Below the pieces are notes generated by a model. The model did not search any database and was not told the origin of the DNA. It saw only the letters and a program-made list of their open reading frames with translations. Positions 1-64,000 of a DNA stretch of 64,000 nt are shown one piece after another. Every line of letters starts with the position of its first letter. Position 1 is the stretch's first letter. The position numbers and the translations under genes are program-made. This stretch comes from Octopus sinensis (lineage: Eukaryota): the NCBI RefSeq assembly GCF_006345805.1, contig NC_043005.1, positions 33,232,001 to 33,296,000 of the forward strand. The letters run 5' to 3'.

Positions 1-543
1 CGAGCAGAGCATGCCATCAAAGTGACACTGGGGTAAAATATACGAAGCCCAGTATACCCATCATGACTACCCATCTGATAAGGGTACACCAGGCACATGC
101 ATCACAACCATATGTGCGCGACATGGTGATCTCATATCAAGATAAACAGCACATGACCTTGCAGGTGGAGCCCAGTTAGAATTTTCTTCAGATCGAGTAA
201 CCCATCCCGCTCAAAAGGTCCCTGAATAAGGGTTGTTTAAGGACGTTGAACGAAACACCCATGTTTCCAGAGGTGAATTATTCAAACCCCAAAGAATTCT
301 TCTCAACACATGGCTATGATGCTCCCCCACTACTTCTGCTCGTGATCAGAGATGCACATATCGTCAGCCACTAAGGGACATGCTCAACTGGTTACGGTCA
401 AACAACTGACAAGCAAATCTGTGGTATTGAGCAGAATATTTGCTGCAGCCCATCTTTTATACCAAGACAAAACAATGTACATGATAACACTTCCAATCAG
501 TTAAGATCAGAAGCCATGAGAGCCACTGCCTGGTACTGCATCA
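1..543 (-). mobile_element. Non-coding (TAA)n-embedded interspersed element, copy 1
   Basis: Homologous along its length to 614-1187, 1349-1904 and 55633-56067; bounded by (ATT)n; no ORF. Strand inferred from the truncation pattern. Confidence 0.8.
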
Positions 544-573
544 TATTATTATTATTATTATTTATTATTATTA

Positions 574-613
<40 letters not shown>

Positions 614-1187
614 GTGTGAGAGAGCAGTGCATGCCATCAAAGTGACACTGGGGTAAAATATACGAAGCCCAGTATACCCATCATGACTACCCGTCTGATA
701 AGGGTACACTAGGCATATGCATTACAACCATATGTGCGCGACATGATGATCTCATACCAAGATAAACAGCACATGACCTTGCAGGTGGGGCCCAGTTAGA
801 ATTTTCTTCTGGTCGAGTAACCCATCCCGCTCAAAAGGTCCCTGAATAAGGGTTGTGTAAGGATGTTGAACAAAACACCCATGTTTCCAGAGGAGTATTA
901 TTCAAACCCCAAAGAATCCCTATCAACACATGGCTATGATTCTCCCCCACTACTTCTGCTCGTGATCAAAGATGCACATATCATCAGCCACTAAGGGACA
1001 TGCTCAACTGGTTAAGGTCAAACTGACAAGCAAATCTGTGGTATTGAGCAGAATATTTTATACCAAGACAAAACAATGTACATGATAACACTTCCAATGT
1101 ACATGATAACAATGTACATGATAACACTTTCAATCAGTTAAGATCAGAAGCCATGAGAGCCACTACCTGGTACTGCATCAAGGCATT
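614..1187 (-). mobile_element. Non-coding (TAA)n-embedded interspersed element, copy 2
   Basis: Starts GTGTGAGAGAGCAGTGCATGCC and ends GTACTGCATCAAGGCATTT; carries a short internal AATGTACATGATAAC triplication. Confidence 0.85.
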
Positions 1188-1226
1188 TATTATTATTATT
1201 ACTATTATCATCATTATTATTATTAC

Positions 1227-1347
<121 letters not shown>

Positions 1348-1348
1348 T

Positions 1349-1900
1349 AGTGAGAGATCAGTGCATGCCATCAAAGTGACACGGGTAAAATATACGAAGT
1401 CCAGTATACCCATCATAACTACCTGGATGATAAGTGTACATCAGGCACATGCATCACAACCATATGTGTGCGACATAATGATTTCTTATCAAGATAAACA
1501 GCACACGACCTTGCATGTAGGGCCCAGTCAGAATTTTCTTCTGGTCGAGGAACCCATACCGCTCAAAAGGTCCTTGAATAAGGGTTGTTTAAGGATGTTG
1601 GACGAAACATCTATGTTTCCAGAGGTGAATTATTCAAACCCCAAAGAATCCCTCTCAACACATGGCTATGATGCTCCACTACTACCTCTGCTCGTAATCA
1701 GAGATGCACATATCGTCAACCACTAAGGGACATGCTCAACTGGTTATGGTCAAGCAAATGACAAGGAAATCTGTGGTATTGAGCAGAATATTTGCTGTAG
1801 CCCATCTTTTATACCAAGACAAAAAAAATGTACATGATAACATTTCCAATCAGTTAAGATCAGAAGCCATGAGAGCCACTGCCTGGTACTGCATCAGGGC

Positions 1901-1904
<4 letters not shown>
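1349..1904 (-). mobile_element. Non-coding (TAA)n-embedded interspersed element, copy 3
   Basis: Same termini as copy 2, more substitutions; (ATT)n on both sides. Confidence 0.85.
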
Positions 1905-1967
<63 letters not shown>

Positions 1968-2436
1968 GGTTAACATAAAAGAAAAGAAAAGAAAAAATAA
2001 ATACGGTTTGCTATAGTCTAGAATTGTTGTTGGTCAGGAAAGTCTGTAAGCCATTCAATTAAAAGTGATTAGAAAACAGATTATGTGAAAGTTAAAAAGA
2101 ATTGAAAAAATAACTTAATCGATGATTTCAAAAACAAAGTTGCAATTTCAATAATTAAGTAAATGTAATTAATAGTCTAAGGTTAAATAATTATATGAAT
2201 GCATTTAAGAGTACATTTAGCGTCGAAGTTCTGTGTCTCTCGGCTTTTAAGCGAATATAGTTTCTCTAATGTTTCAGTACTGATTTTTAAAACTATAGTA
2301 ATTAAGACTGTCGTTTCTGTTTGTTTGGGTGTACTTTTGTGGCTTGTAAAAACTAATTTTACGGTGAAAAGGTTCTTTAACACGATAAAGGATAAAAGTG
2401 AACATCATAGTATAAGAAAGTTAAAGAAGTATACTA

Positions 2437-3624
2437 TTAGGTTGGCAACTAAGTTCCCGCCGTTTTTAAATTTAATTTTGGAATTTATTGCGTTTTTAAA
2501 TATCTATCTTTTTTCGAGAATTCTATTTTTGAATCATTTTGGAATCTTTTTTTTTTTCTTCTAGTTAATTTTAGTTAATTTTTGTTTATTTTCAGATCAT
2601 TAAAATAGAATGCCAAGTTAAGAAAAACGAGCATTTTCGACACCTCCTTCTTTTTGATTTTAATCCAGGTTCTAAGGCCACGAAAGCTGCTCGTGACATT
2701 TGTGCTGTGTATGGAGGGGGTACCATAGCTCGTGATTGGTATGCCAAGTTCAAAAATGAAAATTTTGACCCCAAATTACGCACCTAGTTCTGGCCGTCCA
2801 GTTGAGTTCGATGAAGAGTGATTAAACCAACTTTTGCACGTAAATTCTCGTCAAACAACAAGGGAACTGGCAGAGAAAATGGAACAGTGCTATAGAAAAG
2901 CATCTTCACTCGATGGAAAAGGTTCAGAAGTATGGAGCATGGGTTCCGCATGCTTTAAATGACAACAAAAATCAACGAGCCACAATCTCCGCTGAACACA
3001 AGCAAAGATTTCTTTACCGAATCGTTACTGACGACGAAAAATGGTGCCTGTACATCAATATGAAACAGCGTAAGGAATGGCTTAGCCACGGTAAACAAGT
3101 GACACCACGCGTAAAACAAGATCTTCATCCGCGTATATCGACGTTGTGCGTATAGTGGGAATGGGAAGGGATTATCTGTTACGAATTGCTTGAACGGAAC
3201 CAAACGGTCAATGCGGAACTCTATGTTCAACAGATGGAAGACTCAACACGGCTATTCAAGAGAAAAGACCTAACGCCCGCCCTCATATCGCCAATATGAC
3301 CGTGGCTGGGAAGTGCGGTCACACTCGCCGTACTCTCCTGATTTGGCACCAACGGATTTCCACCTCTTTCGATCTCTTTCAAATGCTATGCGCGGAGTTT
3401 CGTTCAATACTGATGCAGAATTGAGAGCTTGGTTCGATCAGTTTTTCGAGTCGAAATCTGGTCATTTCTACCTACGAGGTATTGAAAATCTTGTTGAACT
3501 TTGGGAAGAAGTTGTAAACAACAAGGGTGAATACATTATTTATTAACTAGTTGTTATTTTTTACTAAACCTTTTAAAAAATTTACTTTTTAAAAAAAACG
3601 GCGGGAACTTAGTTGCCAACCCAA
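2437..3624 (+). mobile_element. Full-length but decayed mariner transposon (1188 bp)
   Basis: TIRs TTAGGTTGGCAACTAAGTTCCCGCCGTTTT and AAAACGGCGGGAACTTAGTTGCCAACCCAA; TA at 2435-2436 and 3625-3626; transposase motifs WVPHAL, DDEKW and YSPDLAPTD over about 2605-3546, broken by stops, frameshifts and deletions. Confidence 0.92.
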
Positions 3625-3899
3625 TACTTTACGATACAGGAGTGTGGTGTGTATCGGTAAATTATTACCTATTGTGTGGGGGTGGAGGATAATTGCTTTT
3701 AAGCGATTTCAATATAAAAAAATTCTTGTTTACAAGATGAGACTAAATTCGTGCATCGATTAAATGTTGTGAGGTTTGAGAATAGAGTTTAACAGGGTCC
3801 TGGCCATCACACAATGATATTTATTGTTATGATGATATTTATTGTTATATATATATATATATATATAGTGCTATCATTATTGTTTTTACGTATTTTTGT

Positions 3900-4143
3900 A
3901 TTTTTATTCGTGTAACATCGTCCGTTTTCCGTCCCTGTGTTGTATACATTCGAGGCTTTCTGCCCAGATCGGAGCAATCTCAAGATTAATTAGCCGAAAT
4001 TGCGAAGATGATCCGGTTCTTGACTGATGATTGAGGGCTTCGAATGTCCCGTCTGTGTTTTTTGTGTCGTCTTCTAAATGTTTCACGTTCTTGTCCCAGT
4101 TTGTATATTTTTTTACTTTTATATAATATATATATATATAATA

Positions 4144-4182
<39 letters not shown>

Positions 4183-4400
4183 CTATATACAACTTATAAA
4201 CAAGGCAAAAAAAAAAATTCTTATGCCAAATATGCCGAAAATAGATAAATCGTCAATAACCATATAATTATCACTATAATTACGCGTCTTTTTCTTTTGC
4301 CCTTGTTTATAAGTTGTTTATAAATTTAACCTTTAAAGGTATTTTAATATGCTGGCCAGTGATAGAATTTTTTCCGAAAAATGTTATCCTATATTAGATG
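3900..4400 (-). mobile_element. Probable PLE-associated remnant
   Basis: 4205-4270 resembles 25815-25880 (GCCAAATATGCCGAAAA...AACCATATAATT) next to the PLE; short inverted repeat at 4190-4210 / 4295-4316. Confidence 0.4.
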
Positions 4401-4518
<118 letters not shown>

Positions 4519-5854
4519 TTATATATATATATATATGCGTATATACATGTATACATATGCATAATACATACACGTGTATCTACACACTCATATATACACA
4601 TGCTCGATATACACTCACAGGTCATAGATAAGCCAGATAGATTGATAGGTAGTTAGCAGGTTATGATAGTAGGGTTCGGTTTCAAGTTAAACAGACATGC
4701 GTCGTGATAATGCCGCCAGCTTGACTAAAGACAAGACACGAGTCGGAAGCAAGAAGGAAAAGAAATCAATATACAAGTGCTGCTACCTCTCGGTAGCAAA
4801 AGAAAACAAAATCAAGAAAAGAAAACACTTATCATATGAAATAAAACGGTTAGAAAATGTGTAATTAGTTGAGAAAGGTAGCAAATACATTAGCAATGTA
4901 ACTCTAGCCAGTGGATCTGTTGTTAGGGAGGAGAACAGGTTTTCAGGATTGTCTTAGTTTATTTTATTATTATATTTCTTTGTGGTTTACAGCTTTAGAT
5001 GTGTTTTTATATTAGTTTTTCGTGATTTTCTTTTCTTATTTGGTTTAACCTGCTTCATTTTCGTTCCACTCTCTCTTTTTTAGTTGTTTGCTGATGTAAA
5101 TTATCATTTTGTGGTTGGATACTCCTACTCTACTTACTTTTTCTTCAGTTAATATAATTGTGGATGTTGTTATTGTTATTATTATTATCATTATTGTGGT
5201 TGTTATAGTTTTCATTATTATTATTATTATTGTTGTTGATATTGTTTTTGTGTACGTTGAAGTAGAAGGACGTCTTCAAGAAAGCTACATGAAAAGATGA
5301 ATTTTACCATGATTTATTTGAAGGAAATGTTTGTTTTACTTTTCATTTTGTAAACAGCGGACTTCAATAGCTTTTGGACATCTACCCACATTACTAAGGT
5401 GAGATAATTGGTTCGGCTATTAGACATATTTTTAAAATGTTGTTCTTTTCAAGACACCCAAGATGGATTCTTCTACTTCTAGGTTAGCAATAAGAGATGC
5501 TAACCACAAAAGCCGTATCTGAGGATACACGCTCAAGAATAAAGATTTTTTAAAATTCAGATATAATATAATGCATAGTTTTTTTTTTAAAAAGGGGGAA
5601 AACGGAGATAACTATATTTGTACTAGCAAATGCGGCAAATATTTACTCTTAACACAGCAGAGATTTTACCAAATGAACATAATAAAAAAATTAATCAAAT
5701 TTAACAGAAATGATAGTTGTTTTATCAACATTGCCAATCAGACAGAGGTGCCCGATATAGATGAACACCAGAAAACAGGTACGTGGGAAATATATAATAC
5801 ATAGCACAATGACTAGCCTTGTGCCAAAATTTGAAACAGTTATCATTTTAATTG

Positions 5855-6027
5855 GGGAAAAGAATAGGTCGATACCATCGACCTCGGTATTTGACTAGTA
5901 CCTTATTTCATCAACCTCAAAAGAATGAAAGCCGACAAGATTTGAGGTCAGAAAGTAAAGAGCCGGAAGAAATGCCGCTAAATATTTTTTTAAGACATGC
6001 TAACGATTCTGCTTGCTTGCCGCCTTA
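5855..6027 (-). mobile_element. Degenerate tRNA-headed SINE (family 1)
   Basis: Similar to the clearer copy at 43793-44025 (GCTAACGATTCTG head, TCGAT...TCGAC body). Confidence 0.6.
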
Positions 6028-6084
6028 GCGATGATAATAATGGTTGGAAATTTTGATACAAGGTCAGCAATTGTGGGCGAGGGT

Positions 6085-6260
6085 GCTATCCGATTATGTT
6101 GACCCCCTTCCCCAGTTCTCAACTGATACTTATTTTATCGAACCCGAAAGGAATGAATGGTAAATTCGATCCTAGCTGCGTTCGGGCTCAGAACGTTATA
6201 ACAGACGAAATGTCACTAAGCATCTTTGCCCGGCACGCTAACGATTCTGACAGCTCTCCG
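6085..6260 (-). mobile_element. Degenerate tRNA-headed SINE (family 1)
   Basis: Contains CTCAGAACGT, ACAGACGAAAT, CTAAGCAT and GCACGCTAACGATTCTG blocks shared with 43950-44025. Confidence 0.65.
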
Positions 6261-7164
6261 ATAATAATAATAGTGCTGGTGATAATATTGTTTTGACTAT
6301 CAATTTCTCTGTGTGCCTTGAAGAAAATGCTATTGCTCTCAAAGAACTATTTCTATCCGTTGGTTTAAATTCCCGGTCATAATCAGCTAAGTTCCCCTCC
6401 CAATGAAAAAGACGACACTGTTACCCACAACTCTAAAATATTACAGTATATAAAAAAAGTCGTCGTAGTGCCAAAAGTAGGGGAGAGCCTAATCTATTCG
6501 TCCGTGAGTCTAATTCTTGTATCTCTTTCCCAGTTATTATTTAAACTTCTGAGCGGAATAGAATTAGTCTTTTTCTTTTCATGTTTCATACCTACTTTAT
6601 AAAAACAAGAACAGCCGAAATGATAAAAAATGTTTGTGAAGTGGATGTGTACGCAGTAGCAATTTACCTATAGAAAAGTATATCGATTCCTTCTAGGGAA
6701 AGTTTCATTATCAATGCTAAAACTTATTTATAACATTTATAAAATTTATTAATAACATTTCATTTTCTTACATTTCTTACGATCTTCAGTTGACGTGGAA
6801 AATGTTTCTACTGAAATTCGATCTTAGGAACCATCAATTTTTGATAGGATTAACACGAAACTCTACTATCAAGATTTCAGATCTATGAATATTTCTTGGG
6901 TTTTACGGTGTTTTAGCATCTGATAATGATTGGGATATTTTCAATTACAATCCCCCACCCACCCCCACAAAGCTACAAGGAATCAAAAGGTAGTGTTTGT
7001 TCATAATTCATTCTGCTGTGATGCGTCATATCAATCTTCTCTCACAAATTTTGCATTTGTACCAATTTAGTCTTTATCAGTTCTCAGTACGAATATCATG
7101 TAATCAGTTTTACGCTAAGAAATAAGTCAACTTACATCGTTTTCACTAATAAACTTTCCGTTTA

Positions 7165-7203
7165 CACACACACACACACACACACATACACACACACACA
7201 CAC

Positions 7204-7237
<34 letters not shown>

Positions 7238-7262
7238 ACACACATACACACAAACGCACACA
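7165..7262. repeat. (CA)n microsatellite
   Basis: Read directly. Confidence 0.95.
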
Positions 7263-7315
7263 CATGCGTGCGTACACACATAAATATATATAAATATAAG
7301 TACATATATTAAAAA

Positions 7316-9107
7316 CTAGTAGTAATAACCGTACTTGATCGGGTAATTACTTTTACTGTTTCTCGGAGCCACATTCAAATTATTATTATATATATAATTT
7401 ATTCCTCCTGTATGTGTATATTTTTATAAGAGAAAAATATGTTATAATTGAAGTAGAAAAAAGATCAAATTCATACTTGAACTTATGTTTGCTTATTATA
7501 TGATAATAATAAGTGAGTTGTTGGTGTGTTATTTCATTACAGTAAAGGCAATCATATAATACTGTTATAAAAGAAAAACATGTAATAATTGAGGTAGAAA
7601 AAAGATCAATTTTATACATGAATTTCTATTTGTTTACTATATGATAATAATAAGTGGGTTGTATGTGTTATCTTATTTATCAATGCAGTAATAGCAATTA
7701 AATAATACAGTTCATTTAAATAGGCAATTTACTCATTCTTGAATATAATGATAGTAATGGTAAATTAAGTTATTGAAGTATTCATGTTGCATTAAGAGTG
7801 AATATTTCTTCATAAGCAATGTTTTTTGGGGTTTTTTTTCGGAGAGCATAAGCAAAAAGATTTGGCCATGTGAAAAGCATGGTTGTTCAAGCTGCAATCC
7901 AGCAACTTTTAGTGTTTGGTGCTGATTTTTATTAATACTCATGGCAAAAGAAACACAGATAAGAAACTGTAACTGCTTAAATTGGAATGGGACATTAGAT
8001 GGTATAACTGGTATGCGAGGAATGAAGACGGTCTCACCTTTACCACAACCAGTGAGAATATTTGCCTCAATGCATTTCGTCATAAGTTTGTGAAATTACA
8101 TAATTTTGGTTGAGACAAATAGTGTAATAGTATAACAGAAGTCCATTTTTTCAGCTGAAGACAATGAGAAGCTTTACCTGGTGGTTCTAGTGAGTTCAAA
8201 AATTCGAAGGGGTAGTTAACAATATCGTAATCATCAACAACCCTGTCAACTGAGTGGATACTTTTCCCGGGAGTTTATTCAGTAGCATATTATTAATGCT
8301 AAGTACAGCTACATTTTTTTTTGCGCCAGGATGCTCACAAATCCAATCTGTATTGTTGTATAATGAAGAAGATTAGGAAAGATTTCATCCACCAAATCAT
8401 CGACGGAATCAATTGAATTACATATTGGATTGAGTGCAAGAAACTGTTCTTCATCAACTGGAACTCACCCTTCACTGAGTTTCAAAAGGTGCTCTGCAAA
8501 TAGTTCAGCTGTTTGATCTTTTGAAAGCCTCGATCTCATAGAATAAGTGAAGTAGAAAAAAGATCAAGTTCATACATGAACTTCTGTTTGTTTATTATAC
8601 GACAATAAGTGAGTAGTATGTGTTATTATATTTATGAATATAGTAATGGCAATCATACAATACACTTCATTTAAATAGTTATGTTCTTCAAGTTGCAATC
8701 CAGCAACTTTTAGTGTTTGGCCCAGACTTTTATTAATGCTCATGGCAAAAGAAACACGGATCGGAAGCTGTAACGGCTTAAATTGGAATGGGACATTAGA
8801 GGATATAGCTGGTATGCGAGGAACGAAGGCGGTGTCACCTTTACCACAACCAGTGAAAATATTTGCCTCAATGCAGTTCCTCGTAAGTTAGTGCACAAAT
8901 AGTGTTGTACCATTGCATAATTTTTGTTGAGACAAATTAGGCAATAGCATAATAGCTTCCCCTGAATCAGGTACTTTCATTTTGCCGAAGAAAGAAAAAA
9001 GCAGAATTTCGATTTTATGTATATAGAAAAAGCATAATAGGGTGCCTAGAACCATTTAGTTTCATTTTGCTGAACAAACAGACGAAACTCTCTTTTATAT
9101 TTATAGA
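7316..9107 (-). mobile_element. Non-autonomous Helitron (about 1.8 kb) carrying helicase fragments
   Basis: Minus-strand 5-prime end TCTATAAATATAAAAG at 9107; 3-prime CTAG at 7319-7316 followed by T and preceded by a degenerate hairpin; internal PIF1-type helicase pieces. Confidence 0.8.
7733..8520 (-). pseudogene. PIF1-family (Helitron RepHel) helicase C-terminal fragment
   Basis: [10 protein letters not shown]...CIEANILTGCGKGETVFIPRIPVIPSNVPFQFKQLQF...FAMSINK.Q.QTLKVAGLQLEQPCFSHGQ matches the RepHel helicase C-terminus; a second partial copy lies at about 8690-8930. Confidence 0.85.
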
Positions 9108-9563
9108 CCAGCTATTTTGACCCGTGCTTCGCTCGGGTTTTGGTGGTGGTGTTGTTTTGTGCTTGTTATCTCCTTTTCTCTTTCTTCGTTTGTTCGTCGT
9201 CTTTGCCTGGTTCTTTTTATTGCCCTCTTCTTTACCCCCCCCCTTTCCAAAATCCCCCAAATTTTTACACCCACAATTAAAGATAACCGCCTCTAGCCCC
9301 TGCAGCAACACGTAAAGCCACCATTATTCAAACAGCGCAACCTGTCTATCCCATAAAACTCAATTTTTCCCATATTCCTCACCATGTCAACCAAACAGTA
9401 GCCCCGAGCGATTTGCAACCCTCCTCACACCATTGCCCACCCCATTTTATCCCCCAGTGTAAATTTTGGCGCCAATCCGACGCCATCTACCGTCCCTTAA
9501 ACCGTTCCCATCTCAAAATGAGACAGATAACCAAGAAACTTTTTTGCATTTCAGATTTATAGA
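9108..9563 (-). mobile_element. Short non-autonomous Helitron (456 bp)
   Basis: Minus-strand A^TCTATAAATCTGAAATG start at 9563; subterminal hairpin CCCGAGCGAAGCACGGG, 9-nt spacer and CTGG end (CTRR consensus) at 9108. Confidence 0.75.
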
Positions 9564-11243
9564 TATTGATAAAATATATATGATATGCATATTATGTATA
9601 CACACATACGTACGTATGAAGATACATACGTGTATATGTGTATGTTAGTATGTGTATGTGTGCGTGTGTGTGTGCGTGTGTGTGCGTGTGTCTGTCTGTG
9701 TCTGTATGTGTGTCCCCAAAATTTGTAAGCAATGGAATATGTTCATTATGTAAGGCTCAGGCAACGAACTCTCATCAGCATAGCTCAACATCGAGCCGAA
9801 ATTACCACAACGAAGTTTACATCGCCGTGAGAAATAAACAATCAGTCGCCAGTCTAGCCACCGAGCGATGAGAGCTAGCCGTATGTGTGTTAACGGTGCC
9901 ACCTCTTCATCAAAAAATGCTTCAACCAGACTACTTCACTCAATTGGCTACTAACCTATCAATTTCTTCCTCCTTCTCTATTCACCTACCTCTATTCAAT
10001 TTCATACACCTCTGCATTCCTCAGTACCCCCCTCCTTTACCAACCCACCTTCATTGTAGTGCTAACTACTGCAACATTGACCACCTACTTATCCCCCACA
10101 CACACACACTCTGTCCACCTCCCTTCATCTTCTGTCAAACCTTTCTATGTATCTTGCCTCAGCAATCTTCCTCCACCACTGAATTAGACACTTTCCCTTC
10201 CTCAAATAACTGCCATCCCTTTTTTCACGAGCTCAACATCCAATAATTCTATAATTTTTATCTCTATACCTTGATTCCTATACACAAACCCAGCAACGAC
10301 TGGCCATCGTTTAGTTACTATCTATCCCACCCTTCCTATTCATCTCCCAACTCTCCACCTCTACTACTACCTCCCTTGACTAGCTTTTTTATCTCCTCTC
10401 ACCATTCCCTGTCTTAACACTCCCCATAACCCCATCGACCCTCCTACTTCCTCTAATATGGCTAGCTCTCTACATTTAATCATTCCACCTTTGAACTTCT
10501 CTGCATTAAAATCTGAAATGTAAGATCCGCTCTACCCTGATGATGAAGGCTCGATTTATCCAATGTTGATTGTTTCTATCACGGCCGCATATTGTGATGA
10601 ACCACATCCACCAGCATTATGACGGATCTTCGATCATCCAGAAACAGCTGTTGAGCTTATGGCACCTTTCTTCATCTCCTTTGATTTGATATGTCACTTG
10701 TACTTTTTGTGAGTTGGATCTGTTAATATAAATATCTATATATTTATACTTAAATATTCATAGTCTGAAAGTCTCCACCTTTTGCTTTTTCTTGTTTAGC
10801 ATGTATACTATATACATATTTTGTATTTCATACAAATTGTTATATTCAATATATCTCATTTGTTTCTCCGCATAAGTGCCCCATACCTGCTCAGCTTGAT
10901 CGTTCTTATAATAATTATTTACCCCGTGGAATTGATCCTCAGTGAAGACATCGGGTTTAAGTTTGAATCATTTGGAGCACTATTAAATGTCTTCTATACT
11001 AAGAATCTCGGGATCTCATCTGCTGACTATATATATATATATATTGAAATAAATACGTTCTCTAGTAGCAAGCACTAACCGCAGTGAATTATTTACTGCA
11101 GGTCTTCGCTTCAGGAATTCTTTAGCGCGCCGGAACTAAGACATTTGAAATTTTATACCCAATGTAATCGGTAAAACTAAACACGTGTCTGTTTTGGCAC
11201 AGAAAGCTGGGGTTAGTTTTTCAGATTGCATTTACACTGAATG

Positions 11244-11333
11244 ATTGTACTGATGAGGCCACGGACATTTGAGTAATTTGAGTAATTCTTTTGAGTAATT
11301 CTTTTGTTAAAGGCCGAAACCGAGGTATGCAAT
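11244..11333 (+). ncRNA. Type I hammerhead ribozyme candidate
   Basis: ATTGTA-CTGATGA-GGCC-(51 nt)-GGCC-GAAA-CC-GA-GG-TA^TGCAAT: complete core, 6-bp stem I, 4-bp stem II, short stem III; predicted cleavage after A11327 (GUA). Confidence 0.8.
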
Positions 11334-11939
11334 TAATTCTGTTTTTTATATAAATTTTCATCTGTCCTGCCCGCCAAATTTGGTTCTGGTGTTCGCTGAA
11401 TTTTTCCTCTAGAGAACTTTCTTTGTAGTTTGATCGTTGATGATCTATTTCTAGCATACGGCCGACTACCTAGCAGTCTTGCCCTGCCAATATACACATA
11501 TATTAGAATTCTCTCTGATTTCTCAGATTTTTTTGTATGCTAGACTACTGGTTTTAAATTGATATTAAAATTAATATTAATTTATCTCCCTCATTATTTA
11601 AATATATATATATATATATACATGCATATAAAGTTTCAGTTTGTCCACCTTCGTCCGACTGTGCTTTATCAAGATTCAATTTGGCTTTATATAGTCTGTC
11701 GCCAGCTATTTTAAGGAAAGGTGAGGCTATGTGGACTGATAATTAGGCGTGATGTAAGTATACCGGGGAAATGATTGTGTAGGAAGAGGAATAATGAGAG
11801 ATAAGAAGAAAGTACATATTTGTAGGATATGGGTCGATAAAAAGTTATCGTGAGATTTTCATCTGGTTTGATTTGTGGATTTTGTTATTGTTTATATGTG
11901 TGTGTATGCGTTTATGTATGTGTGTATATATATATATAT

Positions 11940-11982
<43 letters not shown>

Positions 11983-12962
11983 TGTGTGAGTGAGAATACA
12001 TGTATACATTCATATGTATCTATGTATATATATGTACATATATATGTGTATGTGCGTGTGTGTTTTAACCAGAAAGTAGAGTTGATATTCCGTTAAGGCT
12101 TGATTTGAACATCTGTTGGTTGATATCTGAACAAAAACAGAGAATTGTAGGTCCGGGAAGGAAGCATTCTGTATAAATAAGTAGAATGAAAAGTGACAAT
12201 GGAATTGATTAGATGGGAATGAGGAGAACAGTTGGCAGCTGTATTGTGTGAACATAGTTGGAAGTGGAAAACAACTAGTGACTTCAGAATAATAGAAGCC
12301 TATATATTAACTACAGAACAGACAAACAGGAAATAGACTTTGTAGTTCGTTGATGAGTGAATGTTTACCAAACAATTGAACACCTTTCTATTGGATGCGG
12401 TTAAGAATTTCTGTGTGTATAGTAACAACAGTACCAGATGTAGGAGCAGTATTGCAAAAAGTTAGTAACTAAACAGAACCGAAGTATTTTCTAGATTTTA
12501 GTGATAATTCTGGCTTTTGGAAAAACTATACTTCCTATTAACATCCTTTTATTTAAGATCCTGTTCTATTAACATCCTTTTGTAACAAGATCTTGCTATT
12601 AACATACTTTCATATCCCTCTTCTAACTATGTCGATTCTCTTCAGCCACATTCAATAATACATGATTCATACTTCTGTTTTTTGTTACGAAACCTGTGTT
12701 TACCTATGGAGCTGGCTTCTATTAAATTTTACTTTTACTTTTTTTATAAGTTTTAGATTTTGTCATTTCTCTGGTAAATTCTCTGCTATCTAGAACAGTT
12801 TTACAGCTACACCTATTTAACTAAATTTGGTAATACCTTTGAAAAGGAATAAATGCCACAATTTCAATTTTTCCATATCTTTCATTTACTGGAGATAACC
12901 AAGCCTCAGTATATTTCTCAACACTTTCCAGAAAGTGCAACCTCAGTATATGGTTATAAATT

Positions 12963-13500
12963 TTATTCCCGACTGAATTTTACCCATGTAAAAAATATAT
13001 ACGTGGAAATATAAATATAAATATAAATATTAATATAAATCTGTTTCGCCTCATGCTTGTCAGTTTTGATGTTGTAATGTTGGAATATTGTCCAGTGGAT
13101 ATAACTACTTACTTTATCGTGTCTGTATACATATTCAGACATGGCAAGGACTGGGCAGCCCGAGATAATTTGGTCAATTGTTTCATTGTGCTGGTTGCAC
13201 ATTCTGTATTTGGTGTTGAGGCCCGTTTTCATTATTTTGTTTTTATAATTGCTTGTAGTCTGGCATTGGTCTTGTGCAGCGAGAATCAGTCCTTCCGTTT
13301 CGGATTTTAATCCAGAGCTTTTGAGCCATCTTTGGTTTTTACTCTCTATGAAGCCTCGCAGAGTACTGGCCATGAAGTGATTTTTCTCTCCATTTCTTCT
13401 TCAGTATCTTTTGTAATTCACTTTTGATGTTGTTGATTTTTTGTTTTTTTTTTTGTTTTTCTGATCATTCCTGCTATGTTGTCAACTGAAGTCAACATTT
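12963..13500 (-). mobile_element. Older R4/Dong-like RLE retrotransposon fragment (zinc-knuckle region)
   Basis: WLKSSGLKSETEGLILAAQDQ...RMCNQHNETIDQIISGCPVLA..EY..RHDKV, the post-RT CCHC region of R4/Dong elements. Confidence 0.8.
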
Positions 13501-13689
13501 CAGTGTAGTTTGCTTCTGTTTTGTATTTTGTCGCCTCCTTGTCTATATAGAAAAGCGTTTTCTTTTTCGCATGTTGCTTTACTACATACAATAGTCTTCC
13601 CTATAATTATTATTATTATTGTTGTTGTTGTTGTTGCTGTTGTTGTTGTTGTTGTTGTTGTTGTTTTTATTGTTGTTGTTATTATCATT

Positions 13690-15062
13690 ATATGTTTGAC
13701 TTTTGCTTTGTACTTGTACAAGTTGATTCAAGAGACAAGTTAGAAGTTCGAGTTGGTGTTATGCCTTGTGTATCATATATTTGGTTTTACACAAAGTATT
13801 GTTCTAGAGAATGTTTAAGAAAACAAGAAATTACGAGTTTGTTTTAAAAGTTGAGATTACATAGTACGTTATGTAGTATATGGGCAGTTCCCATGAGCAC
13901 TATCTTATGAAAGTCTGCCATTTTGGGGGTTCCTCGTATCTGAGCTAGGGAGGAATCAGCACCTTTTGCTATCATTCCTATGGCACCTATGACAACAGAT
14001 ATTTCTTTAGTCTTGAGGTTCCACATTTTGACAATGTCTATTTCAAGATCTTTATACTTGCTCAAATTTTGGTAGGTCGTGACAGATACATTTATGCCGA
14101 TTGGTTCAGTCATATAAATGAGGAGGCATGATTTTTGTCTGAAGACCTTCAATATAATGTCTGGCCTATTTACATCTACCTTTCTCTCAGTTTGAACGGT
14201 GAAGGTCCAGAGGAGTGAGATGTGATCATTTTCAAGCATTGGAGGTGGTTTATGTTCCCATCAGTTTTTATCATGGGACAATTCCAAGATTTTGAAAATT
14301 ATCCAATGAATATATTGTGCTGCCTGTTGAGACTGCACATGGAGACAACATGATCAATGGCTTCCTTTTGTTGTTTACATTCACATGTTGGGCTACTGCT
14401 GTTCTTTAATATGTTGGCCTGGCAAGTTTCTTGTAGGTAGGCATTGAGCTTGGGCTGTTATGATAAACCCTTTTGTTTCTGATTTTAAGCCAGAAGACAC
14501 TAACCATTGATGAGTAAGGGCTTTGTCAACATCGGCGCTATTAGCTCTCTTCGGGTATTTGCCATCGAGACGTTTTTCTTGCCATTTATCATTAAGAATA
14601 TCTAAGGCAGCAGTTTTAGCAAGGGTTTTCATACGCTTAGCTTTTTCTGTGCTTGTTTCCAGTACGTCTAATTCTGGGATTTGTCGTATTTGGAATTCAC
14701 TTCGATATTAGATATTCCTCTGCCTGTTTTGTTACTGAGTATGATGTTTTCTTGTTTTCGTGCTTTGAGACAAGTTTTAACATCCAGTCATCAGAGTTTT
14801 TCAGGTAGGTGTCTAGGCCAATTGTGGCAATCTACATTGTCAATTCCAGTTGTAAAAGTCCACCCTCTCTTGGTAGGTAAAGTCGTTCTATATCTGCCTT
14901 AGGGTAGTGCAGTCTATGCATTGTCAACAATTTTCATATTTTCTGTCAAGATTACATATTTTTGTTATTGACCAGTTAATTATATTGAACCAGTAAGTCA
15001 CGACTGGTATGGCTAAAGTATTGATCGCTTGAAGATATTTGGCCTTATAGCCCCTGTTGAGA
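13690..15062 (-). mobile_element. 5-prime-truncated R4/Dong-like retrotransposon (family A): post-RT region, CCHC, RLE endonuclease and 3-prime UTR
   Basis: AINTLAIPVVTY.FNIINW, HYPKADIERLYLPR, WLVSSGLKSETKGFI.TAQ, NRPDIIL, KYKDLEIDI.KMW, VVIGAIG, KIVLMGTAHIL; ends in an (AAC)n(AAT)n tract at about 13605-13688. Confidence 0.9.
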
Positions 15063-15339
15063 TATAAACTACTATTCACGTCCAGGACCACCCCGCTACC
15101 ATCCGAGTCCAGGAAGATAGCTTGTACTTTGTACTTGGAGATCTAAGAATTTCTGGAGTAGCACTGCTATACAGCTACCTGCTCCCGATAAGGAATCAGG
15201 AAACATTTCAAAGTTGGAAAATATTATTGCTAGCGAATGTGATTATGTTTTGAATGAATAAACATATTTACGGTATGTTTTATGCAGATCTGAACTCATT
15301 ACGTGAAATGGGACATTAATTTGGGGTACCCCTAATATG

Positions 15340-15812
15340 TGCATATGTATGGTTTTCTTTGAGTTTTACTTAAGTTCTTGAAATAGTTCAAGCCGGTTGC
15401 TAACAAAGCGACAAGACTTTTGAGTTAAGAGAGCTCCCGGTGTTTGTAAATATGTGGTTTAGTTGGTGTGTTGGTTGAACTGTCGATGGATATACGCAAG
15501 TGTATGCATCTATTCACATAAGAATCTCTGATGGAGAACTTTGGGTATGTGTTGGAAATTTTCACTATGCCATGAATAGATTGGATTTGGAGAATCTATG
15601 TAAATTTCTTTCGCTCTTTCTCCGTGAAACCGAGTATCTCTAGGTTTTTGTGCAATTTTTTTGGTACATAACTTAATGCACCTATGACGATAGGTACAAA
15701 TGAGAATCCATGGTACGAGTACAAGAGGTGTACGTTCGACATTAATTCGCCATAACTGGTCCCTTTTTTGGTGGACTTTTGATGGTACATTCACATCCGC
15801 TGATCAGCTGAC
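15340..15812 (-). mobile_element. RLE retrotransposon 3-prime fragment, family B, copy 1
   Basis: YGELM.N.HLLYSYHGFSFVPIVIGALSYVPKKLHKNLEILGFTEKE, homologous to 47010-47300. Confidence 0.75.
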
Positions 15813-15869
15813 CTCTACAGCAGTGCATTACTTTTGTTCCCTGCTCCACAGAAAAATATTAGGTCTGTT

Positions 15870-16100
15870 ATGTATACATGCATGTATGTATGTATTCATG
15901 TACGCATGCATGTACCTATGTACGTATGTATTTATGTATATATATATATATATATATATACATAAATGTATGTGTGCATGTAGACATGTATGTATGTATG
16001 TATGTATGTATGTATGTATGTACGTACGTATGTATGTATGTATGTATGTATGTATGTATGTATGTATGTATGTATGTATGTATGTATATACGTATGTCTA
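15870..16100. repeat. (TATG)n / (TA)n compound microsatellite
   Basis: Read directly. Similar compound tracts occur at about 16420-16690, 18617-18762, 19930-20065, 26128-26370, 46789-47000, 49300-49386 and 58405-58698. Confidence 0.95.
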
Positions 16101-16506
16101 TACACATATACGCAGGTTTACATGCTCACCACTAGCACACATGTATACACACTCACGTTCACACGCCTCTTGGTGATCTGAAGAATTTATCATCGTAATT
16201 TGACATTTTACTCAACGCCAAAGTTAAACTCGTTTTTTTTTTTCATGTTGACTACAAGATATGCTATGTATATTTAAAACTTAACAGCCGCATATTTAAC
16301 TATATATATGTATATTACTATAATGATTACAACTACGCACAGAATACTATATAGATTACATTTGCAGATTCTGCAGAAGACAACTATTTTACATCGACAT
16401 AGAAACGGAAACATAAGATGAATACATACATGTGTATGTATAAATGTATACGTATATACACATGAATGTATACATATATGCATGAATATATACATGTGTT
16501 TATATA

Positions 16507-16592
<86 letters not shown>

Positions 16593-16826
16593 ATATATCT
16601 ATATATATATATATATGTATACACATGTATATATATATGCATATATGTATTCCTATATACATATATATGTCTATGCATGCATGTGTGTGCATGCACCCAT
16701 ACTCCCACACGCACGCACTTGTCATTCAACAAAAGTGTTAATTTTCAAAGAAATTTAACATGAGAAAAGCCATTTTCAAAACTCAAACTTAATAAGCAAC
16801 ATCCATCAACAATAGAGAGGAAAAGG

Positions 16827-16877
16827 GAGTGAGTGAGTGAGTGAGTGAGTGAGTGAGTGAGTGAGTGAGTGAGTGAG
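16827..16877. repeat. (GAGT)n microsatellite
   Basis: Read directly. Confidence 0.95.
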
Positions 16878-17857
16878 GGTGGGATGGAGAGAGAGGAGGA
16901 CAGAGAGGCATGCATTCACTGATGTACAGTTATGGTGGTGCTATGTACAATACTGCAATTATAACAAATGTTTAATGTGAATGTGGCTATGATGATGATC
17001 ATGATGACGAGGAGGAGGAGGATGTTGTTGTAGGTGGTGGTTGTAGTGGCGGTGGTAGTGGCGTTGGTGGTGGTGGTGATGGTGGTGATAGTGGTGCAGG
17101 CAATGGCAGCTGCGGCGGCACTGCAACATACAGCAGAAAAGTTGCCCAGTTTTGTGAGCCAGAGAGTTTAGTAGAGCTTCTAAGTAAAGTTGTGAACAAG
17201 AGGGGCAACACCGAAAATTTAAGGCCTACAAAATGAATTCACATCTCACCGGACAGGAGCTTCTTGTGGAAGGGACGTATTTTGCTAGTCAGGCCGCTCA
17301 TCTGATGCCAACGCCCCGCGACAGCTGAAAATGAGGAAGGCTTACCTGAGATTGTGACATCTACAGACGATGAGCAGGTGTGATTCTCGTTTTTCTAGCA
17401 AGTTTCTCCACCGTTCGCTCTTTGACAAAACTAGAATTCTGAGTCAAGGAAAAACAGAGATTAGGGTTTGGTATTAGAATGTTGTAAGGTGCTCACAGTT
17501 CGGTGCAAGCCGGACAGTGTGATCAATGTTATGTAAACTATTCTATATAGGGAAGTCCCTCTTCAATATGGGAATCATTCTCTAGAGTACGGAATCATCC
17601 CTTTGACTGGTAAGCAGGAATGATGTCATTCTGGGACATACTCTAAACAGTGCACAAAATCCACAGAACATTGCAAGAGACATTCAGCCCAGGAAACTAT
17701 GAATAACTTCCAAAAACTGTTGCTCGGACAGTACCATAGAGTTACCACAGTGGAACTACGGTGGCACTATAGTGATACTATCTTAGTAAAACAGTGATAC
17801 CTCTGTCATCTGGCCGATTCACAAATTCAACACAAAAGGCGTATAGGCGGAGGTGTT

Positions 17858-18030
17858 AAAGTATCGAATATGCTCAACCATATTTGTTTCGATACTCTAC
17901 ACTCTGAGTTCAAATCCTATTTACGTCAGCTTTGATTTGCACTTTTCTGAAGGTTGATAATGGAAAATTCTGGGGTCGATGGCATCGACTAACCACCGCC
18001 TCACAATATTACTTACGTTGTGACTAGATC
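17858..18030 (+). mobile_element. Highly degenerate tRNA-headed SINE
   Basis: B-box-like GAGTTCAAATCC followed by GGGGTCGAT..ATCGACTAA as in family 1. Confidence 0.45.
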
Positions 18031-18057
18031 AGAAACCCTTATTATTATCGTCATCAA

Positions 18058-18270
18058 AGACGGTGAGGAGGCAGAATCGTTAGCATACCGGACAAAATGC
18101 TTATTGGCATTTATTCCAGCTGTATATTTTGAGTTCAAATTCCACCGAGGTCAACTTTGTCTTTCCACCTTTCAAGATTGATGAAATAAGTAATGGTTGA
18201 GCATTTGAGTCGATAACATCGACTAATCCCTTCCCTCAAAATTACGAGCCTTGTGACTTAAACAGAAGCC
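18058..18270 (+). mobile_element. tRNA-headed SINE (family 1)
   Basis: GGCAGAATCGTTAGCA head, B box GAGTTCAAATTCC, GAGGTCAACTTTG body. Confidence 0.65.
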
Positions 18271-18613
18271 ATCATTATCATCGTCATCCCCATCATCATT
18301 ATCATCATCATCATCATAATCACCACCTCCACCATTATTATCATCATTATTGTTCTTGTTATTCTTCATTATCTTATTTCCATTCTTATTTATTATTATT
18401 GTTATTGCTATTGTTGCTGTTGTTTTTGTTGTTCTAGATGTATGCGTGACAAGCGAAATGTTTCGTTTGTTTTTGCTCTTAAGATTTTTTTGTTTTTATT
18501 GTGGTAATTTTTCTTAGCTTTTTTGCGTTCTCTTATTTTCTCTTTTTTTTCTTGCTTCATAGTTTAGAAGTTCCATATTCTCTTTCTCCTTTCCCCCTCT
18601 CACTCTTTCTCTC

Positions 18614-18648
<35 letters not shown>

Positions 18649-18676
18649 GTATGTATGTACGTACGTACGTATGTAC

Positions 18677-18707
<31 letters not shown>

Positions 18708-19948
18708 TGTATGTATGAATGTATGTATGTATGTATGTATGTATGTATGTATGTATGTATGTAGATGCGCGCGGGCATCTCCTTAACCAGATTAACGAAA
18801 CAATTTTGAGTGGCTTTACAAATGTTTACTGCTTGAGACGTCATGTCAAGGGTACACAGATTTTCATAATTAACTAACTGCAAAGCAAGATACCAAAGCT
18901 TCTTCTCTCCACGTAAAGGCGGAATCACTTGGCAGGTAAAGTTACATGGGAAACTTGTTTCATTACGATGTTACATCTACAGCTATAATGTTTGCCAGCC
19001 TCACGGCTCCCATTTCATTGTTTCAAAGTGACAGCTTGTTGATTTTCACGTATTGTTAACCGCCCTTTCTCTACGTACCTTTTTGCAAATGAAGACAGCA
19101 ACTAGTTTTATCGCCCTTGTGGCAATAAACGACATCATTATTATGGTTGCTGTTAGTTATTTGCGGCGGAAGTAGTACTAGCAGCGAATAGCAATCTTTA
19201 TATCCAACTTAACGTAGCTGTACTTTAAGAACGCGATAATACGACAGTACTTCTCTTATGAAAGCAATTAGTGTAGATTTACTGTGTTGAAAGTCTCAGA
19301 AGTATCAGTAGCGGATGAAAGATGTCCAGGAATGACCATGAAACTGCTAGATCACGCATTTCCAGCATATGCTCGTTATCAGCAGCGGTATCCATCATCA
19401 CCGTCAAAATTCGTCACTCCTGATATATAGAAAAGCAATAGCTAATCCGTCACTGGTGTCGAAAAGAACTGGCAAATCGCCACACACTGTGGATCCATAT
19501 TCTCAAGGAAACAATTTAAATGAACGTTTTTCCTTCTACTCCTACACCTCCTCTTAATACTTTAAACCTTTTCTTACACTTCAACTACTCTCACTCTTCA
19601 TCTTTTACTTTCATCTCAATCGCGACTTTGCCTGCTTCTCCTCATTCCGTTACACTTTCCTTCTTGCACTGTGTTTCTCCTACCACTTCTTGTTCACGTA
19701 TGAAGCTCGTGTGGTTCGACGTCCCTTGTCTTTTGCAGCCAGTTTTTTTTTCTTTCTTTTTTAAACTAAGATGATGTAAAAGTCTACTGTCGATCATTAA
19801 CTTCTCTCCTTTCGACTTTTCTCCTGAAGAAAGCCTGTGTCTGAAACGTTAGTTTCCACTCCTCACATCAAGATCACTCTACTCTTTTTATACAAGCCTT
19901 ATCAGAGTCTGTTTCATCACAGATACACATACATCCATGCATCCATGC

Positions 19949-20009
<61 letters not shown>

Positions 20010-20385
20010 TATGCATATATATGTGTATGTATATATATATATGTATATATATATGTGTGTGTGTGCTGACATGCGCGCCCATGGACAGATGCGCACGCTC
20101 GCATCAATACACACATGCACGCAAAACTATATGAGCGCGTCTGCACGCCCATTTATAGAGCTATATACTTGCACATGCCACCCCTTCCTGTTTCTCCCCC
20201 AACAACCTGACCGATTTCCTCTCCGCCACGTGGTCTATTTCCTGTCTTCCACGTGGTCAATTTCCTGTTCACCATGCGGTATTTTCCAACTAACTGTTAC
20301 CCATATACCAGCATCAAGCCACGACACCGCGTGACCGTCCTCCACCAATCGTTAATAACTATCAACTTCTGTCATTCAAATTTAA

Positions 20386-20430
20386 AATGGCTGACGACTA
20401 GCATCACGCTTGAAACTCAAGAGTACCAAT
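20386..20430 (+). ncRNA. Minimal type I hammerhead ribozyme candidate
   Basis: TGG-CTGACGA-CTAGC-ATCAC-GCTT-GAAA-CTC-AA-GAG-TA^CCA: core intact, good stem III with a 2-nt loop, imperfect stem II base, 3-bp stem I. Confidence 0.55.
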
Positions 20431-20535
20431 AAATTTTAATCAAACTGTTTTGATCCATACATGTAACTCCCATAAATTTGTTGAGTGCCCTAGTTTCGTT
20501 TGTCCACTCACTCGCATATATATATATGTGTGTGT

Positions 20536-20586
<51 letters not shown>

Positions 20587-20989
20587 AGAAACTAAAGAAG
20601 GAAAATGCACACACTTTTCATAGGTTTGATATATTTTTAAGTATATTTTATATTGTGTTTGCCCACCGGTTTCGCTTTCGCTAATCATGACATTAAAATT
20701 ATTTACGTATTTTCTTAAGAAAATTTTTTTGTCCATGTTGCGTGTGGAGTTTATGAATGAATGATTCAACAAGTAGAAAAATCTAAGGGGAGGTAATCGG
20801 TGATCGTTATTATTATGGACAGAGGGGATAATTTTTCATCTTTCAGTGGAGTGGAAAATGTACACAAAAATTCAAAAGCTAGAGTAGTGGGGAGAAATAT
20901 GTACAATGATGGGTGTGTAATCGTGAATTAAAATATGTATAGAGATCAAAGTTGGTTATGCGTGCATATTTACACGTGTTCTGTATTTT

Positions 20990-21600
20990 TCAATGAATAA
21001 ATTTTCTTTATTTAAATTTTCTTGTATAGAAATTGTATCGTTTCACGGGTAGAAGGGGAAAACTATGAAATTTGGTTTGATGTTACCTGAACATCTGTCT
21101 ATGCATTCACTTAAAGGAATCTGTCTGTATTGCAGGACCGAATCTGCTCTTTATGTAGAGTGGTTCTCCGTCTCAATGTCATACTCGTCTATCCTATATA
21201 GTGATGTCCTCAACTCTAGTAGGTTATTACATAAATTAGATTCTCAGAGGCACAAGTGAAGTTGGCTTAAATTGTGAACCTCTCTCCTTGTTTGAAAAGG
21301 AAATCCGAGCCTTCAATTAGGTTGGGACATATTCCACAGTTTGGACGTCCACATTTTTTAACCGTTGTTTTCGTGGTCGTGTAAGGCTTCGCATTTGTTA
21401 GATTAGTGTTGGTGGCTGCACTGGTATTGGAAAGAAAAGATTTTTTCCACAGGTCAAGATCCTTCCCAAATGAGGACTGCAGATTACTTTTTGTGGGGGC
21501 TCTGATTGGTGCTTGCAGGAATACCTGCAAGCCGCAAAAGAGTTAATGGGGGAGTAATGTAAGAGATTTATCGCCTCCATATGTATGTGTATAAATTTTG
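20990..21600 (-). mobile_element. Penelope-like element GIY-YIG endonuclease fragment
   Basis: KKCGRPNCGICPNLIEGSDFLFKQGERFTI followed by degenerate GIY-YIG sequence; the C-x4-C-x2-C linker is typical of PLEs. Confidence 0.75.
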
Positions 21601-21827
21601 TTTCTTTTGTGATGGACTTCTAGTCCAATATTTTGTATATATTTGTAAGAGGTTTAATACCTCTATATATGTTGTTTTTTAACGAATAATGTTTTAGAAA
21701 AGCAAAGGGTCGGCGGCGCTTTCTGTCTTTATCATCTTGTATAATTATCATTCGCTTCATTAATGTCTTGACCAACCCGCAAATCTACATATCCGTATAC
21801 TGCTTTCATGGCAAATGATATAAAATA

Positions 21828-22211
21828 AAGTAGCTTGCTTACCAGCCACATGGTTCCGGGTTCAGTCCCACTGCGTGGCATCTTGGGCAAGTGCCTTCTA
21901 CTATAGCCTCGGGCCGACCAAAGCCTTGTGAATGGATTTGGTAGACGGAAACTGAAAGGAGCCCGTCGTATATATGTATATATATGTGTATGTGTATGTT
22001 TGTGTGTCTGTGTTTGTCCCTCCTAGCATTGCTTGACAACTAATGCTGGTATGTTTATGTCTCCGTAACTTAGCGTTTCGGCAAAAGAGAACGATAGAAT
22101 AAGTACTAGGCTTACAAAGAATAAGTCTCGGGGTCAATTTGGTCGACTAAAGGCGGTGCTCCAGCATGGCCGCAGTCAAATGACTGAAACAAGTAAATGA
22201 GTAAAAGAGTA
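21828..22211 (+). mobile_element. tRNA-headed SINE (family 2), lacking its first 20 or so nt
   Basis: B-box-like GGTTCAGTCCC, CTTGGGCAAGTG core-like block, internal microsatellite, tail GGCGGTGCTCCAGCATGGCCGCAGTCAAATGACTGAAAC plus short tandem repeats. Confidence 0.9.
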
Positions 22212-23315
22212 TATTGATTTTTGTTGCAGAGAGAGTTTTATTTGATAAATTTATTACTTTGGGTTTTTCCCTCAGGTTTTGTTCCAACGTGTGTCCCTGT
22301 TTCTTTCCACTCGGTCTAAAAAATGTTTATTGTAATTTGGTTGGTAGAAGTTATTAGTATTATTATTGTTGTTAATTATATCAGTTTTATTAATGTTATT
22401 ATTTATTATATTGGCATTGCTGGGGGGTTGGTGTTGCTGTCTGGGTGGAATAAATTGTTGGAGTGCTTAATTATGTTTAGGATGTTGAGGAGTTGGTTGT
22501 GCTGTCTGGGTAAATAGGTTGAGAATCCGTAGGTTGAGCTTCTTCGTTGAGGAGTGGAGGAAATCCTTTGAACGTTTCTAGTTACTAGGAAGAAAAAATT
22601 ACTTCTAACCCTAGGTTGGTTTCTTTTTGTATTTCTTATTAGTGAGTTGTCCCTATTACTAGACTAAGAATGGTTTACTTCCAGGTGAGAAGTCAGTTTT
22701 GTGTGTCTGTGTCCTTTTAGATGTTTATAGTTTGACCTAGGTGGACATGTATTTATTTCTGTAGATGTACTTGTTCCAGGATTTTTCAGGAATGGGGTTA
22801 TCTGAGATTTAGTCTCTTTTAAATTGGGTTTTGTAACTAAGGAAAAAATTAACAATGTTTTCCCATCAGCGCAGGGAATTTATTTTCTCCGACTCTCAGC
22901 TATCTTTCCATAGTTTTATAATACTTTCCAAAAGTTGTTCATCAGCATGTTTAGTGAGTTTGGTGAGCATTTCTTCATCGATCGTTTAATATTTTTGTTC
23001 GTTGTTCGATACTCTAAATTTAAGTAACTCAATCTCTATCTTCATTTTCTCTAGTGCTAATTTCTCCCTAAGCTTTCTTTGTTGTTTGGGTTCTTCTGGG
23101 ATAGGTTTGTTTTTGTGCGGCAGAATTAATGGTGTTTAATTAATCCAGTTTTCAGATAGTTCTGTCTTATTACTATTTTTTATCATGTTCCAAAAATATA
23201 TTTAAAATATATTAAAACGATGTAAAGTGTGTGCATTTTCCTTCTTTAATTTCTTTTATATATATTACAACTCAGCACGTGGGGATAATCGAAATTCCTC
23301 CCTTTCTGTTATATA

Positions 23316-23355
<40 letters not shown>

Positions 23356-23649
23356 TATATAGGAGAATTTGTTTTTGAAAATGCACCTGAATTTTTAAAA
23401 TTTGTAATTATTTTTAAATAAATTTATTTACATACATACCAAACTAGTTTCAAATTTTTTTTTTTATCAATAGTATAAACGTATAAGATTTCAAATATTT
23501 AAAATTGCGAAGTAGAAAACATGTTTAAATGTTCACAAAATTCAATTATGTCAAAAATGATAGGCGAAGGATATAAAAAATATGCATCACCAAAAGTTCG
23601 GACATACTGAGTTAAGAGAGAGAAAAATAAGAAAATATGAGAGTAAAGA

Positions 23650-25580
23650 GATGGTTTTGCTACAGTTTCTGTCATCTTGCGTGTGATTCTGTTTTCCGTC
23701 GCGTACTGGGATTTTTGCTTGTAACGGTTTGTTTGGAATCAGTGTATTTACAATTTTTTTCCGTGAACGGATCTGATTTTTGATTCATTATAGTTCTGAT
23801 ATCTAATTCTTTCTAGTGGTCAAGTTTAGCATTCTGCCTGGTTGACTTCCCTGTGGAGATAGTCATTGAACGTTCCAGCTGGTTGATTCTCTTAAAGGGT
23901 TTATTTGTTTTGTTTTGTTTTTTCCTGAGGGTTCGGTGCTGATCGGAGGCAAAATTTCATTGGTCTAGAGATGGGTGACGTCAGCAACTGGTGTTTGTAT
24001 TGTGCTATTGTATGGTGATTTGGAGTTGCGGTTTCGAAACATGAGTGGAAAGTTTTTGAATTATGTCCGTTGTATCTGGCTATCGTTTTTCTTTTTTTAG
24101 AAATTTAGTTTTTTCTTTATTTTAGTGTTTTTCCCTCTTCCTAAAGGATATTTAGCTGTGGTTTACATTTTTATTGAGTATGCTTTCCTTATTCAATCAG
24201 AATTAGGCTGAAGTGTTTCCAGTGCATTGATAGAGAGGGAAGATTTGGTATTTCGGGTTTATGTTTGCAGGGCATTGGTCTAGGTGTTTGCTTACGGGAA
24301 TTTTCCTCGTCATAGGGTCCTGGATTTTTTGCCTGTGTACTGTCAGTCTGTCCCTCAAGGTCAAACACCCACCACATATCAGGACATAGCTTAAGTTCTT
24401 CGATGCACAGGTGAAGTGATTTTTTTATGGTAAAAGTTTGACCTGATTTAAATTTATATGTTGAGCCCTCCAAGGGGTAGATGCAAGTCCCGCAATTTCG
24501 GCGGTTGCATGGCGTTGTATTTTTGATGGGTAATTTGGTGCTGATGAGTAGCCTTTTTAGGGATTGTGGTTCTTTTTTCATTCGCAGGTCATTCATAAGG
24601 AGGGGTATGTTTTGGTGGATGATGTATGCTTCCATGTTTATCGGACTGTGTGTTCATGCGTAAGATAAAGTTTTAAGTGTGTCATGGGATTTTCTTGTTT
24701 GCCGTAATTCTTGGATGTCTATCGTTTTTGCAAATTCTATTCCGTTTTTGATTTAACTAGCCAGATATTTTCTTGCTAGTAATATGTTTTTAAGTTCTTG
24801 AAGTTGTTTATCTCAGGTTTCGGGATTTGATGCAATCGCGCAAATTCTTCTTGCTAAGTTGAACGGTATATTTATTTTAGTGCGTTTTGAGCGGCAGGAA
24901 AAGAATAAAAGATATTATTATGAGTCCGTTGGTTTGAAGAAAATGTCAGTTTCAATTTCAGTATCAAAGATGTCCAGGAAGGGTAACTATTTGTGGCTGT
25001 ATTCCATTGTAAGTTGGATACTGTCGTTAATACTGTTGATTATGTTTTTAAATTTTAAGTGTTGCTCAAGGCTATGCGACCACAGAATGAAACAATCATC
25101 CAGGTAGCGTTTCCATTTGATAAGTATTTTTAGAAGTTGTCTCCAAATATCAGTCTAGCATGTTCGTATATTTGGACTTCCAAGTATACCATGACAAAGT
25201 TAGCAAACGAAGGAGCTTCCCTTCACAGTGCCCGATTTTTGTCGATAGGTGTCCTCATTGAAGTTGAAGAACTTCTGTAGGATGAACTTTATTCCTTCAG
25301 TGATGAATCCTTTTCTGATTCCGTCAGAAATGTCGTCTAGGATTTTTCCATCCGGAATTGTATGGCTTTTATTCTGTATTCATGAAGAATCGAGGTGTAG
25401 GGATTTATTACCTCGAATGAAACCAGAAGGGAATCATTGCTAGTTTTGTTCAGGAGATGGTTTAAAAAGTCCAGATCATCCCTTATAAAGTTCGATATAA
25501 GTTGGAAAATAGGTTTTAGGAGGACGTCAATAAAGTTACTTTAAAAGATGGAGTATCCCATGCCCTGCACACTTGTAATT
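23650..25580 (-). mobile_element. Decayed Penelope-like element: RT + GIY-YIG
   Basis: FIRDDLDFLNHL, VSFEVINPYTSI (motif A), YRQKSGT.KGS (motif B), KWKRYLDDCFILW (YxDD), then PCNRRNCGTCIY and a GIY-YIG remnant ending near 24140. Confidence 0.85.
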
Positions 25581-25753
25581 TTCATCAACTAAAATATGGT
25601 GCAGATATATGCATGTGACTATTTATATTTGCATCTATCTATATATGCATATGTATACATATGTATATACACACATACACACCCACCCACACACCCACAT
25701 ATATATATATATACAGAGAGAGATAGATATATGAATATATACATATGCATATG

Positions 25754-25800
<47 letters not shown>

Positions 25801-25942
25801 CATAAATGAGGGCAAAGGAAAAAATTTCTAACGCCAAATATGCCGAAAAATTGGACATATTGTCCATTAACCATATAATTTTTTCACAAAACGCACGCTA
25901 CTCGAAAAAAGGTCGACAGAAATTTCTAAAAAATTCCATTAT

Positions 25943-26000
25943 TACCATATCGGACCGATTTCAGAGTTAGCTACTAAGAGCCCTCTCTTCGTCAGTGATA
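25943..26000 (-). ncRNA. Type I hammerhead ribozyme candidate upstream of the PLE
   Basis: Minus strand TATCA-CTGACGA-AGAG-(18 nt)-CTCT-GAAA-TCG-GTC-CGA-TA^TGGTA: intact core, stems I-III formable, AUA cleavage triplet. Confidence 0.7.
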
Positions 26001-26125
26001 CATGTGGCAGAGGAAATAAACGAGATACTTACTCGCACCCATGGAAGAAGCAAACACTAAGTCATGAGCACAACTAAAATTTTTTTCGAAAGAAATATTT
26101 TTTCGAAAGAAATTTTATCCTCATT

Positions 26126-26187
<62 letters not shown>

Positions 26188-26323
26188 GTATGTATTATAT
26201 ATATATATATATATATTTACACACACATACATACATACATACATACATAATACATACATACATACATACATACATACATACATACATACATGGAAACTTA
26301 GCGCATTTAAACCCTTACTTAAC

Positions 26324-26355
<32 letters not shown>

Positions 26356-26884
26356 TATATATTATATATAGTTATGCTTGGGGATGGTCATATTTTACCA
26401 ATTAAACAAATATGTGTGTATATATATATAAATATGAATTAGGGCTCTAGGACCTGCATCCAATCTTCTAAACTTAATGTCTAAACTAGAATTCAGTGCG
26501 TATATAAATAGCATCCAAGCTTAACTTAAATCTGACAGCAAGCGAATCAACCCCACGACACCACCTCCTTACAAAGTTCCGTTTTGTCTGACAGCACTAA
26601 AAACCTATGTGGAATAGATAATAGCTTACACAAGAATCTTACAGAAAATTACATGTAAACAAGTAACCAAACATAATAATTTTAAGTGGTTGGCGAAATA
26701 TCTAGTGAAACTCATAATCTAGATAACAGACTAGAAGTCGTAGTTAAACACCCTACGTATGTTGTTGTTAATGACTACGAGGATAATTTTGCCTCTAACA
26801 TTAGATCCTGGTTAATTAACCCGGTTAAATCTGAAATTAGATTAGTTGGTAAGAAAGTTTTAAGGAGATGCAAAAGGATTTTTT

Positions 26885-27035
26885 TTTTGTAAAGAGTACT
26901 AGGGCGTTACTCAACTTTTAAGCCATTTTATCAATCTCGACTGGATGGAGGATAAAGTTGACTTCTGCGCGGTTTGAACAACACAGAATTTTAACCAAAA
27001 CGTTAACGATACTGCTGATCCACCTTCCTAAGTAA
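26885..27035 (-). mobile_element. Highly degenerate SINE (family 1)
   Basis: AAAGTTGACTTC..CGG.TTTGAAC and CGTTAACGATACTGC blocks resemble family 1. Confidence 0.4.
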
Positions 27036-29183
27036 CAGTTGGAAAGCTGCTATCGTACAACAAAGGAGAAATTCCCAAACTGTCATTTTTTTAGCTTAAC
27101 AATATCGAAAATAAGTATAACAGGAGATTTACCCAGTTTGACATTGTCAAATTTACCACTTTGACTGTCAAATTCTGACCAGTTTGATATTGTCGAATTT
27201 TGCCATTCTAGCTCAAGACACTAAATGATATCGACATTATAATGCATGACACAAAAATCCTATTTCTGTCTAAGATTCTGTTCAAAATTCTGAAGAATTT
27301 GATTCAGTTGATCTTTTAATGTAAATATAAGGTCAAACAGTAATGAAAGAATAAATGATCTTACAAAATTATATATTTTACAGGCACTTAACAGGAACTT
27401 TCATTCTCTACATCAAGGCGATGGATTATCTACATCCATAAATCGCCAGCGTAACACATTAAAGAAGGATATTATTCATATAATAAATAGTTCCGGTCTA
27501 AAATGAAGGTAAGACCTAACTTTACTACAATTAAATTCTGTGATGTTACCATTGCATTAAACCATCTATAAAACCCAATAAAATACCCATTTATATTGCA
27601 AGAGTATGATACCAATCACAATCCTTTTAAAAAAACTTAATCAATTATATAACACGAAGGATTTCTAATATGTTCTAAAATAAATAAAAAAATTGATAAG
27701 CCAGCCTTCTACTACAATAGTACATTTCAAACGAGCGAATTCAATAATAAAATCCCCTTTTTATTTCATCTTTCTCTCCTAAAACTAAGAAGAGGCATAA
27801 GACCAGAACACGGTCAATAACATTGACTGGACTGCGCTATTAGACCGCAGATATCGTGTTTTTATTCATTTTATCATAAGAGAGATTTTTCTTACGGTAA
27901 CTGCAGTGAGTCTGCCTTTAGAAATTGAAATATATCACAAACATATTTTAACTATCCTAACATGCTGTTACGCTTAAGCCCTGATTGGCGCTGATACTGG
28001 CGAATATATATATATAGAGAGAGGGGGAGGGGAGAGAGATAATAAAGTAGAATTCACCTTACAAAGCCGGCAATTGCTTCTATGCTTAGATATAGAAAAT
28101 ATGATCGAAATTCATCCAAAGTTAATTAAATTTAAAGAGAACTAAGGAATTATTTCCCGTACACAATCTCATACAAAAAAAAAACAAACGTAAGAAGCAA
28201 TATAATTTGAGAAAAGCTATTTTGTATTTAGCAATAGGTGACGTCAGTGGATAACAAAAGAATAAAAAATAAAGGTAGGAATTCTACGTTATGTCAATTA
28301 AAAACATAGAGATTTTACGTCACAACAATTAGTTATCTATTTATGAAATATAGTAAAATTTTAACATATGAAAAGCAATTATAATTAAAAATTGAAATAT
28401 TCAAACGCCTTCCGAAATTTGTGGCAACATTTCATTGTAAAATTCCAATTAAAATTCCAATTAAAACTTAATTTAGAATTATATAATATATTTCTTCAAA
28501 ACAAATTCAAAATTTATAAACAAGAGTAAGTCGAAAATGTGTATTGTGAAATAAGCTCTAATCCTGAACTACTTTATTATTCTTTAAATAAAAGTAATTC
28601 CGATTCTGATTGTACGATTAAGTTAACACCTAGTTTTGATATTAATTATAATAATAATATTCTTATCTTAACACCTAATTTTGAAAGGAGGACTAGCAGG
28701 AAGTCTTTTAACCATGGCTACTACATACAAGTGAATAAATACCTATGTAAGTGTAAAAACGAAATTGTCCTTTAGAAAATCAGTGTTTAAGAAAAAATAT
28801 AGTCTATTGGTGTAAGGTAATAACAGGGAATTTTGAGTATTATTACATAGGTTCATCTGCTACAATTTGATAATCTCGATTTCATAATCATTCACGTTCA
28901 TTTAAGTATAGTAGAAAAAGTAATTCTACAAATCTCAGTAAATGCATTTGGGGGTTAAAAGTTAGGAACATTAGATATGATGTAAAGTGGTCCATTATTA
29001 GCTATGCTCCATCGTACAATATTAGAAATTATACTTGTGAACTTGCCTTGAAGAAATGTATTATATAACTACTTCTAGATTAATTTTACTAAATTTTAAT
29101 AGGAATTTTACATACGCATATGCATATACGTATACATATGTGATTATATAATATATATATAATATAAAAAAATATATATATAT

Positions 29184-29347
29184 AGTCGCAGGAGTGGCTG
29201 TGTGGTAAGTAGCTTGCTAATCAACCACATGGTTCCGGGTTCAGTCCCACTGCGTGGCATCTTGGGCAAGTGTTTTCTGCTATAGCCCCGGGCCGACCAA
29301 TGCCTTGTGAGTGGATTTGGTAGACGGAAACTGAAAGAAGCCTGTCG

Positions 29348-29389
<42 letters not shown>

Positions 29390-29600
29390 TGTGTGTCTGT
29401 GTTTGTCCCCCTAGCATTGCTTGACAACCGATGCTGGTGTGTTTACGTCCCCGTTACTTAGCGGTTCGGCAAAAAAAGAGACCGATAGAATAAGTACTGG
29501 GCTTTCAAAGAATAAGTCCCGGGGTTGATTTGCTCGACTAAAGGCGGTGCTCCAGCATGGCCGCAGTCAAATGACTGAAACAAGTAAAAGAGTAAAAAGA
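29184..29600 (+). mobile_element. Full-length tRNA-headed SINE (family 2)
   Basis: A box TGGCTGTGTGG, B box GGTTCAGTCCC, internal (TA)n(TG)n, conserved tail and (AAAAGAGT)-like repeats. Confidence 0.92.
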
Positions 29601-29658
29601 TTAAAAAAATACATATAATATAAATAATTATATATATAATATAAATAATTATATATAT

Positions 29659-29804
29659 AAAGCGACGAAAATATTTTGACAAATTAGATTTAAATGTTGA
29701 AATGAATCTAACGGTTTTTTGTGTGTTTCTTAAATGGCTTATAAACACCTTCCACGCTGCAATTGTTTTCGTTCCAGAACACGATCTACGCAAGTACATC
29801 TCCG

Positions 29805-29807
<3 letters not shown>
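29659..29807. repeat. Single arm of the interspersed repeat that forms the 56891-57110 hairpin
   Basis: AAAGCGACGAAAATATTTTGACAAATT...CACCTTCCACGCTGCAATTGTTTTCG...CAAGTACATCTCCGTAA is homologous to 57009-57174. Confidence 0.75.
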
Positions 29808-29867
<60 letters not shown>

Positions 29868-30216
29868 AGATAAGAAAATGGAGAAATACATCTAAATCAA
29901 ATATCAATTACCAGATAATACTCAATCACATACTTTATTAAACCACCACATAAGAGACTGTAGGGTTAAATATAAAAAACAGAACAAATCAGTGTACATA
30001 AAGGAATGTACATAAAAAAGTGTACATAAAAGAGTAATGTTGTATAATAATTAGAATATATATAAAAAGAATATAAATACAAGTAAATATAAATATAAGT
30101 ATAAATTAGATCTTACAGCTGTTTCGGCCATGTCGATAATTATGTCTCATTTTATACGTTATCCCATAGAGGGTTGCATTTACAACCCCTATATAAATTT
30201 GTATATATATATATAT

Positions 30217-30641
<425 letters not shown>

Positions 30642-31932
30642 TAGGAAGGAAAAAAGGGCATATATATATAAGCTACATAAATGCAGTCTTGGCAATGGTG
30701 GTGCTGCGATCAAATCTATCAACCTCATCAGACTCCCATCACAACTGACTTGAGTTAAGGATGTTACAGTTTCCAATTGGCTGGATTGAAAAGGTACAGT
30801 CGTGATATCTCACAAGTGTTTGATGAAATTTTCGTCAGCACATTTTGGGCAATATAACGCCTTCAGTAATTAATTTAGTTTCTATCTAAGAAGACAAGAA
30901 AGTTGTCTTGCATAAAGATTTATCTTGAAAAACTGGGACAAGCTTCAATCATAAATGCTAACCTGGTTCAGATTTTAATTGTATATTAAATAAGGCTGAT
31001 ATAATCAATGACTGAAGGGGCCGAAAGTCTGTTGTGTGCAATTTATTGTAGGTAGAACTTTTTAGAGTGAAAACGGATAATTTTATTTTGAAAACGGATA
31101 ATTTTATTTTGAATATTCAAAATTTTGGTTTTTAATAAAAAGAATGTTTTTCTAAGGGTAAAAAAATGAAAGTCAAAATTGATTCTGACAATATTTGAAC
31201 ACATATGTAAGAGGTATTAAACCATATATCATTATGTTGGGCACTTTGCCAACTGCATCAACATATCTTCAATCCGTCTTCCTATTACCGATCTACTTAT
31301 ATAATAATAATCTCAATTGCAGCTGTTCAACTGCAGTCCTATTAACTAAGCAACTAATGAATGTCAAATGTGAAAATATGTGCAGATAAAAAACGCTTTA
31401 AGTAAAAATAAGTGCCATTTTAGATTACTCAACCTCTTCAGATTATTCCCCTACTTTTGCTATACAGCAATTTACAATGAGAGATAGAAAGAGAATATGA
31501 TGAGCAGTAAAAATGGAGTACTATAGAACATGCGTGTAATAGATATTGAATTACATTTTGAGAATTTTCTCTCGATTGCAGCTAAAACGAACGCCTCACC
31601 AACATAAGCACTATGTCACAGAAAAATGTTAACCTAATAATTACAAATACAGGACATACCAGAAAATAGAGAGGTAAAGCATAAGATTACGTATTGAAAC
31701 AGACTCCATTAAACACTGATAAAAAATTATGGACAATGAGTTTTATCAAGTGGCTTCGATAAAGAGACTGCTAAGGTTTGATTTACGATGGTGAAGTAAA
31801 TTTATATCTAAAAAAATGCAAATACGCTAAATTACGAAAGATCTTTATACAAGATGTTTGTTAATTATTATTATCATCGTCATCATCACTACAATAGTTA
31901 TTATTATCATTATTATTATTATTTTTTTTTTT

Positions 31933-32418
31933 ATATGGTTGTCTTTTACTTTATATTTGTACACGTTGACGCCAAGTCTCACCCAGGGACCTCAAGGGAC
32001 AAGTTAGAAGTTCAAGTTGGTGTTAGGACTAGGGTGCCATATTTTTGGTTTTGCATAGAGTATTGTTCTAGAGAACGTCTGTCAAAACATAATAAAATAA
32101 GAAGTTTCTTTTAAAAGTAATTTGACGATAAGATGATAATGCGATGTTAAGATGATGCTAAAAGGTGTTTGCTATTATGTACATTTAAAAGTACTTTTAA
32201 CAATGCTTACAGATTAAAATGTTTTGGGGACTACATAGACAATATTTTTCGTAGGATATGAGCAGTTCCCATGAGCACTATTTTTAAAATGTCTTCCATT
32301 TTGGATTTCTTAGTATCTGAGATAACTAGCAATCAGCCATTTTTGCTATCATTCCTAGGGAACCTATGACAATAGGTATTGTTTTAGTCTTTTTGCCAAT
32401 TTCTATTTCCAGATATTA
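31933..32418 (-). mobile_element. R4/Dong-like family A 3-prime fragment, copy 2
   Basis: LEIEIGKKTKTIPIVIGSLGMIAK...KIVLMGTAHILRKILSM plus a 3-prime UTR homologous to 13700-13844; ATT-type microsatellite on both sides. Confidence 0.8.
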
Positions 32419-32437
32419 TTATCATTCTTCTTCTTAT

Positions 32438-32453
32438 TATTATTATTATTATT

Positions 32454-32527
<74 letters not shown>

Positions 32528-32546
32528 TATTATTATTATTATTATT

Positions 32547-32611
<65 letters not shown>

Positions 32612-32632
32612 TATTATTATCATTATTATTTT
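32438..32632. repeat. (ATT)n/(CAT)n compound microsatellite
   Basis: Read directly; explains the poly-H, poly-M and poly-D ORFs. Confidence 0.95.
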
Positions 32633-32721
32633 TTTTATCACGTGCTTTCACTGCAATACTCTAATTTCTGCTGTATTGAAAGTGTTTTACATAGGATGTG
32701 TGCGATGCCTAATATATTATA

Positions 32722-35720
32722 TATAAACTTAGATAAACTTAGATATGTTTCGACCAAAGATTGGTCCAGGCCATGTCTAACTTAATAGCACCGCCTGATA
32801 GGATTATTTGAATCCTGTTTAAGTCAAGTTTTGTTTATGGACCATTCAAGTAGTAAGTTTTTGTTGCAATGTACATGTATGCTGTGATCTTGAATTGGGC
32901 AGAGGACGTATGGCCCGTGGTCCCAGTCTTGGATGAACCTTGAAGCTAATGTTCAGGTCGTTTGGACAAAGTTGGCGGTACATTCTGCACATCGTACAAA
33001 TGATGTACCGCTCACGGCGACGCTGGAGAGAGTAGAGTTTCAAGGCTTTAAGGCGATCCCAATAATCGAGAGCAGCCATGCCTTCAATTCGTTTAGTGAG
33101 TGCCCTCTGAGGTGATTCAATCCTCGAGATGTTTTGTCTTATATGGGGAGACCACAGTGGGCAGCAGTATTCGAGGTGTGGCCGTACAAAGGAGGAGAAA
33201 AGTGGTATGATGATACCTTGTTCTCTGGACCGGAAAGTTCTTAAGATCCGGGAACTCATCCTACGAGCTATATCGACCTTCTTGTTGATGTGTGCACTCC
33301 AACTGAGATCGTCATCAACAATTACACCCAGGTCTCTGATATTGTTAGAGGCTGTGAGCGGTTCCCCTGAAGGAAGAGAGTATGGCTGTTTTAGTGAGGA
33401 ATTTCTTCCAAAATGCATCAGCTCAAATTTTCCCTCGTTCAGTTGCATTTTGTTTCTGTCTGCCCATTGACTCACAGCATATAGATCAGACTGGAGTTCG
33501 GTCTGCTTCTTCATTGACGATTTGCTGGAGCTTAGTGTCATCAGCAAATATTTTCACTTTGCAGTAATGTACGACACTGGAAAGGTCGTTTATGTAAATT
33601 ATGAAGAGTAGCGGACCCAAGACAGTCCCCTGGGGGACACCGCTGGTGATTTTTACTGGGCTTGAGTGGACTCTATCAACTACAACATATTCGCCAGGAA
33701 ATACTTAATCCAGTGTAGAACTTTTCCACGGATTCCAACATTTGCCAATTTTGAGAGTAGGATATTATGGTCTACCCTGTCGAACGCTTTACTGAAGTCA
33801 AGATATATGACATCAGAGTTCGAACCTGTTCCCAAGGCTTTCAGTACATCTTCAATGTGGTGTAAGAGCTGTGTTTGACAGTCCCTCCCACAGCGAAAGC
33901 CACGCTGATTTGTATTTAGGAGTTTGTGGGTCTCCAGGAAGTCAGCTATCCTTGATCTTAACACTCTTTCAAACACTTTAATGATGTGGGAGGTGAGTGA
34001 GATTGGGCGATAGTTGAGTGCGAGGGATCAGTTTCCCTGTTTGAAAACCGGGATGACTGACTGGGATAGAAACTGTTTCGGTATATAACCTGCGTCTAAC
34101 GAATTTCTCCAGAGGTTGGTCAGAGGGACTGCAAGTTGGTGTCTACATTCCTCCAGGAGACTAGCGGGGAATCTATCAGGGCCTACAGCAGAGTACTATT
34201 TGACCTCATTTATTGCTGCTATGATGTCAGTGGCAGTGAAGGTTATGTCTGAGATTTTATGTTGGGAGTCAACTTCGTTCGCTTCTCTTACGTCAATATC
34301 AGTGGGAACACTAAAGACAGAGCAGTATTGTTTCTGCAGTATTTCTGCCATTTCTTTAGTATCGTGTTGGGGAATGTCATCAATCAATGGCCCAATGGGT
34401 GAGACAGTGGTTCTATGCTTTTGGGTTCTGTTTGATGTTTTTGATTACCCACTGTTCCTCCACAGCTCTTTGATTTTCAATGGAGGTTTTCATGTCGGTC
34501 TGCAGATGAAGTTTTTCCAGCTCTAGCCTTTTCATTGTTGTTGAATGTGGATGTTGTATGTGGGAATATTTTAATTGGTTGATTTTTTGTTGAGTCTTTT
34601 GATGCGCCTGATGAGTGTTTTTTTTCTTTTTAGGGAACCGGTTTCTGTTTGTGTTAGTAGATTTCGTGAGAGCGTGTTTAGAGCATGTACAAGTGACAAT
34701 GTTTTCAAAGTGCTGCCATGCGGTCTCAATATGGGTGGAATTGAGAGTAAAAGACCAGTCGATGTAAGACAGATCCTTTCTGATTGCTCCCCAGTCCGCT
34801 TTGTGGAAGTTTATGTTGTCAAATGAGTGCCATGGAGTGGGATTGGCTGGTTTGGTTTTTATATGTCGGGAATTAAAATTGCAGAGTACCATGTCGTGGT
34901 CTGAGAGGAGAGTTTTTTCAACTGAAATACTGTGAACGAAGCTAGAGTGATTGGTCAATACCAGATTCAAGATCGTTTTATTCTGTCTCGTTGGTTCGAG
35001 CACTAGCTGAGTCGGGAAGTATTCATCCATTAGATTAAAGAGCAGTTCTGCTGCTGCTCTATCTGATGTAGAGCATTTGCCTAACTTCAGAGTATTTGTG
35101 GGCCAGTTCACATGAGGGAGGTTAAAATCACCTATCACGAGTATGTTTCCGGAGTTGAACTTCCGAAGGAAGGACTTGACTTTGCTAAGGCACTCTTCAA
35201 AGCACTTTAGAGGTGCTTGGGGAGGCCTGTAAAGACCAACAAGGATTATGTCCTTGGCCTTGCTGAATAGTGATACAGATTCACAATAGCCATTGGAAAA
35301 TATGTCCTTGGCATCAAGTGAAAAGGAGTCATGGATAAAGATGGCTATAAAGATCCCTTATTTCGGTCTGTGCGATCCGCACGAACAATGGTGAAATCTT
35401 TTATTTTCACCTCGGCGTCCATATGGGTGTTGTTCAGGTGAGTCTCGGTAAGGATAAAGAAAGGGTAGCAATGTGCCGTTTCGGCAAGCCAACTCTCTAT
35501 GTATGGGATCTTCCATTTTTGGGCAATAATTGATGGGTTGATGCAACGCACATTTAACAGGAATGTCGAGGTAAGAGAAGTTTGATGTTTGCATTGTTCT
35601 AAGTTATGTTTTATGTTGTTCAGTGGTAACAATGTGGGTAGTTCTTGTATGAAGCTGTGTGTGTATGATTTTCTTGTTGGTAGTGGGTGTGTGGTCCTTG
35701 TGATTTGCATAGGTGGTTGC
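32722..35720 (-). mobile_element. CR1-like LINE: near-complete ORF2 (APE endonuclease + RT) with 3-prime tail
   Basis: APE: FLLNVRCIN, LTETHL, IVRADR, IGDFNLPHVNW, NLVLTN. RT: YRPISLTSHIIK.FER, QRGFR.GRDC.TQLL, YLDFSKAFDRVDH, GVPQG.VLGPLLF, IFADDTK, RDLGV, VRPHLEYC.PLWSP. Several frameshifts. Tail ends in (ATCTAAGTTT)2. Confidence 0.9.
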
Positions 35721-36511
35721 TGATAGCTCGTTGGATCTCCTAACTTAGGTCGGCCTTCATATTTTCTAGGTAAGTCAGTAAAAAAGAGTTACCTCTTTGG
35801 TTTGCCACTTGGTCAGAGGATACATATTTCATGTTTATGTTATTTGGTGTTATGGTTTTTTCATGGTTCTGTCTTCGTTGTTTGATTGTAGGAGGGGAAA
35901 CGTGGTTGTATTTTGTTTTTGTTGTTGTCGTAGATCTCCTCTGTTGCTATTTATATTTATTTTGCGATCGTTTTGTTCAGTGTCAACGGACTCAGAATAT
36001 TCTAATTATTAACATTACTATCTTCTTCATCACTACCATTAATATAAGTGCTATTGTTGTTGTTGTTGTTGTCGCCGCCGTCGTCGTCGTCGTCGTTGTT
36101 GTTGTTGTTGTTGAGTATCAACGGTTTCGTTTTCCTAGAGCACAACAAAAGTTTTCTAAGGGGATTATTTTTAATGCCTAAGGACTTCGGGACGTATAGA
36201 GGTGTACCCGGCTTAAAGAAACGGTTTCACTTTAAGAAGTTTGTTTAAATATTGCGATAAGAAAATGTATACAAAACTTACTTCTATTGCAAAACAGCCG
36301 CTTCAAAATTGTCAAGGTCTAAGACACAGAAACAGTAGCACTCCAAATTAGTAATCTAGCATAGAAACCTTCCAGCTTAGGTACACAAACACACATACAT
36401 ATATACACATATACATACGTACATATATATACAAACATATACACATATATATACCTATATGCATACAGACGTATATATGCATATATACATACATGCATAC
36501 ACACGTATATA

Positions 36512-37503
<992 letters not shown>

Positions 37504-37559
37504 CAATTCTGGTGTAAACTTATTTCAGAATATAAGGCACTGTAACAGATTTTTAAATA

Positions 37560-38260
37560 AACTATGAAGAGTTAAAGTAGGTTGGACCATGTATATTCGT
37601 GATTTTTTCTACACATTATACTATTCTTGTTTTGAAAAGAATGGAAGAAGGTATACTTAGTGTTATTAATATAGTGTTTAATAAAGGCAATAAGTATATT
37701 TCCATTAAAACGATGAATTTTTTTTATCTAATTGTAGATATAATGGTTATATGTGTTTTAGTAAAAGTAGACTAAAGGAGATAGTCGGCTTTATCCTTAC
37801 TAATGCATATAATGGTTGGTGATTGTAGCCTTTTGTTAGCAGATATATAATTGTCTTCAAACCGAAAGAAAAGATAGGTTTGGTCAAACTACAATTATTT
37901 TGAATATTTGCTTGGAAAATATATATCCAGGGAATCTTGAAGCGACTATAAATAGTGACTCGGTAGATGATGTTAACTACTTAAATGTTAAGATAGTGTA
38001 GACAAAAAATGTGAGTAGTATTTATAATAAAACTAATAACTTAAGTTTCCGCATTGCATCGTTACCATGGGCTCAACTAGAATTCCTTTTACGACAGACA
38101 ATAATGTGTTTTCCAGTCAAGTTATTAGATACGGTAGATTAATAAATAAGGCTGGAGTGTTATTGGATAGAATTAAACAGTTAATACAACATGAAAAAAC
38201 AAGGTTACATAAAGAAAAGGTTAGTTAAATGTTTTAACTGTTGTTTGAGGAAAGAGGATG
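37560..38260 (+). mobile_element. Degenerate PLE reverse transcriptase of a second lineage
   Basis: RDFSTHYT (cf. DFSTLYT), CSL.LADIY-like motif B, YPGNL, V.YLNV, SSIYNK, SSQVIRYGR; many stops. Confidence 0.6.
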
Positions 38261-40235
38261 AAATTTTCAAGAAATATGGAATGATCTCGAATTTGTACAG
38301 TTTTAAGGAGTGATTAGTTTTAATTAAAGGTAAAGGTTAAATCGTTATTTAGCAGCTTGTAAATTGGTTGTCATTTATTATTGTGTACTAAGTCACTTCC
38401 GTTGGATAGTTGATATGGACTTCGGTCTTTTGAATGATAACGATATTTCGGTTTCTGGCAACGATTGTATTAAAATGTAAGTGGCTTTCGTTAATTTTTT
38501 TTCTTTTTGCTGCACGTGGAGTTTCGGTATCTTATACAAAGAATATTTTCGTTGGTATGTTTGTTTTAATAATTTTTTTAATGTTTATAGGTTGTTAGTT
38601 TAAATTCCGTATGTATTTGTTTATTTTATTGCCTTCACACTAGACAGACACTAAACAGGACAGAACAGAGAACACAAGTAGCAAGCATTTTCTTCTGTTT
38701 AACTAAGTTATTCAGTTTGATGCAGTTATGTCGTTTATGTTATAAATTTGTTTTAATTCGGAAGTTTTGTCATATCTCTATTTATTTTATATTATTTATT
38801 TATTGTATTATAATTTTTAAATTTTTTAAATTTTTTAAAATTTTTTAATAAGCAGTTTATTCGGTCAATTTATTTTCTGTAATTAAACATAATCAAATTG
38901 GTTTTGATCTATGCTTGCCCTTTTCCCTTGTTCATGATTCAAGGACGCTGTTTATATACGCTTCCTTTTTTCTTTTTTTTTTTTGCGTTGTTTCATATTT
39001 GGAGTATATTATAGAATGAGAAATAGTATATCTATTAGTCTACGTTCATTAATTAATCTATATGTTTGAAGTTCTAAGTTTGTTGTTCTTTGTGTTCTTA
39101 TTATCAGTGGTTCAGCAGATTTTGTTCAACGCATTTAATTCGCTAGTTATGTATAGAACTATAGTTTTTTGGATCGCAATGTCCTTTGTAGAAGAAATTT
39201 CTTTGCTTTATAGATAGTTTTGTTTTGTTTCTGTCAATTTCTATCTTTTGTAGCTATAAGTTAATATTATTTTCTTTGTATTCGATGTTGTTATTTATAA
39301 TAATAAGCAGGTGTTATCCTAATGAGTATATTTCGCTGTTTCACTCCTTCTGTTTATCTGTTGGTTGCCAGGCAGCGTTTATGTTTTAATGCTAATGGCA
39401 CCACTGGGTTGAATGGCACTGCCCAAGTGTCGAAACTGTAGTGATACTGTTTCTTTAAAATGTTGTTCTTGCACATTATCTAAGAGGAATCGATGTTATC
39501 AGGTCATCATCAGGAAATGTTATGACCGATTTAAGATGACAACCATAACTTCTCAATACTCAGCTCTCTCCACAAAACTGTTATATCTTTCCTGTATTTC
39601 AGATAAGATATCTATATTAGGTGGAACACACCTATAAAGATCGAGAAGGTTGGCTTAATTTTCTTTTGTTTACTCATTTTTAACCGATTTGATTTTCTTT
39701 TTAGTGTTTAAGTATTTTGCGAATTTGTCTATAAATGAGTGACTGAAATAGCCGTTAGTTGTTGAACGGAAGAGTTGTCCTGTTACAATTAATATCCACT
39801 TCAATGCCAACTATAGCAATAACTATATGAGCACACCTAGTTTTATTATTAATGGTTCAACCTTCTGCCACTATTAACTACACCCATGAAGTAGTTTTTT
39901 GTTTTTAGGTTTGAACTGAAAATTTCGATAACACTATCGTCACATCTGGAGCGAACTAATCATGTAGACATCAGACATTTTTTAAAACGCTATCATTTAA
40001 GGTGGTATGCAATAAAGTTGCGAATAGATATCGGTAAAACAAAGGAGTCTTTATTGTCTACACCAGTAAGTTAATTCCGTTATTATTTCACAAATAAATA
40101 TGTTATGAGACTTTACTCCTTCGCTTATGTTATACTTCTTTATACTCTCTCTCTCTCTCTCTCACTCCTTCTATCTCTCTCCTTTCTCTCTTTCTCACTT
40201 CTCTCTCTCTTCTTTCTTTCTCTTCACTCTCTATG

Positions 40236-40305
<70 letters not shown>

Positions 40306-40512
40306 TCCTTTTTTTATTTGTTTCAGTGATGTGACTGCGGACATACTGGAGCACTGCCTTTAGTCGAACAAATCGACCCCAGGACTATTCTTTGAAAGCC
40401 TAGTATTTATTCTGTCGTTTTCTTTTGCCGAACCGCTATGTCACGGCGATGTAAACACACATTCATCGGTTGTCAAGCGATGGTGGGGGGACAAACACAG
40501 ACACACAAACAT

Positions 40513-40575
<63 letters not shown>

Positions 40576-40598
40576 TGTATATGTATGTATGCATATAC

Positions 40599-40630
<32 letters not shown>
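40306..40630 (-). mobile_element. 3-prime half of family 2 SINE with expanded internal microsatellite
   Basis: TTTCAGT.ATGTGACTGCGG...GCACTGCCTTTAGTCGA matches the family 2 tail. Confidence 0.8.
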
Positions 40631-40633
<3 letters not shown>

Positions 40634-40869
40634 TGACATAACAAATAGGTGTCGTGACAAATCTCACGGCCGTTTCCGCATCCGTTGCCAAACGCTGTCT
40701 ATAAATGATTGCGAAAATATAATTCTTCATAGGATATTCGAATTAAGGCACGCAGCTTCATCAGAGCAAAAGACAAGACCATCCAATATAAACAAAGGGA
40801 AGAAGGAATAGGAAAGAAAACATGGCCTAGAAAAGAAGTCTATAATCCCAATATATTAAAAGCAGCTAA

Positions 40870-41600
40870 TCTACCATTCTTCCTTCTTCTCTGAAGCGTT
40901 TTCCGGTTTGTCAGTTTTTTCTTTCACTTCCTTCGTAGCTTTTGGGGGAGGAGCCTCATTCTCTTTTTTATTTTTGGTACACTTGGAGAGAACATGGCCC
41001 CTCTCTCCACACTTGAAGCATCGGGGCCTACGTCCCTCCACGGCCACTCGCATTAATAGCCCTCTCCCCTACAAATACCCTATCGGGTAAATTTTCTAGG
41101 GTTTCATTCGAAGCTTGGACCACCATTTTTAATGTCTGGCCATTCCAGTTTATTGCGTTTTTCTTTTTCATCTGTAAAATGGACATCTCTTCCTCTACGT
41201 CGTAAATTATTGCCGCTGCTACCCACATAACTTTATATCCTGCTGGGATTTCTTCGACCGTAATTTTTGCAGTTCTGCGTCCCAAGTATGTGGGTAGCAG
41301 CATTATCTCCTTCTTTAGTGTCCTTGTTGACACTAAACAAGCCTCTTTGGCTATGTTAGCCGTTTGGAACTGCGCTTCGACAGTCGTGCTTCGTGTTCCA
41401 CTGCTAGCGTAGCATACCTGATTCCATATTGGTGCCATGCACCTCTCCACCACTTCGTTCTTGGCTTCCATTATTCGCTTTTCCTACAGGCTGTAAATCT
41501 TATATACCACGGTTCTAGCATTAATTGCTTGTACCGTTTCAGGAAGCGGAAACAGTTTAGTGTCGCTGCTACTTTTTTAAATTAAATTTTGGAACTTGAA
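40870..41600 (-). pseudogene. LINE ORF1/gag-like relic with a CCHC zinc knuckle
   Basis: Two frameshifted ORFs (41028-41471 and 40871-41053); CFKCGERGHVLSKC is C-x2-C-x4-H-x4-C; the upstream part resembles 41863-42321. Confidence 0.65.
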
Positions 41601-41862
41601 CAGTTGTTCCGTTTTTATTTCTAACTCACTTAGATTTCCGCCCACTGCAGCCGAGAAACTTGGTTTGCCTGTGTTTCCTCATTATTACTTGTTAATCCTT
41701 TTCCCATCGCAGGAAAATCCTTTCGGCATGCAATATTAAATTCCATCACAAAAACTTTTTTTTTAAACTTTGTCACAAATAAAAAATTCACAAAAAATTA
41801 ACCCAGTAACAAGTATAACAAACACATGAATAATAAGGAAAAATAAGAGAATAGAGAGCACA

Positions 41863-43187
41863 ATGAAGGAGGAGGTGGAGGAGTGTTTAAAGGAATTGAA
41901 AGATGTGTCATTTTTCAAAAGAGGGAAGACATACGCGTCTGTAGAGATCACATTTGTATCGGAGGAGGCAGCACGGAAATACACCAGTAAGACGTTAACT
42001 GGAGGAAATTGGATACTCTTTCCCAATCAGCTGGATAGACGTCCAACGAGGATTAGGGTGGGTAGGATCCCGCCGGAAATAGAGCCGGTATGGGTAATGG
42101 TAGTAATTTTTTCTGGAACAGAAGTAAGGGCAGTTATGATAACCAGACCTCCAAAGTGCTATGAATGTGGCAATAGAGGTCACATTAGAAGAAGGTGTCC
42201 AGAAATAATAGAAAACATAGAAATCGAAACGCAAGAAGGCGTGATAGAGGAGAGGAAACAGACACAGGAAGAGGAACAGAGAGCTGATTTTGAGGAAGCT
42301 AAGTCAAGGAAGAGAGAATAGATGAGCTCATCGCCGAAAGTTGAACAAGGAAAGAAATATAAATTACAGGATCAAGTGGGATCACCGAGGAAAGAAGATA
42401 AAAGCAGAACATCAAGTGAACATACAGGCTCATAATTGCACAAACAGACAATTATTCACAGACGCATAAACACACACATACATACACACGGAGGCATAGA
42501 AGATAACACAGAGTTTCAGAAAACTAAAAGTACAGAACCTGAAAGTACAGACACACAGGCACAACATGCAGACTTACAGTCACAAAAGCATGCAGACCCG
42601 CAGACAAATAAACACACAGCCATACAGTCACAAAGAAATATAGAACAGACGCATGATAGTACAGGGTCAGAAAAACAAAAAAGAACAGACATACAGACGC
42701 AAGAGGTACACAGGAACGAACAGAATATATTTGATAACATATCGGTCGACACAAAAAATAGAAAGGTAAGTAACTAAAATGAAAGACATTGTTAAAGCGG
42801 ACCTCTCGGAGGGTTACGACAAGGAGACAAGATGAGTTTTAACGGAAAAAGATAAGTATAGAAAGTTAAAAAGTTATATCCAATCAGAAAGTTATATCCT
42901 ATCAGATATAAACCCACTGGGGCCCAAGCTGAATTTCGAACCCAACGCTCCAGTGGTGAACTATGAGGAAATTAAGAACTATATAAAATGGTAAGTAGAG
43001 TTTTATTTTGAAAAGAACTGTTGAAGACTATTGAAAAAATTGAAATAACGTAACCACCCCGGAGCGGGGATGAGGTGGCCGTTCCATCTTCATTGCATAA
43101 TTTCACTATTCCATTCTTTCATGTGTTGATTGTCTCCGCATGAGTGTATTGTCCCATCTATGTTTAGTTCCTTGTGGGTAATAAAAA
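41863..43187 (+). mobile_element. ORF1-only non-autonomous LINE-like element
   Basis: ORF 41863-42321 with CYECGNRGHIRRRC knuckle; low-complexity continuation to about 42777; no APE or RT recognised; ends CTTGTGGGTAATAAAAAAAA. Confidence 0.6.
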
Positions 43188-43664
43188 AAATCAGTTACAG
43201 GATTTACTTATTTTCCATTTTTTTAAACAAAAAGTGTAACCAAATGCTTTTCTCAGTCTTCCACAATCTATAAATAAATCCGAACGTGTTTTTGCTTCGC
43301 CGCGTTTTTTTTTTTTTTTAGTTGTTTTGTGCTGCTTTGCAGCAGTTTTTTAACAGTGTGGATGCGCGCGCACGTGTGTGTGTGAATTAACACATATACC
43401 TAATCTTCATAGCATTAATTTAGAGGTATGAAATATTGTTATTAGCCCAAATTCACTTACAATATCTCACATAAACCTAAAAAGATCACAAGCCAAGTAA
43501 TCGACCGCATTATCCCAGAACTTTAAAGGAAAATAGAACTCAGCTTCCGGTCAAACTCTTCCGAAGTAATCGATTGGCTTAGAAAGTTAAACAATGAAGT
43601 GCTTACTAAATTCTTACAAATAGATATCTCCGACGGTTACTCTTCTTGTTTTTTTTTTTACTCT

Positions 43665-44025
43665 AGATACAAGGCTCGAAATTTTGAGGAAGGTACGAAA
43701 CTGGTTCTTAATCTATCGACCACGAAAGGATGAAAGGCAAAGCTGACCTCGGCGGAATTTGAACTCAGGACGTAAAGACAGACGAAATACCTATTACTAT
43801 TTCTTTACTACCCACAAGGGGCTAAATACAGAGGAGACAAACAAGGACAGACAAACGGATTAAGTCGATTATATCGACCTCAGTGCTTAACTGGTATTTA
43901 ATTTATCGACCCCGAAAAGATGAAAGGCAAAGTCGACCTCGGCGGAATTTGAACTCAGAACGTAAAGACAGACGAAATACCGCTAAGCATTTCACTCGGC
44001 GTGCTAACGTTTCTTCCAGCTCAGC
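43665..44025 (-). mobile_element. tRNA-headed SINE (family 1): young copy joined to a second partial copy
   Basis: Head GCTG.AAGAAACGTTAGCACGCCG, B box GAGTTCAAATTCC; the block GACCTCGGCGGAATTTGAACTCAG.ACGTAAAGACAGACGAAATACC occurs twice (about 43746 and 43935). Confidence 0.9.
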
Positions 44026-44119
44026 AAAGCTCTTATTCTAGCAATGAAAAATCCTCACTATCTTGACAAGGCATCGATAAAATATTAGTGGTTAAGAAAA
44101 TGATTATTGAATTTAAGGA

Positions 44120-45810
44120 TAATACTGAGCTATAAAAGATAGGCTTAAAAAGTTTGATATAACCATAGGATCGATTGACTCAGCACAAGTCACTGATCGA
44201 ATTGTTTTTTTACATTTTACACCGTATCAAAAAGGAGTTTTCGGAAATGGAGGTCTTTATAAATCGATGCTCTGTTCACTTTCTATAAACATAGTAATGT
44301 AGTACTAGAGAGAAATAAGGAAAAAAAACTTGGAAATTTTTTTAAGTTTGAGAACTTACTATTTCTTTAGAGCAGAACGGTTAAATAACGAGCTTTCTGG
44401 AAATAACATTGGAGCTTGGTAATGGACTTTATCGTCCTTTCCACAATCCCAATAAAAACTTACAATACGTAAATAAAATCTCCAGCCATCCCAGAGCTGT
44501 GATCAAAACTATTATTAGTAAAGTTTCATTTGGAATATCTAAGCTATCAGCTAATGAGATTTTCTTATGGAATAGGGAATATTATAATACCGCTTCAGCT
44601 CGGGCAAGATATATGAGAATATCTTATATATTTCCGAAGGAGATATAGAGAAAATACCTAAAGGCAGTGGAATACATTCACAAAAGATATATATGATAAA
44701 CATCATAATAATATGAACTAATATTATCATATTTAACATGGCAATAGGATTGCTTATAACATTGATAATGGCAGAAGTAATAAGAAAAAAACTGTTTTCA
44801 TAACAAGTTGCAGCAATTACCTCCTAATTAAAACAATGAATTGTTTAAATAATTGTATTGTTTCTCGTGAACTCCCTGGTAAATATCTGGATAATTCGGA
44901 GATTGGACCCTAATTAGGCATACACAGAAAAGGACTAAGCATAGTAATAAATATTTTAACTCTGAGAAGAACCGTAATACTTCATACTACCGTGAAGGAA
45001 TTAATATACATACGAACAACTATGCCAATACAAATTATGGAAACAAAATCTATAGAGCTAAATTACGTAATATTTCTGTATTACATATGATGCTTCTTAC
45101 CGAATTCAGGTCGCCACGGGCATCCCAGGAGTCTCTTTTAAAGTATTAGACAAATATTTTCCCCTCTGGCAGATATAGCAAGATATTCAATAGACATACA
45201 TAAAGTTTACATATTCCACTACACCTAATTTAGCAGATACTATAACAGTTATTAACAGTAAGAAACTGAATAATATTAAAAATAGCGAACGTATATGTAT
45301 TTATTTAGTCTGTATAAAGCATTTTGTTACAAATAATACACATCTGTCATGTACAAAAAAATGATGATGACAATAATAATATCGTCTTAGAAAGAGCATT
45401 GAAGCTAATGGAATATATAAGGCTTCTTATGATTACATACGTAATAGAATGTGCAACTTCAGAGACCGTGATAAATACTCTTAAAATAACCAATGTCTGA
45501 AGAATAATTTGATATATAAGCGCTTTGCTAAAATGCCTGATAATTTTCTTTCTTACACAGGAACCACAGCTTCCACATTTAAAATGGAATACATAACCAT
45601 GTTCAATTTTTAGATTCAAAATGAAATAAAATCTACTTCGCTAACTAATTTCATCTGGGAACTCAAGGAGAGACACATACACCACCTTATTTCGCAGTCT
45701 ATTATAGGTAGAGCTCTTCCATACAGAGTAGCTGTAATTTGTGCTCTGCAGAGACGTTAGAAAACCGCAATTCAAAATCTAATCCAATTAATAAACGTAA
45801 TGAATTATTA
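44120..45810 (+). mobile_element. Decayed PLE, Naiad-like (RT + C-terminal GIY-YIG)
   Basis: FDITIGSIDSAQVTD (cf. FDVTMGSFDGAE), GLYRPFHNPNKNLQYVNKISSHPRAVIK, YTGTTASTFK, STSLTNFIWELK, NKRNEL. Clade assignment is from motif recall. Confidence 0.7.
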
Positions 45811-45899
45811 ATCTACCTTTCACTTTTTTTAATTTTCCACATAAAAATTCTACATAACTTATTTATATCCAATTAAGATTAACGTTTGTGTTCTCATCT

Positions 45900-46200
45900 T
45901 ATGAATTCTTTCACTACCACTCCACCACATAACATGCTCCTGTACTTTCAAGATGTTGCAGCAATGGTGGCAAATTGCAACAAGCCTGACCTTTTTCTAA
46001 CGTACATATTTTATTCCGAATAATCGAAAATTGTAAACAATTTTCAAAGAAATAGAGCGGTGGAAAACCGTCCATGCTTAAAAGTATATAACTGAAATAC
46101 TGAAGAATTAAAGAAGTAGCATATCTTTGGTCCTTTTAATTTTATGACGTCTACATAATAAAATTTCAGAAGCATGTTTTTTTTTCCATATGCATAAGCT
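45900..46200 (+). pseudogene. Helitron Rep domain fragment
   Basis: QDVAAMVANCNKPDLFLT, NRP, IFG and YIIKFQK track the Rep motifs DAMA.V...GKPDLF.T, DRPD and Y..EFQKRG. Confidence 0.65.
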
Positions 46201-47009
46201 AGTTCTGGAGATCATCTTCCCGGCGAATGTAAATGCCTCTTCAAAAATTGGGAAGAGGGTAACATCTATCGAGAACTGTTAAGAAAACAACAGCTCTTAT
46301 ATTAAGGCTATAGATTTTCATTTGTTTCTATTATCATCGGTATTCTGGGTTACGTAATAACTTTGCTTCTCCAAAAAGGAACAGAGACTGATTCGCATTC
46401 TCCAGATACAGTGAAACGATGAACATTTGTAAATCAGCTCAGAGATTTTCCATTTGAGGTTCCTGGAGGAGCAAATATACACAATCGCAAATATATATGA
46501 AACATATATGCACATATAAACATAATAATGAAACACACGCATGTATTCTATCATGACACAACCGCGAGAGCAAGTTTACCCACACGTACATACATATGCA
46601 CAACACATACGCACACACACACAAATACACACACGCACATGCGCGCGTACATACAAATATGCATATATCAAACAGTTCAAATAACCACAATCCCCATGAC
46701 CTGTCTTGAAAAGATCCATGTCATTTTGTTAGGGACTGGCTTGAATTATGCACAGGAAAAAGTAAAACTAACGCTAAATCCTAAAGGATACATACATACA
46801 TACATACATACATACATACATACGTACGTACGTACGTACGTACATACATACATACATACATACATACATACATACGTACATACATACATACATACATACG
46901 TACGTACATACATACATACATACATACATACATACATACATACATACATACATACATACATACATACATACATACATACGTACGTACATACATACATAGA
47001 CCTGACATA

Positions 47010-47525
47010 ATAACATGGGAGCGAGAAGAGAAACTGTGTACAGTTGTGGAAATCAGCTGCCCAGCAGATGTTAATGTAAAGCTAAAGATCAGCGAAAAAG
47101 AAAATACCTATGCTGAACTTTTGAGGAATCTACAGCTACTTTATCCAGATTACAAGTTCAGGTTTATACCTTTAATTATTGGGGCATTGCCTAAATACCA
47201 ATCTTGAGAAATTAGTCTCCTCAAAGCCAGAAAAGAGAAAGCTCATTCGAAGACTACAGATCCCAGTCATCACTGGAACTGTAAAAATCTGCAAAACTTT
47301 CCAGAAGTTTATCATTTAAGTAAACATGAATATGTCTAGACATGCAACTATATGCATGAGAATATATACATAAAAGAAAACATATAAATCTGCACATGTA
47401 CATACATACAAAAATACCCTGTTGATGTTGAAATTCCAATGAAAGCACTTTGGATCTAGGTTAGAAACGGCTTTTTCTCTATTGACAAGAAATCTTGAAA
47501 TAAAAGTGAATAATGACATACATAA
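47010..47525 (+). mobile_element. RLE retrotransposon 3-prime fragment, family B, copy 2
   Basis: WEREEKLCTVVEISCPADVNVKLKISEKENTYAELLRNLQLLYPDYKFRFIPLIIGAL...IPVITGTVKICKTFQKF* plus UTR; starts just after (CATA)n and ends in GACATACATA. Confidence 0.8.
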
Positions 47526-47559
47526 AAATATTTGTCAAACATCAAAACATCAGATTGGA

Positions 47560-49300
47560 TATCGTTGAATAGGACAGACAAGAAAAAGTACGTACTGTCA
47601 TAGATGTCAGTTGTCCTGCTGATGTGAATATCTCTTTGAAAATCAAAGAGAAAAAAGATAACTATGAACAAACTGCTTCGAAACCTCCAGCTTCTATCAG
47701 GTCATCCCATAAGTTCTGTCCGATTTTATCTTTTTTAAAATTGAATGAAATTTGATAGTATTTTAGAATATCTAATGGAATTTAAAATAATTTTTATGCA
47801 TTTGTGTACATTTAAACTAATTAGATATTATTTTACAGAATAATAGAATTAAAATTTCTTTCGTTAAAACCCTTTCTAACATGGAAGTATCTAAAGAGCA
47901 TTTGAGGCACATAATGCTTTATGAGTACAAAAAAGGGAACTCTGCAGCCTAAGCGACTCGAAACATACACTCAGTTTATGGGAAAGAATGCTCGAATGAA
48001 AGAACTTGCAGAAGATGGTTTGCAAAATTCAGAAGTGGAGATTTCAGTCTTGAAGATGAAGATCGAACAGGACATCCAGTTGAGTTTGGTGATAAGCTCC
48101 TTGAGGCATTACTTGAAGAAAATCCTGCATTATCAGTTGAAGAATTGGCAATAAAGCTTAGTTAAAACCATACAACTGTTCATCGTCATCTTCAACAACA
48201 TGGAAAGGTTCCTAAACTTGGAAAATGGATGCCTCATGAATTGTCCGAAAGCAACCTCAAATCCCGAGTTGACATCTGCTCTTCTCTCCATTCTTGCGAA
48301 CTTATTTCACTCTTTTTGGATAGACTTGTGACTGGTGACGAAAAATGGATCTTCTACCGAAATGTTAGACGTCGTAAACAGTGGCTTGGTAAAAGGGAAA
48401 AAGCTCAACCACAACCGAGAAGGGAATTTCATGGGAAAAAGACTCTTCTCTCTATTTGATGGGATTGCAAAGGAGTAATTCACTTTGAATTGTTACCACC
48501 TAATGCAGCAATCAATGCTCAAGTCTACTGTCAGCAATTAGAGCGTTTGAACCAAGCTTTGAAGAAAAAAAGACCCTCTTTAGTGAATCGAAAAGGAGTG
48601 ATGTTGCATCAGGACAATGCGCGACCCCACACTGCACAAATTACATCACAGAAGATCGAAGAGCTTTGTCAGGAAAAATTCCTCATCTACCTTGTTCTCC
48701 CGACCTTGCTCCTTCAGACTACCATTTGTTTCGTAGTTTACAGAATCATTTGGGGGACATAACTTTTGCAAGCCAGGAGGAGGTCGAAACTGACATTTCA
48801 GAGTTCTTTGCTTTGAAACCAAAAGAGTCTTACATTGATGGGATTAAAAAGCTTGTAAATAGATGGAAGGAAGTCATAGATAATCAGGGAAAGTACATTG
48901 ATGACTAAATTTCAATTGAATATAGCATTTGATCACTTATTTTCTTTATTCAAAATTCGGACAGAACTTATGGGATGACCTGATATATCCAGATTATAAA
49001 TTTACATTTATACCAATAATGATTGGTGTACATGGTTTTGTGAGTAAATGCCTAAGTGACAATCTGGATAATCTAGAGTTTACAGAAAAAGAAATCAACC
49101 AACTCGCGTATTACAAATATAGTCTGAGAATGTAACAGTAAAAATATGCAAGACTTTACCCAGTTTAAAATGTGACATCGTTTTTGTCATCTATATTTTA
49201 ATGATGGAATTTTGTATCTTTGTTAGAAACCAGGAGCTGGTTTCTAACAAAGATACAAAATTCCCCAGAGAAAGAATTTAGATAATTAAAAACAAAAGAG
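47560..49300 (+). mobile_element. RLE family B copy 3, interrupted by a mariner
   Basis: 47570-47696 (IDVSCPADVNISLKIKEKKDNY...LQLL) rejoins 48986 onward (YPDYKFTFIPIMIG) once the mariner is removed; followed by (CATA)n at 49300-49386. Confidence 0.75.
47697..48983 (+). mobile_element. Full-length mariner transposon (1287 bp), transposase disabled
   Basis: Perfect 27-bp TIRs TCAGGTCATCCCATAAGTTCTGTCCGA; TA duplications at 47695-47696 and 48984-48985; transposase 47881-48908 with WMPHEL, GDEKW, HQDNARPH and SPDLAPSDYHLF, plus several stops and frameshifts. Confidence 0.95.
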
Positions 49301-49659
49301 AACATGCATACATACATACATACATACATACATACATACATACATACATACATACATACATACATACATACATACATACATACATACGTTTTTTAGATTG
49401 ACAGACAGACAGATAGAGAAACGGCGAAGAAAAGGGATAAAATACAATAGTGACAAAGAAGGAGGCGTAGAAGGCTAAGACGTGGAAAAAGAATGCAAAG
49501 TCACTACACTAAGAAACAAATTCCGAAATAACAGAGACAAGGAATTGTTTAAAATGACTGAGAAGTTATGAAAGCGAAATATATTTTCCGTTTTGTGACT
49601 TATCTCGTCTAATTTTGCAGTCGTTTGTTTTCTTCCTTTTGTTGTGTTTTATTTTCAAC

Positions 49660-49900
49660 AAGCAGTAATACTCATCGTTAATGGGATAATTACTTTTACT
49701 CTTTCTCGGGAGCCACATTCAAAGTGAATATATAGAGAGATTTACTTACGCCACCTGTATGTGTGTATTTTATAAGAAAAACAAACTTAATAATTGAAGT
49801 AGAAAAATGAACAATTATATACACCAACATCTCTTTGTTTATGATACGACAATAATAAGTGAGATGTATGTGTTATTTTATATATCAATACAGTAATGGT
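49660..49900 (-). mobile_element. 3-prime fragment of the same Helitron family as 7316-9107
   Basis: TAATTACTTTTACT.TTTCTCGG.AGCCACATTCAAA and the AATTGAAGTAGAAAAA block match 7345-7560. Confidence 0.65.
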
Positions 49901-49902
49901 AA

Positions 49903-50028
49903 TTCACAAGGCTTTGGTCAGCACGGAGCTGTAATGAAAGAGAATTGCCCAACGTGCCGCACAGTGGGACTAAACTCAATACGACATGGTTGGAACGCAA
50001 AGCTTCTCAACCACACAGCCACGCCTAT
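49903..50028 (-). mobile_element. Degenerate family 2 SINE head
   Basis: TCACAAGGCTTTGGTC...TTGCCCAA.GTGCC.CACAGTGGGACT...ACCACACAGCCACGCC. Confidence 0.6.
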
Positions 50029-50156
50029 AAAGGAGAGATACATTTTGGATAATATACTCCTTGATACAATATGCTTAACAAAAAGATGGGATGTTTATGG
50101 CGATAAGACCTTTGATTTTAATATTTACTCGAGCAACGCAACAGCACTACATCATA

Positions 50157-50450
50157 CAGGGTGTTCCAGAATTAACTATCTGTTTCAATGAAATTGACAG
50201 AATTGTATATTACCAAAACGAATACATTTATAAATCTTACGTCAAACTTTTATTGAAAATTTTCAACATGTCTGTATCCCTGCATACTTCAAATCTCTCC
50301 TTAGCGTTGTGAAACACCTTTTGAAGCATTTCAGGAGTTAGTTCCTGCACTGCTAAATGAATGTGTTCTTTAAGTTCAGCTAAACGATCGCTCCATCTTG
50401 AGGATGGAGGTAAAGAAAAGGATTGCTACCAAATTGAAAAAAAGCTGTCA
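50157..50450 (-). mobile_element. Right end of a Tc1/mariner-superfamily element
   Basis: TA plus CAGGGTGTTCC TIR; the minus strand reads ELKEHIHLAVQELTPEMLQKVFHNAKERFEVCRDT, like a transposase C-terminus. Confidence 0.55.
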
Positions 50451-51134
50451 TGGACAAATAAGAGGGGTCCAACAGGAATGACAACAATATTATAAACAAA
50501 ATTCAAAATTTATACACCCGGTTTCACTCAAACCATCATTAATTCTGAGGGAGGAACGCAAGTGGGGTACTAATTGCAGGTGGTGAACGTAGCTTCTGGA
50601 AGTGGTCACGTGGTAAACTCAAATGGCAGTGAATCACAACAGTAGTTTGTTTTTTGTATGAACATTTTGCATTATATAGTTAAGACATGGATGACATAGA
50701 AAGCAGACATGCTTCCAGGCCATGCTGCGTTGCGCAGGATTGGAAACGTGAAACATTAATGGGGCACTTCTGGAGAATGGATGAATGGATTTTTGTGCCT
50801 TTACCCAGCCGCACACACACACGCACATGGCCCGGTGGTGCGCAGGAAGGTAACATTTTAATGCTCTCCTCATTTCCTCAGTCAAATTGAACAAAAAGGT
50901 TTTCATGAAATATTATACGCTACTTATAATGCATAAGTAATGTCAATATTTTATCGTCGGAAAATGGCCTAAAACAAAGATAACAGCCAGTGCAATATAC
51001 TCAAATCTGATTAATCTGCATTTGGGGTGGGGGGCCATAGTCGGCGTTGGAAATTTCTTTGGTCAACAGCAATTCAAGGAGCCTGGTTAATGTTTGTTGC
51101 AAATTTGGAGGAAAGCGACTCTTCAAGTTATGGA

Positions 51135-51350
51135 CCTTAACACTTCAAAACTGCTTTTAAATGCAGTTTATCTGCCTCTGGGCCTGCATTAGGCAAGGAG
51201 TTGAACATTTTCTTGTTTTTGGCCCATGATACCCCATGGACCCTATGTAATGCATGAGTAAAATTCCATAAAAATCGGTTGGGTGATTCTCGAGTTTTAA
51301 CGACATGACATACATACAGACAGACACACATCCTGTGTTTTATATATATA
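51135..51350 (-). mobile_element. Probable 5-prime part of another non-autonomous Helitron
   Basis: Minus strand TATATATATAAAACACAGGATGTGTGTCTGTCTGTATGT...CTCGAGAATCACCCAACCGATTTTTATGGAATTT resembles Helitron-N 5-prime ends; no 3-prime end found. Confidence 0.5.
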
Positions 51351-51747
51351 CTAGCAGTATCGCCCGGCGTTGCTCGGGTTTGTCAGGAAAATAACTATAT
51401 AAGCATTTTTAGAGAGTTATAGCCAAAAAATAGCAAAAAAATGCATTAAAAATGGGAAAAAAATTATGGTAATTTTTTTTTTAAATCGTTGACTCATCGT
51501 AGACATGTTTAGAGAGTTACTTCCTTTATATAATAGCGAAAAAATGCATTAAAATGGAAAAAAATGATAGTAAACTTTTTTTTAAATCGTAGACTCATCG
51601 TAGACGGGCGCTAATACCCAGAAGGGCTCGATATGAATCACGACTATAAGATACCCGGTTTTGGTTAAACTGCACCGCAAAATGTGGGAGTAGTTAGGAA
51701 TCTAAATTGTAGGAGACAGACACACAACTTGACTTTTATATATAAAG

Positions 51748-51748
<1 letters not shown>
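51351..51748 (-). mobile_element. Complete non-autonomous Helitron (398 bp)
   Basis: A^TCTTTATATATAAAAG start at 51748; hairpin CCCGAGCAACGCCGGG, 8-nt spacer, CTAG^T end at 51351; no target duplication. Confidence 0.85.
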
Positions 51749-51841
<93 letters not shown>

Positions 51842-52874
51842 TTTTGATGGTGAGGAGATGTAGATGTTTTGTGACTGATTAACTCGCTGGAAGAAATCAT
51901 CTTACTATACTATATACTTCATACTAATAATAAAAGCGAATTTTTGTGCTTCTGAATGCATAGCTTCCTGGCTTATAGGCTCATCCTTCTACAGAATCGA
52001 TCCCTACAAATGGAGCAAGTTTCGGGTCATGGAAACCCTGGAAATGTTTTCATACTACTTTGGCCCACCTACTCATGGCGCAAATTCGGATCACCCTGCA
52101 TCTCCTTTAGTCCTAATGAACATCAAAATGTAAACTAAGACGTAAAACAAAGTAGAAGTGTAAAGAACAAACAAATTGGATATTGGTAGGAGAATTTAAT
52201 CTATTCAGAAATTAAATGAAAAGCAGTCAGAATAATCAGCATAATTGGAACCCCTTTAATTTCTATATATTTCGGCAGTCAAACACTCTTCATGTTGATT
52301 TGATATAAGATGTCTCTTTATCGCAATCTTGTTGTTGATCAAATCCTTTCCTCTCCTGACGAAATCCAGAGAACAAGAAGTGATCGTCAGTTTCTTCATA
52401 TTAAGTCCTTTCTCCAACAGGAAAAACTGTATTAAATGTATAGATGTCCGTTGGGGGGATTATACCGGTAATTCAAATGGTAATACAGCCTTGTTACACA
52501 TTGTGTCATAATGATTCTACCCGAGGATTATGCTATGGGTACATGTGTGTCTGAGGAGTACGCAACCACTTACATGTTAATTCAGGTGCAGGTAATTCAG
52601 TTGATTGAACAATTGGAATTCTCATCGTCGAAAGGCGGAGATCCACTGCCACCCACCACCCACCACCACCATCACTAATATCGTGTTTCAATGTCTACTG
52701 ACTTGTTTCTAAACTAAGTACTGTAAAATATTAGGATGGATATTAGTTCAATGGCTGAAACAAACCACAGAATTAAAGAACACAAATGATGATATTTCTA
52801 GAAGTGCATGTTCAGCTTTTAAATGCCAGTTCTCAGTTATAGTTAACAAGTATTAGTGGTTGAAGATACAGAGT

Positions 52875-52906
<32 letters not shown>

Positions 52907-53530
52907 GTATTGGTAAGATCTCTCATTTCCTGGTGTTAGTGAATTTGTTATTACATGAAATTACAATCAGTTCCACTCGGATTCATAATCTACTTTTATT
53001 GTTTCTTTGAATTTATACAACACAAATTGTACAGTAAAATAAGCTTCTTTTAGATCTTGCAATGATATATTCTATCGTATTAACTGCCGCTTGCCTTCTG
53101 CTTATGTTACTATTGGGAAGAAGAAACATTTATTTAAAGAATTTTCACGGTTCCTAATTTATGGATTTATTAACTTTAACAAGACGCAAACTTGGCAAAC
53201 CTGCAAACTGTTAACTCGGGGAAACTCACAAAATTAGTGTCGAATTTTATCATCGGCTCCAAGAAATGAAGAATTCTGAATTCCCTATCATTCGGTCTTC
53301 ATATTTTATACACCTCATGGGGATTGCTATGTTATTACTGCTAATGTTACTGCTGTCTTCAGTTTGGTTTGTTTTTATGTTGTTTATGTGTAAAACGGGA
53401 AATAAAGCTGCATTTATCAGAGATTAGATTTTTGTGAGAACATATACATACACACATATACAAACACATAAACATACAAGCATATACATATATATCTATA
53501 CATACACAGATATGTATTTTGTATACATAC

Positions 53531-53585
<55 letters not shown>

Positions 53586-53598
53586 ATATAATATATAT

Positions 53599-53650
<52 letters not shown>

Positions 53651-53877
53651 GCTTAGGCTTTATCTTTATGGTTTTTGACGTTTGAAATGGCACCCGTTCT
53701 AAAAGATAGTCGGCTTCTTTGAATTTAATTGATATCGTAAGAAGATAGGAACAGCTTGTTTTAAAAGAACATGGTTTCGCTACGTCACGGATGAGTAACC
53801 GGTTCGACTTCATTGATGGAACACGTCCATTTTGGAAAATACAGAAATAAATTTGAAAAACATATTTCCTCAAATAG

Positions 53878-54170
53878 TTTAGTAGTAGTAGTAGTTAGTA
53901 GTAGTAGTAGTTAGTAGTAGTAGTAGTAGTAGTAGTAGGAGGAGGAGGAGGAGGAGGAGGTGAAGAAGAAGAAGGAGGGGAGGGGAGGTGAAGAAGAAGA
54001 AGAAGAAGAAGAAGAAGTCTTTGTAACACTTGTAAATCACGGTCTGTCAGTTTGAACCTACTTGTTATGTTATTTACTGGTCTCTTACTACTACTGCTAC
54101 TGCTATTACTACTACTACAACTACTACGATGATGACGAATACAACGACGACTATTACTACTACTACAACT
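53878..54170. repeat. Compound (AGT)n/(GGA)n/(GAA)n and (CTA)n low-complexity tracts
   Basis: Read directly. Confidence 0.9.
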
Positions 54171-55561
54171 GATTTAAATTTGATGCGTAGTTGTTTAGCC
54201 TCAGGTCATTCTAATTACGGCCATCCTGTTTTTTTTTTCTTGGACATAGTATATTTAGAACAACATATTGTTTCTTTTTTAAAACAGTAGATTATAGTTT
54301 CGCAGACTGAGCTACCGCCTTGTGGCTCATCCATTTATTCGTTAAAAAAAAAGGAGTTTTGGAGAAAAGAAATAAAAATGAAGGAAATATTTTTGGAAAT
54401 AAAATGTCGACGAGTATCTCCCGCCCTATGAGTGATGTGGCGTCATATCAAAAGACGGCGGGGGCTGCATATAAAACGCCATAAGTTGATATATTAAGAA
54501 CATCATAAAATATATTCTTGTTTTACTATAATGTTATGCCATGCTATTATGATAAGTGAGCGCCGTTAAGCGGGGGCAAAGCTACTGTAAGAAGAGTCTG
54601 CATTGCAAACCAAAACAGAACATTCTCTTTTAGAGAATTAGACAGAGAGCTTTGTTTGAAACGTCAATATTCCCATCTACGCCTGGTTTACAAAAATTAT
54701 TTCAAGAATTTTTGACAACGCAGCCCCTGGCTTTTTCCTATCTCCGATGCAAGATCGACTCCCATCTGAATCAGTTCACTTGAATATGGGTTCCGGATGT
54801 TGTCATTAACCTGAAGAAGAATGGCCTCTGTCAGATTAACTTACTTTCCACGCTCAACAGTAAAACAGGAAGACTTTCAAGAGCAACGATTCATTAAGAT
54901 TTACGGAATGTTTTCAGTTTTTCGTAATTTTATACATGCCGGAGAAATGATAGCCGATAAATTAATGAGGTAAAGATCACACCAGAATAACCTCTCGCAT
55001 TCTCTCCCTTTCTCTCTCTCACTCTCTCTCTTCTCTCTCCCTCTCTCTCTCCCTCTCTCTCTCTCTATCTATCTATCTATCTCTCACTCTCTCTTCATCA
55101 CTCTTACTACATTTCTTCACTTCCTTTCTTCACTCTGTATTACGATATCATACTAAGTAAGCTGGTGTAAGAGTGAGCTTGTTTACAACCGGGTGATAAA
55201 ATATAGGCTATAATATTCCCTCACTTTGGTCTCCTGCCATGATACTGGATGCATTAAGAAAACAAGAATTCTGGAGAGCTAAGAACACAAAACAATATTC
55301 TGGTGTTTACATAACTGTGTCTGTAGTGGATATATAAACTGGATTCTATAGAATACTAAAGGTTCATCACCTTAGTCTTTCACATTGTGGTAACACTATT
55401 GCACGAGAAATAGTTAATACTGTCATTTGATAGACATATTTTAATACTAGGCATGCAATGGAAATGACAATTCTGAAAGTTACTGGAGAGTGAATACAAG
55501 CAATATTCTCATTCTTTTGGCTAATACTATTGAACTAACGATTGGACACATACATTTATTA

Positions 55562-55632
<71 letters not shown>

Positions 55633-56063
55633 GAGTGAAAGAGCAGTGCATACCACCAAACTGACACTGGGATAAAATATACGAAGCCCAATATACCCAT
55701 CATGACTATTCGTCTGATAAGAGTAAGCCAGATATATGGATCACAACAATATGTGCACGATATGGTGATCTTATGTCAAGATAAACAGCGCATGACCTTG
55801 CAGGTGGGGTCCAGTTAATTATATTCAGGTTGTGTAGCCCATCCGGCTCAAAAAGTCCCTCAACAAGGCTTGTTTAAGGAGGTAGATTATTCAAATCCCA
55901 AAGAATTCCTCTCAACACATGGCTATGATGCTCCTCCAATACTTCTACTCGTGATCAGCAATACACATATCGTCACCCATTAAGGAACATGCTCAAATGG
56001 TTGAGGTCAAATAACTGACAAGCAAATCTGTGGTATTGAGCAGAATATTTGCTGTAGCCCATC

Positions 56064-56067
<4 letters not shown>
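55633..56067 (-). mobile_element. (TAA)n-embedded element, copy 4, truncated
   Basis: Same GAGTGAAAGAGCAGTGCAT end as copies 1-3; lacks roughly the last 100 bp of the other end; (ATT)n on both sides (55556-55632 and 56068-56141). Confidence 0.85.
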
Positions 56068-56120
<53 letters not shown>

Positions 56121-56498
56121 CATTATTATTATTATTATTATTTCGTATACGCACAACAGATTAGATTGGAGAAAATTCCTACCTGCAACTTTCAACAATT
56201 AACTTTGCATGCCAAGAACCTTCCTCAGTATCCTAGCAGTCCCTTATAACACTGTTTTCTGGAGCTGCACTAAACTAGGCTTCATATCTATTTATTCTTT
56301 CCATTTGTTCAAAAGTATAACCAATCATCCTTTGGTTTATTAAAACGTGTAAACTATACACCGTTTGAACACTTTGATAACCAGCTTCCTACATGATATG
56401 CCACAGAGTTGGTCGCCTGAATTTTAATTATCCCATCAATTATTGTGTGTGTGCGCGCGCGTATGTATGTATATATATATGTATATTTGTGCATATGA

Positions 56499-56547
<49 letters not shown>

Positions 56548-56640
56548 TAATAGTAGGGAATATAAAATTCTAAACTTACAGGGAAAAATTCAGTTTAGCA
56601 ATTCTAAATCAAATTTCGCAATATATAATATATGTATATA

Positions 56641-57274
56641 ATTAAGAGAAATAACCTCTATTAAATAATTCAGTTAATAGTGAAAGATATCTATATTAAA
56701 TTATATAGAAAAAATTTTAAATATATAATAAATAATATTCTAAAATTAAATAAACATTAAATTGACTACGCGCGTTTCGTGAACTAATTTTAATAGCATC
56801 GATTTTATTATTATCGATTTAAGATATAGTCGCGAAACGCGCGTAGTCGATTTAATGTTTATTTAATTTAGTGATTTTTAGAATAATATTTGCAGCGTGG
56901 AAGGTGTTTGTAAGCCATTTAAGAAACACACAAAAGCCGTTCGATTCACTTCAACATTTAAGTTTAATTTGTCAAAATATTTTCGTCGCTTTAAGACCGC
57001 GACCTGTTAAAGCGACGAAAATATTTTGACAAATTAAACTTAAACGTTGAAGTGAATCGTACGGCTTTTGTGTGTTTCTTAAATGGCTTACAAACACCTT
57101 CCACGCTGCAATTGTTTTCGTTTCAGCACACGATCTCAGATCAAATCACTTGCTATGCAAGTACATCTCCGTAAAGAATAATATTTATTATAATATATTT
57201 AAATTTTTCTATATGATTTAATATAGATAATATCTTTCACTATCATTGAATTACTTATAGAGGTTATTTCTCTT

Positions 57275-57277
<3 letters not shown>
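56641..57277. repeat. Nested foldback: about 100-bp outer inverted repeats enclosing two hairpins
   Basis: Outer arms 56641-56740 / 57176-57277; hairpin A about 56741-56880; hairpin B arms 56891-56994 / 57007-57110 with a 12-nt loop. Confidence 0.85.
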
Positions 57278-57319
<42 letters not shown>

Positions 57320-57320
57320 A

Positions 57321-58405
57321 GAAGGGGATTTTTCGTTGTGCTTATTGTCCTGTATCTCTCTTTTTTTTGCTTGTCTTGTTCCTTGGTTTGTGTCTATGTG
57401 TTTCGTCTCTCTATGTGTTCGACGTCTTTTTGGTGTCCTGTACACATATATGCGTGTATATGTACATGTAGAGGTAGGTACGTACATATATGTTTATATA
57501 TATGCATATGTTCTATTTTATTAACATATTATACGACTAAACGCACGCACCCTATTAAGTAAGATTGTTCTGTTTATCAAGTTAGCCTTGATATTAACTC
57601 TCACGCGACTCGACTCTGCATCTTTCTTTCTTTCTCTCCCATTCCCTTTTTCGTCTTTTTTCCCTCACTTAACTTGTCTCTTCCTCTCTCTCGCATTCTT
57701 CATTCTCTCTCTCCCTTTCACCATTCTTCATGGTCTCCTCGCACCATTCCCCTTCTTCTCTCTCTTCCTCTTGCTCCTCCTCCCCCATTCCCGTCGTCCA
57801 TCTGCGACGATACTTCCGTCGTAACTGCTATCCTGTCTTTTCTCGCCCGCCTTCTAAGGCTACTGGTCGACACATTTTCTCTCTCTCGTCGTCCACGATA
57901 ATCCAGCGTTTGCAATACTTTTTTCGTCTGGCGTTAACAGCCCTTCTTATCTTGTTCTCCTTGTCCTGTCTCTCACTGTTATATTTTTATTTTTCCACTG
58001 TTTATATATATATTTTTTACTGTTTATATGTTTGTACTGTCGTTACCGTCTTGCCTTTTTTTTTTTTTTTTACCCCTCTGCGAAAAGATCTCAGAATTTT
58101 AATTGATTTGCTTTTCGCGGGAAGGAAGTTTTCTTCGAAGTATACGTCTCGCTTTTATCCTTCGAAACGTTTAGTAGATGAAACCTTAGCGACTGAGAAG
58201 GGATTTTTTCGTTGTGCTTATTGTCCTGTATCTCTCTTTTTTTTGCTTGTCTTGTTCCTTGGTTTGTGTCTATGTGTTTCGTCTCTCTATGTGTTCGACG
58301 TCTTTTTGGTGTCCTGTACACATATATGCGTGTATATGTACATGTAGAGGTAGGTACGTACATATATGTTTATATATATGCATATGTTCTATTTTATTAA
58401 CATAT
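57321..58405. mobile_element. 1085-bp element bounded by 209-bp direct repeats
   Basis: 57321-57529 and 58197-58405 are nearly identical (their ORF-track translations are identical); (TA)n on both flanks; no coding domain recognised. Confidence 0.75.
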
Positions 58406-58441
58406 ATATATATATTATATATATATATATACATACATACA

Positions 58442-58473
<32 letters not shown>

Positions 58474-58558
58474 CATACACACACACGCGTGCACATATAT
58501 ATATATATATATACATACATACATACATACATACATACATACATACTACATACATACA

Positions 58559-58590
<32 letters not shown>

Positions 58591-58628
58591 CATACACACA
58601 CACGCGTGCACATATATATATATATAAT

Positions 58629-58701
<73 letters not shown>

Positions 58702-58768
58702 TGAGTGGAGAAACGAAAGAAAGATGCACTCAACAGATGTGGTAGGAGTTAATATATCATTATTGTTA

Positions 58769-58817
<49 letters not shown>

Positions 58818-59204
58818 CGTTATCATTATTATTATTATTATTATTAAAAACTGTATAATTTGGCCCTTTGCAATTTAAAGTTTCGAAGGCTTCTTACAGA
58901 AACAGCTCGTCGGGCACAACTACCCGAATAAACATGTGCAACAAATCCAAGATAACTATCGGAAACTCGGTTGCTATTGTTCAAGGCGGGTCACGTGGTG
59001 TTATTAGAAGTGGAGTCCAGTTAGAATAAGAACAATAATAAACGAGTGAAGAACGAATATATAGTAAGTGTGTTTATTTGGCAAAAAAAAAATACTCTCC
59101 CGAAATACATCAATATCTGTTTCAACATATGACTTCACATGAGGAATCGTGCAACACTAATTCTTGAACGTGTCTGTGTGTGTGTGTGTGTATATATACA
59201 TATA

Positions 59205-59282
59205 CATATACGCAGTTGGACTGAACTCGGAACCATGTGGTTGGGAAGCAAGCTTCTTACCACACAGACACGCCTGTGCCTA
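59205..59282 (-). mobile_element. Family 2 SINE head fragment
   Basis: GGACTGAACTCGGAACCATGTGGTTGGGAAGCAAGCTTCTTACCACACAG. Confidence 0.6.
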
Positions 59283-59350
59283 TGTGTAGACATGTAACCA
59301 CACACATGATCTTCCTGGATTATTTTCCTTCTCTGGGCTTTTCCTTTCTC

Positions 59351-59389
59351 CTCTTTCTGACGAAAGGCTATACTTGAAACGTAGAAAAG
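59351..59389 (+). ncRNA. Minimal type I hammerhead ribozyme candidate
   Basis: CTCTTT-CTGACGA-AAG-GCTATA-CTT-GAAA-CG-TA^GAAAAG: intact core, 3-bp stem II, palindromic ACGU stem III, imperfect stem I. Confidence 0.55.
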
Positions 59390-59516
59390 CCCACTCTTTT
59401 TCCACCTTTGTTGAGTACCAAGCTAATGCATTTCATACATAAGTCCTTTTGGTGTTTTGTTATTTGTTGCTGTTAATGTTCGATTTTCAATGTTCAGTTT
59501 TTAATGTTCAATTTGG

Positions 59517-59571
<55 letters not shown>

Positions 59572-60204
59572 AAGAAGCATTGGTTAGAGAACAAACATTA
59601 AATTTGGGTCAACGACTTTACACACAACCCCACCCCTCAAACATTTAATCATATATAAAAATCACCATGGCTCCCAAACACAAAAAACATATAAAATCAC
59701 AGAAGGTAAAAGTATATATTCGAATAAAATACAAATAGAACGGCCTATCAAAAATGTTAAATATAAACAGATAAAGATTCAAAAACTACCAAAAACCTAA
59801 TAGACAAATATAAAATAAGTAAAGGTAAGAATAAAATAAATATCCACTGACTAAAAAGTTTTATCACACGATTAAAATATTTCTTTTAAATTAATAATTT
59901 TTTTTTTTTAATATTTGAAAAAATATTTGAAAAAAGTCTTTTACTTCCCTCATACAAGTACTCCAAAGTTCATAAGTAAACAGACTACCACAGGTCAAAT
60001 TCACATGCATTTTGAAAAAAGTATTTTGCTCCCTCCACATAAGTACGTCCAAAAGTTCATAATGAGCAGACTTCACAGGTCAAATTCAACATTCACATAT
60101 ATCTATGGCTCACCACCGCAGTTTATTTACACTAAAGTACAACACGGCAATGACTCTCTCATCAGGATAAACAGGAAACAGGAGACACGCACAGATCAAA
60201 ATTT

Positions 60205-61270
60205 TTTAAGAAGCTTTTCTGACCTCGTCTACAGAATTCAAATTTTTTCTGTCCAAATGATTTTGAAGACTGAAGAATAAAAGATCATCAGATGGGACAA
60301 TGTGCGGCGAATATGGTGGGTGGGGCATCGTTTCCCATTTAAACTGCTCCAGTCTTTGGAATGTCATCCTCGCTGTATGTGCCGAGCATTATCCTGAAGT
60401 TAGAACACCTTTCGTCTTGAAACCAAAGACGGTCGTTTTACACATATTGCTGACTTAAGTCGCTCAAGCTGCTCGCAATAGATCTCCTTTATTGACGTTT
60501 GGTTTGGGATTATAAGTTCAAAGTGGACTAAGCCTTTCATATCCCACCAAACAGATAACAACATCTTACGTGGGTGAAGACTTTCTTTAGCCTGGGGTGC
60601 CGGTGTTTCTCCTTTCCCTATCCATTGTCTCCGGCGCTTGACATTTTTATAGAGAACCTATTTCTCGTCACCAGTCGCTATTCGGCCAAAAAAAGGATCG
60701 TGCGTGAAACTTGAAGACAAAGAAGAGCACACATTCACTCTCTGTGCGCCATTAGACTCAGAAAGTTTGTGAGAAACTTATTGACCCAATTTGCAAACTT
60801 TTCCGATGGCACGCAGTTGTCAATGAATGGTTGAATGACCAAATCCAAGTTTCTCTGCTAGTCCCTCAGCAGTTACGATGGGATTTTGTTCCACCAGAGT
60901 TTGCAGGACGTCCTCATCGAGCTCTACAGATCTTCCAGGACGAGGCTCGTCTTCTAGGCTGCAGTTTCCGTCTCGGAATTTTTGGAACGACCGTTGACAC
61001 TGGCTTACGTTTATTGTCCGATCCCCATAAAATGCATTAATATTCCTCCCACTTTCTGTTGTGTTGTTGCTTTTATTGAATTCATAAAGCAAAATTATGT
61101 CGAGTATGCTCCTTTGTAACTTCCATTACAGCTTTAACAAAATAACTGTTAAAATCAAACTTCACTCTTCAAAACTTGCATTAAGGATAAGGACAAGGTA
61201 ACATTACTACCTGCTTCTATAGCAAGTTGATGCAGGTAGTTTATCCCGTTCACCTCGGATTTTTAGTTCA
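60205..61270 (-). mobile_element. Truncated mariner transposon
   Basis: MEVTKEH start at 61126, MLYEFNKSNN...FQKFRDGNCSLEDEPRPGR, PPYSPHIVPSD..LFFSLQNHL; no TIRs found. Confidence 0.85.
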
Positions 61271-61804
61271 TGCAATTGAAAAAACAGCATTATGTATATA
61301 TATATAATGGTATTTTATATAAGCTTAAAGCTTATGGCGATCACCGTGCAATGTCTATGGAAAATAGTCTAATAAAAGGGCATATAATCCCTCGACAGAA
61401 AAAAGAAGGCATGCGGATGGGAAAGCCTTCTTTTTTTCTGTCGAAGGCTTATAGTTAATAAAGAGATAAAATGAATTAGAAATAAATTACAAACCTTACA
61501 ATCCTATGACTCCACTATGCTCCATACGATTCTTAGAAGTTGTAGTCTATTCTCAGCTACAATAGCGACAACATATACTATTTTATATAGAGATTGTTAA
61601 CATTATCAATACTCAGAAACAGGCTAGAATCGAAGTGCTCAAATTGAGCTAAGTTCCAATTTATAATTTGAATGGAGGCAATGCGAACGGAAAACTAGAG
61701 GAACATGACCTATTATTCAATAGAATATTCAGTGTATATGTGTACTTTCTTCGACATTAATAAATCAATATAAAGTTCGAAATAATATTAGTATTAAAAA
61801 CATC

Positions 61805-62040
61805 TTAAAGACCCCCTTCGGTCATGAATGACCATGGGATTGCACCTAGAAAGTTACCCTCCTAGACACAAGTCCGGGCAAGGTTGTTTATGGAAGACCA
61901 GCAGTCGCCCATGCATACCAGCCTCCCCTCTCCACGCCACTGATGTTATCCAAGGGAAAGACAAAGGTCGATACAGCTTGGCAGCAGTGACGTCGCAACT
62001 CATTTCTACAGCTGAGTGAACTGGAGCAACGTGAAATAAA
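61805..62040. mobile_element. SINE-like interspersed repeat fragment (third family)
   Basis: Contains CATTTCTACAGCTGAGTGAACTGGAGCAACGTGAAATAAA, which I recall as a conserved central SINE domain; GC-richer than its flanks; unverified. Confidence 0.45.
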
Positions 62041-63041
62041 ATATTAAAAACATACAAACATATAAACATATAAATATTAAATATTTAAAACCACGTAAAT
62101 ATTTAAAAATATATAGGCTTTTTAAAAATATATAAACGCATAAATAGATACATAAATAGATATAAACAAACGTCGATATGATATAAGATATAGTGAATTA
62201 TAAATTCACACTATATGATATAAGATGTTTAAAGACTCGTAGGTATTTAAAAATATTTCAAAAACATTTATAAATATAAATAAATACGCAAGCAAAATAG
62301 AAAACATCAATATGATATAAGACATAGTGAATTATTAATTCACACGATAAGATACAAAGGAAAAAAATTTACAAGTTACAACACGGAGTCCAGTGGAAAG
62401 TTTGAAATTATAAAACATTAAAAGGACATACCAATATACGAAGATAATGTTCAATGGATCCAAAAGTTTCATCGACGGGCCGTTTCGGAGGCGTGTCAGA
62501 TATGATATAAATTTAATATTTTAAAGGAAACAGACACACCCTTCATCAGGATGCTCCTCAATACGAAAGACACAATGAAAACAACATAGAAAAGGGCAGA
62601 GAAAAGGACAACTTACATCATTACATCATTGGCCAGAGCCAATTCGAAAAAATCCTATATATGTAACAGAGTTAATTAGTGAGGGATTATCCATCTGGGC
62701 AAAATATTTTAGTAGCTTTTTGTTCGTACATCAGGCTAATAATAAGTATAGAACTCCGCTTATACTTGTGGCAGGGTCCGAGGTTAGAGTTCATCATCAT
62801 TCTATATTGTAATCCTTGGTTGTGTTCCACTTATACTAGGTGTCACACAGAGTGATATACAAGACAAGGTATAAATAATGCTCATCAATATTTCTCTTTA
62901 TTGCAATAAAGAAATTCATACCTTGTCTGGTATATATATATATAACGGGAAGCTTTATGAAAATAGACAAAAGATGAAGGCAGGTGGAAAACAAACAAAC
63001 AATTGTATTAATATGGCGCTCAGGAAATATAAATAAAACAA

Positions 63042-63081
63042 GTCTTTAACGTTTCGAGCCTACGCTCTTCAACAGAAAGAT
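63042..63081 (-). ncRNA. Variant minimal hammerhead-like motif in a probable PLE terminal repeat
   Basis: Minus strand TCTTT-CTGTTGA-A-GAGC-GTAG-GCTC-GAAA-CG-TT^AAAGA: all stems formable but the core reads CUGUUGA (A6 to U). Confidence 0.5.
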
Positions 63082-63242
63082 ACACAGAGAGAAAAAAACA
63101 CAGAAAGAAGGAGAGAAAAAAAATGCGTGCAATAACTAACGAACCAACATGGCGATCTGATTTCGGCCAGAAGTCAAAGATCAAACATGAGACGCGACAG
63201 CGAAATTAGGGGAGATAATAGGGTTGAGTGACCAGCTCCAAC

Positions 63243-63600
63243 ATAAGGGTGTGTGTGTATGAGAGAGTATTAGTGCGTATGAGAGGTCTGGACGTGTGTA
63301 TGTATAGGGTTGGTGTATGTATTAGTATGTATTAGTATGTATAAGGGTGTGTGTGTGTGCGTGTGTGTATGAGAGAGTATTAGCGCGTATGAGAGGTCTG
63401 GACGTGTGTATGTATAGGGTTGGTGTATGTATTAGTATGTATTAGTATGTATTAGTACGTATTAGTATGTATAAGGGTGTGTGTGTGTGTGTGTGTATGA
63501 GAGAGTATTAGTGCGTATGAGAGGTCTGGACGTGTGTATGTATAGGGTTGGTGTATGTATTAGTATGTATTAGTATGTATTAGTTGGTGTATGTATTAGT
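63243..63600. repeat. Three-copy tandem repeat (units about 98-130 bp) with an internal (TATTAGTATG)n sub-repeat
   Basis: Units start ATAAGGGTGT at about 63243, 63341 and 63471. Confidence 0.9.
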
Positions 63601-63639
63601 ATGGCACATCATATATGATGTGATGTGTAAAGTCGTGTG

Positions 63640-64000
63640 GTTTAGTGTGGAGAGAGGAGAAGAGGGGGGAGGAGAGGGGAGGATATGAGGGGGAGAGGAG
63701 AGGGGGAGGAGATGAGGGGGGAGAGAGGGGAGAGGAAGGGGAGGAGGAAGGAGAAAGAGGGAGAGGGGGAGAGAGAAGGGGAGTGAGGAGCGAGGAAGGG
63801 AGTGAGGGAGCAGAGGGAAGGGGAAGAGGGAAGGAGGGAGGGAGAAAGAGGGAAGAGGGGAAGGGGAGTAGGGGTGAAAGGATGAAGGACTGAAGAAGTA
63901 GGGTTCGGGGGGAAAGGTATGTGAGGGGGGAGAGGGGGGTTAGATGAGGAGGAGGGGGAGAGTTGAGACCAAATGGCGTATAAGAGCGAAGAGAGAAGAT
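63640..64000. repeat. Purine-rich (G/A) low-complexity tract
   Basis: Read directly; the 63645-63893 ORF is compositional. Confidence 0.85.

What the first reader, a model, noticed from the sequence alone, without database searches (positions are those of the whole stretch)
32722..32795. CR1-like LINE and SINE family 2 share a 3-prime tail with a covarying stem
Seen: the LINE tail (minus) reads GGCGGTGC-tattaagttaga-CATGGCC-tg-GACC-aatcttt-GGTC-GAAAC-then (ATCTAAGTTT)2. The SINE tail (22152-22211, 29543-29600) reads GGCGGTGC-tccag-CATGGCC-gc-AGTC-aaat-GACT-GAAAC-then (AAAAGAGT)-like repeats. Three blocks are identical, and the hairpin differs in sequence while keeping its pairing. Established: stringent-type LINEs recognise a 3-prime stem-loop that partner SINEs borrow. 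Inference: this identifies the mobilising clade and the RT recognition structure for one of the most abundant SINEs here.
Basis: partly seen in the sequence, partly recalled or inferred. Interest (0 to 1): 0.7.

Follow-up and report, generated by a model that had tools for sequence, protein, structure and literature searches.

The report
LINE 3' tail module copied by a SINE
A decayed LINE retrotransposon in this window ends in a small folded RNA module that distant LINE relatives (including a comb-jelly LINE) also carry after their reverse-transcriptase gene, and an abundant local SINE carries a diverged copy of it, a new example of the well-known way SINEs hijack LINE machinery.

Summary
On the minus strand, 32795..32747 reads GGCGGTGC-12 nt-CATGGCC-TG-hairpin-GAAAC, followed by a 10-nt tandem repeat. 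All four copies of one SINE family end in GGCGGTGC-5 nt-CATGGCC-G-hairpin-(G)AAAC plus short repeats.

New findings:
- Blocks 1 and 2 are the two strands of a single stem (H2) with a G/G mismatch.
- The variable hairpin (H3) is 6 bp in the LINE and 5 bp in the SINE.
- Seven loci from four LINE families with 45-51% protein identity, one from the ctenophore Bolinopsis, carry the same module just after the ORF2 stop. It covaries among them.
- A covariance model built only from five of those foreign tails picks the window LINE tail as its best hit in the window (E about 0.01). So the tail is the LINE's own, not a landed SINE fragment.
- A LINE-only model ranks the SINE tails as the best non-self hits, but weakly (8.6 bits, E about 2.5).

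Caveats:
- Generic alignment does not separate the LINE-SINE match from background.
- The two tails differ in loops, H3 sequence and terminal repeat unit, and this LINE copy is dead. It is therefore a cousin of the SINE's mobiliser, not the mobiliser.
- The "CR1" clade label is untested.

This is a new member of a known kind, of moderate interest.

The parts
32864..35575 (-). Degenerate LINE ORF2 with an AP-endonuclease domain, a reverse transcriptase domain and a C-terminal domain. It has several frame changes and stops. No ORF1 was seen.
   Evidence: Pfam Exo_endo_phos_2 and RVT_1 match. tblastn of the intact relative L047 ORF2 aligns across 35575..32864 at 46-53% identity, with frame changes near 35348, 33692 and 33500. 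The element is single-copy in the window.
32817..32863 (-). Remnant of the ORF2 C-terminus and a deletion junction. About 65 residues present in relatives are missing here.
   Evidence: L047 C-terminal residues 196-260 have no counterpart. DNA homology to L001 fades at about 32880.
32800..32816 (-). Hairpin H1: AGGAUU-caaau-AAUCCU.
   Evidence: Present in the MFE and centroid folds. Relatives have a hairpin at the same relative position, spanning the ORF2 stop codon.
32767..32797 (-). Hairpin H2: CAGGC-g-GUGCUA-uuaagu-UAG-a-CAU-g-GCCUG. It contains the conserved blocks GGCGGUG and (C)AUGGCC as its two strands, with a G/G mismatch.
   Evidence: Fold of the 89-nt tail 32830..32742 has z = -4.4, with 0 of 200 shuffles folding as well. 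The anchors are conserved in relatives L045-L051. It lies inside the top hit of model R2.
32752..32766 (-). Hairpin H3: GACCAA-ucu-UUGGUC. This is the variable, covarying stem.
   Evidence: Fold. A perfect stem of 6 bp or more occurs in only 1.4% of 17-mers drawn from the window. Compensatory changes are seen against the SINE and against relatives.
32747..32751 (-). Conserved GAAAC junction. Its G can close H3.
   Evidence: Identical in the SINE and in L049/L050. L047 has GAAC and L046/L048 have GGAAC.
32723..32745 (-). Terminal tandem repeat (ATCTAAGTTT), 2.3 copies. This is the 3' end of the LINE.
   Evidence: Tandem Repeats Finder: period 10, 100% matches.
22152..22211 (+). SINE family 2, copy 1, tail. 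H2 is GGC-g-GUGC-ucca-GCAU-g-GCC and H3 is CAGUC-aaau-GACUG, followed by AAAC and AAGTAAA-type repeats.
   Evidence: R3 hit at 22150-22190.
29543..29600 (+). SINE family 2, copy 2, tail.
   Evidence: R3 hit at 29541-29581.
30240..30278 (-). SINE family 2, copy 3, tail (GGTGGTGT variant; the stem is kept through G-U pairs).
40320..40358 (-). SINE family 2, copy 4, tail (mutated; stems partly broken).

Best explanation
Window 35575..32723 (minus strand) is an old, inactive copy of an endonuclease-plus-reverse-transcriptase LINE of the CR1/L2 style. Its 3' end is the lineage's own RNA tail, made of these parts in order:
- a hairpin H1;
- a stem H2 whose two strands are the conserved words GGCGGUG and UGGCC, with a G/G mismatch;
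- a hairpin H3 of free sequence but kept pairing;
- GAAAC;
- a short tandem repeat.

SINE family 2 carries a diverged copy of the H2-H3-GAAAC-repeat module at its 3' end.

Inferred mechanism: the SINE transcript presents this module to the ORF2 protein of an active member of the same LINE lineage. That protein binds the stem-loops and starts target-primed reverse transcription on the terminal repeats, so the SINE is copied in trans.

The LINE copy in the window is a cousin of that mobiliser, not the mobiliser itself.

Shown here: the anatomy, the conservation in relatives, the covariation, and the model-based matches.

Inferred: protein binding, trans-mobilisation, and which subfamily is the partner.
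For: 1. LINE identity: Pfam endonuclease and RT domains match. Collinear protein homology to the intact relative L047 runs through ORF2.

2. The tail is LINE-intrinsic. L045, L046 and L048 (Bolinopsis microptera), L047, L049, L050 and L051 share 45-51% C-terminal protein identity with the window LINE. Each carries GG[C/U]GGUGG about 13-20 nt after its ORF2 stop. In L045-L050 this is followed by UGGCCU[G/A], a hairpin, GAA(A)C and short repeats. L051 keeps GGCGGUGG and two hairpins but has neither UGGCC nor GAA(A)C.

3. Covariation among relatives: 13 pairs, 98.5% of cells paired against 20-49% for slid controls, and 5 pairs with compensatory double changes.

4. Model R2 was built from those foreign tails only. 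Scanned over the whole window with filters off, its best hit is exactly 32797..32747 on the minus strand (15.8 bits, E=0.012). It also finds the non-training relative L051 (E=0.004).

5. The LINE-only model R3 gives the SINE tails as the best non-self hits in the window (ranks 2, 3 and 5; 8.6 bits). They align end to end, from 2 nt before GGCGGUG to GAAAC.

6. H3: 3 of 5 pairs show double compensatory changes between the LINE and the SINE. In a manual structural alignment of six tails, 29 of 30 cells are paired with 2-3 pair types per position. Such stems are rare by chance, at 1.4% and 2.3%.

7. The LINE tail fold has z = -4.4.

8. The octopus-type details GGCGGUGC and CAUGGCC are shared only by the window LINE and the SINE. 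Relatives have GGCGGUGG and CUUGGCC.
Against: - Only one copy of this LINE family was available. No other copy with a 3' end could be retrieved, because the L001 and L002 contigs stop before the tail.
- The SINE match to the LINE models is weak on its own (E 2.2-4.6).
- Generic alignment is not significant.
- The SINE-only model misses the LINE tail.
- The H2 loops differ (UUAAGU against UCCA), the H3 loops differ (UCU against AAAU), and the terminal repeat units differ (ATCTAAGTTT against AAGTAAAAG). In L2-clade LINEs the loop decides which ORF2 protein accepts a tail (PMC4176376).
- The window copy has a deletion of about 65 codons directly upstream of the tail. The tail could therefore come from a second, short 5'-truncated insertion of a related LINE.
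- The SINE H1 hairpin is shared with other SINE families that have different tails, so H1 may not be LINE-derived in the SINE.
- The H2 pairing register differs between the ctenophore-type and octopus-type tails.
- Relatives L003, L052 and L053 lack the module.
Confidence: 0.75

Rival explanations
1. Chance resemblance. Two short GC-rich words and GAAAC happen to recur at a LINE end and a SINE end, and the hairpins are incidental.
For: Generic local alignment does not separate the LINE tail from background. The SINE-only CM does not find the LINE tail. SINE hits to the LINE models have E of about 2-5. The next-best two-block match in the window (7+7) is not far below the observed 9+7.
Against: The split pattern has 0 matches in 100 shuffles. 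The matched blocks span the SINE tail from its first to its last base and sit in the same order directly before the terminal repeats in both elements. The SINE tails are the top non-self family for a model that never saw them; the four tails cover about 160 of 128,000 scanned positions. Both elements have a rare perfect stem at the same place. The same words are conserved in foreign LINE tails.
Confidence: 0.1
2. A fragment of a SINE, or of an unknown SINE relative, landed at the truncated 3' end of the LINE, so the tail is not the LINE's own.
For: The window copy lacks about 65 codons of ORF2 immediately upstream of the tail, so there is a discontinuity there. No second copy of this LINE family with a 3' end was obtained.
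Against: Relatives in other phyla carry the module right after their ORF2 stop. The window tail scores higher against the foreign-LINE model than the SINE tails do (15.8 against 8.2 bits) and shares LINE-only details: GGCCUGG, and an H3 with U-G and G-C closing pairs plus a bulge, as in L046/L048. The SINE model does not recognise it. No SINE body sequence lies upstream of it.
Confidence: 0.05
3. The tail at 32722-32830 is a separate, very short 5'-truncated insertion of a related LINE of the same lineage, sitting next to an older 3'-deleted LINE. It is still a LINE tail, but not the tail of the ORF2 upstream of it.
For: A deletion-like junction lies just upstream of H1. Short 5'-truncated LINE copies are common (established knowledge).
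Against: This would need the same strand, the same lineage and an exact position at the expected 3' end, which would be a coincidence. A simple internal deletion in an old copy explains the same data.
Confidence: 0.1

Closest known systems
UnaL2/UnaSINE1 (eel) and ZfL2-1/ZfL2-2 (zebrafish): stringent-type L2-clade LINEs with a 3' stem-loop and terminal repeats (Hayashi et al. 2014, PMC4176376; Kajikawa and Okada 2002, from memory)
   Same: The LINE and its partner SINE share a 3' tail. The tail is a stem-loop followed by short tandem repeats rather than poly(A). The stem must be paired but its sequence can change, while the loops give specificity.
   Different: Here there are two or three adjacent hairpins, with conserved words GGCGGUG and UGGCC. 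No Rfam family matches, neither at gathering score over the whole window nor at E<=5 over 21700-33000, which covers the LINE tail and three of the four SINE tails. The LINE and SINE tails here are only about 66% identical, with two gaps, and have different repeat units. There are no functional data.
CR1 LINEs and the tortoise Pol III/SINE; the CR1 3' hairpin plus octamer microsatellite (Ohshima et al. 1996; Suh 2015; from memory)
   Same: The ORF2 has an endonuclease and an RT domain. The C-terminal region has an HLEYC..W.P-type motif. The 3' end is a hairpin plus a microsatellite-like repeat that partner SINEs copy.
   Different: Clade membership was not tested by phylogeny. The repeat unit and hairpin sequence are unrelated to amniote CR1. 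ORF1 is absent from this copy.
Bivalve tRNA-derived SINEs that rely on multiple LINE partners (Mob DNA 2024, PMC11481361), and the mollusc SINE surveys PMC4758252 and PMC4824008
   Same: These are mollusc SINEs built from modules (head, conserved body, LINE-derived tail). Families share bodies but carry different tails.
   Different: These papers cover bivalves and gastropods. For octopus they mention only the OR1/OR2 CORE-SINEs. I found no description of this tail or this partner.
Octopus SINEs OK, OR1 and OR2 (Ohshima and Okada 1994) and the octopus SINE expansion (Albertin et al. 2015), cited
   Same: These are abundant SINEs in octopus genomes with tRNA-like heads. The window SINE has A-box-like and B-box-like motifs.
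   Different: I could not compare sequences, because those papers and Repbase are not available here. ARAGORN and Rfam do not call the head a tRNA.

Membership tests
SINE-LINE common-tail partnership (stringent type) | The SINE 3' end is homologous to the 3' end of a LINE in the same genome. | tested here: met
   There are three collinear identical blocks (9, 7 and 5 nt) and 27 of 41 SINE positions are identical. The SINE tails are the best non-self hits of the LINE-only CM, although at E of about 2.5. Generic alignment is not significant.
SINE-LINE common-tail partnership (stringent type) | The tail folds into a stem-loop kept by compensatory change. | tested here: met
   Covariation rests on about five independent lineages.
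SINE-LINE common-tail partnership (stringent type) | Both elements end in short tandem repeats, not poly(A). | tested here: met
   The LINE has (ATCTAAGTTT) x 2.3. The SINE has AAGTAAAAG/AGTAAAAG repeats decaying into A-rich sequence.
SINE-LINE common-tail partnership (stringent type) | The LINE and the SINE have the same terminal repeat unit and the same loops, as in cognate pairs. | tested here: not met
   The repeat units differ and share only an AAGT core. The H2 and H3 loops differ. So this LINE copy or family is not the cognate partner.
SINE-LINE common-tail partnership (stringent type) | The LINE ORF2 protein mobilises the SINE in trans. | not testable with these tools
   This needs a retrotransposition assay.
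CR1 clade (or the wider CR1/L2 group) of non-LTR retrotransposons | ORF2 contains an AP-endonuclease followed by a reverse transcriptase. | tested here: met
   Pfam PF14529 and PF00078 match. Collinear homology to relatives with the same domains.
CR1 clade (or the wider CR1/L2 group) of non-LTR retrotransposons | The RT domain groups with CR1 reference elements in a phylogeny. | not testable with these tools
   No reference LINE library was available. The homologues returned carry no clade names.
CR1 clade (or the wider CR1/L2 group) of non-LTR retrotransposons | The 3' UTR hairpin is followed by a microsatellite-like repeat. | tested here: met
CR1 clade (or the wider CR1/L2 group) of non-LTR retrotransposons | An ORF1 lies upstream of ORF2. 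| tested here: inconclusive
   No ORF1-like reading frame lies upstream of 35710. The copy may be 5' truncated.
Rfam LINE 3' elements, or any Rfam family | The sequence scores above threshold against a curated covariance model. | tested here: not met
   No hit at gathering score in the window. At E<=5 over 21700-33000, which covers the LINE tail and three of the four SINE tails, only microsatellite-driven miRNA-like hits appear and nothing falls on the tails.
tRNA-derived SINE | The head is recognisable as a tRNA, with A and B boxes. | tested here: inconclusive
   A-box-like TGGCTGTGTGG and B-box-like GGTTCAGTCCC are seen by eye. ARAGORN finds no tRNA and Rfam gives no tRNA hit.

The most novel reading that the evidence does not exclude
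The H1 / GGCGGUG-UGGCC stem / free-sequence hairpin / GAAAC / AAGT-type repeat module is an ancient 3' UTR RNA element of one LINE lineage. It is kept at the level of primary-sequence anchors from ctenophores to cephalopods. It is also the handle through which one of the major octopus SINE families was amplified. That would point to a CR1/L2-style LINE, not the RTE elements so far highlighted in octopus, as the driver of that SINE expansion, and would give a defined RNA-protein pair to test.
Probability: 0.4. Interest if true: 0.6.

Novelty: new member of a known kind. Interest (0 to 1): 0.5.

Why it matters
SINE expansion is a hallmark of octopus genomes. In the papers I could search, no LINE partner is named for these SINEs, and attention has gone to RTE elements (PMC9115989). 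A shared, structured tail narrows the search for the mobilising LINE to one lineage. It also gives a concrete RNA element, with natural compensatory variants, for binding and retrotransposition assays. The conservation of the same anchors in ctenophore LINEs suggests long-term constraint on how this lineage's ORF2 protein recognises its template. The principle itself, that SINEs borrow the tails of stringent LINEs, is textbook, so this is an instance of it and not a new mechanism.

Tried and rejected
- A SINE-only covariance model (R1) scanned over the window did not find the LINE tail at E<=10. It instead revealed that the SINE H1 hairpin is shared with other SINE families.
- Gapped local alignment of the SINE tail against the window, under four scoring schemes, did not make the LINE tail stand out.
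- Pattern scans for LINE-type tails in metagenome contigs, genome contigs and viral contigs returned only GC-rich bacterial or phage chance matches.
- The closest protein relatives, P0001 (73%) and P0003 (71%), sit on 934-bp and 542-bp contigs that end before any tail. No second copy of the same LINE family could therefore be examined.
- Rfam, at gathering and E-value thresholds, and ARAGORN found nothing relevant.
- Literature searches for an octopus SINE-LINE partner or for Repbase names found nothing.
- I first read H1 as a third covarying stem shared by the LINE and the SINE. I downgraded this because the SINE H1 belongs to a body module common to SINE families with other tails.
- Relatives L003, L052 and L053 lack the module, so it is not universal among the homologues retrieved.
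Full report
**What is at the coordinates.**
- Read on the minus strand, 32830..32722 is ...AACAGGATTCAAATAATCCTATCA-GGCGGTGC-TATTAAGTTAGA-CATGGCC-TG-GACCAATCTTTGGTC-GAAAC-AT-(ATCTAAGTTT)2-ATAT.
- Tandem Repeats Finder confirms the terminal repeat at 32723-32745: period 10, 2.3 copies, 100% matches.
- A self-BLAST finds four copies of this SINE: about 21850-22215 (+), 29229-29597 (+), 30640-30233 (-) and 40541-40313 (-). The last two carry point mutations in the tail.

**The LINE.**
- Upstream on the same strand lies a decayed non-LTR element.
- Pfam finds an endonuclease domain (PF14529) and a reverse transcriptase domain (PF00078) in its ORF fragments.
- tblastn with the intact ORF2 of a relative (L047) aligns collinearly from 35575 to 32864 at 46-53% identity, with frame changes near 35348, 33692 and 33500.
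- The C-terminal piece has the RPHLEYC..W.P and SLQRRR motifs. From memory, these are typical of the CR1/L2 group.
- No RT phylogeny could be run, so "CR1-like" holds only at the level of architecture and 3' end style.
- The copy is single in the window.
- It lacks about 65 C-terminal codons that relatives have, and the gap lies immediately upstream of the tail.

**Is the LINE-SINE resemblance more than chance?** The evidence is mixed when only the two sequences are compared.
- For a real match:
  - The split word GGCGGTGC-N3-16-CATGGCC occurs three times in the window against none in 100 shuffles.
  - Among all non-SINE sequence, the LINE tail is the best two-block collinear exact match to the SINE tail (9+7 nt; the next best is 7+7).
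- Against:
  - Ordinary gapped local alignment does not lift the LINE tail above background; 10-60 of 4126 tiles score as well.
  - A covariance model built from the four SINE tails (R1) does not retrieve it at E<=10.
- In the MAFFT alignment, 27 of 41 SINE positions are identical, with gaps of 7 and 3 nt.

**Structure.**
- The 89-nt LINE tail (32830..32742) folds into three adjacent hairpins with an MFE of -27.1 kcal/mol and z = -4.4; none of 200 shuffles folds as well. The hairpins are:
  - H1: AGGAUU-caaau-AAUCCU.
  - H2: CAGGC-g-GUGCUA-uuaagu-UAG-a-CAU-g-GCCUG.
  - H3: GACCAA-ucu-UUGGUC, followed by GAAAC.
- The SINE tails fold as follows, with weaker z-scores of -0.5 to -2.3:
  - H1: GGUCGA-uuugc-UCGACU.
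  - H2: GGC-g-GUGC-ucca-GCAU-g-GCC.
  - H3: CAGUC-aaau-GACUG, followed by AAAC.
The "covarying stem" is 6 bp in the LINE and 5 bp in the SINE.
- On the MAFFT alignment, three H3 pairs change on both sides between the LINE and the SINE (G-C to A-U, A-U to G-C, C-G to U-A). 95.5% of cells are paired, against 20-50% for slid controls.
- Perfect stems of this length are rare in random segments of the window: 1.4% for 6 bp or more in 17-mers, and 2.3% for 5 bp or more in 15-mers.

**The decisive evidence comes from relatives.**
- A protein search with the LINE C-terminus gave about 800 homologues.
- The two closest, at 73% and 71% identity, sit on contigs too short to show a 3' end.
- Relatives at 45-51% identity do show their 3' ends. 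These are L045 and L046 (ENA), L048 (Bolinopsis microptera chromosome), L047, L049, L050 and L051 (JGI). Each has the following:
  - a hairpin spanning the ORF2 stop codon;
  - the word GG[C/U]GGUGG 4-10 nt further on;
  - in L045-L050, then a stem-loop, UGGCCU[G/A], a second hairpin, GAA(A)C, and short repeats such as (CCCAAGTAA)n or (CCCTAGGTA)n.
- L051 keeps GGCGGUGG and two hairpins but has neither UGGCC nor GAA(A)C.
- Among five of these tails, the H2+H3 structure has 98.5% of cells paired (slid controls 20-49%) and five pairs with compensatory double changes.
- A manual structural alignment of H3 across six tails, including the window LINE and the SINE, keeps 29 of 30 cells paired, with two to three pair types at four of five positions.

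**Independent model tests.**
- Model R2 was built only from the five foreign tails.
  - Scanned over all 64 kb on both strands with filters off, its best hit is exactly 32797..32747 (-), at 15.8 bits and E=0.012.
  - Three SINE tails rank 3rd, 4th and 6th, at 8.2, 8.2 and 7.1 bits.
  - R2 also detects the non-training relative L051 at the expected place (E=0.004).
- Model R3 is LINE-only, made from the foreign tails plus the window LINE.
  - It gives the SINE tails as the best non-self hits in the window (ranks 2, 3 and 5; 8.6 bits; E=2.5).
  - They align from 2 nt before GGCGGUG to GAAAC.
- The E-values are rough and the SINE hits are not significant on their own. However, the four SINE tails occupy only about 160 of the 128,000 positions scanned, so their being the top non-self family is unlikely by chance.
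- The window LINE tail shares LINE-only details with the relatives: GGCCUGG, and an H3 closed by U-G and G-C pairs with a bulge. It also scores higher than the SINE tails. This argues against the scenario of a SINE fragment landing there, as does the failure of the SINE model R1 to recognise it.

**What the finding does not show.**
- The window LINE and the SINE share octopus-type details, GGCGGUGC and CAUGGCC, where relatives have GGCGGUGG and CUUGGCC.
- They differ in the H2 loop (UUAAGU against UCCA), in H3 sequence and loop, and in the repeat unit (ATCTAAGTTT against AAGTAAAAG). All the repeats share an AAGT/AGGT core.
- In zebrafish L2 LINEs, the loop is specifically recognised by the cognate ORF2 protein, while the stem is needed as a structure (PMC4176376).
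- By that analogy, the SINE's mobiliser should be another subfamily of this lineage, not this dead copy.
- The SINE's H1 hairpin (GGGGTCGAT...TCGACTAA) recurs in other SINE families whose sequence diverges right after it.
- The pairing register of H2 differs between tail types. Relatives pair GGU with GCC, while the window LINE and the SINE pair GGC with GCC. The primary-sequence anchors are conserved regardless. This is unexplained.
- Relatives L003, L052 and L053 lack the module.

**Comparison with known systems and novelty.**
- The system works like the classical stringent-type LINE/SINE pairs, such as UnaL2/UnaSINE1, ZfL2, and CR1 with the tortoise SINE.
- No Rfam family matches: none at gathering score over the whole window, and none on the tails at E<=5 over 21700-33000, which covers the LINE tail and three of the four SINE tails.
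- In the searchable literature I found no description of a LINE partner for octopus SINEs. The one octopus LINE study emphasises RTE and Dong elements.
- That the window is octopus DNA is my recollection of these SINE sequences and was not tested.
- I rate this a new member of a known kind. It has a moderately interesting extra: the tail's anchors are conserved between a cephalopod-type LINE and ctenophore LINEs.

Noticed in passing
window 5845-5887 (-), 17970-18036 (+), 18204-18263 (+), 43858-43883 (-): Other SINE families carry the same hairpin module as SINE family 2 (GGGGTCGAT-4/5 nt-ATCGACT[T]AA, preceded by ATAAGTAC-like sequence) but continue into different tails. This suggests modular SINE construction with a shared body hairpin.
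   Followed up: partly
L046 3300-3371; L048 2812-2881: In the ctenophore-type LINE tail, the segment G[U/C]GCUAC just upstream of H2 can pair in two ways. It can pair with GUGGCAC inside the last ORF2 codons, forming H1. Or it can pair with GUAGCAC downstream of H2, enclosing H2. These are mutually exclusive alternatives that could act as a switch.
   Followed up: no
window 32769-32795 (-) compared with L049 1646-1673: The conserved word GGCGGUG is used in two pairing registers. Relatives pair GGU with GCC, and the window LINE and SINE pair GGC with GCC. Both have a G/G mismatch next to the 3-bp base.
   Followed up: partly
window 32454-32623: An (ATC)57 microsatellite with 97% matches lies about 100 nt downstream of the LINE 3' end. 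It creates long spurious His/Asp/Met/Ile ORFs.
   Followed up: no
window 25600-25800, 26180-26390, 23290-23375, 29796-29873, 30439-30566: TA/TG microsatellites, some inside SINE copies, give sub-threshold Rfam hits to mir-297, mir-466, mir-1277 and mir-3149. These are composition artefacts.
   Followed up: no
window 36938-37285 (+): A 115-aa ORF just upstream of the LINE has weak helix-turn-helix matches below threshold (HTH_29, HTH_6; E about 0.008). It may be a remnant of the N-terminus of a DNA-transposon transposase.
   Followed up: partly
L003 3001-7023: The 50%-identical relative P0002 is followed, 33 nt after its stop codon, by the start of another endonuclease-RT ORF, with no recognisable tail between them. 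This looks like a tandem or nested LINE arrangement.
   Followed up: no
window 17953-18002 (-): The antisense strand of a family-1 SINE copy contains GAGGCGGTGG and gives a weak R3 hit (7.9 bits, E=3.9). This is probably chance.
   Followed up: no
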